Source of the DNA: TPA_inf: Saccharomyces
Lineage: Eukaryota
Direction: 5' to 3'
Length of the DNA stretch: 64,000 bases
Assembly (NCBI GenBank): GCA_000146045.2
Contig: BK006944.2
Span: 352,001-416,000 of the forward strand
Below are positions 1 through 64,000 of this stretch, piece by piece. Below the pieces are notes generated by a model that did no database searches, had not been told where the DNA came from, and saw only the letters and a list, made by a program, of their open reading frames with translations. The translations under genes and the position numbers were made by a program. The stretch's first letter is position 1. The number at the start of each line of letters is the position of its first letter.

Positions 1-624
1 GTCAACATATGTTTGATTACCTGTATATCTTGCTAATCTTGCAGCTATGTGAAACAAGGCACCGTTAGAAACGGTGTTCTTGTAATCGTAACCAGAGTTC
101 CAAACGAAAATTTGCCACCTCAAACCACCACCACAGGAATCGGCATCCCAACGCAAAGCCATGGTATTGAAAACAGCCTGTGCTAAATATAGCCATTGAG
201 GCTCATTCTCGGGAGGATTAGTAAAGTTTCTCTCCGCGGCAGTCATAGCAGCAATACCCCAAAAGGCTTGGTCATCATTACCTTCAGTGGTAGATTGATT
301 TAGCGGAATATAGTCATTATCATCACCAGCTTGATGTATCATTGCTGCTATAATTTCATCATTATAGGTGTCGTTATCCATGAAAAACCAGTAATCTAGC
401 ATACAGCCCCAGGCACCACCGGCTTCCCACCAATAGTACGGATCTGAAAACATACCGACCGTCTTACCATACTGATTACCAGTGTAATAATCCATTAAAC
501 CGTAGGCAATTAGTGAAGTAGCATTTTGCAAAGATTCGTAGTTGTCTAGATCCAATTCGACGGCATTTGTAAATCTTGTTGCGAAGAGTACACCCAGTAA
601 CCCTATCACTTTATTTACTAGCAT
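1..624 (-). CDS. DCW1: GH76 putative mannosidase Dcw1, N-terminal 208 codons only; the CDS runs off the window start
   Basis: Minus-strand frame is open from the window edge to ATG (reverse complement of 622-624). Translation MLVNKVIGLLGVLFATRF...GH76-like WWEAGG, recognised as yeast Dcw1. 624 nt is exactly 208 codons. Confidence 0.8.
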   Translation of the reverse strand, partial: MLVNKVIGLLGVLFATRFTNAVELDLDNYESLQNATSLIAYGLMDYYTGNQYGKTVGMFSDPYYWWEAGGAWGCMLDYWFFMDNDTYNDEIIAAMIHQAGDDNDYIPLNQSTTEGNDDQAFWGIAAMTAAERNFTNPPENEPQWLYLAQAVFNTMALRWDADSCGGGLRWQIFVWNSGYDYKNTVSNGALFHIAARLARYTGNQTYVD

Positions 625-1327
625 TTTTATGTGTTCGTTTTTAAAACAGACTGAAAAGAAAGAAAGCTCAGAAAAAAAGTGGTGTGTATTTTGTTGTATC
701 CACTATTATATGTCCTGGAAAGGTTTCCCTAGCGTTTTGACCCTTTCGTATCTTGTAATTTAAGCCTCTTTTTACCAAAAATCCTCCCGTTCGCACACCT
801 ATTAAGCTGCTTATAAAATATGAGTATCAACACAGTAACAGTGAATATATAATAGATGAGCCCATTATACAAAGAGTACCTATGATCATCATGAAATCCG
901 AGCTTTATTTCCATCTGCCAGTTTTCTTTCTGGATGTACGAAATTAAATCGCGCCTCGAACGGGTGCAAAACCGGGTGACGGGACACCGCTACGAATATA
1001 GTACGATACACTTATACATATATGGAAGCATTTATAGCGTATATTCATCGTACGGTACATTCTTTAAATAAATGATTGAATTTTTCTGAACCAACAGTTA
1101 TAAGCTGAGATCCAGTGCGTTCATGAAACGGAACATCTTACATCATCAAGAGCCCAGAAGCACGGCGTAGGATTGTTTCCGCTGCTACAGACAGACATGG
1201 AAACACTGTTTTTATCAGGCCAAAGGTGATACGACAGGTCTCTTCTTGTTTCAATATTGCCTTACATATCTGCTGCTCACTCTATTTGCTTTTTCCTGCT
1301 CATTTATAGTTAACTTGATTTGAAATT

Positions 1328-1348
1328 ACGCGTCGCGGGGAATCGCGT
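1328..1348. promoter_or_regulatory. Two MCB (MluI cell-cycle box, ACGCG) elements in inverted orientation, 145-165 bp upstream of the PRI2 ATG
   Basis: ACGCGT at 1328-1333. tcgcgtaa at 1343-1350 is ACGCGA on the other strand. DNA replication genes are classic MBF targets. Confidence 0.5.
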
Positions 1349-1492
1349 AAAACTCGATATTAAATCCTGTGATTTTGCAAAAGTAAATTTTTTACTATCT
1401 ACATCTCTCCAATTTGCACAACTTTGACAGGACTGATAACTACCCAGGTGGAGCAACCAGTGACAGCAGGTAAAGCACAATAAGGAGAAGAA

Positions 1493-3079
1493 ATGTTCAG
1501 GCAGTCAAAAAGAAGAATTGCCTCAAGGAAGAATTTTAGTTCATACGATGATATTGTCAAAAGCGAATTGGACGTAGGCAACACAAATGCAGCTAACCAG
1601 ATCATCTTAAGTTCAAGTTCATCTGAAGAAGAGAAAAAACTTTACGCTAGGCTGTATGAGTCTAAATTATCATTTTACGATTTACCACCACAGGGAGAAA
1701 TAACGTTGGAACAATTTGAGATCTGGGCAATCGATCGTCTCAAAATTCTGTTAGAGATCGAATCTTGCCTTTCAAGAAACAAATCGATCAAAGAAATTGA
1801 AACCATTATCAAGCCGCAGTTCCAAAAACTACTGCCTTTCAACACAGAGAGTTTAGAAGACAGAAAAAAGGATTACTACTCTCATTTCATTTTAAGATTG
1901 TGCTTTTGTCGTTCAAAAGAACTGCGGGAAAAATTCGTCAGGGCTGAAACGTTTTTGTTCAAAATTAGATTTAACATGCTAACCTCCACCGATCAAACAA
2001 AATTTGTTCAATCATTGGACTTACCCTTACTACAGTTTATCTCAAATGAAGAAAAGGCCGAATTATCTCATCAGTTGTATCAAACAGTTTCTGCGTCTCT
2101 ACAGTTCCAATTGAATTTAAACGAGGAACATCAAAGAAAACAGTATTTCCAACAGGAAAAATTCATAAAATTACCTTTCGAAAATGTGATAGAACTGGTA
2201 GGAAACCGTTTAGTGTTTTTGAAGGACGGGTACGCATATTTACCACAATTCCAGCAATTGAATTTACTTTCTAATGAGTTTGCTAGCAAATTGAACCAGG
2301 AGTTAATAAAAACGTACCAGTACTTACCAAGACTGAATGAGGATGACCGGTTGTTACCAATTCTAAATCATCTTTCGTCGGGGTACACTATCGCGGATTT
2401 CAACCAGCAAAAGGCAAACCAATTCAGTGAGAACGTAGATGATGAGATTAATGCGCAAAGTGTCTGGTCTGAAGAGATTAGCTCAAACTATCCGCTATGT
2501 ATCAAAAACCTGATGGAGGGTCTTAAAAAGAACCATCATTTGAGGTATTATGGGAGACAACAACTGAGTCTGTTTTTGAAAGGTATCGGCCTGAGCGCTG
2601 ATGAAGCGTTAAAATTTTGGTCTGAGGCATTTACAAGAAATGGGAACATGACAATGGAGAAGTTCAATAAAGAATACCGTTACAGCTTCAGGCATAATTA
2701 CGGTCTTGAAGGTAACAGAATCAACTACAAACCATGGGACTGTCACACTATCCTTTCCAAGCCCAGACCTGGGCGCGGAGATTATCATGGATGCCCTTTC
2801 CGTGATTGGAGTCACGAGAGACTATCTGCAGAATTGCGCTCTATGAAGTTGACCCAAGCGCAGATCATCAGTGTTCTGGATTCCTGCCAGAAAGGTGAAT
2901 ACACAATTGCTTGCACTAAAGTGTTTGAAATGACACACAACTCTGCATCAGCGGATTTGGAAATTGGCGAGCAAACGCATATCGCGCATCCTAACCTATA
3001 CTTCGAAAGATCAAGGCAACTGCAAAAGAAACAGCAGAAGCTGGAAAAGGAAAAACTATTCAATAATGGTAATCATTAG
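1493..3079 (+). CDS. PRI2: DNA primase large subunit (528 aa)
   Basis: ORF-track 528-aa protein MFRQSKRRIASRKNFSSYDD... recognised as Pri2. The C-terminal region has the Cys residues of the Fe-S domain. MCB boxes lie upstream. Confidence 0.93.
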   Translation: MFRQSKRRIASRKNFSSYDDIVKSELDVGNTNAANQIILSSSSSEEEKKLYARLYESKLSFYDLPPQGEITLEQFEIWAIDRLKILLEIESCLSRNKSIKEIETIIKPQFQKLLPFNTESLEDRKKDYYSHFILRLCFCRSKELREKFVRAETFLFKIRFNMLTSTDQTKFVQSLDLPLLQFISNEEKAELSHQLYQTVSASLQFQLNLNEEHQRKQYFQQEKFIKLPFENVIELVGNRLVFLKDGYAYLPQFQQLNLLSNEFASKLNQELIKTYQYLPRLNEDDRLLPILNHLSSGYTIADFNQQKANQFSENVDDEINAQSVWSEEISSNYPLCIKNLMEGLKKNHHLRYYGRQQLSLFLKGIGLSADEALKFWSEAFTRNGNMTMEKFNKEYRYSFRHNYGLEGNRINYKPWDCHTILSKPRPGRGDYHGCPFRDWSHERLSAELRSMKLTQAQIISVLDSCQKGEYTIACTKVFEMTHNSASADLEIGEQTHIAHPNLYFERSRQLQKKQQKLEKEKLFNNGNH

Positions 3080-4321
3080 TGCAGAAAGGGAAAAGGAAAA
3101 AAGCGAAGAGATAACTAAAAAGGATTAATAGTATACGTAATTTAGTCTACTGTAAGTATGGTCAAAAATTTTCTTTAGTGAGAAAAAAAAAAAAAAAGAG
3201 AAACGATAAACGCTGTACAATACCAGTGACTGCACTGCTCCGAAAACGTCCGAGATATGTATATTGTCCGAATTTTTTCATACTTTAATAGCTGGCCAGA
3301 GAAACCTTATAATTTTGTGGCTGCAAGCTATCGCGCTGTTCCTCTGTGACAGGCAACACAGAACAACTAACCGCCTGTCTTTTATGCCTGTACACTTCAT
3401 TAAAATTTACCGTTTTCTTCCATTACAAGCGGGGACACTTTCCGTTTAAACCTGCAATATGTTGCAGGGCCTATCCACGCCAATTTACTGTGGCAGAAGT
3501 TACTGCAGTGGAAGAACTACCTTTTCCAGCATAGCCTCCGCCACCAAAAAATGCAGGTGCTGCGTTTTCTGGATACGTGGCTGGCCTTTAAAACGCATGG
3601 GAGGGACAGTATCTCACCGATTTGGTAATGCCGTGATGCAACCTCGAGGATCCGGTTTTCAAGAGCGGAAGTAAAAAACCGGGAAGATCTAATATTTCCT
3701 TATGCAGGTATTCTGTGACTAAAAAGTATAGAAGACTATTTTGCACCGCTCCCTGATTAGACTTCGTGCGATATTATTGATGGATATCGTCTTTATCTTT
3801 CCGTGGACCTAAAACGGCACCCCTTCGTCTAGGATAAACGCGGTCGGCTCTTTCGAAGACTAAAAAAGCAGCCACAATAACGTTACATGCAAAATCAGCC
3901 CACTCGAAGTTAGATACTGCGTAGACGGATTTGCACGATGCGATGATAAATATTAGGGACAGTGCGTGCCCACCCATAAGTTGCTGTAGAGCTTACAAAT
4001 TGTAAAGACTAATTCCAATCGCACGCCCACCCCTCACGGGAATAAGTTAGAATGTTGCGGAATGAACGATAACTTCATATTAGGTAAAAGGGAAGAATGC
4101 AACGCTGCGGTCTACGGGCTTTTTTCTGCGAGACCAATTTTCTTCTTTTGTTTTTTTATTTCGATATTTAGTTTTCATGCAAACGGGTATTATTCTTGAC
4201 AGGCCATTATGTAAGAGTGTGGAAACATAATTCTTGCACATACGACGTTTTCTTAACTGTTCCTGTTTCAAGTTACGGAAACGCCTGTGGCCCAGGTAGC
4301 GTAGGCAAAATCAAGCTCAGA

Positions 4322-4642
4322 ATGGGTTACGTAATTATGACGTTTTCGAGTGCGAGGATGTCAGAAAGGAGAGCCAGAATTATATATATATGGATGCATC
4401 TCTCTGCATATAAAATTAATTTCCCTTTCGTACAGTTCCCTACTTTTTTTTCCCTCTTTCGTTTGCAAAAGAAGGCGGCCATACTCATTAAAAACCCCTC
4501 CCCATTTTTCCTTTTTTTTTTGTTTCCATATAGGAAGAACTCTACAGCTCGAACAATACATCAAATCAATCAAGCAGTCGCTCTCGTTCTATTGTGTGTT
4601 TCTCACCACCTTACATATCTCCCCTCAGTTCCCAGCCTATAA
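4322..4642 (+). CDS. Small uncharacterized ORF (106 aa) in the PRI2-PHD1 spacer, consistent with YKL044W. Low-complexity and hydrophobic; coding status weak.
   Basis: Internal Met (MGYVIMTFSS...) of the 148-aa ORF 4196..4642. Placement matches my recollection of S288C annotation. No recognisable domain. Confidence 0.35.
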   Translation: MGYVIMTFSSARMSERRARIIYIWMHLSAYKINFPFVQFPTFFSLFRLQKKAAILIKNPSPFFLFFLFPYRKNSTARTIHQINQAVALVLLCVSHHLTYLPSVPSL

Positions 4643-4747
4643 CTTTGTGGTTCTCTTCTTTTCAACTTCTTCTTCTTGACATTATACTTTAATAAGACCA
4701 TTACTTCTTTTTCTTTGCTGGAATTCATAATTCATTAAGCAGAAAAT

Positions 4748-5848
4748 ATGTACCATGTTCCTGAAATGAGGCTACATTACCCCCTGGTGAACACTCAATC
4801 TAACGCCGCAATAACACCCACCAGAAGTTACGACAATACCCTTCCTTCGTTTAACGAGCTATCACACCAGAGTACAATCAATCTTCCATTCGTCCAACGC
4901 GAAACTCCAAACGCATATGCTAATGTTGCCCAATTAGCTACGTCGCCAACTCAGGCTAAATCAGGGTATTATTGTCGCTATTATGCTGTGCCTTTTCCCA
5001 CATATCCACAACAACCACAATCTCCATATCAACAAGCTGTACTTCCTTATGCCACCATTCCCAACAGCAATTTCCAACCATCTTCTTTCCCTGTGATGGC
5101 AGTGATGCCTCCAGAGGTTCAATTTGATGGATCATTCTTGAACACCTTACATCCTCACACAGAGTTGCCTCCAATCATTCAAAACACTAATGATACTAGC
5201 GTCGCACGTCCAAATAACCTTAAATCAATAGCAGCAGCGTCACCAACAGTGACAGCAACAACAAGAACACCTGGCGTCAGTTCAACGTCAGTTCTCAAAC
5301 CACGCGTTATAACTACGATGTGGGAAGATGAGAATACTATCTGCTACCAAGTAGAGGCGAACGGTATATCAGTCGTGCGTAGGGCTGACAACAACATGAT
5401 TAACGGCACCAAGTTGTTGAATGTCACGAAGATGACAAGGGGGAGAAGGGATGGAATATTAAGATCCGAGAAGGTTAGGGAAGTCGTGAAGATTGGCTCC
5501 ATGCACCTCAAGGGTGTTTGGATTCCTTTCGAAAGGGCTTATATCCTGGCTCAACGTGAACAGATTCTAGATCATCTGTACCCGCTCTTCGTCAAAGATA
5601 TAGAATCCATTGTTGATGCCAGAAAGCCCAGCAACAAGGCATCTTTGACCCCCAAATCTAGCCCTGCCCCCATCAAGCAAGAACCATCTGATAATAAACA
5701 CGAAATTGCTACTGAAATTAAGCCGAAGAGTATTGATGCTTTATCGAATGGAGCATCTACTCAGGGTGCTGGCGAACTGCCCCACTTAAAAATCAACCAT
5801 ATCGATACTGAGGCCCAAACAAGTAGAGCAAAAAATGAATTATCATAA
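4748..5848 (+). CDS. PHD1: APSES-family transcription factor Phd1 (366 aa)
   Basis: APSES DNA-binding domain [29 protein letters not shown]...[15 protein letters not shown]. The N-terminus is Q/P-rich low complexity. Length 366 aa. Confidence 0.93.
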
Positions 5849-6171
5849 GCACATAACATAATCCGTTAACTCTTTGCTCTATGAACAAGAACCGAAGTTC
5901 TAGAAAGGCTGATAGGATTCGTACAATCATTTTTACGGTCGAACTTCTGTAGTTACTCGATATATAAATATAAATAACGGACATAAAAAAAAAAATTGTA
6001 ACATTATAAATCATAAAATCATAATCATATCTATTTCTAACTTCTGACTATTGCGCAATTCGTTAGAGTCTTTCCACCACGTCGATTGGACAAATCTTTA
6101 TCTGTCTACTTCTAATATACTGTACATCATACCTGTCTTTTTATGCTGCTATTGTGGAGGAACCGTCATCT

Positions 6172-6247
6172 TTTCGCGCGAAAAAACAATATGATGCCTT
6201 TTTGAAACATGTTATTATTTGATTTTTTAATGGCTTCTATTACGCGT
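6172..6247. promoter_or_regulatory. Perfect 12-bp palindrome TTTCGCGCGAAA (two inverted SCB CGCGAAA cores) plus an MluI-type MCB ACGCGT (6242-6247), upstream of SPC42
   Basis: Read directly: ttttcgcgcgaaaaaac and ttacgcgtcg, about 300 and 230 bp upstream of the SPC42 ATG. SPC42 expression is G1-periodic. Confidence 0.45.
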
Positions 6248-6474
6248 CGTGGTTGGTGAACCTGGTACAAAATAAATAAAAAAACACCTGCTAAAAAATA
6301 TCAAATAAAGTAAGGAAGGTAATACAAAAAGAGAGCGTTGGCTCGTGTTACACAAAAGCGGTTTCGAACACAATCAGAAGAAAACAACAAGGACTTTTTT
6401 GCAGCGCCAAAAAAAAGAAAAAAAAAACCAAGAGAACGAAAGCTTTATAATAGCCTTTTTTTTTTTTAGAAAAC

Positions 6475-7566
6475 ATGAACGGATCTCCCACTCCTAAGCG
6501 ATATTCATCCAAATCTTCAAGGCTTTACGACGACTACTATAACATCCCGTATCAATATTCCAATCCGACTCCAATGAATAGAGACTATAATGACGTGGGG
6601 TCACGTATCAATGCAGATAAACTGGTACCAGAGGAATACAAACGGAATACAGAATTTATCAACAAAGCTGTCCAACAAAATAAAGAACTTAACTTCAAAC
6701 TGAGAGAAAAGCAGAACGAAATATTCGAACTCAAGAAGATTGCAGAAACTCTGCGCTCAAAGCTCGAAAAATATGTTGACATTACCAAAAAGCTTGAAGA
6801 CCAAAACCTCAACCTACAGATAAAAATAAGCGACCTAGAAAAGAAACTTTCTGACGCTAATTCTACTTTCAAAGAAATGAGATTCCCCAAGGTCAAGGAC
6901 CCCATGGTAGATGACGACCCTGTCTCCGAAAATTATGATCAGATAAATGTACCAAAACACAGAGCACCGGATGCTACAGGTAATCCTCGTACAACTAACA
7001 AAGTCTCCAATACTTCAGACCAAGATAGCAGACTAAAAGCCATTGAAAGAACCCTCTCGGTCCTCACAAATTATGTTATGAGGTCAGAAGACGGTAATAA
7101 CGACAGGATGTCACCCTTACCTTCTCCTTTAAATACGATATTGCCAATAAATAATCGTCTGAATTTTCAAGAGCCAAAGAGATATAATCCAACCGTTAAG
7201 GTAAATCCGTCTGATGACGATATCATGATGTATGAAAGTGCAGAGCTGAAGCGTGTCGAAGAAGAAATAGAGGAGCTAAAGAGAAAAATACTTGTTAGGA
7301 AAAAACATGACTTAAGAAAATTGTCTTTAAATAACCAACTCCAAGAGCTGCAAAGCATGATGGACGGTGATGACAATATAAAACTTGACAATGTTTCGAA
7401 GCATAATCATGCTACGCATCGTCATTCTTCCCAATCCAGTCGCGATTACTCACCCTCTTCGGATGCTTGCTTGGAGTGTTCTAATGATTTATACGAGAAA
7501 AATAGAGTCAAGCCTGAAAATAATATGTCAGAAACATTCGCAACTCCCACTCCCAATAATCGATGA
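6475..7566 (+). CDS. SPC42: Spindle pole body central plaque coiled-coil protein (363 aa)
   Basis: [38 protein letters not shown]... followed by a long heptad coiled coil. Recognised as Spc42. Confidence 0.92.
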
Positions 7567-8142
7567 TGATTTAAAAAGCAGTTAAGGAGTATGGCGCATT
7601 CTTAAAGCGTTCTGTGTAATTACGGCAAAAAATTCCATCACAAAATAGAAAGTCTTTATTTTACTTTCCATTGTTATTTTCCAACAGAAGCCGGAAACGT
7701 AAAGGCCTTTTATATTAAGTGTTTTCTCATTATAGGATATATAATAAGAATTTGTAATTGTTACTTTTCTTTCAGTTTTCATTAACTACTTTAAACCTTA
7801 GAAAATACATTCCAATCCTACGAATAGACGTATAAGTAAGGATTAATGCTATCGGAAAGCAACTTAAATAACTATAAATGGTGGATGGTTAGTGTCATAA
7901 TATCTTAATGAATATCGCTTTTGACGATATAGTACTAGCAATCTGCGGTTCCAATGGAATGGCGTAAACGCATAATAATGAAGTTGGAATAAAAATATGC
8001 TATACCAACAACTTTCATCTAAGTAGTCTTTATTTGACATATATATGTATATACACCGAACAATAGATTTACCGGTGCATTTCATTATCAACCTTTAGTA
8101 GTTTGGGGGGCAGTTTTCTGGGCAATACAAAGTTTACTTTTG

Positions 8143-8817
8143 ATGGATTATATAAAAAAAGCCATATGGGGGCCAGACCCTAAGGAGCAACAGAGGAGAA
8201 TCAGATCGGTCCTGAGGAAAAATGGTCGAAATATAGAGAAATCGTTGCGGGAACTCACAGTTTTGCAAAATAAAACCCAGCAGCTTATCAAGAAATCTGC
8301 AAAGAAGAACGATGTTAGGACAGTTCGACTATATGCAAAAGAACTGTACCAAATCAATAAACAATATGATAGAATGTACACTTCCAGAGCGCAGTTGGAT
8401 TCTGTTCGAATGAAGATAGATGAAGCAATCAGAATGAACACTTTGTCAAATCAAATGGCTGACAGTGCGGGCTTAATGAGGGAGGTAAATTCATTGGTTA
8501 GACTACCTCAATTGAGAAATACGATGATTGAATTAGAAAAGGAACTTATGAAATCTGGGATTATAAGTGAAATGGTGGATGATACCATGGAGAGTGTTGG
8601 GGACGTAGGGGAAGAGATGGACGAAGCTGTTGATGAAGAAGTTAATAAGATAGTTGAACAATACACAAACGAGAAATTCAAGAATGTTGACCAAGTGCCA
8701 ACCGTAGAATTAGCAGCCAATGAAGAAGAGCAAGAAATTCCGGATGAAAAAGTTGATGAGGAAGCAGATAGGATGGTAAATGAAATGCGTGAAAGGCTGA
8801 GAGCTTTGCAAAACTAG
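8143..8817 (+). CDS. VPS24: ESCRT-III subunit Vps24 (Snf7 family). The ORF begins MM; the second Met gives 224 aa.
   Basis: MDYIKKAIWGPDPKEQQRRIRSVLRKNGRNIEKSLRELT... basic N-terminal half and acidic C-terminal half, typical of CHMP proteins. Confidence 0.9.
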   Translation: MDYIKKAIWGPDPKEQQRRIRSVLRKNGRNIEKSLRELTVLQNKTQQLIKKSAKKNDVRTVRLYAKELYQINKQYDRMYTSRAQLDSVRMKIDEAIRMNTLSNQMADSAGLMREVNSLVRLPQLRNTMIELEKELMKSGIISEMVDDTMESVGDVGEEMDEAVDEEVNKIVEQYTNEKFKNVDQVPTVELAANEEEQEIPDEKVDEEADRMVNEMRERLRALQN

Positions 8818-9057
8818 AGTGTTACTGTGACTGTACAAAGAAAATAAATAAATAAGTGAATAAATAATGGTACGAATAACACAGTAAAAAGGGCACCCGT
8901 TTTTAGTGTATGGAAAAAGTTGAGTGCTTTACCCTTTTTCCATGATGACCGTTGAAACATGTACGGACTATCAAGTAATAGTGAGGGTAAAGACAGTATA
9001 TACACACTTCCTTTTATTTTCGTCTCATCTTGTATTTTCATTTGAAGGACGGAATAT

Positions 9058-9828
9058 TTACTTTTCATGGCTTGTATTTTTACTCGATTCCAACTTTTTT
9101 TCAAGCTTATCAAATTCCTTTAATGCTATTTCTTGCTCAGGATCCATGATCTGAATCACTTCTTTCACTTCATCCACATAGTGCTTCAACATGGACTCAA
9201 TACCGTACTTCAAAGTCACTTCACTAGAAGAGCATGAGGTACATGCACCTTGTAATCTTAAATAAACGGTTCCAGTCTTTGGATCCCACCCACGGTAATC
9301 GATATCACCGCCGTCCTCCAAGATGGCTGGTCTTATTCTTGTATCTATCAGCTCTTCAATCAATTCGCTGACCTCTTCATCTTCTTCGGTAAGTTCAAAT
9401 TTGGGCATATTTATTTTGTAGCCACCTTCTCCTTCTTCTTCTTGGACAGCATGGAATTCTTTGGATATAACATCTTCACCGTAAGCAAGTTGCTTGGTTA
9501 ACAAATCTATAATTTCAGGCTTGATACTATTCCAATGGACCATTCTGTCTTTATTAATAGTGAGAAAATCATCACCTATCATTAAAGACTCCACTCCTGG
9601 ACACTGCAAAAAAATTTGCTGTGCTAACTTGGAATGGTTGATGAGGTTTTCATCAGTGTTCTTAATAACTATACTCTTGGAGCCACGCGTCTGTAGCATC
9701 TCGCCATCTGTGGAGAGAAATTTTAAAGCATTTTCATTTGGAGTTGTTAAAGTCTTAATATGAATTAATCTCTGAGAATTTAAGTAAAAAATCGGAGACT
9801 TCCCCAATTTAGCCACTGATTTGAACAT
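9058..9828 (-). CDS. NFU1: Mitochondrial NifU-like Fe-S cluster scaffold protein (256 aa)
   Basis: C-terminal Nfu domain with the CTSC motif (LQGACTSCSSSEVTLKYGIE). N-terminal presequence-like MFKSVAKLGKSP. Confidence 0.92.
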   Translation of the reverse strand: MFKSVAKLGKSPIFYLNSQRLIHIKTLTTPNENALKFLSTDGEMLQTRGSKSIVIKNTDENLINHSKLAQQIFLQCPGVESLMIGDDFLTINKDRMVHWNSIKPEIIDLLTKQLAYGEDVISKEFHAVQEEEGEGGYKINMPKFELTEEDEEVSELIEELIDTRIRPAILEDGGDIDYRGWDPKTGTVYLRLQGACTSCSSSEVTLKYGIESMLKHYVDEVKEVIQIMDPEQEIALKEFDKLEKKLESSKNTSHEK

Positions 9829-10621
9829 TGTTAGTCAATTTCTTGCTTTTTTGCTTAGATTACGCTGAGAATGCCTTATGTATTCTAATTAGTCCGCTAA
9901 ATACGCTTCTTTTTATAATGATTAATAAGCAATATTGTAAGTAGATCACTGAAATTCGGAAAACTTAAATTATTTATCACTTGATACGTTAGAAGGCTAT
10001 TTCTACAATCACCAGGACTCCGCTAAGTGGTCCTATAGATTTGATGAAATGCCTGCTTTGACGGTCTTGATGATACAAGCTAACGCTTAGCATGTTACTA
10101 TACTCAATGTACATTGTTTTATCCTCAAGAGACCGCAGACGTTTCAATTTTGTGTTTAAAAGAACAATGGACAGTATATACGTAGTGCCAATTTTCTTCT
10201 ATGGTGTATTATGCGCATTGAACATTGTAATATCCGTAATGTTGAACATAATTTGGGAATTGCTTCCGAATCTTCAACCTTCATGTATACCTCTTTTCGG
10301 CTAGAGTGTGGTACTTTAATTACTGCTTAGTTGTTTTGCCCGATTTAGATATTGCACCCGTGCACGTCACACATAAGCTTGGTCTTTTAAATAGTGTGTG
10401 AAAAAACGAACTTGAAGAAAAAGATAGAGCAAGATATATATAGGAGTAGGAATAGGGAGAGTGGAAAAAAAAACTTAGCCTCAAACTAATAGTCAAGAGG
10501 ATCAACTATTCTGTTCAGGTTTTGCAGGTTAAAAATTGAAATAGAATATTTTCTCGGTAATTTCAAGAAACAGCTGGTAAAAAGGCAGTAAATTTACAGA
10601 AACTAAGAGTGTAAGGGCACA

Positions 10622-12193
10622 ATGAGAGTATATCAGTTTTGCCGACCTTTCCAATTATTCACCTGCTTCTTATGCTACCTTCTAGTGTTCGTAAAAGCTA
10701 ACAAGGAAAAGATAAGTCAAAAGAATTATCAAGTATGCGCAGGTATGTATTCCAAAGAAGATTGGAAGGGCAAAATAGACCCGTTTATATCATTCAATCT
10801 TAAAAAAATAAGTGGATTGAGTGATGAGTCTGATCCAGGCTTAGTCGTTGCAATCTATGATTTCCAAGACTTTGAGCACTTAGGTGTGCAATTGCCGGAT
10901 GAAGAAATGTATTATATTTGTGATGATTATGCAATTGATATCGGGATTTGTGAAGAGGAGAATCGTGATGAGTTTATTGTTCAAGATGTTGTATATGATC
11001 CATATACTTCCACAAATAGATCTTTGGCCAATCCAATCATGACGTTTTCTCAAAATGAGGTCGGCCTTCATGATACTAGATACCCAATAAAAGAAACCGG
11101 ATTTTATTGTGTTACTGCGTTCAGATCATCGACGTCTACCAAGTTCAACGCTGTGGTGAATTTCAGGAATGCTTATGGTCAGCTTGCGGGCACCGAGATC
11201 AACAAATTGCCACTATATGGTCTTTTGGCGGTCGCATACGTTGTGGCGATGGCGTTATATTCCTTCGCCTTCTGGAAGCACAAGCATGAATTGTTACCAT
11301 TACAAAAGTATTTGCTGGCCTTTTTTGTATTTTTAACCGCAGAAACCATATTTGTATGGGCTTACTATGATTTGAAAAATGAAAAAGGTGATACTGCGGG
11401 AATAAAAGTTTATATGGTGTTCTTGTCGATATTGACGGCTGGTAAAGTTACATTTTCATTTTTCCTATTATTGATTATCGCTTTGGGCTACGGTATCGTG
11501 TACCCTAAGTTGAATAAAACGTTGATGAGGCGTTGCCAAATGTATGGTGCGTTAACTTATGCAATTTGCATTGGATTTTTGATCCAAAGTTATTTGACCG
11601 ACATGGAGGCACCATCTCCACTAATCTTGATCACCTTGATTCCTATGGCGCTTGCATTAATCATATTTTACTACATGATTATTAGATCCATGACAAAAAC
11701 AGTTATCTATTTGAAAGAGCAAAGGCAGATCGTAAAATTGAACATGTACAAGAAGCTACTATACATCATTTATGCGTCCTTTTTGAGTGTACTAGCTGGT
11801 AGTATAGTTTCGTCATTTATTTACGTTGGCATGAACACTATTGATATGATTGAGAAGAACTGGAGGTCAAGGTTCTTCGTTACTGATTTCTGGCCTACGT
11901 TAGTGTATTTCATTGTTTTCGTTACCATCGCGTTCTTATGGAGACCAACAGATACTTCATACATGCTAGCCGCATCCCAACAACTACCCACAGACCCAGA
12001 AAATGTCGCGGACTTTGACTTGGGCGATTTGCAATCGTTTGACGATCAAGATGACGCAAGTATCATCACTGGTGAGCGTGGCATAGACGAGGATGACCTC
12101 AATTTGAATTTTACTGATGATGAAGAAGGACACGATAATGTAAATAACCATAGCCAAGGCCACGGGCCAGTGTCTCCCTCTCCAACAAAATAA
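10622..12193 (+). CDS. PTM1: Multi-pass membrane protein with signal peptide (lung 7TM receptor/Ptm1 family, 523 aa)
   Basis: N-terminal signal peptide, about 7 hydrophobic segments and an acidic C-terminal tail. Recognised as Ptm1. Confidence 0.88.
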
Positions 12194-13604
12194 CGCTACC
12201 TCCAGCAGATTTGATTAGGTGATGAGACAAATAGTTTCTTCGAGGGCAGTCACGAAATGTTTACAAGCGAAAAGAAAGAAATTATGAACCATATGCACTT
12301 CTGTTCAATGCGATGTGAATATGAATATGAATATAAATATGAATATAAATAAATAAATAAATAAATGCGTTGCACGTTTCTTTTCATTTATTTGTGCGTG
12401 CTTTTACCTGTTTATAACTGTAGTCACCAAAGCTATGCTATACTCTAGACCTAACTTTTTCGTTTTGTATTTATTTAGCCGCTCGCTGGAGTTTTTTTTT
12501 TTTCGGTGATAAGATGATTTATATCAAACCGAAACAAGCGAAAAGTTTCTGTTCATCGACTATAAAATGGAAGAGAAAATTGGTCCATAGACTTTTCATG
12601 TGTACTTGTTTATGAGAAGAGACGCAGGAAGACCAGAAGTGAGGAATTCCCTTTGTTCAAGGATGAACAACGAAGCCAGATAACGTAAGGTTGCGCGCTG
12701 CATCAGTGCTAACCTTATTAGCTTTCTCTGGCTTTTTCGGTCTTTCCTATGTAACATAACATGTATATTCTATTTGTTTATGATGAGACCACGTCCTTAG
12801 TGACAATGCTATAAACCCAGCTCTTCGATTCGTTTTTAATGAAAGGGAGAAGATTTTTTTGTCAAACGCTCTGAGTAATAGAATATACATGCGACAACAT
12901 TTGTAGTTACTTGTCTTACGCTTCCTAGGGAACGGATCATCCGAGTAGAATATCATTTTACGGGATCACTTTATTCGGTGTGATTGCTCGTTAAGCCGCA
13001 CGACCATTTTATGGGCACGCTTCCGCAAGTTGGTTCTTTCATCAGAAGCTTTACCACGATTGGCAAGTCATGTAGCATGTGCGCTAACATCGTTTATCGT
13101 TTTCTGTGACGTGGCTTATGAGCACCAGAGACGAATAATCAACAGTACATCAAACAAAAGCTACGTCACCTCACCAATAATCCGAGCTTCTTGAAATGGC
13201 AGGTATTGGATTCATAAAATATGTCGCTGCTTTGTGCATTTTCCTTTAGTTTTTTCCTTTTTTTTCATGTAGCTAACTAAGCAAGACGATTATGGGAAGG
13301 GACCTTTTAAGGAAAAACAGGAAAAAAAAATAGTAGCAACTAGTAAAAATTCAAAAAATAAAAAAAGTCAAAATAAGAACACATCAGTTAGGAACCGTGC
13401 TTGGAGTTTTGAGACTGGAGTATTGTCCATCCAACATATTCTGCTCTTTCACCATAGACTTCGTTGGAAATCGCCTCTCCCTTGTACTATATTGTGCAGA
13501 ACCGTTCCCGCAATTTTCATTGGTGCAATAATAACACGCTTCTTCGATTCTCACATTTGTCAAGAAGCTGTACTCTTCTCTCAAACTCCAATATATTTCA
13601 AATT

Positions 13605-16600
13605 ATGAACGAGCTGAACACTGTTTCGACTAACTCCAGTGACTCCACCAAGAACGGTGGTACATCCAATAGTCCCGACGATATGGACTCCGCAGCAGCA
13701 GCAAGTCACGCAATAAAGAAAAGAACAAAGGCCTCCCGGGCCTGCGATCAGTGTCGTAAAAAGAAGATTAAATGTGACTACAAAGATGAAAAGGGGGTCT
13801 GCTCAAACTGCCAAAGGAATGGAGACCGTTGTAGTTTTGATAGGGTTCCTTTGAAAAGGGGACCCTCGAAAGGCTATACGAGGAGCACCAGCCATCCAAG
13901 GACTAACGAAATACAAGACCACAATAACTCAAGGTCGTATAATACGTTTGATAATAGTAACAATACCCTGAATAATAATACGGGCAATAGCGGCGACAAC
14001 GGTATAAACAGTAACACAGTTCCAAGTACCCCTTCGAGATCTAATTCAGTTTTATTGCCCCCACTGACACAGTACATTCCCCAGGCTGGTGGCATTCCTC
14101 CTAGTTTCCAAAATCCAGCGATACAATCAACTATGCCCGCGGGTAATATTGGCCAACAGCAGTTTTGGAAAGTGCCCTACCATGAGTTTCAACACCAAAG
14201 AAAAGGATCTATCGATTCTTTGCAAAGTGATATATCGGTAAGAACATTAAATCCCAACGAGCAGTTGTCTTATAACACCGTTCAACAGTCTCCCATAACG
14301 AATAAACATACTAATGATTCTGGAAATGCAAACGGAAGTGTCACCGGCTCAGGCAGTGCCTCTGGTAGTGGTGGTTATTGGTCCTTTATAAGAACTTCTG
14401 GTTTACTAGCTCCTACTGATGATCATAATGGGGAACAGACAAGAAGATCAAGTTCCATACCTTCTTTGCTACGAAATACTTCAAATTCTCTTTTACTAGG
14501 TGGCCAGCCTCAGCTTCCCCCACCTCAGCAACAATCGCAGCCACAAGCACACCAACAAAAGTTGCAACAAGGACAGAACCTATACTCGTATTCTCAATTT
14601 TCCCAGCAGCAACCGTACAACCCATCGATATCATCTTTTGGCCAGTTCGCTGCTAATGGTTTTCATTCTAGACAAGGATCAGTCGCCAGCGAGGCTATGT
14701 CTCCCAGTGCACCTGCCATGTTTACTAGCACATCTACAAACCCCGTAAATGTTGCACAGCAAACACAAAGACCTCAAGGACAGCAGGTACCGCAATTTTC
14801 ATCTGAGTTGGATGGAAATAAAAGGCGACAATCAGCCCCCGTATCAGTAACATTATCCACGGACAGGCTGAATGGTAATGAGAATAATAATGGTGAAATT
14901 AACAACAATAATGGCAGCAATAATAGCGGTTCTTCTAAGGATACATCTCAACATTCCCAAGAATCTGTAACTACACCAGCGGCTTTGGAAGCATCCAGCC
15001 CTGGATCAACGCCACAGAGAAGTACAAAAAAACGCAGAAAAAGTTACGTATCTAAGAAGACAAAACCAAAGAGAGATTCATCTATATCTATAACATCGAA
15101 AGATTCTGCTCACCCAATGACCACTTCATCAACTATCGCGTATGGACAGATATCCGATGTAGATCTAATAGACACCTACTATGAGTTCATACATGTAGGA
15201 TTTCCGATCATACCTTTAAACAAAACGACCTTGACCAGTGACTTATTGTTAGTTAACACACAGCCAATTTCCAATATACACGAAGTCAATTCATATGTTA
15301 TTTTGTGGTTTAGAAATTCATTGGAATTGTTAGTTCGTGTTGCTCTGAAACAAAAGCCAGGTGGCAAGTTTTTCGATAATATTGTTGGCGTGGCTTTGTC
15401 GCCAAGTAATGACAACAACAAAGCTGGGTTCACTACAGCCACGGCAAGGGATGATGCTGAAAAAACAAGACGTGATTCACATAATGAAGTACAGGATACT
15501 TTGGAAGTGCAAAGCGTTTTTATTGCCGCCCTCAATGAATGTTTCCAAAAAATCGTGGATATTCATCCCAAATTCAGAGAAAACAACGACCAAATTTCGC
15601 CGAAGATCAAAGTCATTTATTTATCTACTTTTATTCTTTTAAATTACATTTTGGCATTTGTTGGATACGATAACTCATTTGTACTTGGAATGTCGGTGAC
15701 AATTTTTAACGAATTTAAATTATACAAACTTCTATTATTTCCGGAGCCGGATATAAATGATGTGAAGCCTCCAGTTGATGAAGAGGTCAGCACTGGTAAT
15801 GGGAATACAAAAACGTCCGAATTTGAAATTGGATCTGAAAGTGCTGGGCATATGAATCCATCCAATTCACCAAATTCCATGGACGAAAACATTAGTCACT
15901 ATTCAGTGTTGTTTAAAAGATTATACGTTTTGCTTTCAGTGTTTGATTCTTTACAAAGCTGTGCATTCGGTGGTCCCAAGCTATTAAACATTTCCATCCA
16001 AGGTTCTACAGAAAGATTTTTTTCTAATGATTTGGGCTCAAAATGGTGCCTGGAACAAAGCCAATTGAGACTGAAAAGCGTCTTGCAAAGCTTGAAATTG
16101 GGTGAATTGATGAGTGAGCTTACCAGGAATAGAATATCAATGAACGGCAATAGGAAGCCTGGGTTCGATATTACGAACTCGTCTTCACTCTTATCGGAAT
16201 ATGTGGAAACTCAACCTCTATCCGTAGCACAGTTATTTTGCAAGCTATTAATTGGCAAACACAATTTCATCAATTGCTTATTATCATTATACGATTCAGA
16301 AGCAGGAGTCTATTCAGATTTGACATTGGATTTGAGTTCGAAAATAGCAGACTCTCTGTGCTCATTGATATCAATAATTTTGCAAGTATTGACGTTGATA
16401 TTAAGACTGAATCCTACGAACAGTATTGATTTTAATTATAGACCACCGAACCCACCCGCTAATAATCCGACAGTGCAAGAGGGCCCATCTGCTATGGGCT
16501 CGTCTCCAGTCGCTGGGAACCTTAGCGCTGCACCTCCATCGGAGGGGAATCCAGATTTTTACAAGAAATTACTAGGCCTGAAACAAGACACTGGCACTAT

Positions 16601-17117
16601 CCTTTCAGACCTTTGCCGGGGGATAATTTCCCCCTTTGCTATTGCTATCCTGCACGAGGTCTACAACATCACTGAACTGGTCAAGCAGATGCCTACATCA
16701 CTCATTAGCATTATGATGACGGCAACTACAACGCAGAATACTCAGGACACCAAGAAGTCGCAGGACCTGGTCATGAAGCTGTCAAACTCGATGAATGAAG
16801 TAGTTCAAATCACCAGCGTGCTGACAATGATCAAGCCATTCAAGATCTTCGAGCACGAGCTTAATAAGCCCATAATGTCCCTGACAGGAGGACTTTCGTC
16901 CACGACCAGAAACGACGTCATGTGGCCAAAGTCGGGCCAAGGCCTCCGCGAGTCATCAGTCATGAAGACATTGCTTGATGAACGCCGTACTTCTGGTACA
17001 CAACCGACAACGGCGCCAGTAGCCGCAGAGGAACCCAGGCTTGAGAACGTTGCCCTGGAAAATTTCGTTAGTATCGGCTGGAAGCTGTTGGACGATTCCG
17101 AGTTAGGCTGGTATTGA
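13605..17117 (+). CDS. RGT1: Zn2Cys6 glucose-responsive transcription factor Rgt1 (1170 aa). The ORF is open for 47 more codons upstream, to 13464.
   Basis: MNELNTVSTNSSDS... with the Zn cluster ACDQCRKKKIKCDYKDEKGVCSNCQRNGDRCSF and long Q/N/S-rich regions. Confidence 0.9.
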   Translation: MNELNTVSTNSSDSTKNGGTSNSPDDMDSAAAASHAIKKRTKASRACDQCRKKKIKCDYKDEKGVCSNCQRNGDRCSFDRVPLKRGPSKGYTRSTSHPRTNEIQDHNNSRSYNTFDNSNNTLNNNTGNSGDNGINSNTVPSTPSRSNSVLLPPLTQYIPQAGGIPPSFQNPAIQSTMPAGNIGQQQFWKVPYHEFQHQRKGSIDSLQSDISVRTLNPNEQLSYNTVQQSPITNKHTNDSGNANGSVTGSGSASGSGGYWSFIRTSGLLAPTDDHNGEQTRRSSSIPSLLRNTSNSLLLGGQPQLPPPQQQSQPQAHQQKLQQGQNLYSYSQFSQQQPYNPSISSFGQFAANGFHSRQGSVASEAMSPSAPAMFTSTSTNPVNVAQQTQRPQGQQVPQFSSELDGNKRRQSAPVSVTLSTDRLNGNENNNGEINNNNGSNNSGSSKDTSQHSQESVTTPAALEASSPGSTPQRSTKKRRKSYVSKKTKPKRDSSISITSKDSAHPMTTSSTIAYGQISDVDLIDTYYEFIHVGFPIIPLNKTTLTSDLLLVNTQPISNIHEVNSYVILWFRNSLELLVRVALKQKPGGKFFDNIVGVALSPSNDNNKAGFTTATARDDAEKTRRDSHNEVQDTLEVQSVFIAALNECFQKIVDIHPKFRENNDQISPKIKVIYLSTFILLNYILAFVGYDNSFVLGMSVTIFNEFKLYKLLLFPEPDINDVKPPVDEEVSTGNGNTKTSEFEIGSESAGHMNPSNSPNSMDENISHYSVLFKRLYVLLSVFDSLQSCAFGGPKLLNISIQGSTERFFSNDLGSKWCLEQSQLRLKSVLQSLKLGELMSELTRNRISMNGNRKPGFDITNSSSLLSEYVETQPLSVAQLFCKLLIGKHNFINCLLSLYDSEAGVYSDLTLDLSSKIADSLCSLISIILQVLTLILRLNPTNSIDFNYRPPNPPANNPTVQEGPSAMGSSPVAGNLSAAPPSEGNPDFYKKLLGLKQDTGTILSDLCRGIISPFAIAILHEVYNITELVKQMPTSLISIMMTATTTQNTQDTKKSQDLVMKLSNSMNEVVQITSVLTMIKPFKIFEHELNKPIMSLTGGLSSTTRNDVMWPKSGQGLRESSVMKTLLDERRTSGTQPTTAPVAAEEPRLENVALENFVSIGWKLLDDSELGWY

Positions 17118-17364
17118 CAGGTAACTATGCTCCCTTCTCCTGTAGGTCAGGTTCTCCCTTCTCCTCAGGCAGAAATTCGCGTAAAGAACTACCATGCAAT
17201 GAATGACCAATTTAAGTAAAACACATAAATAATACTTACTTACACATATACACACTAGCTGTTTTAACCTGTAACAATACTGCCTTGTCAGAGTGCGCAC
17301 GGCCTTTTACTCTGGTGCTCCACCATCTTCCACGGTATTCGAGAGTCGCCAAGCTCAGGGGCGC

Positions 17365-17721
17365 ATGCAGACAATGGGCGGGGAGCACCTTCTTCTTTCA
17401 CAGCTAAAGGGGTCTTTCTTTCTCCTACTTTTGGCATACTTTTTCAGGGGCAGAAGTCCTTATTACGCACGTTGCTACCGCCGGCTTGCTGTTACACCTG
17501 GTGCCATCACTATTGCCATTGCCATTGCTACAGATTCAATTCCGGCGCTTGCAAAGTCCAAAGTTCTGGTGTCGGTTTGTTCTCACACAGATCCCTGTAC
17601 AGCGTCTTGTAACCTGATCCCCTTCCCCCGCCCCTTCTCGAACAGCCTGACGCGCTTCCTCTTTTGTTTGGGCTCGGCCCGTTTTTGCATTTCCTTTCCC
17701 TGTTTTGGATTGAGTATATAA
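17365..17721 (+). CDS. AIM26: Small uncharacterized ORF (118 aa from an internal Met; the open frame extends to 17293), consistent with AIM26/YKL037W
   Basis: MQTMGGEHLLLSQLKGSFFLLLLAYFF... contains hydrophobic segments. It overlaps the UGP1 promoter (STREs lie inside it). Confidence 0.4.
   Translation: MQTMGGEHLLLSQLKGSFFLLLLAYFFRGRSPYYARCYRRLAVTPGAITIAIAIATDSIPALAKSKVLVSVCSHTDPCTASCNLIPFPRPFSNSLTRFLFCLGSARFCISFPCFGLSI
17629..17645. promoter_or_regulatory. Two STRE (CCCCT) elements about 250 bp upstream of UGP1, lying inside the AIM26 ORF
   Basis: gatccccttcccccgccccttctcg. CCCCT at 17629-17633 and 17641-17645. UGP1 is stress-inducible. Confidence 0.4.
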
Positions 17722-17890
17722 ATCTAAACAAACAACAAAGTTCTTCCAGCAGGTACCATGAGATTGAAGTTACGGTTTTAGGAGTTGGAGATTCAATTTC
17801 TGGTTCTTTCCACATCAGCAACGTTAAAAGGCCTAGTCCTCTTCCGATTATATAATATAACTTCCACAGCAAGTGTACCATAACATAATA

Positions 17891-19390
17891 ATGTCCACTA
17901 AGAAGCACACCAAAACACATTCCACTTATGCATTCGAGAGCAACACAAACAGCGTTGCTGCCTCACAAATGAGAAACGCCTTAAACAAGTTGGCGGACTC
18001 TAGTAAACTTGACGATGCTGCTCGCGCTAAGTTTGAGAACGAACTGGATTCGTTTTTCACGCTTTTCAGGAGATATTTGGTAGAGAAGTCTTCTAGAACC
18101 ACCTTGGAATGGGACAAGATCAAGTCTCCCAACCCGGATGAAGTGGTTAAGTATGAAATTATTTCTCAGCAGCCCGAGAATGTCTCAAACCTTTCCAAAT
18201 TGGCTGTTTTGAAGTTGAACGGTGGGCTGGGTACCTCCATGGGCTGCGTTGGCCCTAAATCTGTTATTGAAGTGAGAGAGGGAAACACCTTTTTGGATTT
18301 GTCTGTTCGTCAAATTGAATACTTGAACAGACAGTACGATAGCGACGTGCCATTGTTATTGATGAATTCTTTCAACACTGACAAGGATACGGAACACTTG
18401 ATTAAGAAGTATTCCGCTAACAGAATCAGAATCAGATCTTTCAATCAATCCAGGTTCCCAAGAGTCTACAAGGATTCTTTATTGCCTGTCCCCACCGAAT
18501 ACGATTCTCCACTGGATGCTTGGTATCCACCAGGTCACGGTGATTTGTTTGAATCTTTACACGTATCTGGTGAACTGGATGCCTTAATTGCCCAAGGAAG
18601 AGAAATATTATTTGTTTCTAACGGTGACAACTTGGGTGCTACCGTCGACTTAAAAATTTTAAACCACATGATCGAGACTGGTGCCGAATATATAATGGAA
18701 TTGACTGATAAGACCAGAGCCGATGTTAAAGGTGGTACTTTGATTTCTTACGATGGTCAAGTCCGTTTATTGGAAGTCGCCCAAGTTCCAAAAGAACACA
18801 TTGACGAATTCAAAAATATCAGAAAGTTTACCAACTTCAACACGAATAACTTATGGATCAATCTGAAAGCAGTAAAGAGGTTGATCGAATCGAGCAATTT
18901 GGAGATGGAAATCATTCCAAACCAAAAAACTATAACAAGAGACGGTCATGAAATTAATGTCTTACAATTAGAAACCGCTTGTGGTGCTGCTATCAGGCAT
19001 TTTGATGGTGCTCACGGTGTTGTCGTTCCAAGATCAAGATTCTTGCCTGTCAAGACCTGTTCCGATTTGTTGCTGGTTAAATCAGATCTATTCCGTCTGG
19101 AACACGGTTCTTTGAAGTTAGACCCATCCCGTTTTGGTCCAAACCCATTAATCAAGTTGGGCTCGCATTTCAAAAAGGTTTCTGGTTTTAACGCAAGAAT
19201 CCCTCACATCCCAAAAATCGTCGAGCTAGATCATTTGACCATCACTGGTAACGTCTTTTTAGGTAAAGATGTCACTTTGAGGGGTACTGTCATCATCGTT
19301 TGCTCCGACGGTCATAAAATCGATATTCCAAACGGCTCCATATTGGAAAATGTTGTCGTTACTGGTAATTTGCAAATCTTGGAACATTGA
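17891..19390 (+). CDS. UGP1: UDP-glucose pyrophosphorylase (UTP--glucose-1-phosphate uridylyltransferase, 499 aa)
   Basis: [17 protein letters not shown]... with the UDPGP family motif [16 protein letters not shown]. The ORF has a 6-codon in-frame extension upstream. Confidence 0.93.
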
Positions 19391-19828
19391 AGGTGCGGCT
19401 TGCAATCCCTTTTTTACTTTCAATTCTCCGTTAGGTTATTTATTCTACTACACGCAGTTTTTTTTTTTCAATGGGTTATATATCTCTAATATATACACAT
19501 TTATATGTTTAGACTTATACAGAAGCAAAAAAAAATGCAAAAGAAGCTTAGTGTTCATAATTCTTCACTCACGTCATGTTATATATTTGTTAAGCGTAGC
19601 TTCAGTATATATAGAGATTTTCCTTTGGCGGGGTAAGGGTCTGTGAACTTTAGGGAAATAGAATAAACGTAAGTTAAAGGTGACAAGCTCGGATCGTCAT
19701 CTTTCAATTATCACCCCAAAAGATATTGTAAAAAAGCAAGTTCAATCTCGTTTGTTACATTTGTCCCGTATTTCTACTAATTCAGGCAAAAAAGGAAAGT
19801 CCTACAGCAAAAGAGGCAAAAGTACAGT

Positions 19829-22105
19829 ATGGAAATCGATGGCAACACTCTGGTGTTCATAATAGTGATCCTTTTCCTATTTTTCTCCTCACCGGGTGGT
19901 GATGGTGTGTCTTCTCAATATGAGTTCAATCAACTCCAGAGACTCAAGCAGCAGTTCCGAACAGAGCACAATACGTTCGTCAATATGACATATACAGATA
20001 GTTTTCGAAATATTACCGGGCTTAAACTCAGCTACCAAGACATGCTGAATAATCCTCTCCAAAATGCCACTTACCCACTACCAGGAAAAGATTATGATCG
20101 ATGGTTTCCCAATCAAAACTACATGGTTTTGCCCAACGATGTCATAGAGGCCATAAATACTGAAGTCTGGAATACTTCGAATGATGACGCTTCCAACCTT
20201 TTCCCTCCCAATATTACAAGCACCCTGTTAGGTAAAATCGACCTTGTATCAAATAACAAGTACGAAAAGATAAGGATGCCTGTACCCAGATTCTATGAGC
20301 CGGCAACTGATTTTTCAGAGGATATTCCTCCTGAAGGTGAGACGTACTGGTCTGAGTGGCCTTCGTATGGCGAACTTCATAATGTGAGTTTTCAGCATGG
20401 CGAAATAGCTATTCAAATTTCTCATATGAGCAATCTTCAGGACAATAATAATTACTTAAGGAGAAATTTCATAAATAAGAAAAATGACCGTTGGAAGTTG
20501 TTAAATCTTCAGATTGATTTCTCAGATAAGGCTGAAAAGGAAAAGCATTCCATATACTCGAAGGCTGTATATGACATTCAACGTGGTAGAATTCTTTCTA
20601 TTTCTCAGAGTTCTAAATTTCATTCATTGTTCGCCCTTCCTCATTACATGTCCTTCCAGAATGATTATAATGAGAAAATATTTAATGATGTCAAGGAACT
20701 CGTTGATGAATTTTGGAATTTCACGGATTACACAGATGTCATGACCATGAAAGACGTACAGGATGCTTATAATAATGCCAACTTTAAATGTGAGTATTTG
20801 ATTTTTCTTCAGTTGGAACCATGGAATCAGTACACAAGAGATCAGATCAAGTTAATAGATGATGAATTGAATTGGCCCCTGGGGCGTCCGGCAAATCTGT
20901 CTAGTTTACCGCCCATAAATGTTGTCTCTGGATTACTGTATTCTCCAGACTGTGGCGTACGATTAGGGCTTCATAACGTAAAGGGTACACGGTACGAATT
21001 AAAAATAATGTCGATCAGAAAACATCTATTGTTCGGTATTGCATTATTTGCAGCCCAGATATACTTATTGCTTACTCAGATGCATCATACAAATACCCCC
21101 TCCATGGTCAACAAAATCTCATTCTATTGTTTCTCAATGATAAACTTAGTCGATGGTTCCTTGGCCACTTTGTACTTTGTCGCAGCTAGTGTCGTTCCCG
21201 AATTGTACTTACCCCTAGTTATAAGTGCTTTTTCGTGCTTTATCTTGGCATCTATTTTTGAAATACGCTACTTAATTTCAATTTACGCTTCACAGGTTAA
21301 CGAACAGAATGTTGGGATTATCAACCTCCTGCGTGGTAACACTGGCACATATGATGAGAATAGGCCAAGACCCGCATTCATTCCCGATGAAGGGTCTATC
21401 GGTGGCTCGTTATATGGTAGGTTTTTCTTTATGCTAATCATTTTCACGTTTTTAATATTGAGTTCAACTTCATGGCCCCGTCAGCTAAGGATGGTATTTG
21501 AGTATATCCTAATCTTCATATTAAACTCATATTGGATCCCTCAAATTTTCCGTAACGCCGTTAAAGGTATTCCTTCAAGAAGAGAAAGAGCAAGATCTAG
21601 CATTGGAGGAAATAGAAGTCAAAACAAAATGCCATTATTGTGGAGTTTTGTAATTGGTACAACAATAATTAGAAGCTTGCCCGTTGTGTATGTTTTCACT
21701 TACTCCTCTAATGTGTTCAGGCACCATAAAGATGTTCATTTCGTCGTATTTTTATCATTGTGGCTACTGTTTCAAATTAGTATACTGTATTCTCAAGATG
21801 TATTGGGATCGCGCTGGTTCTTGCCTAAGCACACAATACCTGATGGATATTCGTATTTCAAGCCCCTTTCAAACGAGTATATATCGGAGCATGGTGGTGG
21901 AACTGCTGAACATACCGTTGATTGCGCGATATGTATGTCTGATGTTCCAATTTACATAGAGGAAATTCCAGAAACTCATAAGGTGGATCAGCACTCTTAC
22001 ATGGTAACGCCTTGTAATCACGTATTTCATACTTCGTGTCTAGAAAACTGGATGAATTATAAGTTACAATGTCCTGTGTGTAGGTCACCATTACCTCCGT
22101 TGTAG
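19829..22105 (+). CDS. TUL1: Golgi-localized transmembrane RING-H2 ubiquitin ligase (758 aa)
   Basis: N-terminal signal/lumenal domain, multiple TM segments and a C-terminal RING CAICMSDVP...CNHVFHTSCLENWMNYKLQCPVCR. Confidence 0.92.
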   Translation: MEIDGNTLVFIIVILFLFFSSPGGDGVSSQYEFNQLQRLKQQFRTEHNTFVNMTYTDSFRNITGLKLSYQDMLNNPLQNATYPLPGKDYDRWFPNQNYMVLPNDVIEAINTEVWNTSNDDASNLFPPNITSTLLGKIDLVSNNKYEKIRMPVPRFYEPATDFSEDIPPEGETYWSEWPSYGELHNVSFQHGEIAIQISHMSNLQDNNNYLRRNFINKKNDRWKLLNLQIDFSDKAEKEKHSIYSKAVYDIQRGRILSISQSSKFHSLFALPHYMSFQNDYNEKIFNDVKELVDEFWNFTDYTDVMTMKDVQDAYNNANFKCEYLIFLQLEPWNQYTRDQIKLIDDELNWPLGRPANLSSLPPINVVSGLLYSPDCGVRLGLHNVKGTRYELKIMSIRKHLLFGIALFAAQIYLLLTQMHHTNTPSMVNKISFYCFSMINLVDGSLATLYFVAASVVPELYLPLVISAFSCFILASIFEIRYLISIYASQVNEQNVGIINLLRGNTGTYDENRPRPAFIPDEGSIGGSLYGRFFFMLIIFTFLILSSTSWPRQLRMVFEYILIFILNSYWIPQIFRNAVKGIPSRRERARSSIGGNRSQNKMPLLWSFVIGTTIIRSLPVVYVFTYSSNVFRHHKDVHFVVFLSLWLLFQISILYSQDVLGSRWFLPKHTIPDGYSYFKPLSNEYISEHGGGTAEHTVDCAICMSDVPIYIEEIPETHKVDQHSYMVTPCNHVFHTSCLENWMNYKLQCPVCRSPLPPL

Positions 22106-22504
22106 ATAGCATCTCTTGATCCTAAGAACTATATACTGTATTTGTATTCAAGATCCAAGATACCGTGACATTTCCTATTTGTCAACCATTGCAATAAGAA
22201 ATTTTACATGAATAGTGCATTAACTTTTTATTACCACTAAAGTAGTTTTGCTTAAATATACAATAGGCAAACTAGACTTAGGATAATTCACAAGGGTTTT
22301 TAGTGTTACCCTTTTTCCGTATGACACATTTTTCGAGGAATTAATTATTGGGAAAATATTGCCGATCAAGATCCATTGAGGTGAATCTAAATCGCTCCAA
22401 CTCCAAGTTGGGGAATCTTAAGACCGTCACTGCCTTCCAATTACACTGCTTTTGTTTCTTTGACAATAAGAACGCAAAAGTAAATTTCTTTTTTTTAACA
22501 AATT

Positions 22505-23215
22505 ATGACACATCCTGTAGCAGTGAAGGCATGTCTATTTGACATGGATGGTCTTCTCATCAACACAGAGGATATTTATACTGAAACTTTAAATGAAACT
22601 CTCGCAGAATTTGGTAAGGGACCTTTAACTTGGGATGTGAAGATTAAATTGCAAGGGCTTCCGGGACCGGAAGCAGGAAAAAGGGTGATCGAACACTACA
22701 AATTACCAATAACTTTAGATGAGTACGACGAAAGAAATGTTGCATTGCAATCTCTTAAATGGGGTACTTGCGAATTTCTTCCCGGTGCATTGAATTTGTT
22801 GAAATACTTAAAGTTAAAGAACATTCCTATTGCATTATGTACGTCTTCGAACAAGACTAAATTTCGCGGCAAAACAAGTCATTTAGAGGAAGGTTTTGAT
22901 CTTTTCGATACCATTGTCACTGGTGATGATCCAAGAATTGCAAAAGGTAGGGGTAAGCCTTTCCCGGACATTTGGCAGTTGGGTTTAAAGGAATTGAATG
23001 AGAAGTTTCATACCGATATTAAGCCCGATGAGTGTATAGTGTTCGAAGATGGTATTCCAGGCGTAAAATCAGCCAAGGCATTTGGTGCACACGTTATTTG
23101 GGTCCCCCATCCAGAAGCACATGCTGTTTTGGGGGACACAGAAGCTTTGTTAGCCGGTAAAGGTGAACTATTGTCTTCTTTGGAAAAACTGGAAATGTCC
23201 AAATATGGACTGTGA
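22505..23215 (+). CDS. HAD-superfamily hydrolase (pseudouridine-5'-phosphatase/GS1-like), 236 aa; consistent with YKL033W-A
   Basis: HAD motif I LFDMDGLLINTE, and later motifs including EDGIPGVKSAKAFGAHVIWVP. Confidence 0.85.
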   Translation: MTHPVAVKACLFDMDGLLINTEDIYTETLNETLAEFGKGPLTWDVKIKLQGLPGPEAGKRVIEHYKLPITLDEYDERNVALQSLKWGTCEFLPGALNLLKYLKLKNIPIALCTSSNKTKFRGKTSHLEEGFDLFDTIVTGDDPRIAKGRGKPFPDIWQLGLKELNEKFHTDIKPDECIVFEDGIPGVKSAKAFGAHVIWVPHPEAHAVLGDTEALLAGKGELLSSLEKLEMSKYGL

Positions 23216-23455
23216 ATTTCCAGTATTTACGTAAACAATATATTTGTATATTGCACTAAGTATAAAAAGGGATGATTTGTATTTGATTTATCACACTACT
23301 TTATGTGGTGAGCTCAGTTATTTTTGTATAATATACTATAGTACATGTTTGGGTTTTTATCGTTTTATTTCAATCTCATTACAATAAAATATTATAGTGA
23401 ACATGCACATCGAAAGGAAAGATTGCAATAGCTGGTGTTCAAAAGCTTTGTGCAA

Positions 23456-26400
23456 ATGAATTCAGACACGAATGCATTTAAGGACATAAGAATTTCATGT
23501 GTTGAACTTTCTAGGATCGCTTTTTTACCCACCGAATCATTTGATCCAAATTCATTAACGCTATTGGCATGTTTAAAAAAAGTTGAAGAGAAGTTATCAG
23601 CATACGAAGACGATTCACTTTCGCCAAAATTTGCAGATTATGTTTTTGTTCCTATCGCGAGTTTATTGAAACAGCCAGCTCTCGGCGAGTCTCAAACAGA
23701 ATACGTCCTACTAATTATATTTCATCTCTTACGGACATGTTGGTCATCTAATGGTAAATTCTCCGAGCAATTGGGACAACAACTGTTCCCCTTAATCACA
23801 TTTTTAGTCAGTTCTGATAAAGATAATCAAAAATTAATTACTAGATCAGACGAGTTCAAGTACGCTGGTTGTTTAGTCTTGCATCAGTTTTTCAAATCAG
23901 TAAGATCGCAAAGGTACCATAAAGAGTTCTTTTCGAACTCAAAACCTAATTTACTTCCCGCTCTAGGACATTCTGTTACCATTCTGTTGAAAATTCTGGA
24001 GCAATCGCCCCAAAATAATGAGCTTCAATTCAAAGCTTTGGCATCCTTAGAAGTACTATTTCAGGACATAATATCTGATGGTGAAATGCTTTCCTTTATT
24101 CTTCCGGGGAACGTTTCTGTTTTCGCTAAGATACTTACTAAACCAGGCCGTCAAATACATTATAAGGTGTGTGTTCGCACGCTAGAGGTTCTGGCAAAAT
24201 TATTGGTTTTGGTTTACGATGATTTTAGTTTGGATATCAAAGTAAATAAGTTAACAGATATTCGAGAGTTGAGCGATACAAAGTTAAAACACGAGATAAA
24301 TCAATCATTTATGTTTAATGGACCTATTGTTTTGTTACGCACAGATGGGAAGACGCATAGAGATACAAGTTGGTTGACGGCAACTTCTGGGCAAATCAAT
24401 ATTGCTTTGGAGGCCTTTATACCCAAACTATTAAAACGTAATAATGAATCAATTGATGAGGCATTAGCGACATTTGTATCAATCCTTTTAACTAGATGTG
24501 AAAATTCTTTAAATAATTGTGAGAAAGTGTTGGTATCCACTTTAGTACATTTGGAGCGTGATCCGATGTCCAAATTACCATCGCATTTGGTAAAATTAAA
24601 GGAAGTTGTCAATGAAGACCTGCACAAGCTAAGTGACATTATTCGGTTTGAAAATGCAGATAGGTTATCATCTTTATCATTTGCAATCACTATTCTAGAG
24701 AAAAATAACGAAAGAGATACAATGATCAATGAGGTAGTTAGATGTTTATTTGAATCGCTTAATGAATCTATTGAGCCACCAAGTTTGATCAATCATAAAG
24801 AGAGAATAATTGAACAAAGTAGTCAATTAACAACTACAGTAAATTTCGAAAACTTGGAAAGTACGAATGCTCTGATTGCTTTACCAAGATTATCAGAAGA
24901 CATGTCACTCAAACTGAAAAAATTTACATACCATATGGGTTCTTTGTTGTTAGAAAGACATATTCTCAACGATGTGGTGACAGAGTTGATTTCAGAACAA
25001 GTTGATTCACCAAGAACGCAGAAGATAGTTGCGCTGTGGTTAAGCACCAATTTTATAAAGGCTATGGAAAAGCAACCGAAGGAGGAAGAAGTCTATCTAC
25101 AATTTGAATCTGATGCCAACTATTCCTCTTCCATGGTTGAAGAAGTGTGTTTGATTGTATTGGAATTTTGCAATGAACTTTCTCAAGACATTAGCATGGA
25201 GATTGAAGGTAAAGGCATAAAAAAAAGTGATGAGTTTGCCGTATGTACAGTTTTATTCTCTATTGAAACGATTTGTGCGGTAATGAGAGAAGAATTTCAA
25301 CCAGAATTGATTGACTATATATACACAGTAGTTGACGCCTTGGCATCACCGTCCGAAGCCATTAGGTATGTGAGCCAATCCTGTGCATTGAGGATAGCAG
25401 ATACCCTATATCATGGGTCTATCCCAAACATGATCTTAAGCAACGTAGATTATCTTGTAGAATCTATTTCCTCAAGATTGAATTCTGGGATGACTGAACG
25501 AGTGAGCCAAATATTAATGGTGATTTGCCAATTGGCTGGCTATGAAACCATTGAAAATTTTAAAGATGTTATTGAAACGATATTTAAACTACTGGATTAT
25601 TATCATGGATATAGTGATCTCTGTCTTCAATTTTTCCAACTATTTAAAATCATCATTTTGGAGATGAAGAAAAAATATATCAATGATGATGAGATGATTT
25701 TGAAAATAGCTAATCAACACATTTCACAAAGTACTTTTTCGCCCTGGGGTATGACCGATTTTCAGCAAGTACTCAATATACTAGATAAAGAGACACAGGT
25801 TAAAGATGACATAACAGACGAGAACGACGTCGATTTTTTGAAGGATGATAATGAGCCCAGTAATTTTCAAGAATATTTCGACTCCAAATTAAGAGAGCCA
25901 GATAGCGACGACGATGAAGAAGAAAGAGAAGAAGAGGTGGAAGGAAGTTCTAAAGAGTATACTGACCAGTGGACCTCACCTATACCATCAGATTCATACA
26001 AAATACTATTGCAAATTTTGGGTTATGGGGAAAGATTATTAACCCATCCATCAAAACGATTAAGAGTGCAAATTCTTATTGTTATGAGGCTTATATTTCC
26101 CTTGCTATCAACACAGCATAATCTGTTGATAAGGGAGGTTGCTAGTACATGGGACTCCATCATACAGTGCGTCCTATGCTCTGATTATTCGATCGTTCAG
26201 CCCGCATGTTCATGCGTGGAGCAGATGATAAAATATTCTGGTGATTTTGTCGCCAAGAGATTCATTGAACTTTGGCAGAAACTGTGTCAGGATTCTTTTA
26301 TATTGAAAGAACTGAGGATTGATCCAACGGTGCACAACCATGAGAAAAAATCGATTAGTAAGCATGTCAAATTCCCACCAGTAACTGAAAATGCGCTAGT

Positions 26401-26572
26401 ATCGATGGTACATATGGTGCTAGAAGGGGTCAAAATTACAGAGTATTTAATTTCTGAAGCGGTACTTGAACAAATAATATATTGTTGTATTCAGGTTGTT
26501 CCAGTGGAGAAAATATCATCTATGTCATTGATAGTGGGGGATATCGTGTGGAAAATAAGAAATATAAATTAA
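23456..26572 (+). CDS. TTI1: Tel2-interacting protein 1 (TTT complex), HEAT/ARM-repeat protein of 1038 aa. The ORF has 7 extra in-frame codons upstream.
   Basis: A 1045-aa helical repeat ORF. The internal Met MNSDTNAFKD gives 1038 aa, which matches Tti1. Confidence 0.85.
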   Translation: MNSDTNAFKDIRISCVELSRIAFLPTESFDPNSLTLLACLKKVEEKLSAYEDDSLSPKFADYVFVPIASLLKQPALGESQTEYVLLIIFHLLRTCWSSNGKFSEQLGQQLFPLITFLVSSDKDNQKLITRSDEFKYAGCLVLHQFFKSVRSQRYHKEFFSNSKPNLLPALGHSVTILLKILEQSPQNNELQFKALASLEVLFQDIISDGEMLSFILPGNVSVFAKILTKPGRQIHYKVCVRTLEVLAKLLVLVYDDFSLDIKVNKLTDIRELSDTKLKHEINQSFMFNGPIVLLRTDGKTHRDTSWLTATSGQINIALEAFIPKLLKRNNESIDEALATFVSILLTRCENSLNNCEKVLVSTLVHLERDPMSKLPSHLVKLKEVVNEDLHKLSDIIRFENADRLSSLSFAITILEKNNERDTMINEVVRCLFESLNESIEPPSLINHKERIIEQSSQLTTTVNFENLESTNALIALPRLSEDMSLKLKKFTYHMGSLLLERHILNDVVTELISEQVDSPRTQKIVALWLSTNFIKAMEKQPKEEEVYLQFESDANYSSSMVEEVCLIVLEFCNELSQDISMEIEGKGIKKSDEFAVCTVLFSIETICAVMREEFQPELIDYIYTVVDALASPSEAIRYVSQSCALRIADTLYHGSIPNMILSNVDYLVESISSRLNSGMTERVSQILMVICQLAGYETIENFKDVIETIFKLLDYYHGYSDLCLQFFQLFKIIILEMKKKYINDDEMILKIANQHISQSTFSPWGMTDFQQVLNILDKETQVKDDITDENDVDFLKDDNEPSNFQEYFDSKLREPDSDDDEEEREEEVEGSSKEYTDQWTSPIPSDSYKILLQILGYGERLLTHPSKRLRVQILIVMRLIFPLLSTQHNLLIREVASTWDSIIQCVLCSDYSIVQPACSCVEQMIKYSGDFVAKRFIELWQKLCQDSFILKELRIDPTVHNHEKKSISKHVKFPPVTENALVSMVHMVLEGVKITEYLISEAVLEQIIYCCIQVVPVEKISSMSLIVGDIVWKIRNIN

Positions 26573-27184
26573 ACTTATGTGGCTAAACATATGCATTTGT
26601 ATATGGTAATACAGTGGTTTATTATTGCTCACATTGTTCACACCAGTGACTATAGTGATTACAATAAGTAATTAGACAATAAATGTTATGAGTGATCCAG
26701 AATGAGGAATGATATGTGACTTCAGAATTAGCAGGGCAGCTAAATTAAAGATCTTTTAATTCAATTTTAGCTTACGATTTATATCTATGAAAGACATGAA
26801 TTGTCACTTTGGGTAACCAATGATATCGGTGACTGCTATTTATACCTATCTCATATTATATTAAGAAGACCAGCTTTTATTCTCGGTTGGTAGTACCACT
26901 TGTCTACTAATCATCAACAATATATTCTAATAAAGTATTATGTACATATATATATATATATTACCAGCTCGGCCAGGCATTGGAAAACAGAAGAAACATT
27001 TCTCATGATTGAAATGGATAAACACGTTAATCAACAGGGACTATGTTGCAGGTGAAATATTAGCAATTAATAAGAAGGGCAATACGCATATTACAAATGA
27101 AGCGATAGAACAGACAGTGTCCAAGTAATGATAATAACCAATATATGCGAGTATTAGTATTTTCCTAAAAAAAAGCAAGATTAT

Positions 27185-27339
27185 ATACACGGAATGGAGG
27201 AGCAGTAGCTACTTTAGATTCGGAGTTCCCTTACACTTGGAGAAGTAAGTCTGCTATCCTGAAAATATCCGTTATACTAAGGGCTCCAGTAATAGCGGGC
27301 ATCTTGACAATCCTAATATCCTTAGGGTGGTGACTAGCA
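27185..27339 (+). mobile_element. Degenerate fragment of a Ty delta-type LTR (3' portion)
   Basis: ...TCGGAGTTCCCTTACACTTGGAGAAGTAAGTCTGCTATCC...CCTAATATCCTT resembles the 3' third of Ty1/Ty2 delta (GAGGATTCCTATATCCTCGAGGAGAACTTCTAGTATATC...CCTAATATTATT). It directly abuts the next element. Confidence 0.4.
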
Positions 27340-27655
27340 CTCACCTTTGTTGGAGTGAAATCGTAATATCATCTATTGACTAGTATTTATGTTATTAGTA
27401 CACATTATCCCATGCGGCGTCAAAAGATGACATGAAAACTGAGAAACAGTCATAAGACTCAATGGAAGCGCAGAATCTCGGAACTAAACTAGTTGTCCAG
27501 GTATTTACACGTTTAACTGGTTTGTCTAGGCAGGGTATCGTTTGATGTAATAAATTTTGTCTGCTTTGTAACGAGTGTTTCTGACATGTTTCAAACATAT
27601 TTTATGTGTAAGTTGATAAGTCGCCCTTGTGTATCGTACAACTATGCCACTTTAA
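27340..27655 (+). mobile_element. Solo Ty LTR (delta/tau-like, diverged) upstream of the tRNA-Val gene. The 3' boundary is uncertain.
   Basis: Starts TGTTGGAGTGAAATCGTAATATCATCTATTGACTAGTATTTATGTTATTAGTA...GTCAAAAGATGACATGAAAACTGAGAAACAGTCAT. This is alignable to the Ty1 delta 5' end TGTTGGAATAGAAATCAACTATCATCTACTAACTAGTATTTACGTTACTAGTA...GAAGATGACGCAAATGATGAGAAATAGTCAT. The 3' end is degenerate (no clean CAACA). Confidence 0.55.
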
Positions 27656-27679
27656 AATGATCAATTTTACAGATTAATA

Positions 27680-27753
27680 GGTTTCGTGGTCTAGTCGGTT
27701 ATGGCATCTGCTTAACACGCAGAACGTCCCCAGTTCGATCCTGGGCGAAATCA
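27680..27753 (+). tRNA. tV(AAC): tRNA-Val (anticodon AAC), 74 nt, no intron
   Basis: GGTTTCGTGGTCTAGTCGGTTATGGCATCTGCTTAACACGCAGAACGTCCCCAGTTCGATCCTGGGCGAAATCA. A box TGGTCTAGTCGG, anticodon loop CTTAACAC, B box AGTTCGATCC. Confidence 0.95.
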
Positions 27754-27759
27754 ATTAAT

Positions 27760-27766
27760 TTTTTTG
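27760..27766 (+). terminator. Pol III terminator T-run downstream of tRNA-Val
   Basis: TTTTTTT 7 nt after the tRNA 3' end. Confidence 0.6.
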
Positions 27767-28064
27767 GCTTCATCACGCTCGTCAGTTGAGCTCGCACAGC
27801 ATCAGAGGCAAACTTGAATTTGGCTTAAGTATATTACAAAAACAAGAAGGAGGGAAGACTACACACATGCGTATATGTATACAGGCAAATACATATAGAC
27901 TGAAGTTAGAAAAAGGGAAAGAAAAATTATTATTAAATAAAGTAAAATTTGTAGTAATAGGAAATAGAGTAGTACAATATAAAACAAATGTTGAAAAAGG
28001 AATTCCTTATTCTCGTTGTTTGCGTGGGATAATGTTACAGTGGAAAACTAAAGTTGTTTATTTG

Positions 28065-28117
28065 TTATTCATTTTTTATGATCGAACCATTTGTAGTGGG
28101 GTCAGCCAATAACATGT

Positions 28118-28148
<31 letters not shown>

Positions 28149-29858
28149 TTGGAGCGGCTGCTGCTGTAATGAAATCGGAGGAGAAACGGGCGTATTTGGG
28201 TTGGTACTGTTACTGTTGCTTCCGGTAACTGAGTCGATGGCATTTGCGGTTATGTGCTCGATACTGTCTTGGTTCTCCATGATTTTAGTGTCCATATTCA
28301 AATTCATGTTCATGGCCTTATGTGAGTGACCGGTTGGGTTACCGTTTGGATCATTTTCGTCGGGATAACAACTTTCCCATTCCTTTAATCTTTTCTTGTA
28401 AGTTTCAGTGTATTCCGCCTTTTTGGCAGGGTCTAACTCGCGCCATCTTTCACCGATTATCTTGGTAATTTCGATTAAACCTTTATCAGGATTTTCCTTG
28501 ACGACGGTAGGTCTAATCTCCTGGGTGAACTGAATAAAGGGACCAGAGGGTCTCTTTGGGGGCAAAGTCTTTTCGTAAGCATCTCTCACAACTCTGTACT
28601 TCTCCCAGTTGGTTCTGAATTCTTCGTAGAATGGTTTTTTTTGATCATCCGTTAACTCTTTCCACCTTGCAGAAGCCAATTTAGACAATTCGGGGACCTT
28701 TGCTTCAGGGAATTGTTGAAGCAACTCATTTCTTATGGACATAGAAAACAGGAAATAAGCGGAAGAAGGTCTCTTTGGGCCTTGCTTTTTCAGTTGTTTT
28801 CTTCTCTCAATTCTGCTTTGAGTGGAAGATAATTTCTTCACCACTGGATGCTGTTGTTGCTGCTGTTGCTGTTGTAGATGATGATGTTGTTGTTGAAGTT
28901 GTTGTTGTTGTTGCAACTGGTGTTGCTGTTGTAGCTGCTGCTGTTGCTGCAACTGCTGTTGTTGTTGTAATTGCAGCTGTTGCTGCATCTGCTGCTGGTG
29001 GTGAGTCAATTGAGGTTGCAGATTGGGTGGTAACAAACCAGGATGAGTAGCGGTGTTGGCATTTCCTGCAGCATTTCCTGCAGAGGAAGGGTCCAAAAGA
29101 CTAGACAGAGCGTTCATGTTGTTCGGGTAGTATCTCTGCACCTGTGGGAGCTGAGACAAGTACGAAGCCGGGCCAGCAGCATTGTTTGCGGCGGCCGCAG
29201 CAGCCGTGGCAGGGTTTAATTGGGAGGCTGCCAGCTGGGCAGGATTACTGCTAGTGCTGTTATTGCCGCTACTAACATTGTTGTTGTTACTGTTGTTGTT
29301 ACTAGACGCGCCTGTACCCGTGACAGAAGGGTTTGTCTGTTTTTGAGTTAAATGACTTAAAAAGGAGTTGTAAAACTCGGAAAATTGTTGTTGATTGATC
29401 GTCGGATAGTTTTGGCCCGATCCGGTTTGTTGCATGTAACCGAAATCCTGAGGTAGCGCGTTAACATTAACATTGTTGTTTGAATTTGAGTTCGAATTAG
29501 CATACTGTTGTTGTTGTTGTTGCTGTTGTTGTTGTTGCGACTGCGAAGTAGGTTGCGTCAAAGATTGTGGAGGTAGTGGATAATAAACATTTTGCTGTTG
29601 TTGTTGAGGCGACTGCTGGAAGTGACCTTGATAAGGCGCTTGTTGTTGTTGCTGTTGTTGCTGCTGCTGCTGCTGTTGTTGTTGTTGAGGCTGGGCTTGA
29701 AACTGGTTCAAGTATTGGTGAGGTGTCTGGTGAGAAGCATCTCTGTACTGGGAGTCGTTGTGTTCGAGACCCTGATACTGCAGCGAATGGTCTTGGCCTA
29801 TGTTGAGTAAGTTGGAGTTAGAGGCGTCGTCCTGTTTGGGCGAGATACCGGTGTTCAT
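28065..29858 (-). CDS. IXR1: HMG-box DNA-binding protein Ixr1 with multiple polyglutamine tracts (597 aa). The open frame continues 85 codons upstream, to 30113.
   Basis: MNTGISPKQDDASNSNLLNIGQDHSLQYQ... with two HMG boxes (KRPSSAYFLFSMSIRNELLQQFPEAK...; KRPSGPFIQFTQEIRPTVVKENPDKG...) and long Q runs. Confidence 0.9.
28849..29003. repeat. CAG/CAA (Gln) trinucleotide repeat array inside IXR1. Further arrays lie at about 28116-28166, 29505-29541 and 29641-29688.
   Basis: The + strand reads (TTG/CTG)n almost uninterrupted for about 150 bp. It encodes QQQMQQQLQLQQQQQLQQQQQLQQQHQLQQQQQLQQQHHHLQQQQQQQQ. Confidence 0.95.
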
Positions 29859-30514
29859 TGCAGTTGTGGGTACTGTTAGCGTCGTACGTATATCACAGAA
29901 TGGATAGAAGAAGGGGATATAGTTGTGGTCTTGCCTTGACTTGCGTTGCCTTGCCTTGTCTGTGTGTAATAGAGTTCTTTGTGGGATATCAGAGCGAATA
30001 AACTTCAGCGTCACAGTCTCGGTAGCAGTAGCTGTTAGGCAGTGACCTAGCAGTAGAGGAAACAGAATACAATGCAGTACGATTACGGTACAGAGGATAA
30101 CGAAGTAAACCACATTTACAGCGAGAACGAGAGACAGAAGGAGAGAGAGAACGAATGCGCCGGGCCGTGTCTATACTTGGCTCCACCAGCTGATGTGTGC
30201 ATTTTTTTTTTGTTCCCATTCGTTCTCTCACCAAGGGGAGGTGGAAAAGAAAAGAAGAAAAAGAAAGTAAGGAAGGTCCGCTGCGCCTCTCCTTTGCTGC
30301 TGTTGCATCCGGACATCACACCCAACACAAAACCCCGCGCGGCCGTCGTCAGTAACCGTTCCACCCATTCCTCCACGGTATGTAGATCGCTAAGCACGAT
30401 GTGTATGTTTTATGGATATGTGCCGATTTTTTCCGCATTTGGTATCATATTTTGTTTTGATAATTACCGTTCTTGTTATTGCTAGTTGCTTGGGTTAATG
30501 TTCTTGTGCTATTG

Positions 30515-30560
30515 TTGCTGTTGTTATTGTTTTTATTATTGTATTATTGTATTATTATTA

Positions 30561-30596
<36 letters not shown>

Positions 30597-30597
30597 G
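30515..30597. repeat. Compound microsatellite (TTG/TTA)n followed by about 14 x ATT, in the IXR1 upstream / MAE1 downstream spacer
   Basis: ttgttgctgttgttattgtttttattattgtattattgtattattattatattattattattattattattattattattattacgg. Confidence 0.95.
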
Positions 30598-30715
30598 GTA
30601 TGTCAAGTATTATTTTTTTTTTAAAAATAAAGAAAAAAATTGTACAAATATATATATTTATATATTACTCTATATGGTTTTTTTTTTTTAAGTGCAGGCG
30701 TTGGTTATGCTTCGT

Positions 30716-32725
30716 CTACAATTGGTTGGTGTGCACCGATGGGTCATGTTGGACCTTGATCATAGGTCTGTACACAGGCTCCCACATTTGGGCTTTGACC
30801 CACTGTAAACATTCGTCAAAGTCACGAGGAACCTTGACAGTTTCGCCGGGAGCTCCTCCCGGTACTTGTTCTTGCTCGATACGGGCGGTTCCCTCCTCGA
30901 GTGCTTGCAAGATCACAGCGGTAGCTAGACGCGCAGAAGTGTTGGTGATGGTGTCCAGGCCGGGTAGCAACCCAGGTCTCGAGTCGCCCTCTCTTAGTGG
31001 CGACAATTCGGCTAGTTGGTCCACTGCAGCGGAGATCATCTTGTCTGTGATGGTGGTGGCACGCGATAGTACGGCACCTAAACCGATACCTGGGAAAGAG
31101 TAACAATTGTTGTTCTCCGAGATACGGTAACCATCAACAGGTGGGAAAGGAGATCCGGTAGCTACAAGAGCGTTGTTGTTGGTCCACTTCATTAAATCGG
31201 CAGGAACGGCTTCGTGTAGTCTAGTAGGGTTGGATAATGGGAAAATGATCGGTCTAGGATTGTGCTTGTGCATTTCTTCTACGACATCTTGAGTGAATGC
31301 GCCTGCTTGTGTGGAGCAGCCAACCAAACACGTTGGTTTGACGTTCTCCACCACATCATGTAAAGAGCGGGTGTTGATACCAGCCCATTCCGCATCACTC
31401 TTAGCGTATACGTGTTGGGCGGGAGTGGAGTTAGCCTCGTAAGATTGTAGAATTAACCCACGTCTGTCCATCAAGAAGATTTTCTTGCGCGCTTCTTCCT
31501 TGTCAACGCCGTGCGTGACCATATGATTCACAATTTGATCTGCGATACCGAGGCCCGCAGACCCGGCACCGTAAATAAGCACTCTGGTGTCTTTCAAGTC
31601 TCTGTTGGTATGTTTCAAAGCAGCAATCAACGAGGCCATCACGACGGCACCGGTGCCCTGAATGTCATCGTTGAATGATGGCAATTCGTACCTGTACTTT
31701 TCTAGTAATCTTCTAGCGTTCTTAACACCGAAATCTTCGAAATGCAGAACGGCGCTTGGATACACTTTCTTAACGGCCTTGATGAATTTTTCCAAGAAGT
31801 CGTCATATTGCTTACCCCTGATTCTGGAGAACTTGTTACCCATGTACAATTCGTCACGGGCTAGTTTCTTGTTGTTAGTACCGACGTCCAAACACACAGG
31901 TAGCACACGGCCGGGATGAATACCACCGCACAGCGTCATCAATGCCAATTTGGAGATAGCAATACGTACACCACCGATACCTTGGTCACCAATTCCCAGA
32001 ATACCTTCCGAATCCGACACAACGATGTAGTCTACATCTTTGTCTCCACCGTATGTAGCCAATCTACATTCGATGGAATCAGGTTCGGTAATGTCTAAAA
32101 ACACACCTTCTGGCTTTCTGAACCTGTGGGAATAGGCAGCAATAGCATCACCTTCGGTTGGGGTGTAAATGATAGGAACTAATTCCTTGATATGTCTCCT
32201 TATTAATGCAAAATATAGGACTTTGTTCTGTACTCTCAAAGACGTCATGAAGTCGTTTTTGGCCAAGGGCGTCTTCAAATAGCATAACTGCTTGTAGCTT
32301 CTTTCCAGTTGTTCGTCCAAAGTGTTCACTTGTGGTGGTAGCAATGCTTCTAAATTAAACGCTTCCCTTTCTTCTTGTGTAAATGCAGAACCCTTGTTAA
32401 ATAAAGGAGAGTTTAAAAGTTGAAAGCTCTCCAAGGGACATTCTATGGCACCTTCTACAGTCAAACGAGTGGCATGTGGGTGAGGAGCTTCGAAGATCTT
32501 TCTGGCGCGAGAACCGACGGGTGTTTTAGTGACCTCCTCGTCGCTGTATGGCTTTTGGAAAGTATTTTCTCTTGTTGTGGTAGCTTTATGCGATCTAGTG
32601 TTAGAAGAATATAAACGCGATTGCTGAATAGGCCATCTTCTTAATGGTGCTGTCCTTGATGCTGTCAAGGATCTGGTTAGTTGCGATCTAGCAGCAACGG
32701 AAACGGATAGTCTGGTTCTAAGCAT
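30716..32725 (-). CDS. MAE1: Mitochondrial NAD(P)-dependent malic enzyme (669 aa). The ORF has 13 extra in-frame codons upstream.
   Basis: MLRTRLSVSVAARSQLTRSLTASRTAPLRRW presequence, then malic enzyme domains (IYTPTEGDAIAAYSH, VVSDSEGILGIGDQG, GAGSAGLGIADQI). Confidence 0.93.
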   Translation of the reverse strand: MLRTRLSVSVAARSQLTRSLTASRTAPLRRWPIQQSRLYSSNTRSHKATTTRENTFQKPYSDEEVTKTPVGSRARKIFEAPHPHATRLTVEGAIECPLESFQLLNSPLFNKGSAFTQEEREAFNLEALLPPQVNTLDEQLERSYKQLCYLKTPLAKNDFMTSLRVQNKVLYFALIRRHIKELVPIIYTPTEGDAIAAYSHRFRKPEGVFLDITEPDSIECRLATYGGDKDVDYIVVSDSEGILGIGDQGIGGVRIAISKLALMTLCGGIHPGRVLPVCLDVGTNNKKLARDELYMGNKFSRIRGKQYDDFLEKFIKAVKKVYPSAVLHFEDFGVKNARRLLEKYRYELPSFNDDIQGTGAVVMASLIAALKHTNRDLKDTRVLIYGAGSAGLGIADQIVNHMVTHGVDKEEARKKIFLMDRRGLILQSYEANSTPAQHVYAKSDAEWAGINTRSLHDVVENVKPTCLVGCSTQAGAFTQDVVEEMHKHNPRPIIFPLSNPTRLHEAVPADLMKWTNNNALVATGSPFPPVDGYRISENNNCYSFPGIGLGAVLSRATTITDKMISAAVDQLAELSPLREGDSRPGLLPGLDTITNTSARLATAVILQALEEGTARIEQEQVPGGAPGETVKVPRDFDECLQWVKAQMWEPVYRPMIKVQHDPSVHTNQL

Positions 32726-33103
32726 AACCGTATTTCTACCTTTTGTCTTGGTATTTATGTGCACTAAACTCGTTAAAAGTTGTAGGTTTCAAAAGCACAA
32801 ATATCCGAAGCTGGACACAATATACGAGTAAGTATAAAGATACGCATATATATATATATATAATATGTCAATCATGCCGGTAACGGGTACGACTTCGAAA
32901 CTCTATAGCGCTAAAGCTGTAGACCAAAGGAAGTCAAATGGAGCATACGCGGTACAGTAATAGGAAATTGCGAAAATTTTTCACCATAGAAAGGCGATGA
33001 TGAGTCGAAGCCAAGGGGACTCAGTCACTCAGTCAGCTGATGCGATGCGATGTTAGCGCAAACAATAACGCGTACGATAATAAAACTTCAAATGCGCCAA
33101 TTC

Positions 33104-33127
33104 TTTTTTTTTTTTTTTTTTTTTTTT
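33104..33127. promoter_or_regulatory. 24-nt homopolymeric poly(dT) tract in the MAE1-TFA1 divergent intergenic region. Likely a nucleosome-excluding promoter element.
   Basis: ttc followed by T x24, then gatttc. Direct count from the sequence. Confidence 0.7.
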
Positions 33128-33757
33128 GATTTCTTTTCATATATCCGATTTAAACCGCCTAGGGAAGAGTAAAAACCCGAATTGTTCCGTCTATACTTGG
33201 TTGTATGGGTGTTTTTTCTTCGATGCTTTTCGTATAAGAAGATATGCAGTGAATATCTTTCAATCGCCTTGAACGGTTGACAAGACGCAAGAATTTGAAA
33301 AACCTTGCAATGCACGATGCAATATTCAATTTGCACACATCGAAACGAATTGGTATCGAAAATAAACGCGAAACATATGAGAAATTTTTCTAACTTTTCT
33401 TCCTTCGTTAAGAGTGATCCTTGCACTGTGATGAATCGCTATAATTGTTGTAATGATTGACACTGGGTGAAGGGCAAAGGATGTCCAAATGATAAAAAAA
33501 CAAAAAAATTTGGAAGTGTAAATTGTACCATGGGCGAATTTCAGGTTACTATTGTAGTCTGGTGAGTTAATACGTAATAATACTTGGTTTTTTTTTTTGG
33601 TTTTTTACTAAGCGTTACCGTGTGTAGTGATTATCTAAGCGGTTCTTGCAAGATTAGGAAAAAAGCTAATTAAGTGTAAACTTGGCAGCATGATTGCTCG
33701 TCCTAATCGAGCCAAAGATAGAAAACTACTGGAAGCAGCTGCTGCAGTGAGTAGAGT

Positions 33758-35206
33758 ATGGATAGACCTATAGATGATATTGTGAAAAATCTTTTAAAGT
33801 TCGTCGTTAGGGGGTTTTATGGTGGCTCCTTTGTACTGGTACTCGATGCTATACTATTTCACTCGGTCCTAGCTGAAGATGACTTGAAACAATTGTTGAG
33901 CATAAATAAGACGGAACTGGGGCCGCTAATTGCTAGACTAAGATCAGACAGGTTAATATCCATACACAAACAAAGAGAATACCCTCCAAACTCAAAAAGT
34001 GTGGAAAGAGTTTACTACTATGTAAAATATCCTCATGCTATTGACGCAATCAAATGGAAGGTCCATCAAGTCGTACAAAGATTGAAGGATGACTTGGACA
34101 AAAATTCAGAACCTAATGGTTACATGTGTCCGATTTGTTTGACCAAGTACACACAATTGGAAGCTGTACAATTATTGAATTTTGATAGGACAGAATTTTT
34201 ATGTTCCCTATGTGATGAACCGTTGGTGGAAGATGATTCTGGTAAAAAAAACAAAGAGAAGCAAGATAAATTAAATAGGTTAATGGACCAAATTCAGCCA
34301 ATCATTGATTCTTTGAAAAAGATTGATGATTCAAGAATTGAGGAGAATACTTTCGAAATTGCATTGGCTCGCTTGATACCACCTCAAAATCAATCACATG
34401 CAGCATACACGTACAATCCAAAGAAAGGCAGCACCATGTTCAGACCGGGAGATTCTGCTCCATTGCCAAATCTTATGGGTACTGCTCTTGGTAACGACAG
34501 TAGTAGACGTGCCGGTGCTAACTCTCAAGCCACATTACACATCAACATTACCACGGCAAGTGATGAAGTGGCTCAAAGGGAATTGCAAGAGAGACAGGCT
34601 GAAGAGAAAAGAAAACAAAACGCTGTCCCTGAATGGCATAAACAGAGTACCATCGGTAAAACTGCTCTTGGTAGACTGGATAATGAAGAGGAGTTCGATC
34701 CTGTAGTTACTGCATCTGCCATGGATTCTATAAATCCTGATAATGAACCTGCACAGGAAACATCCTATCAAAATAACAGAACTCTGACCGAGCAAGAAAT
34801 GGAAGAAAGAGAGAATGAAAAGACGTTGAATGATTACTACGCTGCTTTGGCTAAAAAGCAAGCAAAGCTCAATAAAGAAGAAGAGGAGGAGGAAGAAGAA
34901 GAAGAGGATGAGGAAGAAGAAGAGGAAGAAGAGATGGAAGATGTTATGGATGATAACGATGAAACTGCTAGAGAAAATGCATTGGAAGATGAATTTGAAG
35001 ACGTAACGGATACAGCTGGCACCGCAAAGACAGAATCAAACACCTCCAACGACGTAAAACAAGAATCGATTAATGATAAGACTGAAGACGCTGTAAATGC
35101 TACTGCCACTGCTTCAGGTCCGAGTGCAAACGCTAAACCAAATGATGGTGATGATGATGATGATGATGATGATGATGAGATGGACATTGAGTTTGAGGAC
35201 GTTTGA
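33758..35206 (+). CDS. TFA1: TFIIE large (alpha) subunit (482 aa) with a C-terminal poly-acidic tail
   Basis: N-terminal winged helix, zinc ribbon CPICLTKYT...CSLCDEPL, and C-terminal EEEEEEEEEDEEEEEEEE...DDDDDDDDDE. Confidence 0.93.
   Translation: MDRPIDDIVKNLLKFVVRGFYGGSFVLVLDAILFHSVLAEDDLKQLLSINKTELGPLIARLRSDRLISIHKQREYPPNSKSVERVYYYVKYPHAIDAIKWKVHQVVQRLKDDLDKNSEPNGYMCPICLTKYTQLEAVQLLNFDRTEFLCSLCDEPLVEDDSGKKNKEKQDKLNRLMDQIQPIIDSLKKIDDSRIEENTFEIALARLIPPQNQSHAAYTYNPKKGSTMFRPGDSAPLPNLMGTALGNDSSRRAGANSQATLHINITTASDEVAQRELQERQAEEKRKQNAVPEWHKQSTIGKTALGRLDNEEEFDPVVTASAMDSINPDNEPAQETSYQNNRTLTEQEMEERENEKTLNDYYAALAKKQAKLNKEEEEEEEEEEDEEEEEEEEMEDVMDDNDETARENALEDEFEDVTDTAGTAKTESNTSNDVKQESINDKTEDAVNATATASGPSANAKPNDGDDDDDDDDDEMDIEFEDV
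34876..34933 (+). repeat. GAA/GAG/GAT codon repeat (poly-Glu/Asp) inside TFA1. A second (GAT)n lies at 35144-35180.
   Basis: gaagaagaggaggaggaagaagaagaagaggatgaggaagaagaagaggaagaagag. Confidence 0.9.
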
Positions 35207-35561
35207 TATGGTCCGTTTTTTTTAAATCTTACCAACTAGCTCTTACAATGTAGAACCAACTTTTCCTTTCTTCATTTTCTTCTCTATTGTATCAAGCTTC
35301 TCTTAAAATCTAAAAAAAATGAGAGAAAAAAAAAAGAATACGTCTGGAAAAAATCACATGAAAAAATTTCAGAAAAAGAAAGCGGAGCTACTAGACATAT
35401 GGCATCTTTATAGTAATAATAAAAACATTACTAGTGAGAATATTGAGGTGTAAAAAATATTTTTTCGAGCATATTTAGTTTATATATATTTAATAAAGAA
35501 CCTCAACTTATAGAAGGCACAGAAGGATTGCTTTATCATTCAACCAAAGTACAAAAATAAT

Positions 35562-36905
35562 ATGGTAGAGAAGGATACATGGAAACTGATAACTGCCACT
35601 GCACTATTCACTGTGGCAGTGACGACGATTACAGATTATGCTTGGACCAGTTGGCAAGCACAAAAGCAAGTAATTGCGCAACAAAAAAATAAGAATAAAG
35701 GTGGGCAAACAAAATCTGACACGGATAAATATCATCAATATGATGAACAGTTTATTCGCCAATCTTTGAAAAACAATGTTGAATTTCTTGGTGAGGACAC
35801 AATTGAAAAACTATCCAATCAATATGTTGTTGTCGTGGGAGCAGGTGGAGTTGGATCTTGGGTGGTTAACTCTTTGGTGCGGTCCGGATGCCGAAAGATC
35901 AGGGTCGTTGATTTTGACCAGGTCTCACTAAGTTCACTAAATAGACACAGCTGTGCCATACTAAATGATGTTGGCACGCCAAAAGTGGAATGTCTACGAA
36001 GGCATATGCGGGAAATTGCACCATGGTGTGAGATTGATCCGATTAATGAATTATGGACGTTACAAAATGGCGAAAGACTGACCCTTGGTAATGGAACTCC
36101 TGACTTTATCGTGGACTGCATTGATAATATTGATACAAAGGTCGACTTACTTGAGTTTGCCTATAATCATGGTATCAAAGTGATCTCTTCCATGGGTGCT
36201 TCCGCGAAAAGTGATCCTACAAAACTTAATGTGGGGGACTTGGCTACCACGGAGGAGGATCCTCTTGCAAGGGTAGTGAGAAGGAAATTAAAGAAAAGAG
36301 GTATCTTATCCGGAATTCCTGTAGTATTTAGTGCCGAAAAACCAGATCCGAAGAAGGCTAAATTATTACCCTTACCAGATGAGGAATATGAAAGAGGAAA
36401 GGTCGACGAGCTGAGCGCCCTGAAGGACTTCCGTGTAAGAATCCTACCCGTTTTAGGTACTATGCCAAGTTTGTTTGGATTGACCATCACTACGTGGATT
36501 TTATCTAATATATCCGATAAACCTCTAGAACCTGTTGAGGGTAAGAATAGAATTAAGGTATACGATGGTATATATCAATCGTTGGCAGGTCAAATGAGCA
36601 GAGTCGGTATACCGAGCCAAAGAATCCCATTGGCTTTGAAGGATGTTAGTTACCTTGTCGAAGAGGTGTTTAAGGGTAAATCTCCAATTAGCGGCATTTC
36701 CACTAGACTAACTTTAACCAAATGGGATCCCTCTAAACCTATCTCTTTGCAAAATGTGGTAGTACTAACTAAAAACGAACAGAAAGTGCACGAAGACCGT
36801 GTCTTGAAGGGTAAGGAAAGCTTACAAGATGTTTATGATGCCAAAGTTCTAAAACTGGTTTCACAAAGATTCAGAGAAGAAGCTTATTACTCTCAATTCA
36901 GATGA
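35562..36905 (+). CDS. TCD2: tRNA threonylcarbamoyladenosine dehydratase (ThiF/MoeB/E1-like fold), 447 aa
   Basis: N-terminal TM/anchor, then Rossmann VVVGAGGVGSWVVNSLVRSGCRKIRVVDFDQVSLSSLNRH. Recognised as Tcd2; the paralog TCD1 is elsewhere in the genome. Confidence 0.85.
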   Translation: MVEKDTWKLITATALFTVAVTTITDYAWTSWQAQKQVIAQQKNKNKGGQTKSDTDKYHQYDEQFIRQSLKNNVEFLGEDTIEKLSNQYVVVVGAGGVGSWVVNSLVRSGCRKIRVVDFDQVSLSSLNRHSCAILNDVGTPKVECLRRHMREIAPWCEIDPINELWTLQNGERLTLGNGTPDFIVDCIDNIDTKVDLLEFAYNHGIKVISSMGASAKSDPTKLNVGDLATTEEDPLARVVRRKLKKRGILSGIPVVFSAEKPDPKKAKLLPLPDEEYERGKVDELSALKDFRVRILPVLGTMPSLFGLTITTWILSNISDKPLEPVEGKNRIKVYDGIYQSLAGQMSRVGIPSQRIPLALKDVSYLVEEVFKGKSPISGISTRLTLTKWDPSKPISLQNVVVLTKNEQKVHEDRVLKGKESLQDVYDAKVLKLVSQRFREEAYYSQFR

Positions 36906-37025
36906 TCTTGTTCCTTTCCAACATATAAAGCATTTTCTTCCATAGAGTTACGTACTATTCCAGGAGGCTTTTCGGACTCATACCATATAGAAAACTATTT
37001 TTATGCTTCTTCATTTACTTCTACT

Positions 37026-37038
37026 TGTTTATGTTTAT
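37026..37038. other. Candidate ARS consensus (ACS) match in the TCD2/GPX1 convergent intergenic region. Possible replication origin.
   Basis: The core tttatgttt matches TTTAYRTTT 9/9 (10/11 of WTTTAYRTTTW). The context is AT-rich and lies between convergent genes. Sequence match only. Confidence 0.25.
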
Positions 37039-37379
37039 TTGTAAAATTACATTATTTAATTTCTTGAAAGTAAAAAACTTGAATTTCTGAAATAAATAAA
37101 AACTAGAGAAAAATTAACGATGAGGCATGCGACGGAAATCAATATTGAAACTTCTCAAAGCTGAACCACTGAAAGGGTTCTTTAGGACAATTTTCATTCC
37201 CTTAATCAACAAAAAATGACTAAAACCTACATATTCTTCTTAGAAAAAATACATACGCAAAACAAGATAGAAGAGCAACTGTTGATACGATAGCAAGGGT
37301 GACAGAGACTATTCAATTATATGTCTTTTATTTTCATTCTTATCACCACTTTTCCGTTTTCAACTTCGTTGACCGCAAA

Positions 37380-37883
37380 TTAAATCTGTTCTTCTGGTGG
37401 TTGATTCAGTAATTCTTCGATTATTGGACAAAGCTCTAGTGGCCTAGTCATGCATGAAAACCTTTTAACCACCTTCCCATTTCGGTCTACCACAAACTTT
37501 TCAAAATTCCATTTTATCATTTTTATTCCAGACTTCCCGCTTACTGAATTCTTTAAGAACTTGTAGACGGGATCTTGCTTTTGCCCGTTGCAACGGATCT
37601 TATGTAGAATAGGGAAGGTTACACCATATTTATCTTGACAGAACTTATTAATCTCTTTATCCTTCTCGAACTCTTGATTTCCGAATTGACCACAGGGAAA
37701 GGCCACAATCACTAGACCATGTGATTTGTATTTTTCGTACAAGTACTCTAATTCCTTGTATTGAGGTGTGAACGCACAATGAGATGCTACATTGACTATC
37801 AAAACCACTTTGTTACGCAGGGAGTTGAAGGGGAATGGATTTCCGTTTTCATCTATTGGTGAAAAAGAATAAAATTCTTGCAT
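37380..37883 (-). CDS. GPX1: Phospholipid hydroperoxide glutathione peroxidase (167 aa)
   Basis: GPx signature VLIVNVASHCAFTPQYKELE...LVIVAFPCGQFGNQE. There are three yeast paralogs; this one is assigned GPX1 by synteny. Confidence 0.88.
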   Translation of the reverse strand: MQEFYSFSPIDENGNPFPFNSLRNKVVLIVNVASHCAFTPQYKELEYLYEKYKSHGLVIVAFPCGQFGNQEFEKDKEINKFCQDKYGVTFPILHKIRCNGQKQDPVYKFLKNSVSGKSGIKMIKWNFEKFVVDRNGKVVKRFSCMTRPLELCPIIEELLNQPPEEQI

Positions 37884-38126
37884 CGTTACTTATAAATATT
37901 GTGTTTCTCCGCTTATATTCCTTATACGGGTTCACAATCAGAGAACCTCGCCGTGCACAATATCACCTACATGACTAAAATATATTTGTACATTACTGTG
38001 TTATATAATCACTTAATATTGTTCACCATAAGCAATCTCTGTAGTAGAGGTGAGCCCCGGCTTTAAGTTCTCTTAGATGTGGCGAACAAGGGATGAATCG
38101 CTTACCCTATAGAATTAGGGAACAGA

Positions 38127-38186
38127 AGGGGAAAGCAAATACGGAAAATTTTCCACATGAAGACGGTAGTGGGGTATGTCAAGGGG
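38127..38186. promoter_or_regulatory. Two STRE (AGGGG) stress-response elements 244-303 bp upstream of GPX1
   Basis: AGGGG at 38127-38131 and 38182-38186, plus TGGGGT at 38170-38175. GPX1 is known to be Msn2/4 and glucose-starvation responsive. Confidence 0.4.
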
Positions 38187-38239
38187 ATACTAATGTATAA
38201 TTAATATATATGTGTGTATCTACATTATTTGGTGTTGTT

Positions 38240-40279
38240 TTATTGGGTGATGGATCGAAAGGTGGATTCTATCAAGTCCTTCAACTCCTTATAGGATATA
38301 ATAATACAGTTTAACTCATCGGGCGTTACCAACATTAACTTTTCTTGAATACCAGCGTCTAATTTGTTCAAACATCTTAGGACATGAGTTAAATCCATTA
38401 TTGGTTTCCCATTCGAATCCACTTGATGGAATACGTAGTCATAAAATAGTATAATGGGGAATTTAGTCCCAGATTCGGACCAATTTATGTCTATTCTTGA
38501 TTCGATTCTACCAAAAATGCAATTTAGCTTGTTGACCAGCCTAAATAATCTGCCATTTTCTAGTTCTCTTGATAAGACAGACTCCATGTATTCTGTATAG
38601 GTTTGTGACGATTCCAGGACCATGAACATCTTATCATAAAAGTGACTAGTAAGATCATGAATGCTCTTTTTGGAATCGCCGTTGTCTGATATCAGATACT
38701 TGAGTACATCCTTGAACTTATCATCGATCTGTCTCATGTCATCAATTGATTGAGGGGTTATTTCCTCCAATCGATATTCTTTAGGGGCAGTGTTGTTATT
38801 AGAGTTTTCAATATTAATGGATAGGTTAAATAATAGCTCTCCTAAATATTTGTAGTCTAGCTGTTGTTGTCCCTCTATGGTACTTCCGCCGGAAGATACT
38901 ACGGTATCAGTATCATCATTGAACAAAAGGTCCATAAAATTGCAGTGTGATAACTTGATTCTCCCTGGGTCCCCAGTAATCAAAACTTTTCTCCAGTTTA
39001 ATGTATTGCCAATACTCAAGTTTTGTGAATGGATAGAGTTTATTACATTGGTGAGTTGAACTAAATATATCCATAAATAATTATTCGTTATTGGAAACTT
39101 AGGGAAATTAACAAAGTGGTAATCATACAAAGATAGCGAGTTTGGGTAGTAGTCAAAGACCAAACAAATAGACAGATCACCAAATTTAGTAGTTTGAAAA
39201 ATGTCCCTAAACTTTATCAAATTTGTACAATTAATTTTTGACCATATCTGATATATTTTGGATATTTTGTTTGGATTCATTGACTTATCGATGTTAGGAA
39301 GCCTCTTCAAAACGTAGGCTTTACCGTCATAATTGGAAAAAACTTTGAAGAGCGTAGTTTTATTTAAAAAATCGTTATTATTGAAGTTCAATGGAACCAA
39401 ATTAAAATAATCTTGTACAATACTTGGTATAACTTTACCTGAAGAGGGGAAAACCTGCAAAATCGATAAGTTTTTCTTGGTTAAATCTTCTCTAATATTG
39501 TTTGGAATGAAAAGCTGATCTGCAGACCTTTCATTAGGCTTTAATAATGATTTCAATGATGATGGCTGTTCAGGTGCATATAGGTGATACTGTAGAAGAC
39601 TGTGAGGAGGCGGATAAATACGTGGGTACTTAAGATTACTACTCTCTATGGGTGGCGGTTGCATAGGAGGTGGCACATTATTAGCCATACTCATATTGTT
39701 ACTATTATCATCAGTGGCGTTTATATTTATGCCACCAGAATTTGCAATGGAGGGAAATGGAAAAGAATGTGCATTTGCATTAGTGTGAATTGAGGAGGTT
39801 GAAGACGGAGTGAAAATGGGGGCATTGAAGGGGTCGTAATTGGAACTCGAAGCGGTAGTTGGTATTGATATGCTTATATTACTATTATTGTTATTGTTAT
39901 TCACTAACGAGCTATTAACTATCGGATTAATCATCGGATTAACTGTAGAAGCAGTAGCAGAGGTAGCTGCCATGGCGATATTGCCAGTAGCATTTGTAGC
40001 AGCGGAGGTGGTATTCGTCACAGTGGTTAAGGAGTCACTACCGACTGTCATCGGAGTGAAACTTGCGGATACTTTAGCATTGAACTTAGGAACTGATGTC
40101 ATGGTCGGAGTTGTAGCCTCACCCACATCTATTGGAGGAGGAACGTCATTTATGGTAGTAGCGGTAGTGTTATCGCTGTGTTTGAAAGGGCAACCTTCTT
40201 TCTCCTTTTTGCAGTAGCCATAAATAGTGATATTTCTGCACGGAATATCCTTCGCCCAATCAGGATTGATTTTGTCCAT
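38240..40279 (-). CDS. PAN3: PAN2-PAN3 deadenylase regulatory subunit (pseudokinase), 679 aa
   Basis: N-terminal CCCH zinc finger [24 protein letters not shown]-rich linker, pseudokinase and C-terminal knob. Confidence 0.92.
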
Positions 40280-40525
40280 GGCGTAAGATACGTCTGACTA
40301 GTCTTTTAGGCTTACCTATCATCGAAACAGTGCTCCCGCCATTGTTATTATTGCTCTTTTAATTCATAAACCAAATAATTTAGCAGTTTATTTTAAGGTT
40401 ACCCTGTAAAGGTCTGATATGTAGGGGAGGGCATATAATCATTTTAATATATATGTATATATTCTTACATATATATATAATATCGCCGTAACTTATAGCG
40501 TAAACTATATAAAATACGTCTTAGT

Positions 40526-41140
40526 CTATAAGCTATCACGGATAGCGTCTTGGACGTCTTTGTACACATCTTCGACGGATCTGTCGCAACGAACACGGAC
40601 GACTTTCGATTTGGTTTCAAAGTACTCGATGACGGGCATACTAGTCTCCTTGAAAGTGTTAAATCTCTTCTTAATGGACTCAATGTTGTCATCGCTTCTA
40701 CCACTGGTCTTGCCACGCTCCAATAGTCTCTCTAACATGATATCTTCAGGGCAGTCAAAGAACAGGATGAATTTGCTTTCAACGATGTCTCTTTCAAAGG
40801 AAATGGCTTGATCCATCTTCCTAGGAAATCCGTCAATTAAGAACTTATGCTTGTTCGCCTTGACGTTATCGGAAATAGCGTTGCGTAAAAGCGCCAAAGT
40901 AATCTCTTGAGGGACAATCTGGCCCTCTTTGATGCAGTTCTTGATCAATTCCCCATATTGGGAACCTGCTCTGCCCTGCTCAGCACGTAGAAGGTCTCCG
41001 GCTGACAAATGGACAAATGAATAGTCCTTAACTAGTTTTTCACACTGAGTACCCTTGCCTGCACCGGGTCCTCCTAGAACGAAGATCACGGAAACTTGGT
41101 CAGGCGAGAAAGCTGGCTGTGATGTAGTGGCAGCTGTCAT
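40526..41140 (-). CDS. URA6: Uridylate (UMP/CMP) kinase, 204 aa
   Basis: P-loop VIFVLGGPGAGKGTQCEKLVKDY, adenylate-kinase-family fold. Confidence 0.93.
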   Translation of the reverse strand: MTAATTSQPAFSPDQVSVIFVLGGPGAGKGTQCEKLVKDYSFVHLSAGDLLRAEQGRAGSQYGELIKNCIKEGQIVPQEITLALLRNAISDNVKANKHKFLIDGFPRKMDQAISFERDIVESKFILFFDCPEDIMLERLLERGKTSGRSDDNIESIKKRFNTFKETSMPVIEYFETKSKVVRVRCDRSVEDVYKDVQDAIRDSL

Positions 41141-41145
41141 TTGTC

Positions 41146-41373
41146 TTATTCAAGAAATTCAACTGGTTCGTTCTTTTGATAGTTTACCGAAATAACTGAT
41201 GTCACGAGTGCTAAAGTTCCTACGAGTACCAACAATTTGCCTTTGTGTTTACCCTTGCTTTGACTTTTGTTAGCGCGTGGTACGTTTACGTTGGTCTTCG
41301 AAGGTGCTGTATTGTGGAAAGTTGGTTTTTTCGAAGAATAAAATCTCAGTATAAACCTGTAGCGTGGATTCAT
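41146..41373 (-). CDS. Small ORF (75 aa): basic N-terminus plus a single C-terminal TM helix; consistent with YKL023C-A. Its stop is 5 nt before the URA6 ATG.
   Basis: MNPRYRFILRFYSSKKPTFHNTAPSKTNVNVPRANKSQSKGKHKGKLLVLVGTLALVTSVISVNYQKNEPVEFLE. The N-terminus looks like a presequence; the TM is LLVLVGTLALVTSVISV. Confidence 0.5.
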   Translation of the reverse strand: MNPRYRFILRFYSSKKPTFHNTAPSKTNVNVPRANKSQSKGKHKGKLLVLVGTLALVTSVISVNYQKNEPVEFLE

Positions 41374-41720
41374 AATATAACTAAGCTAACATAAAAACGG
41401 GAGAGGGTGTGTGCGACTAAAGGCAAAGACAGGAATGCATCGCTTTAAAAGATCACCATAACTACTTAAAAGTTTCGTTAACGTGGTGAAAAAGAAAAGA
41501 AAAAGAAAAGTGAAAAAAATAAACCTAGGGTTGAAAATATAATCAGTTAGGTGTCATGATATTGATACATTTATTTCTATAGGTCTGAGAGTACTAACTT
41601 AGGGTATATGAGGGGTGTTAAGTTGGGATGATGACGCATTAATTAAGAGTTCATTATATGAGGATATTGTATACAATGCAAGAATAGCGCCCCAATCCCG
41701 GCCAGGTATAACGTGCAAGC

Positions 41721-42554
41721 ATGAATAAAGAAGAATTATTGGGTTTTCTACTAGATGACAGTATTGATAGCCAAAAAAGATGCGTCACGGATCAGCAGGC
41801 CTACTCTAATTGGTTAAAGAATGATAATGATGAACGTACGGCCCATGAGGAAAGCTCTTCACAAAGTACGATAGCCGCATTGAATAAGAAGAAGCAGACA
41901 GAAGCTGCTCAAGAAGATATAGAAGAACTGTTAAACGGCTTAGAAGGCATTATTGGAGGAGCCGACCCCCGTAATCTCAAGAGTAAGTCAAAGAGGAAAA
42001 CCAAAAAGGGCGGATCGAAACCAAGGGAAGAAAACGTGAATACGGAGAAACATATTGTAATGCTCGAGGTAGAAGATTTTAGTGATATGAGCACCCACGA
42101 AGATGTCAACGGAGCAAGTCCGTCGCCAAATCTGGACCGGTCGAAGAAGAATGAGAAGCGAAGGAAAAACGCCAAGGAGCTGTCATACGATGAACTAAAA
42201 GACAAACTAGAAGTTACCACTCGCAAATCACGTCTTGAGTGCAAAGACTTGAAAAAGAAAGTTCATGGGCTCGAAAGAAGGAACCTTGAACTTGAACAGC
42301 GTTTAGAAGAGCTGAAGATTGAGAACCAGACTTTGATAGAGATTAACAATAAACTGTTGAAAAACACTAATGAGGATGAGATTAACAAGAGCCAGAGGAA
42401 CAAGGAGAAGGACCGAAAGCGGAGGGAAAGAAGAACGGCAAGGAGAAAAGATGAAAGAAAGCAGGAAAAAAAGCAGGAAAAAAAGCAGGATAATAAAACA
42501 TCTCAATCTTTTCCTTCCTCAACTGACATGAATGGACAGCCTATAGAATTTTGA
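41721..42554 (+). CDS. SKA1: Charged coiled-coil protein (277 aa); consistent with YKL023W/SKA1 (SKI-complex associated)
   Basis: K/E/R-rich, predicted coiled coil, with a C-terminal KQEKKQEKKQ repeat. Identified by position and length. Confidence 0.7.
   Translation: MNKEELLGFLLDDSIDSQKRCVTDQQAYSNWLKNDNDERTAHEESSSQSTIAALNKKKQTEAAQEDIEELLNGLEGIIGGADPRNLKSKSKRKTKKGGSKPREENVNTEKHIVMLEVEDFSDMSTHEDVNGASPSPNLDRSKKNEKRRKNAKELSYDELKDKLEVTTRKSRLECKDLKKKVHGLERRNLELEQRLEELKIENQTLIEINNKLLKNTNEDEINKSQRNKEKDRKRRERRTARRKDERKQEKKQEKKQDNKTSQSFPSSTDMNGQPIEF
42461..42496 (+). repeat. 12-bp tandem repeat (gcaggaaaaaaa x about 3) encoding a KQEKKQEKKQ repeat inside the SKA1 ORF
   Basis: gcaggaaaaaaagcaggaaaaaaagcaggataataa. 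Confidence 0.85.
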
Positions 42555-42725
42555 ATGCATTCTAATGACATAACTATTTGACGACGTGAATTAGAAACAC
42601 ATACTTTTACGTGTGGCTGCCTCTAAGAATTAAACTTCTTTTCTTTTTATTCTTATTTTCTTTAATGAATATATACGCTATACTTGTACTAAGTCGTGTC
42701 TTTATTCCTCGCCCGCCTTCGTACT

Positions 42726-45248
42726 TTATTCCAGTTCCATATCTGCGTCAAAATCATCGTCGGCATTATTACTTCCAGTTTTGCTGTCATGACCTCCCTT
42801 TCTTAGAGCTTTGTTATTCTGATCAAAGATCTCCTTTTGTGTTCTCAACCTTTTAGCCATGTTGACAGGGTCATAAGTCAATGAAGATCTTTTTTTATTG
42901 AGCGAAGCCTTGTCCTTACTTGCCTGACTCATTAAATTCGACTTGTCAATAAGTGGGTGGCTGGCATCCAATGATAACGTCACGTTTAGCTCTAGGGCAT
43001 TTTTCAAAAGCGCTGTTGCAGATGAATTATTAGGCTTTAGGTACAATGATTTGTGCAAATGATCAATGGCCTTTTGTAATTTCTTCGTCTTCAAATATAA
43101 GTAACCTAAGGAACAATGAATTTCAGAGTTTTTATCATTTTTCTCCAAAACGCATCTAAAACATTTAATGGCAATTTCGTTCTCATTTAACTTTCTGTAA
43201 GTGTGTCCTAGATTTAATTGAATTGATATTGTCGTTCTTGAACTTGGATCAAGATCTTTCACCACTTCCAACGCCTTCTTCAGGTATTTCTTGGCTTTGA
43301 CAAATTCGTTCTTCTTAAAATACATTACACCCATTTCATTGAGTACTAATGGATCGTTTGGACAAATGTCATATGCCAGAACAAAATACGATTCTGCTAA
43401 ATTTAATGAATTCATCGCCATAAACTGCATCCCGAGAAACAGTTTTGGTAAGTGCATTCCAGGAAAGAATCTGGAGGCTGTAGAGTATGCTGTTAATGCT
43501 TGGTCTTGTTCACCTTCTAGGGCATACGTGTGTGCAAATCCCAGCCATGCGGCAGCAAAGCTTGGATCCAGTATTGAGGATTTGGAATAGTATTTCTGTG
43601 CTTCACTAATTCTGTCCAAGCTCATATAATAGGTCGCAACGCTAAACCATGTTATCGCAGACTTCGGGAAAGTTTCCGCTAATCGATGCGACAGAAGGAA
43701 AAGCTTATTTTTATTTGATAGTTCATATAGACATCCAATGTATGCTGGCAAGATATTCGTATTAAATTCGTCGTTTTCCAAAACGGTCTCGCACAACTCT
43801 AAGCATTCGTTGAATTTGCATTGCGTATAGCAGATATCCACCTTACTTCTTACGACATCTACATTGTCAGCTAATTTATAATCTTTCGCTAAAATCTCAT
43901 TGGACTTCGTTATATCTTCCGTGTTGATGTATTTAGATAGGTTGATCTTATAAAGATTCTTCATAATCTCTTTATCTTCCCCAAATTCTTTGAAATCCAA
44001 AGAGTCAAACAGGTCCCATTCCTCTTGTGGAGTTAACAGGTTCTTGGACAGGAGCATTTCGAAAGCTTCAAAATTTTTTATATCTACCAAAATCGCTTCA
44101 CGAAATGCATCCCTTGCCTTGTTAAAATTATTTTGTGCAAAATATATTTTCCCTCTCAGAAAACATAATGATGACTCCATTTTTATACCGCCGTCAGTAA
44201 CTGGCTGTGACGTATTGCTGTTATTGCCATTATTGCTCATGGTGTTTGCTGCCGTCGTAGATGGGTCCTCGCTGAATGGATTGTATTCGCCTATAACATC
44301 TAGAGCGTCATCAAATCTCTGTAATTTAACAAAGGAGAGTCCCAACAGATATCGACACAGGATATTAACGCCATCCAAGTTGTTCCTGGTAATAAGTTCT
44401 ACAGCCCTTACGTACTGATTATTATTGTAATATACTTGGCCGAGCCAGAAGGCATCATCAGGATCATTGGATATGTTATACACTTTATCAGCAATATATT
44501 CTGCGGTCCTATACATATGCTGCATCAATGCGTCGAACCTCCAAAGTCTCAATCTTTCTATAGCTGACAATTCAGAAACATCTAGTTGAGTTGCTGTAGT
44601 TGTTGTCGTTAATGTTGTTGTCGTCAATGGCCCATTATGCCCTAGTTTACTCTCCCGATCATTATTAGCATTCGCAGCTGCATCGCCATTGTTATGAACA
44701 TCCTCATCATTATCTTCATCACGAACCACACCATCAACTGAATCCTTATATTCACGCTGTAAGCTCACCTTCCTTAATGTGGACGGTATGGTAGAACCGA
44801 ACATACTATTCTTAGACATAGAAGCTAACAAATTATTGTCGTTCACAACATTGCCCGTAATGGAATTGGAATTAGAATTAGAATTAGCAGATGGCTGGTG
44901 CGGAGTCATAATATTCGCTTGCAACTTCTGTATTAAAGGGCTATTTGCTAACGACTGGTAGGGACTCGTAGCCGTATTGGTTCTGTTCCAGGGTTGCTGC
45001 AAACGATCATTCTGAGCATCGGTTGGTAAACTCTGTTGTGTTCTTGCTGCAGATACGTTAGAAACAAATGGCGAGGCGGCCAATGTAGAATTATGTTGTG
45101 AATGTTGCTCCGAAGGCGACATGGGGTTTCTCATAAGTACCCTGTTTGACGATTTCAAGTTTGATGTGGCTTTTGATGACTTGTAATAATGTGTAGCCTT
45201 TCCACAAATAACGATATAACAATGACAGCAATAAAGACAAAACTTCAT
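42726..45248 (-). CDS. CDC16: Anaphase-promoting complex TPR subunit (840 aa)
   Basis: The C-terminal half is consecutive TPR repeats (AWLGFAHTYALEGEQDQALTAYSTASRFFPGMHLP...). The N-terminus is S/T/N-rich. Confidence 0.92.
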   Translation of the reverse strand: MKFCLYCCHCYIVICGKATHYYKSSKATSNLKSSNRVLMRNPMSPSEQHSQHNSTLAASPFVSNVSAARTQQSLPTDAQNDRLQQPWNRTNTATSPYQSLANSPLIQKLQANIMTPHQPSANSNSNSNSITGNVVNDNNLLASMSKNSMFGSTIPSTLRKVSLQREYKDSVDGVVRDEDNDEDVHNNGDAAANANNDRESKLGHNGPLTTTTLTTTTTATQLDVSELSAIERLRLWRFDALMQHMYRTAEYIADKVYNISNDPDDAFWLGQVYYNNNQYVRAVELITRNNLDGVNILCRYLLGLSFVKLQRFDDALDVIGEYNPFSEDPSTTAANTMSNNGNNSNTSQPVTDGGIKMESSLCFLRGKIYFAQNNFNKARDAFREAILVDIKNFEAFEMLLSKNLLTPQEEWDLFDSLDFKEFGEDKEIMKNLYKINLSKYINTEDITKSNEILAKDYKLADNVDVVRSKVDICYTQCKFNECLELCETVLENDEFNTNILPAYIGCLYELSNKNKLFLLSHRLAETFPKSAITWFSVATYYMSLDRISEAQKYYSKSSILDPSFAAAWLGFAHTYALEGEQDQALTAYSTASRFFPGMHLPKLFLGMQFMAMNSLNLAESYFVLAYDICPNDPLVLNEMGVMYFKKNEFVKAKKYLKKALEVVKDLDPSSRTTISIQLNLGHTYRKLNENEIAIKCFRCVLEKNDKNSEIHCSLGYLYLKTKKLQKAIDHLHKSLYLKPNNSSATALLKNALELNVTLSLDASHPLIDKSNLMSQASKDKASLNKKRSSLTYDPVNMAKRLRTQKEIFDQNNKALRKGGHDSKTGSNNADDDFDADMELE

Positions 45249-45343
45249 ATCATCTTTAACGATTAAGATAAATTATTTTATATTATACATATAAACTAAC
45301 TTTAGTACGCAACAATTCTGAGCTGCACGCATGTATAAGGCGT

Positions 45344-46750
45344 TTATTCAAGTTCTACTGATACTTTACTCTTCTTCAATTGCTTCCGCTTCTTTTTATT
45401 GAGTTTCTTCTTCTCACCAAACATTATCTTCTTTAATTCTTCGGTATCACTTTCCACCTCACTTTGGTCACCTATATCAGCTGTTTCAGCATCCCTCTTC
45501 TTCATTGTGTTGTATTTCTCAATGCTTTCATCGCATAGCGTTAAGCAATTTAGCCTTTCGCCACAGTCGTAGACTGCTACTTGTTCTTTTGTAGACATAT
45601 CCCATACGACAATTTTACCATCAGAACCAATGGTGACTAGGTAGGTACCAAATTCATTCGTATAAAACTTGAAATCTTTAATACGGTTTGTGTGACCCAA
45701 TAAAGAAAAAGCGGGGCTGATATCCTCCTTGTCGTCATCATCTTCCTGCTTTTCATTTTCTTCAACTTTTTCGAATAACTCCTCACAAGGATAGAAATGA
45801 ACATTACCATCGCTGATACCAACAGAAAGGTATTCCTTATTATCGAATGGTAAAATATGTGTTTCAATATGCATAAGAGTTTTCCTTTGAAAGACTATTT
45901 CTTTAAAAACTTTAGCCGATCCAGTTTCATAAATAAGCACCCTATCCCTTAAACCCACGGCAAAATAATCACCTTTGGCGCCTAACCATCTAACACAAGT
46001 CCCGTTTGTATTATATTTTCTTAGTTTTAGTACAGCAGCATTTCTTAGAGTCATCAAATTCCAAAGACGTATAGAATGGTCATCACTAACACTGATGGCA
46101 ATTCTATTGGTGGGGTGAATATCCACATCATTAACCCTTGCCGTGTGTCCCTTTAAAGTCCCCACTGTTTCCCAGTCCTTTACTCTCCAAACCATAATTT
46201 TGTGGTCTTCTGATGCTGATAATAACCATTTGCTATTCTTGCTCCCCTTTGAAACAGCAGCATCCTCACTGGAAGAAGCTGGATGTGAGAATTGTAGAGC
46301 AGTAATAGAGCCCTGATGACTTAACAAAGTACCCAGTTCCTTCCTCTTTTGCAAATCATAAATTCTGATGTGCTCGTCATTGGATCCAGAAACTAGGTAT
46401 CTTCTTGAAACAGCCAAACATTTAATACTCAACGAATGGGCTTGAAAATGAAATATTGGCATAAAATGTGGTGTCTTTGCTGCATCATTTTCCTTTTGAT
46501 TTGGGATATCTAAGGATAAACACAAAATGTTGTGCTCGTATGAGCCCACAATGATACGAAATTGGTTCTTGTCGCCTATAGCACTCATTTTTCTACACGA
46601 ATTCTTGACTTGGCCCTTAGGATCTTTTCGAGATGAGGTACCATGAGTTTTCAATTTTTCATGTTCTAAAAAATTTTCGGCCTTGATCTTGAACTTTATA
46701 ATTCTAAGCAAAAAAAAAATGAAGACAGTATAAGTAGTATTCAGTAACAT
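45344..46750 (-). CDS. MAK11: WD40-repeat 60S ribosome biogenesis factor Mak11. I placed the start at the second ATG (468 aa), but sequence evidence suggests the true start may be ATG at 46588 (MSAIGDKNQ..., 414 aa).
   Basis: WD repeats (LLSASEDHKIMVWRV, ISVSDDHSIRLWNL). The first 54-60 codons of the longest ORF are hydrophobic and AT-rich (MNFIFFMLLNTTYTVFIFFLL) and contain RRPE/PAC-like motifs. Confidence 0.8.
   Translation of the reverse strand: MLLNTTYTVFIFFLLRIIKFKIKAENFLEHEKLKTHGTSSRKDPKGQVKNSCRKMSAIGDKNQFRIIVGSYEHNILCLSLDIPNQKENDAAKTPHFMPIFHFQAHSLSIKCLAVSRRYLVSGSNDEHIRIYDLQKRKELGTLLSHQGSITALQFSHPASSSEDAAVSKGSKNSKWLLSASEDHKIMVWRVKDWETVGTLKGHTARVNDVDIHPTNRIAISVSDDHSIRLWNLMTLRNAAVLKLRKYNTNGTCVRWLGAKGDYFAVGLRDRVLIYETGSAKVFKEIVFQRKTLMHIETHILPFDNKEYLSVGISDGNVHFYPCEELFEKVEENEKQEDDDDKEDISPAFSLLGHTNRIKDFKFYTNEFGTYLVTIGSDGKIVVWDMSTKEQVAVYDCGERLNCLTLCDESIEKYNTMKKRDAETADIGDQSEVESDTEELKKIMFGEKKKLNKKKRKQLKKSKVSVELE
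46629..46678. promoter_or_regulatory. RiBi promoter motifs: RRPE (aaaaaattttc, 46668-46678) and a PAC-like gagatgag (46629-46637), upstream of the conserved MAK11 start
   Basis: Motif matches read directly. MAK11 is a ribosome biogenesis gene, and that class typically carries PAC and RRPE elements. Confidence 0.4.
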
Positions 46751-46831
46751 AAAGAAGATAAAATTCAAAAATGCAAAATAATAAAAAATGAATCTATATA
46801 GTGTAAGGATTATGTAGCTAGAAAAATGTCT

Positions 46832-49800
46832 TTAATTGACTCGCATGTCGTTTAGAATGTTATTGTTTTGAAACTTCGATAACTGCATTTTAAAAGAGGT
46901 TTTCATCCTTTCGTTGCCTAGTAGTACCTTGGCTAAACCAATTCTTAAATATTCCTGAACAATTTTGGATAAATTATGAAACATATCATCATCTTTCCCC
47001 AAATTCGATAATGTGAAACATAATAAGAGTACTAAAGTTAAGGGGATCCAAAAGAATAGGAGCATCTTATCATTCTGAAAGTTTTGCTTCTTGGAAAAGA
47101 TTGTGTTGAACCCGACCTGTAAAGCTTCTAATTCATCGTCTTCAGAAGAAGTTTGAGAATCATCCACGGTCATTTGGGCAGAATTATCTGGCCCAATCTC
47201 CACAGATTTGCTACCAAGTTCCCAGTTTTTGGGTTTTTTTGGGAACAAGTCTTCATACTTTGGGAGCTCGTCATTTAAACGAGTTAGCATTCTGTTCCAT
47301 AAAGATCCGTCAGGCTCTATGCTAGTCTTAGTAGTTTTTGGTATTTCATTTGGCTTTGAAGAGAAGTCCTTGATTTTGTGGGTGTTAAAGAACTCCAAAG
47401 CAATCTCATCTGAAGATGATTCACAATCACTTATGTCATAACCTGAATCCGAATCTAGGATTGAGAATGACGTATTGTCATTACAGTTGGATTGTTCGGG
47501 GGCAAGGGCAGCGGAATCCGCCAATAAATATTTTCTTTCTTGGACATAGTCATGATCAGCATCGTCATCATCAAATAAACTTGAGTTGAAACTTGACTGG
47601 GATACATTTCTCTCAAACGGTTGAGTATCACTGGATCCTGTTGTATTCTTCGTTAATCTAGTCAGAATGTCGTCAAACAGACTGGTTTCATAATTAGAAT
47701 ATCTGGTCTTGTTGACAGTATAATTCATCAGGAAGAACTGTTTAGCGATAAAGCCGTTTCTGGTTTTCTTCATAATATTAACGTTGCATTCTAACAATAG
47801 TCTTATAATTCTCAAGTCACCATTAATACACGCCATATGTAGCGGAGTAAAACCAAATAAATCTTGGTCGTTCAAATGCGACCCATATTTGATTAGTAAT
47901 GAGACAAGACTATACCAGTTATTGAATGCTGCCAGATGTAATAGAGTTCTACCCCTAACGTCACACATGGAAAGATTGACGGTAGAGAGATTATTATTTC
48001 TCTTAAATGACTTAATAACTTCAGTGATCAATTGTTCATCGTTTATATTTCGCATCATATTCGTGTACGAATTTAAAGAGCTATTCTGTGAGTGTAATCC
48101 TGCGTTATTATTAGATGGAGATGAATCACTGCCAACAATCCTTTTAGCAATATTTCTTGCATCTTCCAGTTTACCGTTCATTTTCAGCCCCACAATTTGC
48201 AGAGCCAATTCAATTAGTTGCCTATCAGTATCATCAACATAAGTAAAGATTGCTTTCTCACCGGTATACTTGTTTAAGTGCAGAATGTCATTGGTACTAT
48301 TGCTGGTGGAAACACTACTATTGCTATTATTTCTCATAGACGTTTCACTTGGGTCGACTATGGTTACCAAAACCGGTCCAGGTTTAGATGAAGGCGGTAA
48401 ATAAGTCACCATCGTAGATTCATTCCAGCATTGGCTGGACAATGCTATATTTTCGCCAAACTTGATGATTAAGCCCTGCTTAAACTTTGAGCCAAGTAGA
48501 GTCACTTCTATACCTCCGTTGATGGAACCTTGTGCGGGGATGACACGCTGAATAGAAGGCTTGTTATTTAGCGCCACGGGGACACTATTATGGTTCGATA
48601 TATCTTTGGAAGAATCGATGAATTTCTGGGGAAGACGGGAAAACGTATTAGGCGTAGACATAAAAGGCTCGTTTACCGAACGCTGCCTCTTGCCAGTGTG
48701 TCTCGCAGAGGCCGCACTGAAATCACTAGTTAATGTAGTAAGAGCGGGATTAGATGAACTATTAAAACCTGTGGACGACCAAGAGTCTAGTGAACGATGT
48801 AAATTGTTGTCGTTGTTATTAGAAAAATGAATATCTGAAAAAGAATGGTTGCTGTCCTCACTGGAGGAATTTGGTGATGGAAAGTGTCTGTTGTTGTTCA
48901 TCATTGCGGTATTAGTCTTAATGTTGTTTTTGTTATCATTATCATTGTTGTTGTTATTACAATTGCTATCAAGCATACAGTTCGTAGAAATGACAAAATT
49001 TTTACTGTTAGAAGGCAGGGGGAATTCGGATGGGAAGTTTAAGTCACTTTGCGGCGATGAAAAGGATCTAGTGTCATTTGTCATTGGCGAAACCTGGGCA
49101 TTGCTGGTGCTGGTTGGAGTTGTGGTATTGCTGGCATTTTTCTTGTCCATGATCATTATGGGATCTGTTATAGTTTTCGCCAAGATATCGCCGTTATGGT
49201 CCCTTAGAAGGAACAAAACTACAAACCCGTTAGTTGCCTTGTGGTGTCTGCAGTAACAGACGATTCTCGTCGGTAAGTCGAAATTGATACAGTTAGAGTT
49301 ACCACTCAAACCGTTATTACTAATGATGAAAAGTTGTTTACTATTGAATATGATTGCTCTTTTGTTTTCGTTATTTTGCCAGATGGAGTTGTCGTTCAAC
49401 CCAGACTTTCTTCTCGACGCTCTTCTTTTTTCCCTGTTGATACATCTATTACAAACATAGGTCTGCTTGAAGTTGTTGCTATTGTTGTTAGATGCACACA
49501 AAAGAAAGGCGTCCAAGAAAAGAGTCCTTTCGTTGATGTCCCTATTGGGTATTGTCAAGTTGGTGGGATCGTCCGAGCTGGTGAAAAACTTGTCCTTCGC
49601 TATACAATCAGAGGGCAGATGAATAAAGAAGTTTTTTCTTGCATGTGCGTTTCTAATCCGAAAACTCAGCTTCATCTGAGTTTCCACCCTAGAAACCTTC
49701 GGCAACCCAATAATTTCTAGAGACAATGGAAGGGACTGCGGGTTAATGTTGATAAAATCCAGTGGATTCGCGTATGGCGTCCTCAGAGGTAGCTTTCTGC

Positions 49801-50080
49801 CAAATTGAACGTGTCGATCAAGCAATCCTTGCAAAGATGCGATGTCATCCCTGAGCTCCCCTTCATCTTCCTTACCTGGTGTAGTAGTACCTGCTGTTAT
49901 CATTTTCTCTTGGTTCAGACTCAATAAACCAGGGTCTTGCAGAGAGGACCCAGAGTTGAGCAGAGCAATATCCAGTAATTCTGATTCTAGTAAATCCAAG
50001 TCCGGAGAGCCATCGTTGTGCTGTATGTTGGCGCTATAGCTGTGGAGCATCGAGGAAACGTTTCCTGTGCCACTCATCAT
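46832..50080 (-). CDS. SPT23: ER membrane-tethered transcription factor (IPT/TIG + ankyrin repeats + C-terminal TM), 1082 aa; regulator of OLE1
   Basis: IPT domain VIPAQGSINGGIEVTLLGSKF, ankyrin repeats (GRTLLHLAAFNNWYSLVSLLIKYGSHLN, GFTPLHMACINGDLRIIRLLLE), C-terminal TM LLFFWIPLTLVLLLCFTL. The paralog is MGA2; this copy is assigned SPT23 by synteny. Confidence 0.9.
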   Translation of the reverse strand: MMSGTGNVSSMLHSYSANIQHNDGSPDLDLLESELLDIALLNSGSSLQDPGLLSLNQEKMITAGTTTPGKEDEGELRDDIASLQGLLDRHVQFGRKLPLRTPYANPLDFININPQSLPLSLEIIGLPKVSRVETQMKLSFRIRNAHARKNFFIHLPSDCIAKDKFFTSSDDPTNLTIPNRDINERTLFLDAFLLCASNNNSNNFKQTYVCNRCINREKRRASRRKSGLNDNSIWQNNENKRAIIFNSKQLFIISNNGLSGNSNCINFDLPTRIVCYCRHHKATNGFVVLFLLRDHNGDILAKTITDPIMIMDKKNASNTTTPTSTSNAQVSPMTNDTRSFSSPQSDLNFPSEFPLPSNSKNFVISTNCMLDSNCNNNNNDNDNKNNIKTNTAMMNNNRHFPSPNSSSEDSNHSFSDIHFSNNNDNNLHRSLDSWSSTGFNSSSNPALTTLTSDFSAASARHTGKRQRSVNEPFMSTPNTFSRLPQKFIDSSKDISNHNSVPVALNNKPSIQRVIPAQGSINGGIEVTLLGSKFKQGLIIKFGENIALSSQCWNESTMVTYLPPSSKPGPVLVTIVDPSETSMRNNSNSSVSTSNSTNDILHLNKYTGEKAIFTYVDDTDRQLIELALQIVGLKMNGKLEDARNIAKRIVGSDSSPSNNNAGLHSQNSSLNSYTNMMRNINDEQLITEVIKSFKRNNNLSTVNLSMCDVRGRTLLHLAAFNNWYSLVSLLIKYGSHLNDQDLFGFTPLHMACINGDLRIIRLLLECNVNIMKKTRNGFIAKQFFLMNYTVNKTRYSNYETSLFDDILTRLTKNTTGSSDTQPFERNVSQSSFNSSLFDDDDADHDYVQERKYLLADSAALAPEQSNCNDNTSFSILDSDSGYDISDCESSSDEIALEFFNTHKIKDFSSKPNEIPKTTKTSIEPDGSLWNRMLTRLNDELPKYEDLFPKKPKNWELGSKSVEIGPDNSAQMTVDDSQTSSEDDELEALQVGFNTIFSKKQNFQNDKMLLFFWIPLTLVLLLCFTLSNLGKDDDMFHNLSKIVQEYLRIGLAKVLLGNERMKTSFKMQLSKFQNNNILNDMRVN

Positions 50081-50567
50081 TTTCAGTGGTGTACTACTGT
50101 TGTGATTAGTCGTTTAGAGGATATCTAGAGTATAATTATTTTGAATGAGTTTCGTTGACATTTTCAGTTCATGCGATCATCTTACTTTCATGGTTGCTCC
50201 TTGCCGTTAAAATTGAAACGAAAAAAGCGGGAATACAACAATGTCACCTTACACGAGCAGAGAAAAGGGCAGCAATAGCGACAATAACCGATAATGCCAG
50301 GCCTTCCAGAGCCCTATGCTGACCTATATTCATCATGACGCTATCCATATGCAACTAGAGACCTGCTGGGAAGCGCTCTCTCATTTTTGAAGGTTGCAGC
50401 AGTGCTCGCGCCGGTTTTCGATTGGGCCTCGTGATAAAACACATCAGCAAAGTTTCGCTTTTGACATTCTGTTAAATTGGTCCTTAACTGTTGGTGCAGA
50501 CCTACTGCAAGACTGTTAATTATGGTATATTATATATCAAGTGCTGATACAACGTACACCATCGAAA

Positions 50568-51518
50568 ATGGAGGAGTACGATTATTCAGACGTTAAACCT
50601 TTGCCCATTGAGACAGACTTGCAGGATGAACTGTGCAGGATTATGTATACCGAGGATTATAAGCGGTTGATGGGACTCGCAAGGGCTCTGATCAGCCTTA
50701 ACGAACTGTCACCCAGGGCACTACAGCTAACAGCCGAAATTATCGACGTGGCGCCAGCCTTCTACACCATATGGAACTACCGATTCAATATCGTCAGGCA
50801 CATGATGAGTGAATCCGAAGACACTGTCTTGTACCTGAACAAGGAATTAGACTGGCTAGATGAAGTTACGCTGAATAATCCAAAGAACTATCAGATCTGG
50901 TCCTATAGACAGTCTCTTTTGAAGCTACATCCGTCTCCTTCCTTCAAAAGAGAGCTGCCTATCTTAAAACTGATGATTGATGATGATTCCAAGAATTATC
51001 ACGTTTGGTCGTACAGAAAGTGGTGCTGTTTGTTCTTCAGTGACTTTCAACATGAGCTCGCCTACGCCAGCGACCTCATCGAGACAGACATTTATAACAA
51101 CAGCGCATGGACTCATAGGATGTTTTACTGGGTGAACGCTAAAGATGTCATTTCAAAAGTGGAATTGGCCGACGAGCTCCAGTTCATTATGGACAAGATT
51201 CAATTGGTTCCGCAGAACATCAGTCCGTGGACCTACCTCCGTGGTTTCCAAGAGCTATTCCATGATAGGCTACAGTGGGATAGCAAAGTAGTCGACTTCG
51301 CCACAACCTTCATCGGTGACGTATTGTCACTTCCAATTGGCTCACCAGAGGATTTGCCCGAGATCGAGTCCTCATATGCCCTGGAATTCCTGGCATATCA
51401 CTGGGGGGCAGACCCTTGTACCCGAGACAACGCTGTTAAGGCCTATAGCTTGCTAGCAATCAAATACGATCCTATTAGAAAAAACTTGTGGCACCACAAA
51501 ATAAATAATCTGAACTGA
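50568..51518 (+). CDS. RAM2: Protein farnesyltransferase/geranylgeranyltransferase-I alpha subunit (316 aa). The ORF has 9 extra in-frame codons upstream.
   Basis: [15 protein letters not shown]... with prenyltransferase alpha repeats ([29 protein letters not shown]). Confidence 0.92.
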
Positions 51519-51579
51519 ATATATGTAAGCACTCTATTTGTACGAATATATTTACGTGTGTACGTGCATGCACGCAAGT

Positions 51580-51879
51580 TTAATCTAGTTCTACAAACCT
51601 ACTGCTGTATTGAGATTGATCTCTTCCCCTTCGTTTTGGACCGCTATCATTGATGCGTCCAAACCCGTCCTCGTTCAACTGCTTTCTGAAAAATTTAGAA
51701 CGTTTAACCATCTTCAGCGTCCTTGTGTAGCACATCTCTCCCCATGACAGATATCTATGTATCCAGCCGCCCAACTGATACTGGTTGTAAAAGAATATCA
51801 TTCCCGTCTCCCTTCTTATTGCCGATAGGAGCATAGCTACCAACGTCCCCTCTACTACCCACCTTATCATTCCCAACAT
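51580..51879 (-). CDS. Small uncharacterized protein (99 aa, DUF-type with an N-terminal hydrophobic segment), consistent with YKL018C-A
   Basis: MLGMIRWVVEGTLVAMLLSAIRRETGMIFFYNQYQLGGWIHRYLSWGEM... Identified by position and length. Confidence 0.5.
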   Translation of the reverse strand: MLGMIRWVVEGTLVAMLLSAIRRETGMIFFYNQYQLGGWIHRYLSWGEMCYTRTLKMVKRSKFFRKQLNEDGFGRINDSGPKRRGRDQSQYSSRFVELD

Positions 51880-52101
51880 CTTGCAATATGTTACGATCTG
51901 ATCTTCACTCTCTTTTGCTCCTTCTTTTTGCTGTTTAACTGTTACCTACACTCATTTATTCGATACCTTTTTTTACCCATTTTTTCTTCATGCAGTTTAG
52001 CACTAGTACATTAAAAAAGAAAGAAAAAAAATGAAAGCAAGACTAAAATATCGAGCAAAGCACAAGCAAATACACCGTTTGTCCTTTTAGCATAGCCAAC
52101 A

Positions 52102-53091
52102 ATGACCACCGTGTCCATCAATAAGCCCAACCTGCTGAAATTCAAGCATGTTAAAAGCTTTCAACCTCAAGAAAAAGACTGCGGACCCGTAACCTCATTG
52201 AATTTCGACGATAATGGCCAGTTTCTACTGACCTCTTCTTCCAACGATACAATGCAATTGTACAGTGCCACGAACTGCAAATTCTTGGACACTATAGCCT
52301 CTAAGAAATATGGCTGTCACTCCGCTATCTTTACGCACGCACAAAACGAATGTATCTATTCCTCTACAATGAAAAATTTTGACATTAAATACCTTAATCT
52401 GGAAACAAACCAATATCTAAGATATTTTTCCGGTCATGGCGCCCTAGTGAATGATTTGAAGATGAACCCCGTGAACGATACGTTTCTATCGTCGTCATAC
52501 GATGAATCCGTTAGGCTTTGGGATTTGAAGATCTCTAAACCGCAAGTTATTATACCAAGTCTCGTACCAAATTGTATCGCATATGATCCAAGTGGCCTTG
52601 TATTCGCATTGGGGAACCCAGAGAATTTCGAAATAGGGCTATATAATCTGAAAAAAATTCAGGAGGGTCCTTTCTTGATAATTAAAATTAATGATGCGAC
52701 TTTCAGTCAATGGAATAAATTAGAATTTTCTAACAATGGAAAGTATTTATTAGTTGGCTCCTCGATAGGAAAGCATTTAATTTTTGACGCATTCACAGGT
52801 CAACAATTATTCGAACTAATAGGAACAAGGGCCTTCCCGATGAGAGAATTTCTAGATTCTGGATCTGCTTGTTTCACACCAGATGGTGAATTCGTCCTTG
52901 GAACCGATTATGACGGTAGGATTGCCATTTGGAATCATTCTGATTCAATAAGTAACAAAGTATTAAGGCCGCAAGGGTTCATTCCCTGTGTTTCTCATGA
53001 GACCTGCCCCAGGTCAATTGCATTCAACCCTAAATATTCGATGTTTGTTACCGCAGACGAAACAGTAGATTTTTACGTGTACGATGAATGA
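52102..53091 (+). CDS. SWD2: WD40 subunit shared by COMPASS (Set1C) and CPF/APT complexes, 329 aa
   Basis: Seven WD repeats throughout. Recognised sequence MTTVSINKPNLLKFKHVKSFQPQEKDCGPVTSLNFDDNGQ. Confidence 0.92.
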   Translation: MTTVSINKPNLLKFKHVKSFQPQEKDCGPVTSLNFDDNGQFLLTSSSNDTMQLYSATNCKFLDTIASKKYGCHSAIFTHAQNECIYSSTMKNFDIKYLNLETNQYLRYFSGHGALVNDLKMNPVNDTFLSSSYDESVRLWDLKISKPQVIIPSLVPNCIAYDPSGLVFALGNPENFEIGLYNLKKIQEGPFLIIKINDATFSQWNKLEFSNNGKYLLVGSSIGKHLIFDAFTGQQLFELIGTRAFPMREFLDSGSACFTPDGEFVLGTDYDGRIAIWNHSDSISNKVLRPQGFIPCVSHETCPRSIAFNPKYSMFVTADETVDFYVYDE

Positions 53092-53189
53092 CTGCTGCTA
53101 CTGCATTGATATACTAGAGGATATAATATATAACGAACATTTTTTACCTACTGTATAACGACGTATACTCTATACATCTTGTGTATTCT

Positions 53190-55241
53190 TTACAAATAAT
53201 CGTCAATGTTGGGGTACCTTACGTCAGCGTTCTCTTCACACCATTCTGACCAACTTTTTAGGTACTTGTTACCGCACCTTTGCAGAACTTCTATATTGCC
53301 AACAACAACTAGTTGCCTTCTGGGTCTTGTCATGGCGACGTTCAGTCTTCGTTCTTCCTTAAGGAAACCAACTTCAAATTTTTCATTGCTACGAACTAAA
53401 CTCAATATGATAACATCTTTTTCACGGCCCTGGAACCCATCTACAGTTGATATTTCAATATCAGTTAATTTTAATTCATCATGGATCAATTTTTTCAGAT
53501 GAGAAACTTGTGCATTGTATGGAGAAATAACACCTATAGAGTTCTCCGGGACGTTGAATGACCTTAAATTCTCAATGTGTTCTTTTACAATGGCAATTTC
53601 GCCCTCATTATACTTAGATCCAAGGATAGTAGCTTCATCTGCAGTCTCTTGAAATTCATCACCTTGCGTATCATACCAAATTAAAGGAATTTTTGTATCG
53701 TCATCATCCTCAGATGGCGTAGCATCGACGGTCGGTAGGTCTATCAAAAGTCTGTTCGCGACCGTTGCATCGGCCAATAGTTTCCCATTATACATTGAGT
53801 GCGATGGAAATTCCATAATTTTTTGATTCATCCTGTATTGAACGTTAAGAAATTTTACCATATCCCTTTTCGGGAATATTTTGATTATTCTGTCAAATAG
53901 TGTGGTTTCCAAATTGTGAATGACATTTTTGTCGTCTTCTGTTTTGATTGTGGGTGGCAATTGTTTATTGTCACCAGCAAGGACTAGTTTGTGGAACTGA
54001 TTTTGATGTGCAATTAGTGGGATCCAGCATTGTGGTTCCATGGCCTGTGAGACTTCATCGATGATCAAGGTATCGAAAAGCTGGAAATTTGGATCATCTC
54101 TATAAAGGGAGCATAGTTCTCTCGATGATGAACCGTGTAAAGTGGTGACGACTATTCTCGATTGTATTATTAAGTCCTTAATGGTTTTGAACTCTCTTTT
54201 CTTTAAATCTTTGCGCAGCAGTTTAATTTCGTTCCAGTTTTCTTTACGTTGCTTATAGTTTTTTAGTTTTTTATTCTCCTGAATTAATTTGTCAATCTCC
54301 TGGGAAATGTCCTTCACAATAGTATTCTTTTTACTAAGTATATCAAGAGAGTGTCTTTTATTAGAGTCTAATAGCCTAGCAGGATGACCGATTCTTAATA
54401 ATAAATTATTCGGCACAAGAGGCGTTAGCCTCTCCAGAATCGTATCCACAGAAATATTGGAAGGCCCACAAATTAAGATTCTCTCCTCAGGATTTTTAAT
54501 TAGCAATTGCTGGATCAATTCAATTAATGTGAATGTTTTACCCGTACCAGGAGGACCATGTATAATGGTCAAGTCATTGTTAATGGCAAAATTAATGGCA
54601 GTTTTCTGGGAGTCATTCAGATTCGGGTTTAAAAAAGATTTAATGTTTTGAAAGCTGTTTGTATTGGGGATGAAGGGGCGTTCGTTTACCAAGTATTGTA
54701 TAATTTTGTCTTGTATGGGTGAACTAATTTCAGACAGTTTTCTCATTGTGGATTCCATTCTATTATACGTGACGACATTGGTAGTCTTTAAAATGTAAAG
54801 TTTGCTATAAGAATAAAATGTGGTAGCAATAACATCTTGAGATTCTTCTAGAGCTATGGTGATTTGAGTATCACTCATTTTGTAGACAACGCCTGAGCAT
54901 TCCGCTTGCTCGCCATTGGAGTCTTCAGACACCTTTTTGACTTTGGGCTTAGTCTTGGTATTTACTTTGGTTTTTGCAGGGCGTACCAAAACAATATCAC
55001 CAACCTTAATATCACCCCTTTGAATTTTGTCGTTAACCGCCAAGTTAGGTCCCAGTTCCATATATAATTTGCCAATGAGACCGGATCTTATGTTTTCTAG
55101 ATGTATGTTGTTTATTGCCAAGCCATTTTGCACCAATTGTTGGATAGATAGCGTTGTTAATAGCCTAGAAGTTGTTTGAATGTCTTGTTCACGTTCATGC
55201 TTGATGCTTGATAAAAACTTAGAAGCCAATTCTTTGTTCAT
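53190..55241 (-). CDS. HCS1: Superfamily I DNA helicase (DNA helicase A, Pol alpha-associated), 683 aa
   Basis: Walker A IHGPPGTGKT. SF1 motifs LICGPSNISVD, DEVSQAMEPQCWIPL, GDNKQLPPT, VSTVDGFQGREKDVIILSLVRSN. Confidence 0.92.
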   Translation of the reverse strand: MNKELASKFLSSIKHEREQDIQTTSRLLTTLSIQQLVQNGLAINNIHLENIRSGLIGKLYMELGPNLAVNDKIQRGDIKVGDIVLVRPAKTKVNTKTKPKVKKVSEDSNGEQAECSGVVYKMSDTQITIALEESQDVIATTFYSYSKLYILKTTNVVTYNRMESTMRKLSEISSPIQDKIIQYLVNERPFIPNTNSFQNIKSFLNPNLNDSQKTAINFAINNDLTIIHGPPGTGKTFTLIELIQQLLIKNPEERILICGPSNISVDTILERLTPLVPNNLLLRIGHPARLLDSNKRHSLDILSKKNTIVKDISQEIDKLIQENKKLKNYKQRKENWNEIKLLRKDLKKREFKTIKDLIIQSRIVVTTLHGSSSRELCSLYRDDPNFQLFDTLIIDEVSQAMEPQCWIPLIAHQNQFHKLVLAGDNKQLPPTIKTEDDKNVIHNLETTLFDRIIKIFPKRDMVKFLNVQYRMNQKIMEFPSHSMYNGKLLADATVANRLLIDLPTVDATPSEDDDDTKIPLIWYDTQGDEFQETADEATILGSKYNEGEIAIVKEHIENLRSFNVPENSIGVISPYNAQVSHLKKLIHDELKLTDIEISTVDGFQGREKDVIILSLVRSNEKFEVGFLKEERRLNVAMTRPRRQLVVVGNIEVLQRCGNKYLKSWSEWCEENADVRYPNIDDYL

Positions 55242-55464
55242 TTCCCTCTACTCTTTTTTCTATATTTCTCAAGAGACAACTTTACATCAGCCTTCATATT
55301 TTTGAAATATATGTAACGTACAAGATTTTCTTAGCGTAAGGATATGCAGGCGCACATTTGTGTATATATGACAGTAAGAATGTTTAATTATAATATTTGC
55401 CAGTTATATAAACCTGTGAAAAAAATAATAGAATATGGTGCGTAATATATAGAGGTAAAGGGTA

Positions 55465-55989
55465 CTACATCACATTCAAATTGCCGAATCTGTCCTTGTA
55501 ACCAGGTACGTCCCATTTACCCTTCTTGACCATCTCTTCTACCTTAGCATCAATTTCAGGTTTGATCTTTGTCAGGTCGTCAACAGTTAATTCATCGAAA
55601 GGTCTTGCAGATTGAATATTATCTAAGGTGCTTTGCAAATCCTTTAACTCCTTGGAAACTAAGGATTCTGTCTCCTTGGCGTTGGTCATTGCGTGCTTTT
55701 CAAAAGACTCAATCACTTGTAATTGTTTGGAGGCATCGATTTTGACCGGCTTATATTGCTTAACGTATGATTCTATCTTGTCAATGACTGAAGTGTTTTT
55801 CAACACAGATCTATAATGACTGAAATCTACTTCGGTGGGTTGACTTTGCAGCTCTAGTAATTGTCTACGTGCCTCATCGTTTCTCTTTTTAAAACTCGAT
55901 AATTGAGTGGCAGTCGACCCTGTTATACGTAGAGAAGAGATGACTTTTGCCCAGTCAAGTTTGTTAGCAGCGGATTTGGCCAAAGACAT
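55465..55989 (-). CDS. ATP7: F1F0 ATP synthase peripheral stalk subunit d (174 aa)
   Basis: MSLAKSAANKLDWAKVISSLRITGSTATQLSSFKKRNDEARRQLLELQ. Recognised as Atp7. Confidence 0.92.
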   Translation of the reverse strand: MSLAKSAANKLDWAKVISSLRITGSTATQLSSFKKRNDEARRQLLELQSQPTEVDFSHYRSVLKNTSVIDKIESYVKQYKPVKIDASKQLQVIESFEKHAMTNAKETESLVSKELKDLQSTLDNIQSARPFDELTVDDLTKIKPEIDAKVEEMVKKGKWDVPGYKDRFGNLNVM

Positions 55990-56543
55990 AGTCGAACAAA
56001 AATATAATTAGGTGATTCTGCAATTAAGTGCACGAAAAATTTCTTTTAAATCCTAAGATTGTTCTTTTGCGTTACGTGTCAATATGAATATATAAACTTA
56101 TATAGAAAAGTATTGTACTAGTAGAAATATGTTTTACACCTACGCTAAGCAGCAAGTGGTAATTGGTGTATCTTTTACTTTTTTGGGGGCATCAAGACAA
56201 ATATCCAATCAAATCGAAGAGAAAATAATTCTTGTAACCCGCTCATTAGTCACGTGGTCATCACGTGAGCATAATATATCACGTGATATACACCCATACC
56301 TCGTTTATGGGATTGAGTCATCGGATATGTCATTATAAACGATATTTCTCCGCGGCAATGAGGTGGCGAATATTGGAGTAAAAATGAAAACATCCACCAG
56401 GTGCTTGATGATATACTTGACTTCGGCGGCAATTTAAAGCTTTCTAAGCAGCAATTAGTAAGTAACCATTACAATAACGATAAATACGACACTGGTCCAA
56501 CTAACTCATTGATAGGATAATTGCAGTGATCTTAACGAGTTTA

Positions 56544-59483
56544 ATGGTGACCGACCAAGGCAGTAGGCATTCGATACAATCTAAGCAACCAGCCTACGTT
56601 AATAAACAACCGCAAAAAAGGCAGCAGAGATCTTCTGTCGCATGCCTTTCTTGTAGGAAACGTCATATAAAATGTCCTGGTGGTAACCCTTGCCAAAAAT
56701 GTGTTACGAGCAATGCCATATGTGAGTACTTGGAGCCGTCAAAAAAAATTGTTGTGTCGACAAAGTATCTGCAACAACTGCAAAAAGACTTGAATGATAA
56801 AACTGAAGAGAATAACCGCCTGAAAGCTTTGCTCTTGGAGAGACCAGTGAGTGTACGTGGTAAGGATAACAGCGATGATGACGAGAGGCATATAAACAAT
56901 GCACCCTCAAGTGACACATTGGAAGTATCCAGCGCTCCGGCGGCTCCTATATTTGACCTCATGTCCAATAGTAACACTGCGTCCGATAACGATAACGACG
57001 ATGACAACAGCAACAGAATCACAAATAATAGGAGCTATGATCATAGTTTGGAAAAATACTACAAAAAGGCCATCAGCATCTTTAAACAACCAGCTAATGC
57101 TAATGGCGAAAATGGCAACGGTGCCAATGGTCATGAGGATGATGATGAAGATGATGAAGAAATATCAACAAATTTTGCTCAAAGAAGTGGTAGGCTCATA
57201 GAATCTCACAATGGATTCCATTATTTTGTTGGATCTTCTTCAATGACATTATTTGGGTTAGAAATTCAATCTTTGGTTACAAAGTATATTTCGGTCAAGA
57301 ATTTTCGACCTTTGCCAATAAACACCAAAAACAAGATTTTAAATTCAAACCTGAACCCGGCTATAAGTTCTTTTATCAATTCAAACAACTATCTTTTCTC
57401 GTCCTATAATTTTTTGAACCCTATATCGACTATTGTCAACTTAAACTCAATCAACGATAATTTATCTCCATTGATGTTTAAGATAATTTTGAAAAGCGAT
57501 ACGGATGGTAGTAGTGGCCAGGAAGAGGTAATACAGTTTCAGTTGCCTTCGTATAATTACACAAAACTATTAATTGACTGCTTTATAAATTATAACGATG
57601 GTTGTTTTTACTTTTTCAACGAAGGCCTGGTTAAATGTGGCATTAACAAATTGTACTTGGAAAATAAATGGCTATACTATGATAATACCAAAAAAGCTTT
57701 GGACAATGAGAATGATCCAATTTTACAAGCTGTTTGGTTTTGCAAAATTTTGTTAATTTTAGCAGTAGGTGAAATGTATCTGGGTTCCATCAATAATGAA
57801 ATGTTGAAGAATTATTCTAATCAGCCAAAATTGCCCGGTTCAAAATTTTTTCAAATGGGTTCTAAAATTTTTAATTGTTTGTTCTCAAGTGAAAGATTAG
57901 AAAATGTGACTAAGAAAGGCGGTATTGAAGTCCTGTTGTTATACGCGTTCTTCTTACAGGTGGCTGATTACACTTTAGCCTCTTATTTTTACTTCGGTCA
58001 AGCCCTAAGGACGTGCTTAATTCTAGGCTTACATGTTGATTCTCAAAGCGACACTCTATCCAGGTATGAAATCGAGCATCATAGGAGACTTTGGTGGACA
58101 GTTTACATGTTTGAACGAATGCTTAGCTCAAAAGCTGGGTTACCATTAAGTTTCACTGATTATACAATCTCTACAGCACTGCCAGCGGATATTGATGATG
58201 AAACTATCGAAGAGAAAAATAGTCACTATGTTTTCAGAAAGGCAGAATTGATTTCTAACTGCGTTACTATTGTGAAAATCAATGCACAAATTTTGAGCAA
58301 ATTATATCAAAGGCAACCTGAGACAAACATCATAATTACTTTGAAAGTTGTCATCAAGCAGTTGTTGGAATGGAGGAACAATTTGTCCGATTCCTTACAG
58401 GTGGATTTTACGCAAAAGGATGAAGATTTCAAAATATCGAGATTGTCAACCAATATGTTTACGGAATATTTTCAAGGAATAAACTTGGCCGTGAGACCTT
58501 TATTATTTCATTTTGCATCCATTCAATTGAAAAGGTTCAAAACGAGCAATACTTTCGTCAACTTACAAAACTATTCTGCCACAATATCTTCCTTATTAAC
58601 ATGTTCTTTGCATGCTTCTGTGAATACTATTAGGTCTCTGTGGAGTTTATTACAGAATAGTATGCTTGCTATGTTTAGTTATATGGACAGAGAGTATCTT
58701 TTTACTTCTTCTTGTACTTTATTACTATTCAACACTGCTTTTGGTATTCATGAACAAACACTATATCATTTGGATCATTCTCTGGAAATTTTCACACAAA
58801 TGAGAAACTTAGGCAACATTCCAGCAGGCTTAAGAAGAGCACAATTATTAACATTAATGGCAAATTTGGATTTCCACGGCATAATGAATGACTTGATTAC
58901 TAAATATAACGATATTTTGAAATTTGATTCTATGAATTGTGAAAACGATAACATAGTAGAAGATAGCAATGAACCCAAAAGAGAAACCGAAAAGTGTAAA
59001 CCTCACAAAGATGGCGATCGCATTGACCCTTCAATTATAGACTGTGATAAATCAAACACCAATACAAATATGATCAAGAACGAATCTATATCGAACATTG
59101 TTAGCATACTTCCGGAAGGCGCGAAACCAACGCTGACTGATTATAGTAATGGTAATAATGATGTTAATGATATTAACGTCAATAACTCGGAACCTTCTAC
59201 TTTTTTTGATATCATAACTGCGAGCTTGGAAAATTCATACCAAACCACGCTAACTGAAAAGGGCTCTCAGGTGATGGAAAAAAACATGGATCAGTTGGAT
59301 TCCGTTCATAATCTAAATGATGACGATTTACAACAATTGTTGGAGGATTTAGGCAATATTGATCATTCCGATGAAAAACTTTGGAAGGAAATCACTGATC
59401 AAGCAATGTGGCTGGGAAATACTATGGATCCAACTGCAGCTGCTGGTAGTGAAATTGACTTTACTGATTATTTAGGACCATAA
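56544..59483 (+). CDS. PUT3: Zn2Cys6 proline-utilization transcription activator (979 aa). The ORF has 6 extra in-frame codons upstream.
   Basis: [12 protein letters not shown]... Zn cluster [30 protein letters not shown], acidic region and fungal TF middle homology region. Confidence 0.92.
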
Positions 59484-59618
59484 CACCATTACAAAGACAA
59501 AGAAGAAAATACTGATTTCTTTGTTTTCTTATGCATATATTATACATTTCGCACATTATATAGAAAAGTGGACATTTAATTCTTCAAATCTTATTTAAAA
59601 TATCTATCACAAGACAGC

Positions 59619-62600
59619 TCATTTACGTAGCCTCTTGACAACATTGTCGCTATCACCTTCTGTCCATAATATTAGCCTTTTTTGTGATTTGACAAGCTCG
59701 TTGTAGCCTAATAGTAGTTTTTCAATTCCGTTTTGTTCTTGGGCTAACCTCAAAGTAGTATTTAATGTACCTCTGTTTTCGTTCCGTAAAGTACCAATGT
59801 TGTTCAGTATATCGTCCTGTGGTAGTCTAGATTTGATGTTATTGTTCAAAACCTCGAAAAACGACACAATACCGTTTCTGCTAATTAAATTCAAACCACC
59901 ATCATCTGCTACCCTTTGGACTTTGTAAAAAATAAAATAGATTAGTTCGCGTAATCTTTCTTTCAAGTATGGCATATTGATCAAGTTTAACAACCATTCA
60001 AATACACCTTTCTTCTCTAACATCTTGTAATCTTCATCCGTTTTAATTCCCTTACAAATGGTTGTTAAAACCCAACTCAATTCTCCATAGTATATTTCCA
60101 TATCAATTTCTTTCTTATTGTCATCTTGTTGTCTCTTATTGTAGGACATCATCACATCAGATACCATAGGGATGTCCCAACTACGTATGGTAGAATTTGA
60201 TAATACCCAGCGGTATGCCTTCTCATGTAAGGGCGCAGTTGGACTTCCCAATAGATCAACAATTCTAGAGATAGAAAACCAAATTAACGGATTGATAGGA
60301 TCTTGATTTTGTTGTCTCTGGTATAAAATCCTTTTAATCAACACTTGGTAAATGCTATTATATTTGATTAAATCGCTATCAGATTCTTTTCTTTCATTAT
60401 CCTTGCTAGTTATTTGCTTTTCAAGATTCATCTGGGCAGTTTTCTTCTCCAAAGAAGAAGCTAAATTTGATAAATGTTCGTAACTTATATTGGCAACGGT
60501 ATGACAATCGCTTAATGAGCAAATAATAAACTGAAATATTTTGCAATCAAGGAAATTTTCAAATTCATATCTGTATGTTACATTGCCCTCGTCATCTTTG
60601 ACCATTTTTACCAGCTCTTTGTTATGGATTATTAATAGCAGTAAAAATAATGGATCGTACATATCAACACCAGATCGTTCGGTATCATCGTAGTACTTTT
60701 TGACTAGGTCACACCTTGTAGTAGCATCATAATTGTTTGTATTAGAATCGGTATATAATTCAGGGACTTGAGGCCTTTCCAATACGTATCTGTCAATGGA
60801 CTTTTTGATCATGTTTTTTTGTAGTGTTAGTATCAACCCCTCCCTTTCTTTGGTAATCAGCCTCGTGTCTCCAATGGCTTCCAAGATTTCTTCCTCTTCG
60901 TCTTTGATAAATTCCCAAGAAAAAATCATGTTTGTCCATGAAGTAGCGGTGTGAGATTCGATAGTTTCTAGAATTTTCAGTATCAACTTGTCGTTACTGG
61001 AAATAGTACCGGAGTAAAAAGTCAATAATTTCTCTTGAACTATTGGCGTCGAATTTACGACCGGGTCGATGCTGAATAAAGAGAATAATATCATTGTGCT
61101 TAAGAACTTTCGATACGATGAATCTTCATCATTGTCTTTAATCATTATTGATGAGTAACTGTCATTGCTTAATAAAAGTTGAACCATTCTTTGCGATTGA
61201 ATTGACTTTTTGCTCACACAAAAAATTAATACAATAACGTATTCAAGAACCTTAATTTGTTTGATCCACTCACTGCCTAGAATAGCCTCTAATTGAGAAT
61301 TAATGATTTTGACATTCAACTTATTTGGTACCTCTTCAAGTTTTAAGAGCTCAGCCATCGCTCTTAGTAACTCAAAAAAAGAATTGGAGATAACTTTTCT
61401 TTCTGAAAGGTACTTTGTAAGGTAAAGAAGAGTTTTATGTAACCATGTTTCTACCCCTGGATAAGTAAAATTATTGTGTGCAGCTATGTATCTTACTGTA
61501 GCAGCATGATATTTATGGTCGCTCTGTGATAAAACACATTTCAAAATTTCATTTCGTTTCGTTTCGTCATAGAAATCAATATAAGTGGTAATCATATTTA
61601 ATATTTCGTCAAAAATCTCACTTTTCGAGGTAGTGTAAGTACTTTTCGCAATTTCATTACCATACTTGGAAATGGTTTCATGCGCAAATGCGCTAAAATC
61701 TTTATCCTGCATGTGCTTGAACAAAGCAGCCGTTGTTACAATACTTAGTAAAGGTGAATCCTTGATCCTCCAGATACTTGGTATGAAAGATGGGAAAGAA
61801 AAATGTTCCCATCTGTAAAAAGCTTTCAGTACTAGATAATTCAAATCACTAGACACAAAACTATTTATCAGAGAAGTAGTTTCTGAAAGGGATAGCTTAC
61901 CCATAGGATCAGATGAAGCATCAACACAAACTTTGTTTTCTTCAAAAAATTTAGCCAAAGAGATGTTTACTTCCTTAATTGAAGCAGGATCTTCATTTGC
62001 AGCTTTGTTCAGTATATTCTTTACAAGGGATATTTTTATAGTTTTTCCTTCGTTGAATAATTTTTGGAGAATGTTTCTTGTGGACTCTAGTTTGGTGCTA
62101 CACATGAGTAGCGAAGTTAAAGCTGAAGTACTTAAATACTCACTAACACTTGTTAAGAAAGCATTTACATCTTCTTTCTGATACAACTCATTATAGTTGG
62201 CATACTCTTCGACATTTTCACCACTAAACACGACTTTTTGAATTATTTCTCGGAATTCCACTAATTGATGGCCTGTTTCAAAGCATACTGCACCGATTAA
62301 ATTGCACATGAACCTTGATTTTTTCATGAGTAGAGCATTTCTTTTTTCAATGGCCAGTTTTGGTAAAGCGAAATTTATATACCTTTCCAAAACTTTGATA
62401 ATTGGGAATTCTGTGTCTGTTACCATGTAGCTAGCAATCTTGCCAGTTAACTCACAGGCAGTTGCTTCGAACCAATTGTCATATACAACAGAATCGTCTT
62501 CTACCAATAACTGAACTCTAAAAAGGATTCCTGCCGCATCTAATTTGTTCACTGGTAATCTAGAAATATTCATTAGATTTTTAGATGGAAGCGCCGAAAT

Positions 62601-64000
62601 ATACTGGAAAAAAGATGAGCTCTTCATTGAAGAAATTAAAGAATTAGAGCTATTAGTTTTCTTTATGTTTTCTTCAAATGAGTCAAGTTTCAAGTATATA
62701 TTAACATCATGATCAGAGACCTCAGGAAAGACATTTTTAACAAGTTTATCTATGCCTATATGGTCTTCACCAATGAAAATCATGTTTCTAAGAAAAAGTA
62801 TAAGCCATTTAATTAAAAACTCTGGGTTTCCACTCTTGTCAACGTATTTCCATTGCTCTGAAAGGCACATTATGAAGGGAGAAATGTAGTTATACTCTTT
62901 TGCCATATCGACGTACTTGTATGGTGTTTTTACGACACGAGATATAGTTTCGTCAAACCACTTCCAGACTTGTTCCATGTTGTCAATTTCAGAAACTTGA
63001 AGGGAAAGCCCTTGAAGACTATTCACTAAAGCCATCACTGGTGAAATTAAAGATATGTTGAAGATAACGTTTGTTCTCGTCAGCTCATCGAGCAAGTTGG
63101 ATATTCTTGTAGTTATCACGTTAGAAGCATTTTTGGAGGATGCTAGCTTTAATAGTAGGGTGAATAAAGAATTTCCACCAGAACTTGGATTCCACCACCT
63201 GGTTTGAGTAGAGTTAAATTCTTGAAATTGTAAGTAGTTGTCCAGAATAGCAAATTCTATGCCAGAAATCTTGGATTTTTGCATGATATCTGTGTAAATA
63301 TTTGATGATGGTAGGTTAATTGAGAAGAGGTTGGGGAACATTTTACTATAGTAGTTGAATATGATGGATATGGACAGAGGTAAAATTCTATTATCCTTAT
63401 TGGAAGCCAAAGAATTGCTCAAAGTAGATACGAAGATTGGTAAATCAGGAATTCTAGTATGAAACTCGTTGAGTAAAATAGTTTTTTCATTTCTCCAGCC
63501 TTTTTGATCATAAAATGTGGAAACTTTTTCTAATTTTTTTAACGCTAGAACTATTGATTGACAGGCTAATTGTCTTATGATGGGTGTTTCAAATTGTAGG
63601 GATTTAACCAACGAGGATTTGGTGAGCAAAGATGGCAGAATGTTTTCTATAACTAATGAAGTGGCAGGTGGAATATTGCTATCAACTTTCTCCATAAATT
63701 GCGGTATCTTAAGATTAATAATCTTGTTAATCAGTAACGTTATACCAAACCAATACGAAGTCATCTTAGGGTCATAGTTACCATTCGTCGTTAAAAAGAT
63801 GCTGTAAGGAGCAACAAGTTCGGGAACGTTCTCCAATATTTTGATCAACGTACCTAATTGCAGCGTATCTTCCCAAGGTTTGAAAAGGCGTAAAGTGTTG
63901 AACAAAAGTTTATTATGAATTTGAAATTCCACTTGGTTGACGGTTATCGGAGCTCCATGAGAAGCTCCATCAGCAACTGAATTTTTGAACCAAACGCAAT
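59619..64000 (-). CDS. URB1: Nucleolar 60S pre-ribosome biogenesis protein Urb1 (Npa1), C-terminal about 1460 codons. The CDS continues past the window end (5' end missing).
   Basis: Very long helical-repeat ORF. The minus-strand frame stays open through 64000. The apparent ORF-track start at 63932 is a GTG (Val) codon, not ATG. Confidence 0.85.
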   Translation of the reverse strand, partial: CVWFKNSVADGASHGAPITVNQVEFQIHNKLLFNTLRLFKPWEDTLQLGTLIKILENVPELVAPYSIFLTTNGNYDPKMTSYWFGITLLINKIINLKIPQFMEKVDSNIPPATSLVIENILPSLLTKSSLVKSLQFETPIIRQLACQSIVLALKKLEKVSTFYDQKGWRNEKTILLNEFHTRIPDLPIFVSTLSNSLASNKDNRILPLSISIIFNYYSKMFPNLFSINLPSSNIYTDIMQKSKISGIEFAILDNYLQFQEFNSTQTRWWNPSSGGNSLFTLLLKLASSKNASNVITTRISNLLDELTRTNVIFNISLISPVMALVNSLQGLSLQVSEIDNMEQVWKWFDETISRVVKTPYKYVDMAKEYNYISPFIMCLSEQWKYVDKSGNPEFLIKWLILFLRNMIFIGEDHIGIDKLVKNVFPEVSDHDVNIYLKLDSFEENIKKTNSSNSLISSMKSSSFFQYISALPSKNLMNISRLPVNKLDAAGILFRVQLLVEDDSVVYDNWFEATACELTGKIASYMVTDTEFPIIKVLERYINFALPKLAIEKRNALLMKKSRFMCNLIGAVCFETGHQLVEFREIIQKVVFSGENVEEYANYNELYQKEDVNAFLTSVSEYLSTSALTSLLMCSTKLESTRNILQKLFNEGKTIKISLVKNILNKAANEDPASIKEVNISLAKFFEENKVCVDASSDPMGKLSLSETTSLINSFVSSDLNYLVLKAFYRWEHFSFPSFIPSIWRIKDSPLLSIVTTAALFKHMQDKDFSAFAHETISKYGNEIAKSTYTTSKSEIFDEILNMITTYIDFYDETKRNEILKCVLSQSDHKYHAATVRYIAAHNNFTYPGVETWLHKTLLYLTKYLSERKVISNSFFELLRAMAELLKLEEVPNKLNVKIINSQLEAILGSEWIKQIKVLEYVIVLIFCVSKKSIQSQRMVQLLLSNDSYSSIMIKDNDEDSSYRKFLSTMILFSLFSIDPVVNSTPIVQEKLLTFYSGTISSNDKLILKILETIESHTATSWTNMIFSWEFIKDEEEEILEAIGDTRLITKEREGLILTLQKNMIKKSIDRYVLERPQVPELYTDSNTNNYDATTRCDLVKKYYDDTERSGVDMYDPLFLLLLIIHNKELVKMVKDDEGNVTYRYEFENFLDCKIFQFIICSLSDCHTVANISYEHLSNLASSLEKKTAQMNLEKQITSKDNERKESDSDLIKYNSIYQVLIKRILYQRQQNQDPINPLIWFSISRIVDLLGSPTAPLHEKAYRWVLSNSTIRSWDIPMVSDVMMSYNKRQQDDNKKEIDMEIYYGELSWVLTTICKGIKTDEDYKMLEKKGVFEWLLNLINMPYLKERLRELIYFIFYKVQRVADDGGLNLISRNGIVSFFEVLNNNIKSRLPQDDILNNIGTLRNENRGTLNTTLRLAQEQNGIEKLLLGYNELVKSQKRLILWTEGDSDNVVKRLRK

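Follow-up and report, generated by a model that had tools for sequence, protein, structure and literature searches.

The first 54 annotated codons of Saccharomyces cerevisiae MAK11 are almost certainly promoter DNA, with translation predicted to begin at the second in-frame ATG

MAK11 is located on the minus strand of the window, the whole stretch of 64,000 nucleotides (64 kb) analysed here, with its 3' end at 45344, and is separated by a short spacer from the end of SPT23. The following features of the MAK11 coding region and of the spacer are considered:

45344..46588, minus strand: MAK11 coding sequence in its supported form, 414 codons plus stop, beginning MSAIGDKNQFRIIVGSYEH, predicted mass 47.3 kDa
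46586..46588, minus strand: supported MAK11 start codon, A at -3 and -1 in its context AGAAAAATGAGT
46589..46750, minus strand: 54-codon 'N-terminal extension' of MAK11, MLLNTTYTVFIFFLLRIIKFKIKAENFLEHEKLKTHGTSSRKDPKGQVKNSCRK, best read as non-coding
46642..46662, minus strand: two out-of-frame ATGs, at 46662 and 46644, whose ORFs count 3 and 19 codons, found in S. cerevisiae but in neither S. mikatae nor S. kudriavzevii
46748..46750, minus strand: upstream in-frame ATG, start of the 468-aa annotation, T at -3 in its context TTCTTTATGTTA
46766..46768, minus strand: TTG and not ATG, previously read as the initial Met of an ORF of 474 codons
46795..46800, minus strand: TATATA, candidate efficiency element for the SPT23 3' end, kept in S. 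mikatae and TACATA in S. kudriavzevii
46832..46834, minus strand: SPT23 stop codon TAA, in frame with MAK11 and the nearest in-frame stop 5' of it

Three positions come into question as the start of MAK11, all of them named in an earlier note on this DNA. The longest ORF, given there as 474 codons from 46768, does not hold, as it starts with TTG and counts only when bacterial-table start codons are admitted; the longest ATG-started ORF has 468 codons and begins at 46750, where the proposed in-frame ATG is indeed present. The third position, 46588, likewise is an in-frame ATG as predicted, from which a 414-codon ORF reads MSAIGDKNQFRIIV... and at which the coding signature begins. The gap to the SPT23 stop measures 63, 81 and 243 bp for starts at 46768, 46750 and 46588, respectively, in agreement with the 63-81 bp put forward for the two longer versions. 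With AAAAATG (AAAAATGAG, A at -3) at 46588 versus TTTATG (TTTATGTTA, T at -3) at 46750, the downstream in-frame ATG has the better initiation context and the upstream one a poor context. The out-of-frame ATGs at 46662 and 46644 would be upstream ORFs if located in the leader, a weak argument that transcription starts beyond them, downstream of about 46643. The role of TATATA-type elements is generally known from yeast polyadenylation signals, and the element at 46795-46800 together with a T10 run at 46710-46719, within the annotated extension, suggests that SPT23 3'-end formation may draw on sequence in or adjoining the MAK11 extension.

The extension of S. cerevisiae was compared with two other Saccharomyces species, S. 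mikatae and S. kudriavzevii, neither of them its closest relative (S. paradoxus). Its length is 162, 167 and 171 nt in S. cerevisiae, S. mikatae and S. kudriavzevii, respectively, with frame-shifting indels of 1, 2 and 8 nt, and its frame is interrupted by an in-frame stop at -132 in S. mikatae and at -54 in S. kudriavzevii. In the three-species alignment of 46589-46750, the fraction of all-identical columns is 0.53, 17 columns contain gaps and the variable columns show no codon periodicity (0.42/0.38/0.43 by codon position), as opposed to 0.13/0.06/0.45 for the 450 nt that follow 46588 and, by the same measure, 0.12/0.04/0.44 for the 3' end of SPT23. The coding-type substitution signature starts at 46588. 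While an ATG is found at the position of 46750 also in S. mikatae and S. kudriavzevii, the ORFs that it opens there comprise just 17-18 codons, and in S. mikatae it is out of frame; the ATG at 46588 with A at -3 is kept in both species (GAAAATG in S. mikatae, CAATATG in S. kudriavzevii). With a start at 46588, the spacer between SPT23 and MAK11 of 243 bp compares with 245 bp in S. mikatae, 253 bp in S. kudriavzevii and 181-418 bp in other genera, whereas a start at 46750 leaves 81 bp, below the shortest orthologous spacer seen (181 bp). Codon usage alone is not decisive, as the score of the extension (0.015) is intermediate between coding windows (0.123 +/- 0.105) and non-coding windows (-0.140 +/- 0.127).

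These comparisons bear directly on the possibility that the reference annotation is correct and that a 468-aa Mak11 is translated from 46750 with a real N-terminal domain gained in S. cerevisiae. Such a reading agrees with the rule of the longest ATG-started ORF and with the 468 aa listed for S288C by RefSeq, but it is contradicted by all comparative evidence, the frames and substitutions as well as orthologue N-termini, homologue searches and the alignment with PAK1IP1. Furthermore, 81 bp would have to suffice for the terminator of SPT23 as well as the promoter of MAK11. We consider it very improbable.

The N-termini of Mak11 orthologues from other yeasts and of human PAK1IP1, whose alignment had been suggested as a check, fit the start at 46588. 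The extension is absent from every full-length orthologue examined and from each of 120 yeast orthologues. The two sensu stricto proteins have 415 aa and start at the equivalent of 46588, with a query coverage of 88% for the 468-aa form. The motif NQFRI is preceded by only 3 residues (M-x-x-NQFRI) in 53 of the 78 orthologues in which this first-strand motif is found, and by 7 residues in the 414-aa versus 61 in the 468-aa form of Mak11; where other yeast clades have longer N-terminal tails, these are hydrophilic and bear no relation to the extension. Residue 1 of human PAK1IP1 pairs with residue 64 of the 468-aa Mak11, and the 414-aa form, unlike the 468-aa form, starts within a few residues of the initial beta-strand (yeast FRIIVGSYEH, human MELVAGCYEQ). 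Among the Mak11/Skb15/PAK1IP1 WD40 pre-60S assembly factors, the 414-aa form aligns from residue 1 of PAK1IP1 (BLASTP E = 1e-37) and, with the 120 yeast orthologues, from the NQFRI strand on, whereas the 54 additional residues of the 468-aa form are without counterpart in any member. No homologue of the 54-aa extension was detected by phmmer against 1.84 billion representative proteins or by a word-indexed search of 5.8 billion sequences. Sequence searches of the PDB with the 468-aa and the 414-aa form returned generic WD40 proteins only and no Mak11 chain; according to one paper, Mak11 is contained in PDB 6C0F, where it presumably was modelled without sequence. A scan of metagenome DNA with GTACCTCATCTCN{30,45}ATGAG, aimed at further Saccharomyces, gave chance matches only, with Mak11 encoded at 0 of 120 loci.

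The extension contains elements resembling those in the promoter of a ribosome-biogenesis (RiBi) gene, for which the published consensus sequences are GCGATGAGMT (PAC) and TGAAAAWTTTY (RRPE) (Bosio et al., 2017, PMC5416754):

46667..46679, either strand: RRPE-like near-palindrome, CGAAAATTTTT on the gene strand and TAAAAAATTTT on the opposite strand, 79-91 bp upstream of ATG 46588
46651..46661, minus strand: second, weaker RRPE-like stretch TGAAAAATTGA, with 2 mismatches, partly conserved
46630..46639, plus strand (antisense to MAK11): PAC-like element GAGATGAGGT, 42-51 bp upstream of ATG 46588

An RRPE had been reported at 46668-46678, and AAAAAATTTTC is found there on the plus strand; the RRPE-like site at 46667-46679 is near-consensus, with 1 mismatch in either orientation, while S. 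mikatae and S. kudriavzevii are perfect at the same place, and it is part of a block, AAGATCAAG(G)CCGAAAA(A)TTTT, conserved in the three Saccharomyces species. The PAC-like motif, previously placed at 46629-46637, exists with slightly different coordinates, since GAGATGAG occupies 46630-46637 and position 46629 is C; the full element has 2 mismatches with an intact GATGAG core, and a 12-mer here, GTACCTCATCTC, is invariant in the three species. An altered core (GATGAC) was seen in one metagenome contig. As proposed, both motifs are situated about 40-90 bp upstream of 46588.

In a single genome the motif counts are at chance level, with 13 AAAATTTT in the 64-kb window versus 9.8 expected, 1 GAGATGAG versus 1.7 expected and 2 pairs of GATGAG and AAAATTTT at most 60 bp apart, and significance comes only through conservation. 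For six other genera, the 200 bp preceding the conserved ATG were examined; GATGAG occurs there 12 times versus 1.26 expected (Poisson P = 1e-8) and AAAATTTT 4 times versus 0.25 expected (P = 1.4e-4). Each of the six genera has a GATGAG core at a distance of 40-172 bp from this ATG, and four have AAAATTTT, with a variant in a fifth. PAC and RRPE recur 40-190 bp upstream of the ATG in most of them. In S. cerevisiae the RRPE-like site (-79 to -91) precedes the PAC-like site (-42 to -51), both within about 150 bp of ATG 46588; measured from ATG 46750, the two conserved blocks would sit inside the ORF, as codons 25-41, which speaks equally against the reference annotation. Promoters of the RiBi regulon characteristically carry the RRPE 5' of PAC, typically 100-150 and 75-125 bp from the ATG (Bosio et al., 2017, PMC5416754), and a motif gAAAATTTTc has been described for Sfp1 (Shore et al., 2021, PMC8421047). 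MAK11 resembles these promoters in the order of the motifs, their proximity to the ATG and their conservation in orthologous promoters, in having no canonical TATA box and in encoding a 60S assembly factor, and differs from them in that its sites are near-consensus and closer to the ATG than typical. The two mismatches of the PAC-like site, its altered core in one contig and its position nearer to the ATG count against a start at 46588; given this position, either the leader must be very short or the PAC site is transcribed.

In the light of broken frames, lack of codon periodicity, lack of homologues and conserved motifs, the proposal of the earlier note that the extension is promoter and not coding sequence is well borne out: judged from the sequence, the first 54 annotated codons almost certainly represent promoter DNA and not protein, and Mak11 would start at the second in-frame ATG with 414 aa. 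That the 468-aa ORF exists at all can be attributed to the T-rich spacer of S. cerevisiae being by chance stop-free in frame and including an ATG, which was taken by the 'longest ORF' rule. In simulated spacers of matched composition, an open extension beginning with ATG reached at least 54 codons in 0.24% and at least 20 codons in 3.3%. The yeast genome comprises about 6,000 genes, and at a rate of 0.24% chance extensions like that of MAK11 are therefore expected genome-wide. This estimate fits the 150 yeast genes for which a transcription start downstream of the annotated ATG has been reported (Park et al., 2014, NAR, PMC3973313). Like MAK11, the mis-annotated starts in that study show a downstream in-frame ATG with better Kozak context, conservation beginning there and an extension due to the longest-ORF rule; unlike there, the case for MAK11 comes from sequence comparison and not from transcription start sites or ribosome footprints.

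A second alternative grants the 414-aa protein as the main product and adds a minority of longer transcripts, in S. cerevisiae only, that arise from upstream starts or SPT23 read-through and give a 468-aa form with a young, species-specific, basic and partly hydrophobic tail. In its favour, all four S. cerevisiae assemblies that were checked have the extension ORF intact and identical, the MAK11 frame stays open through the entire spacer back to the SPT23 stop, any transcript including 46750 has this ATG as its first AUG, and by codon usage the extension does not clearly class as non-coding. Among S. cerevisiae protein variants none changes the extension, their number being too small to be informative. 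In addition, the 1988 description of MAK11 reportedly included membrane association, which such a tail might explain. The segment, described previously as AT-rich and hydrophobic, is AT-rich (GC content 0.31 in 46589-46750 versus 0.38 in the remainder of MAK11), while hydrophobicity applies to about the first 20 residues and not to the Lys-rich, hydrophilic rest. A membrane anchor or signal sequence was considered and rejected, as nowhere do about 18-20 hydrophobic residues follow each other without interruption; the best 19-residue Kyte-Doolittle window (LLNTTYTVFIFFLLRIIKF, mean 1.52) includes Arg and Lys and has a hydrophobic core of about 10 residues, and a stretch this short and interrupted by Arg makes an unconvincing anchor. 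The poor context of ATG 46750, a tail unconserved even in the nearest species available, conserved promoter motifs that would fall within the coding region and the chance expectation of such an open frame in some genes equally weigh against a second isoform, which is improbable. Short Logan contigs with the 414-aa gene were tried as transcript proxies and discarded, as one is a cloned fragment with vector polylinker and another begins 2 nt before the ATG, with no transcription start readable. That S. cerevisiae alone makes a 468-aa isoform, from a minor long transcript or SPT23 read-through, whose newly born tail derives from what is promoter DNA in its relatives, we regard as quite improbable; if true, promoter sequence would have been caught while being recruited as coding sequence.

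Hence our preferred reading, which we hold to be very probable, is that Mak11 is a 414-aa, 47-kDa WD40 protein translated from ATG 46588, with 46589-46750 non-coding and a RiBi-type MAK11 promoter in the 243-bp spacer. The 162 bp of 46589-46750 would then comprise the MAK11 promoter and 5' leader together with distal sequence of the region 3' of SPT23, and 3'-end signals of SPT23 and promoter of MAK11 would both have to fit into the compact spacer. This promoter would be a typical RiBi promoter with an RRPE-like site followed by a PAC-like site and a short leader, the former a candidate site for Stb3/Sfp1, known RRPE binders in the literature, and the latter a candidate site for Dot6/Tod6. Binding of these factors here, the MAK11 transcript start and the SPT23 poly(A) position are what we infer from this arrangement.

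The over-extension of MAK11 is an ordinary annotation error that is already known and corrected in some databases. The 414-aa sequence is the UniRef entry with RepID MAK11_YEAST, and several S. cerevisiae strain annotations use 414 aa on DNA identical here, while RefSeq S288C has the longer form. A literature search gave nothing specific on the start codon, transcription start or N-terminus of MAK11 (YKL021C). Aside from this, the S. cerevisiae Mak11 sequences are grouped in a chimeric protein cluster with Spt23 as its representative, and the neighbouring CDC16, with ATGs at 45248 and 45134, has the same kind of over-extension, of 38 codons.

The consequences are practical rather than conceptual. 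Residue numbers of Mak11 shift by 54 between resources, and predictions based on the false tail, such as a hydrophobic segment, a pI of 8.6 (6.8 for the short form) and a mass of 53.7 kDa (47.3 kDa for the short form), would be artefacts. If the 468-aa ORF is used to design N-terminal tags or promoter swaps, these would land in the native promoter, upstream of RRPE and PAC, and a deletion of this 'ORF' would also take out promoter DNA and probably SPT23 3'-end signals. Furthermore, where RiBi promoter motifs turn up within an annotated ORF, they can serve as a sign that its start was placed too far upstream, and the same check points to CDC16.

The earlier note had proposed that MAK11 is translated from ATG 46588 and that the 54 codons upstream of it (46589-46750), which are included in the 468-aa form starting at ATG 46750, are promoter and not coding sequence, a reading that we consider strongly supported. 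The features of the locus are as follows.

46832-50080, minus strand, SPT23
46834-46832, minus strand, SPT23 stop codon TAA, the nearest in-frame stop 5' of MAK11
3' end 45344, in-frame ATGs at 46750 and 46588, minus strand, MAK11
42726-45248, minus strand, CDC16

As the TAA of SPT23 is the first in-frame stop upstream, the 243-bp spacer is wholly open in the MAK11 frame. A 474-codon version with a start at 46768 can be discarded, as the codon there is TTG, listed as a start only because of the bacterial table of the ORF lister. The extension is AT-rich as claimed, with a GC content of 0.31 in 46589-46750 versus 0.38 in the remainder of the gene, while its alleged hydrophobicity holds for approximately the first 20 residues and not for the Lys-rich remainder; the top 19-residue hydropathy window, with a mean of 1.52, includes Arg and Lys. 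The context of ATG 46588 has an A at both -3 and -1, that of ATG 46750 a T at -3. Counted from 46588, the spacer to SPT23 comprises 243 bp, and counted from 46750, 81 bp; orthologous spacers comprise 245 bp in S. mikatae, 253 bp in S. kudriavzevii and 181-418 bp in other genera. SPT23 and MAK11 share a reading frame without a stop across the spacer (46589-46834), which is probably why public protein clustering puts Spt23 and Mak11 into one cluster, with Spt23 as representative and including a predicted 1950-aa fusion (P0134); this joint cluster hid S. cerevisiae Mak11 from homology search.

The Mak11 proteins of S. mikatae and S. kudriavzevii led to the corresponding loci, which were subsequently aligned with S. 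cerevisiae. In this three-species alignment, the counterparts of 46589-46750 measure 162, 167 and 171 nt (S. cerevisiae, S. mikatae, S. kudriavzevii) with indels of 1, 2 and 8 nt, and the frame of the extension is shut by stops at -132 in S. mikatae and -54 in S. kudriavzevii, counted from the conserved ATG (46588 in S. cerevisiae). The upstream ATG has kept its position in both relatives, yet opens ORFs of just 17-18 codons. Variable columns are even over the three codon positions of the extension (0.42/0.38/0.43); the 450 nt 3' of 46588 vary in the manner of coding sequence (0.13/0.06/0.45), with values of 0.12/0.04/0.44 at the end of SPT23. Conservation within the extension is clustered in short blocks, as binding sites would show:

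Conserved block, AAGATCAAG(G)CCGAAAA(A)TTTT
Conserved block, GAAAA-ATTGAAAA
Invariant block, GTACCTCATCTC, the gene-strand reading of the PAC-like site

Equally, the protein family lacks the extension, which is absent from all 120 best Mak11 orthologues. The proteins of the sensu stricto species S. mikatae and S. kudriavzevii have 415 aa each and span 88% of the 468-aa query, only three residues precede NQFRI in 53 of the 78 orthologues matching the first-strand motif, and residue 1 of human PAK1IP1 falls opposite residue 64 in the numbering of the 468-aa form. With the 54-residue extension alone, neither word-indexed search nor phmmer across 1.84 billion representatives found a homologue. Where Mak11 of other yeast clades has an N-terminal tail of 20-50 residues, the tail is hydrophilic and bears no relation to the extension of S. 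cerevisiae. Such tails occur in orthologues P0075-P0120 (48-56% identity to the query) from genera including Wickerhamomyces, Cyberlindnera, Candida, Scheffersomyces and Spathaspora, with VIKPTIIP or IKSALKGS as a recurring short motif, and are missing from the closer M-x-x-NQFRI orthologues. A PDB sequence search gave no chain matching Mak11; according to one paper PDB 6C0F resolves Mak11, presumably deposited as unknown residues.

On the other hand, four S. cerevisiae assemblies share an identical, open extension, the few protein variants seen leave it unchanged, and its codon usage lies between the coding and non-coding distributions. As these three aspects fail to discriminate, they leave room for a minor, S. 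cerevisiae-specific 468-aa isoform, which we regard as very improbable. Of simulated spacers of matching composition, 0.24% contain an open extension that begins with ATG and runs for 54 codons or more, which is rare for one gene and expected several times per genome. This expectation fits the known class of about 150 yeast genes with a TSS downstream of the annotated ATG (PMC3973313). The exact 414-aa sequence is UniRef RepID MAK11_YEAST, and annotations of several S. cerevisiae strains use it too; RefSeq NP_012904.3 (S288C) gives the 468-aa form, which is absent among the UniRef sequences searched. As the DNA of the 414-aa-annotated assemblies is identical to the window, the difference is a curatorial choice. 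A literature search found no paper on the MAK11 start; the shorter start is already known and is an ordinary annotation point, already corrected in some databases.

The neighbouring CDC16 displays the same pattern of over-extension, as its 840-aa ORF seems 38 codons too long at the 5' end (MKFCLYCCHCYIVICGKATHYYKSSKATSNLKSSNRVL, 45135-45248, minus strand). This stretch shows low identity and frame-shifting indels versus S. mikatae and S. kudriavzevii, where CDC16 begins with MRNPMSP, corresponding to ATG 45134, and its codon-usage score of -0.228 lies under all 481 coding windows. The equivalent start is annotated in two S. cerevisiae assemblies (CDC16 of 802 and 804 aa). A start at 45134 gives a MAK11-CDC16 spacer of 209 bp versus 95 bp as annotated; the spacer is 209 bp in S. 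mikatae and 213 bp in S. kudriavzevii.

Concerning the promoter motifs, AAAAAATTTTC is present at 46668-46678, where an RRPE had been placed, and the PAC-like GAGATGAG is found as well, spanning 46630-46637 and not 46629-46637. Both are near-matches rather than exact copies of the consensus (PAC GCGATGAGMT, RRPE TGAAAAWTTTY; PMC5416754), the RRPE with one mismatch and the PAC with two and an intact GATGAG core. Within this window alone, AAAATTTT (13 observed versus 9.8 expected) and GAGATGAG (1 versus 1.7) are no more frequent than by chance and prove nothing by themselves. The only further AAAATTTT/GATGAG pair within 60 bp in the window is located at 32973-33004 (GCGAAAATTTTTC ... GGCGATGATGAGTC), in the spacer that separates a 682-aa ORF on the minus strand (30716-32764) from a 482-aa ORF on the plus strand (33758-35206).

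A scan of the 420 bp 5' of the conserved ATG covered both Saccharomyces relatives and six other genera, namely Nakaseomyces, Naumovozyma, Torulaspora, Kluyveromyces, Lachancea and Kazachstania. The GATGAG core occurs 40-172 bp upstream of the conserved ATG in every promoter scanned; among the six other genera, four have AAAATTTT at an upstream distance of 60-186 bp and a fifth has a variant. In the 200-bp upstream windows, GATGAG was counted 12 times versus 1.26 expected from the rest of the same loci (P = 1e-8) and AAAATTTT 4 times versus 0.25 (P = 1.4e-4). In the S. cerevisiae-like JGI metagenome contig Ga0466774_0055811 (L135 1-330), which may be a chimeric assembly, the PAC-like core reads GATGAC instead of GATGAG owing to a C-to-G change, and the sequence 5' of the T-run (~window 46720) has no relation to that of the window. 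In Logan contig SRR10487822_10312 (L136 1-26), a pBluescript/pRS-type polylinker GGCGGCCGCTCTAGAACTAGTGGATC is joined at the GATC site 46692-46689, which identifies a cloned MAK11 fragment beginning 104 bp 5' of ATG 46588, without ATG 46750.

At MAK11 the RRPE-like site precedes the PAC-like one, both near the ATG, an order that matches the published layout of ribosome-biogenesis promoters (PMC5416754). The motifs, anticipated about 40-90 bp upstream of 46588, are indeed located at -79 to -91 (RRPE-like) and -42 to -51 (PAC-like), nearer to the ATG than the typical 100-150 bp (RRPE) and 75-125 bp (PAC); equally compact are L. thermotolerans with PAC at -46 and K. africana with PAC at -40. This proximity suggests that the MAK11 mRNA leader is probably short, to which the S. 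cerevisiae-specific out-of-frame ATGs 46662 and 46644 likewise point. The factors reviewed in PMC8421047 are Stb3 for RRPE, Sfp1 for the RRPE-like gAAAATTTTc and Dot6/Tod6 for PAC, and we infer that Stb3/Sfp1 and Dot6/Tod6 would bind at MAK11.
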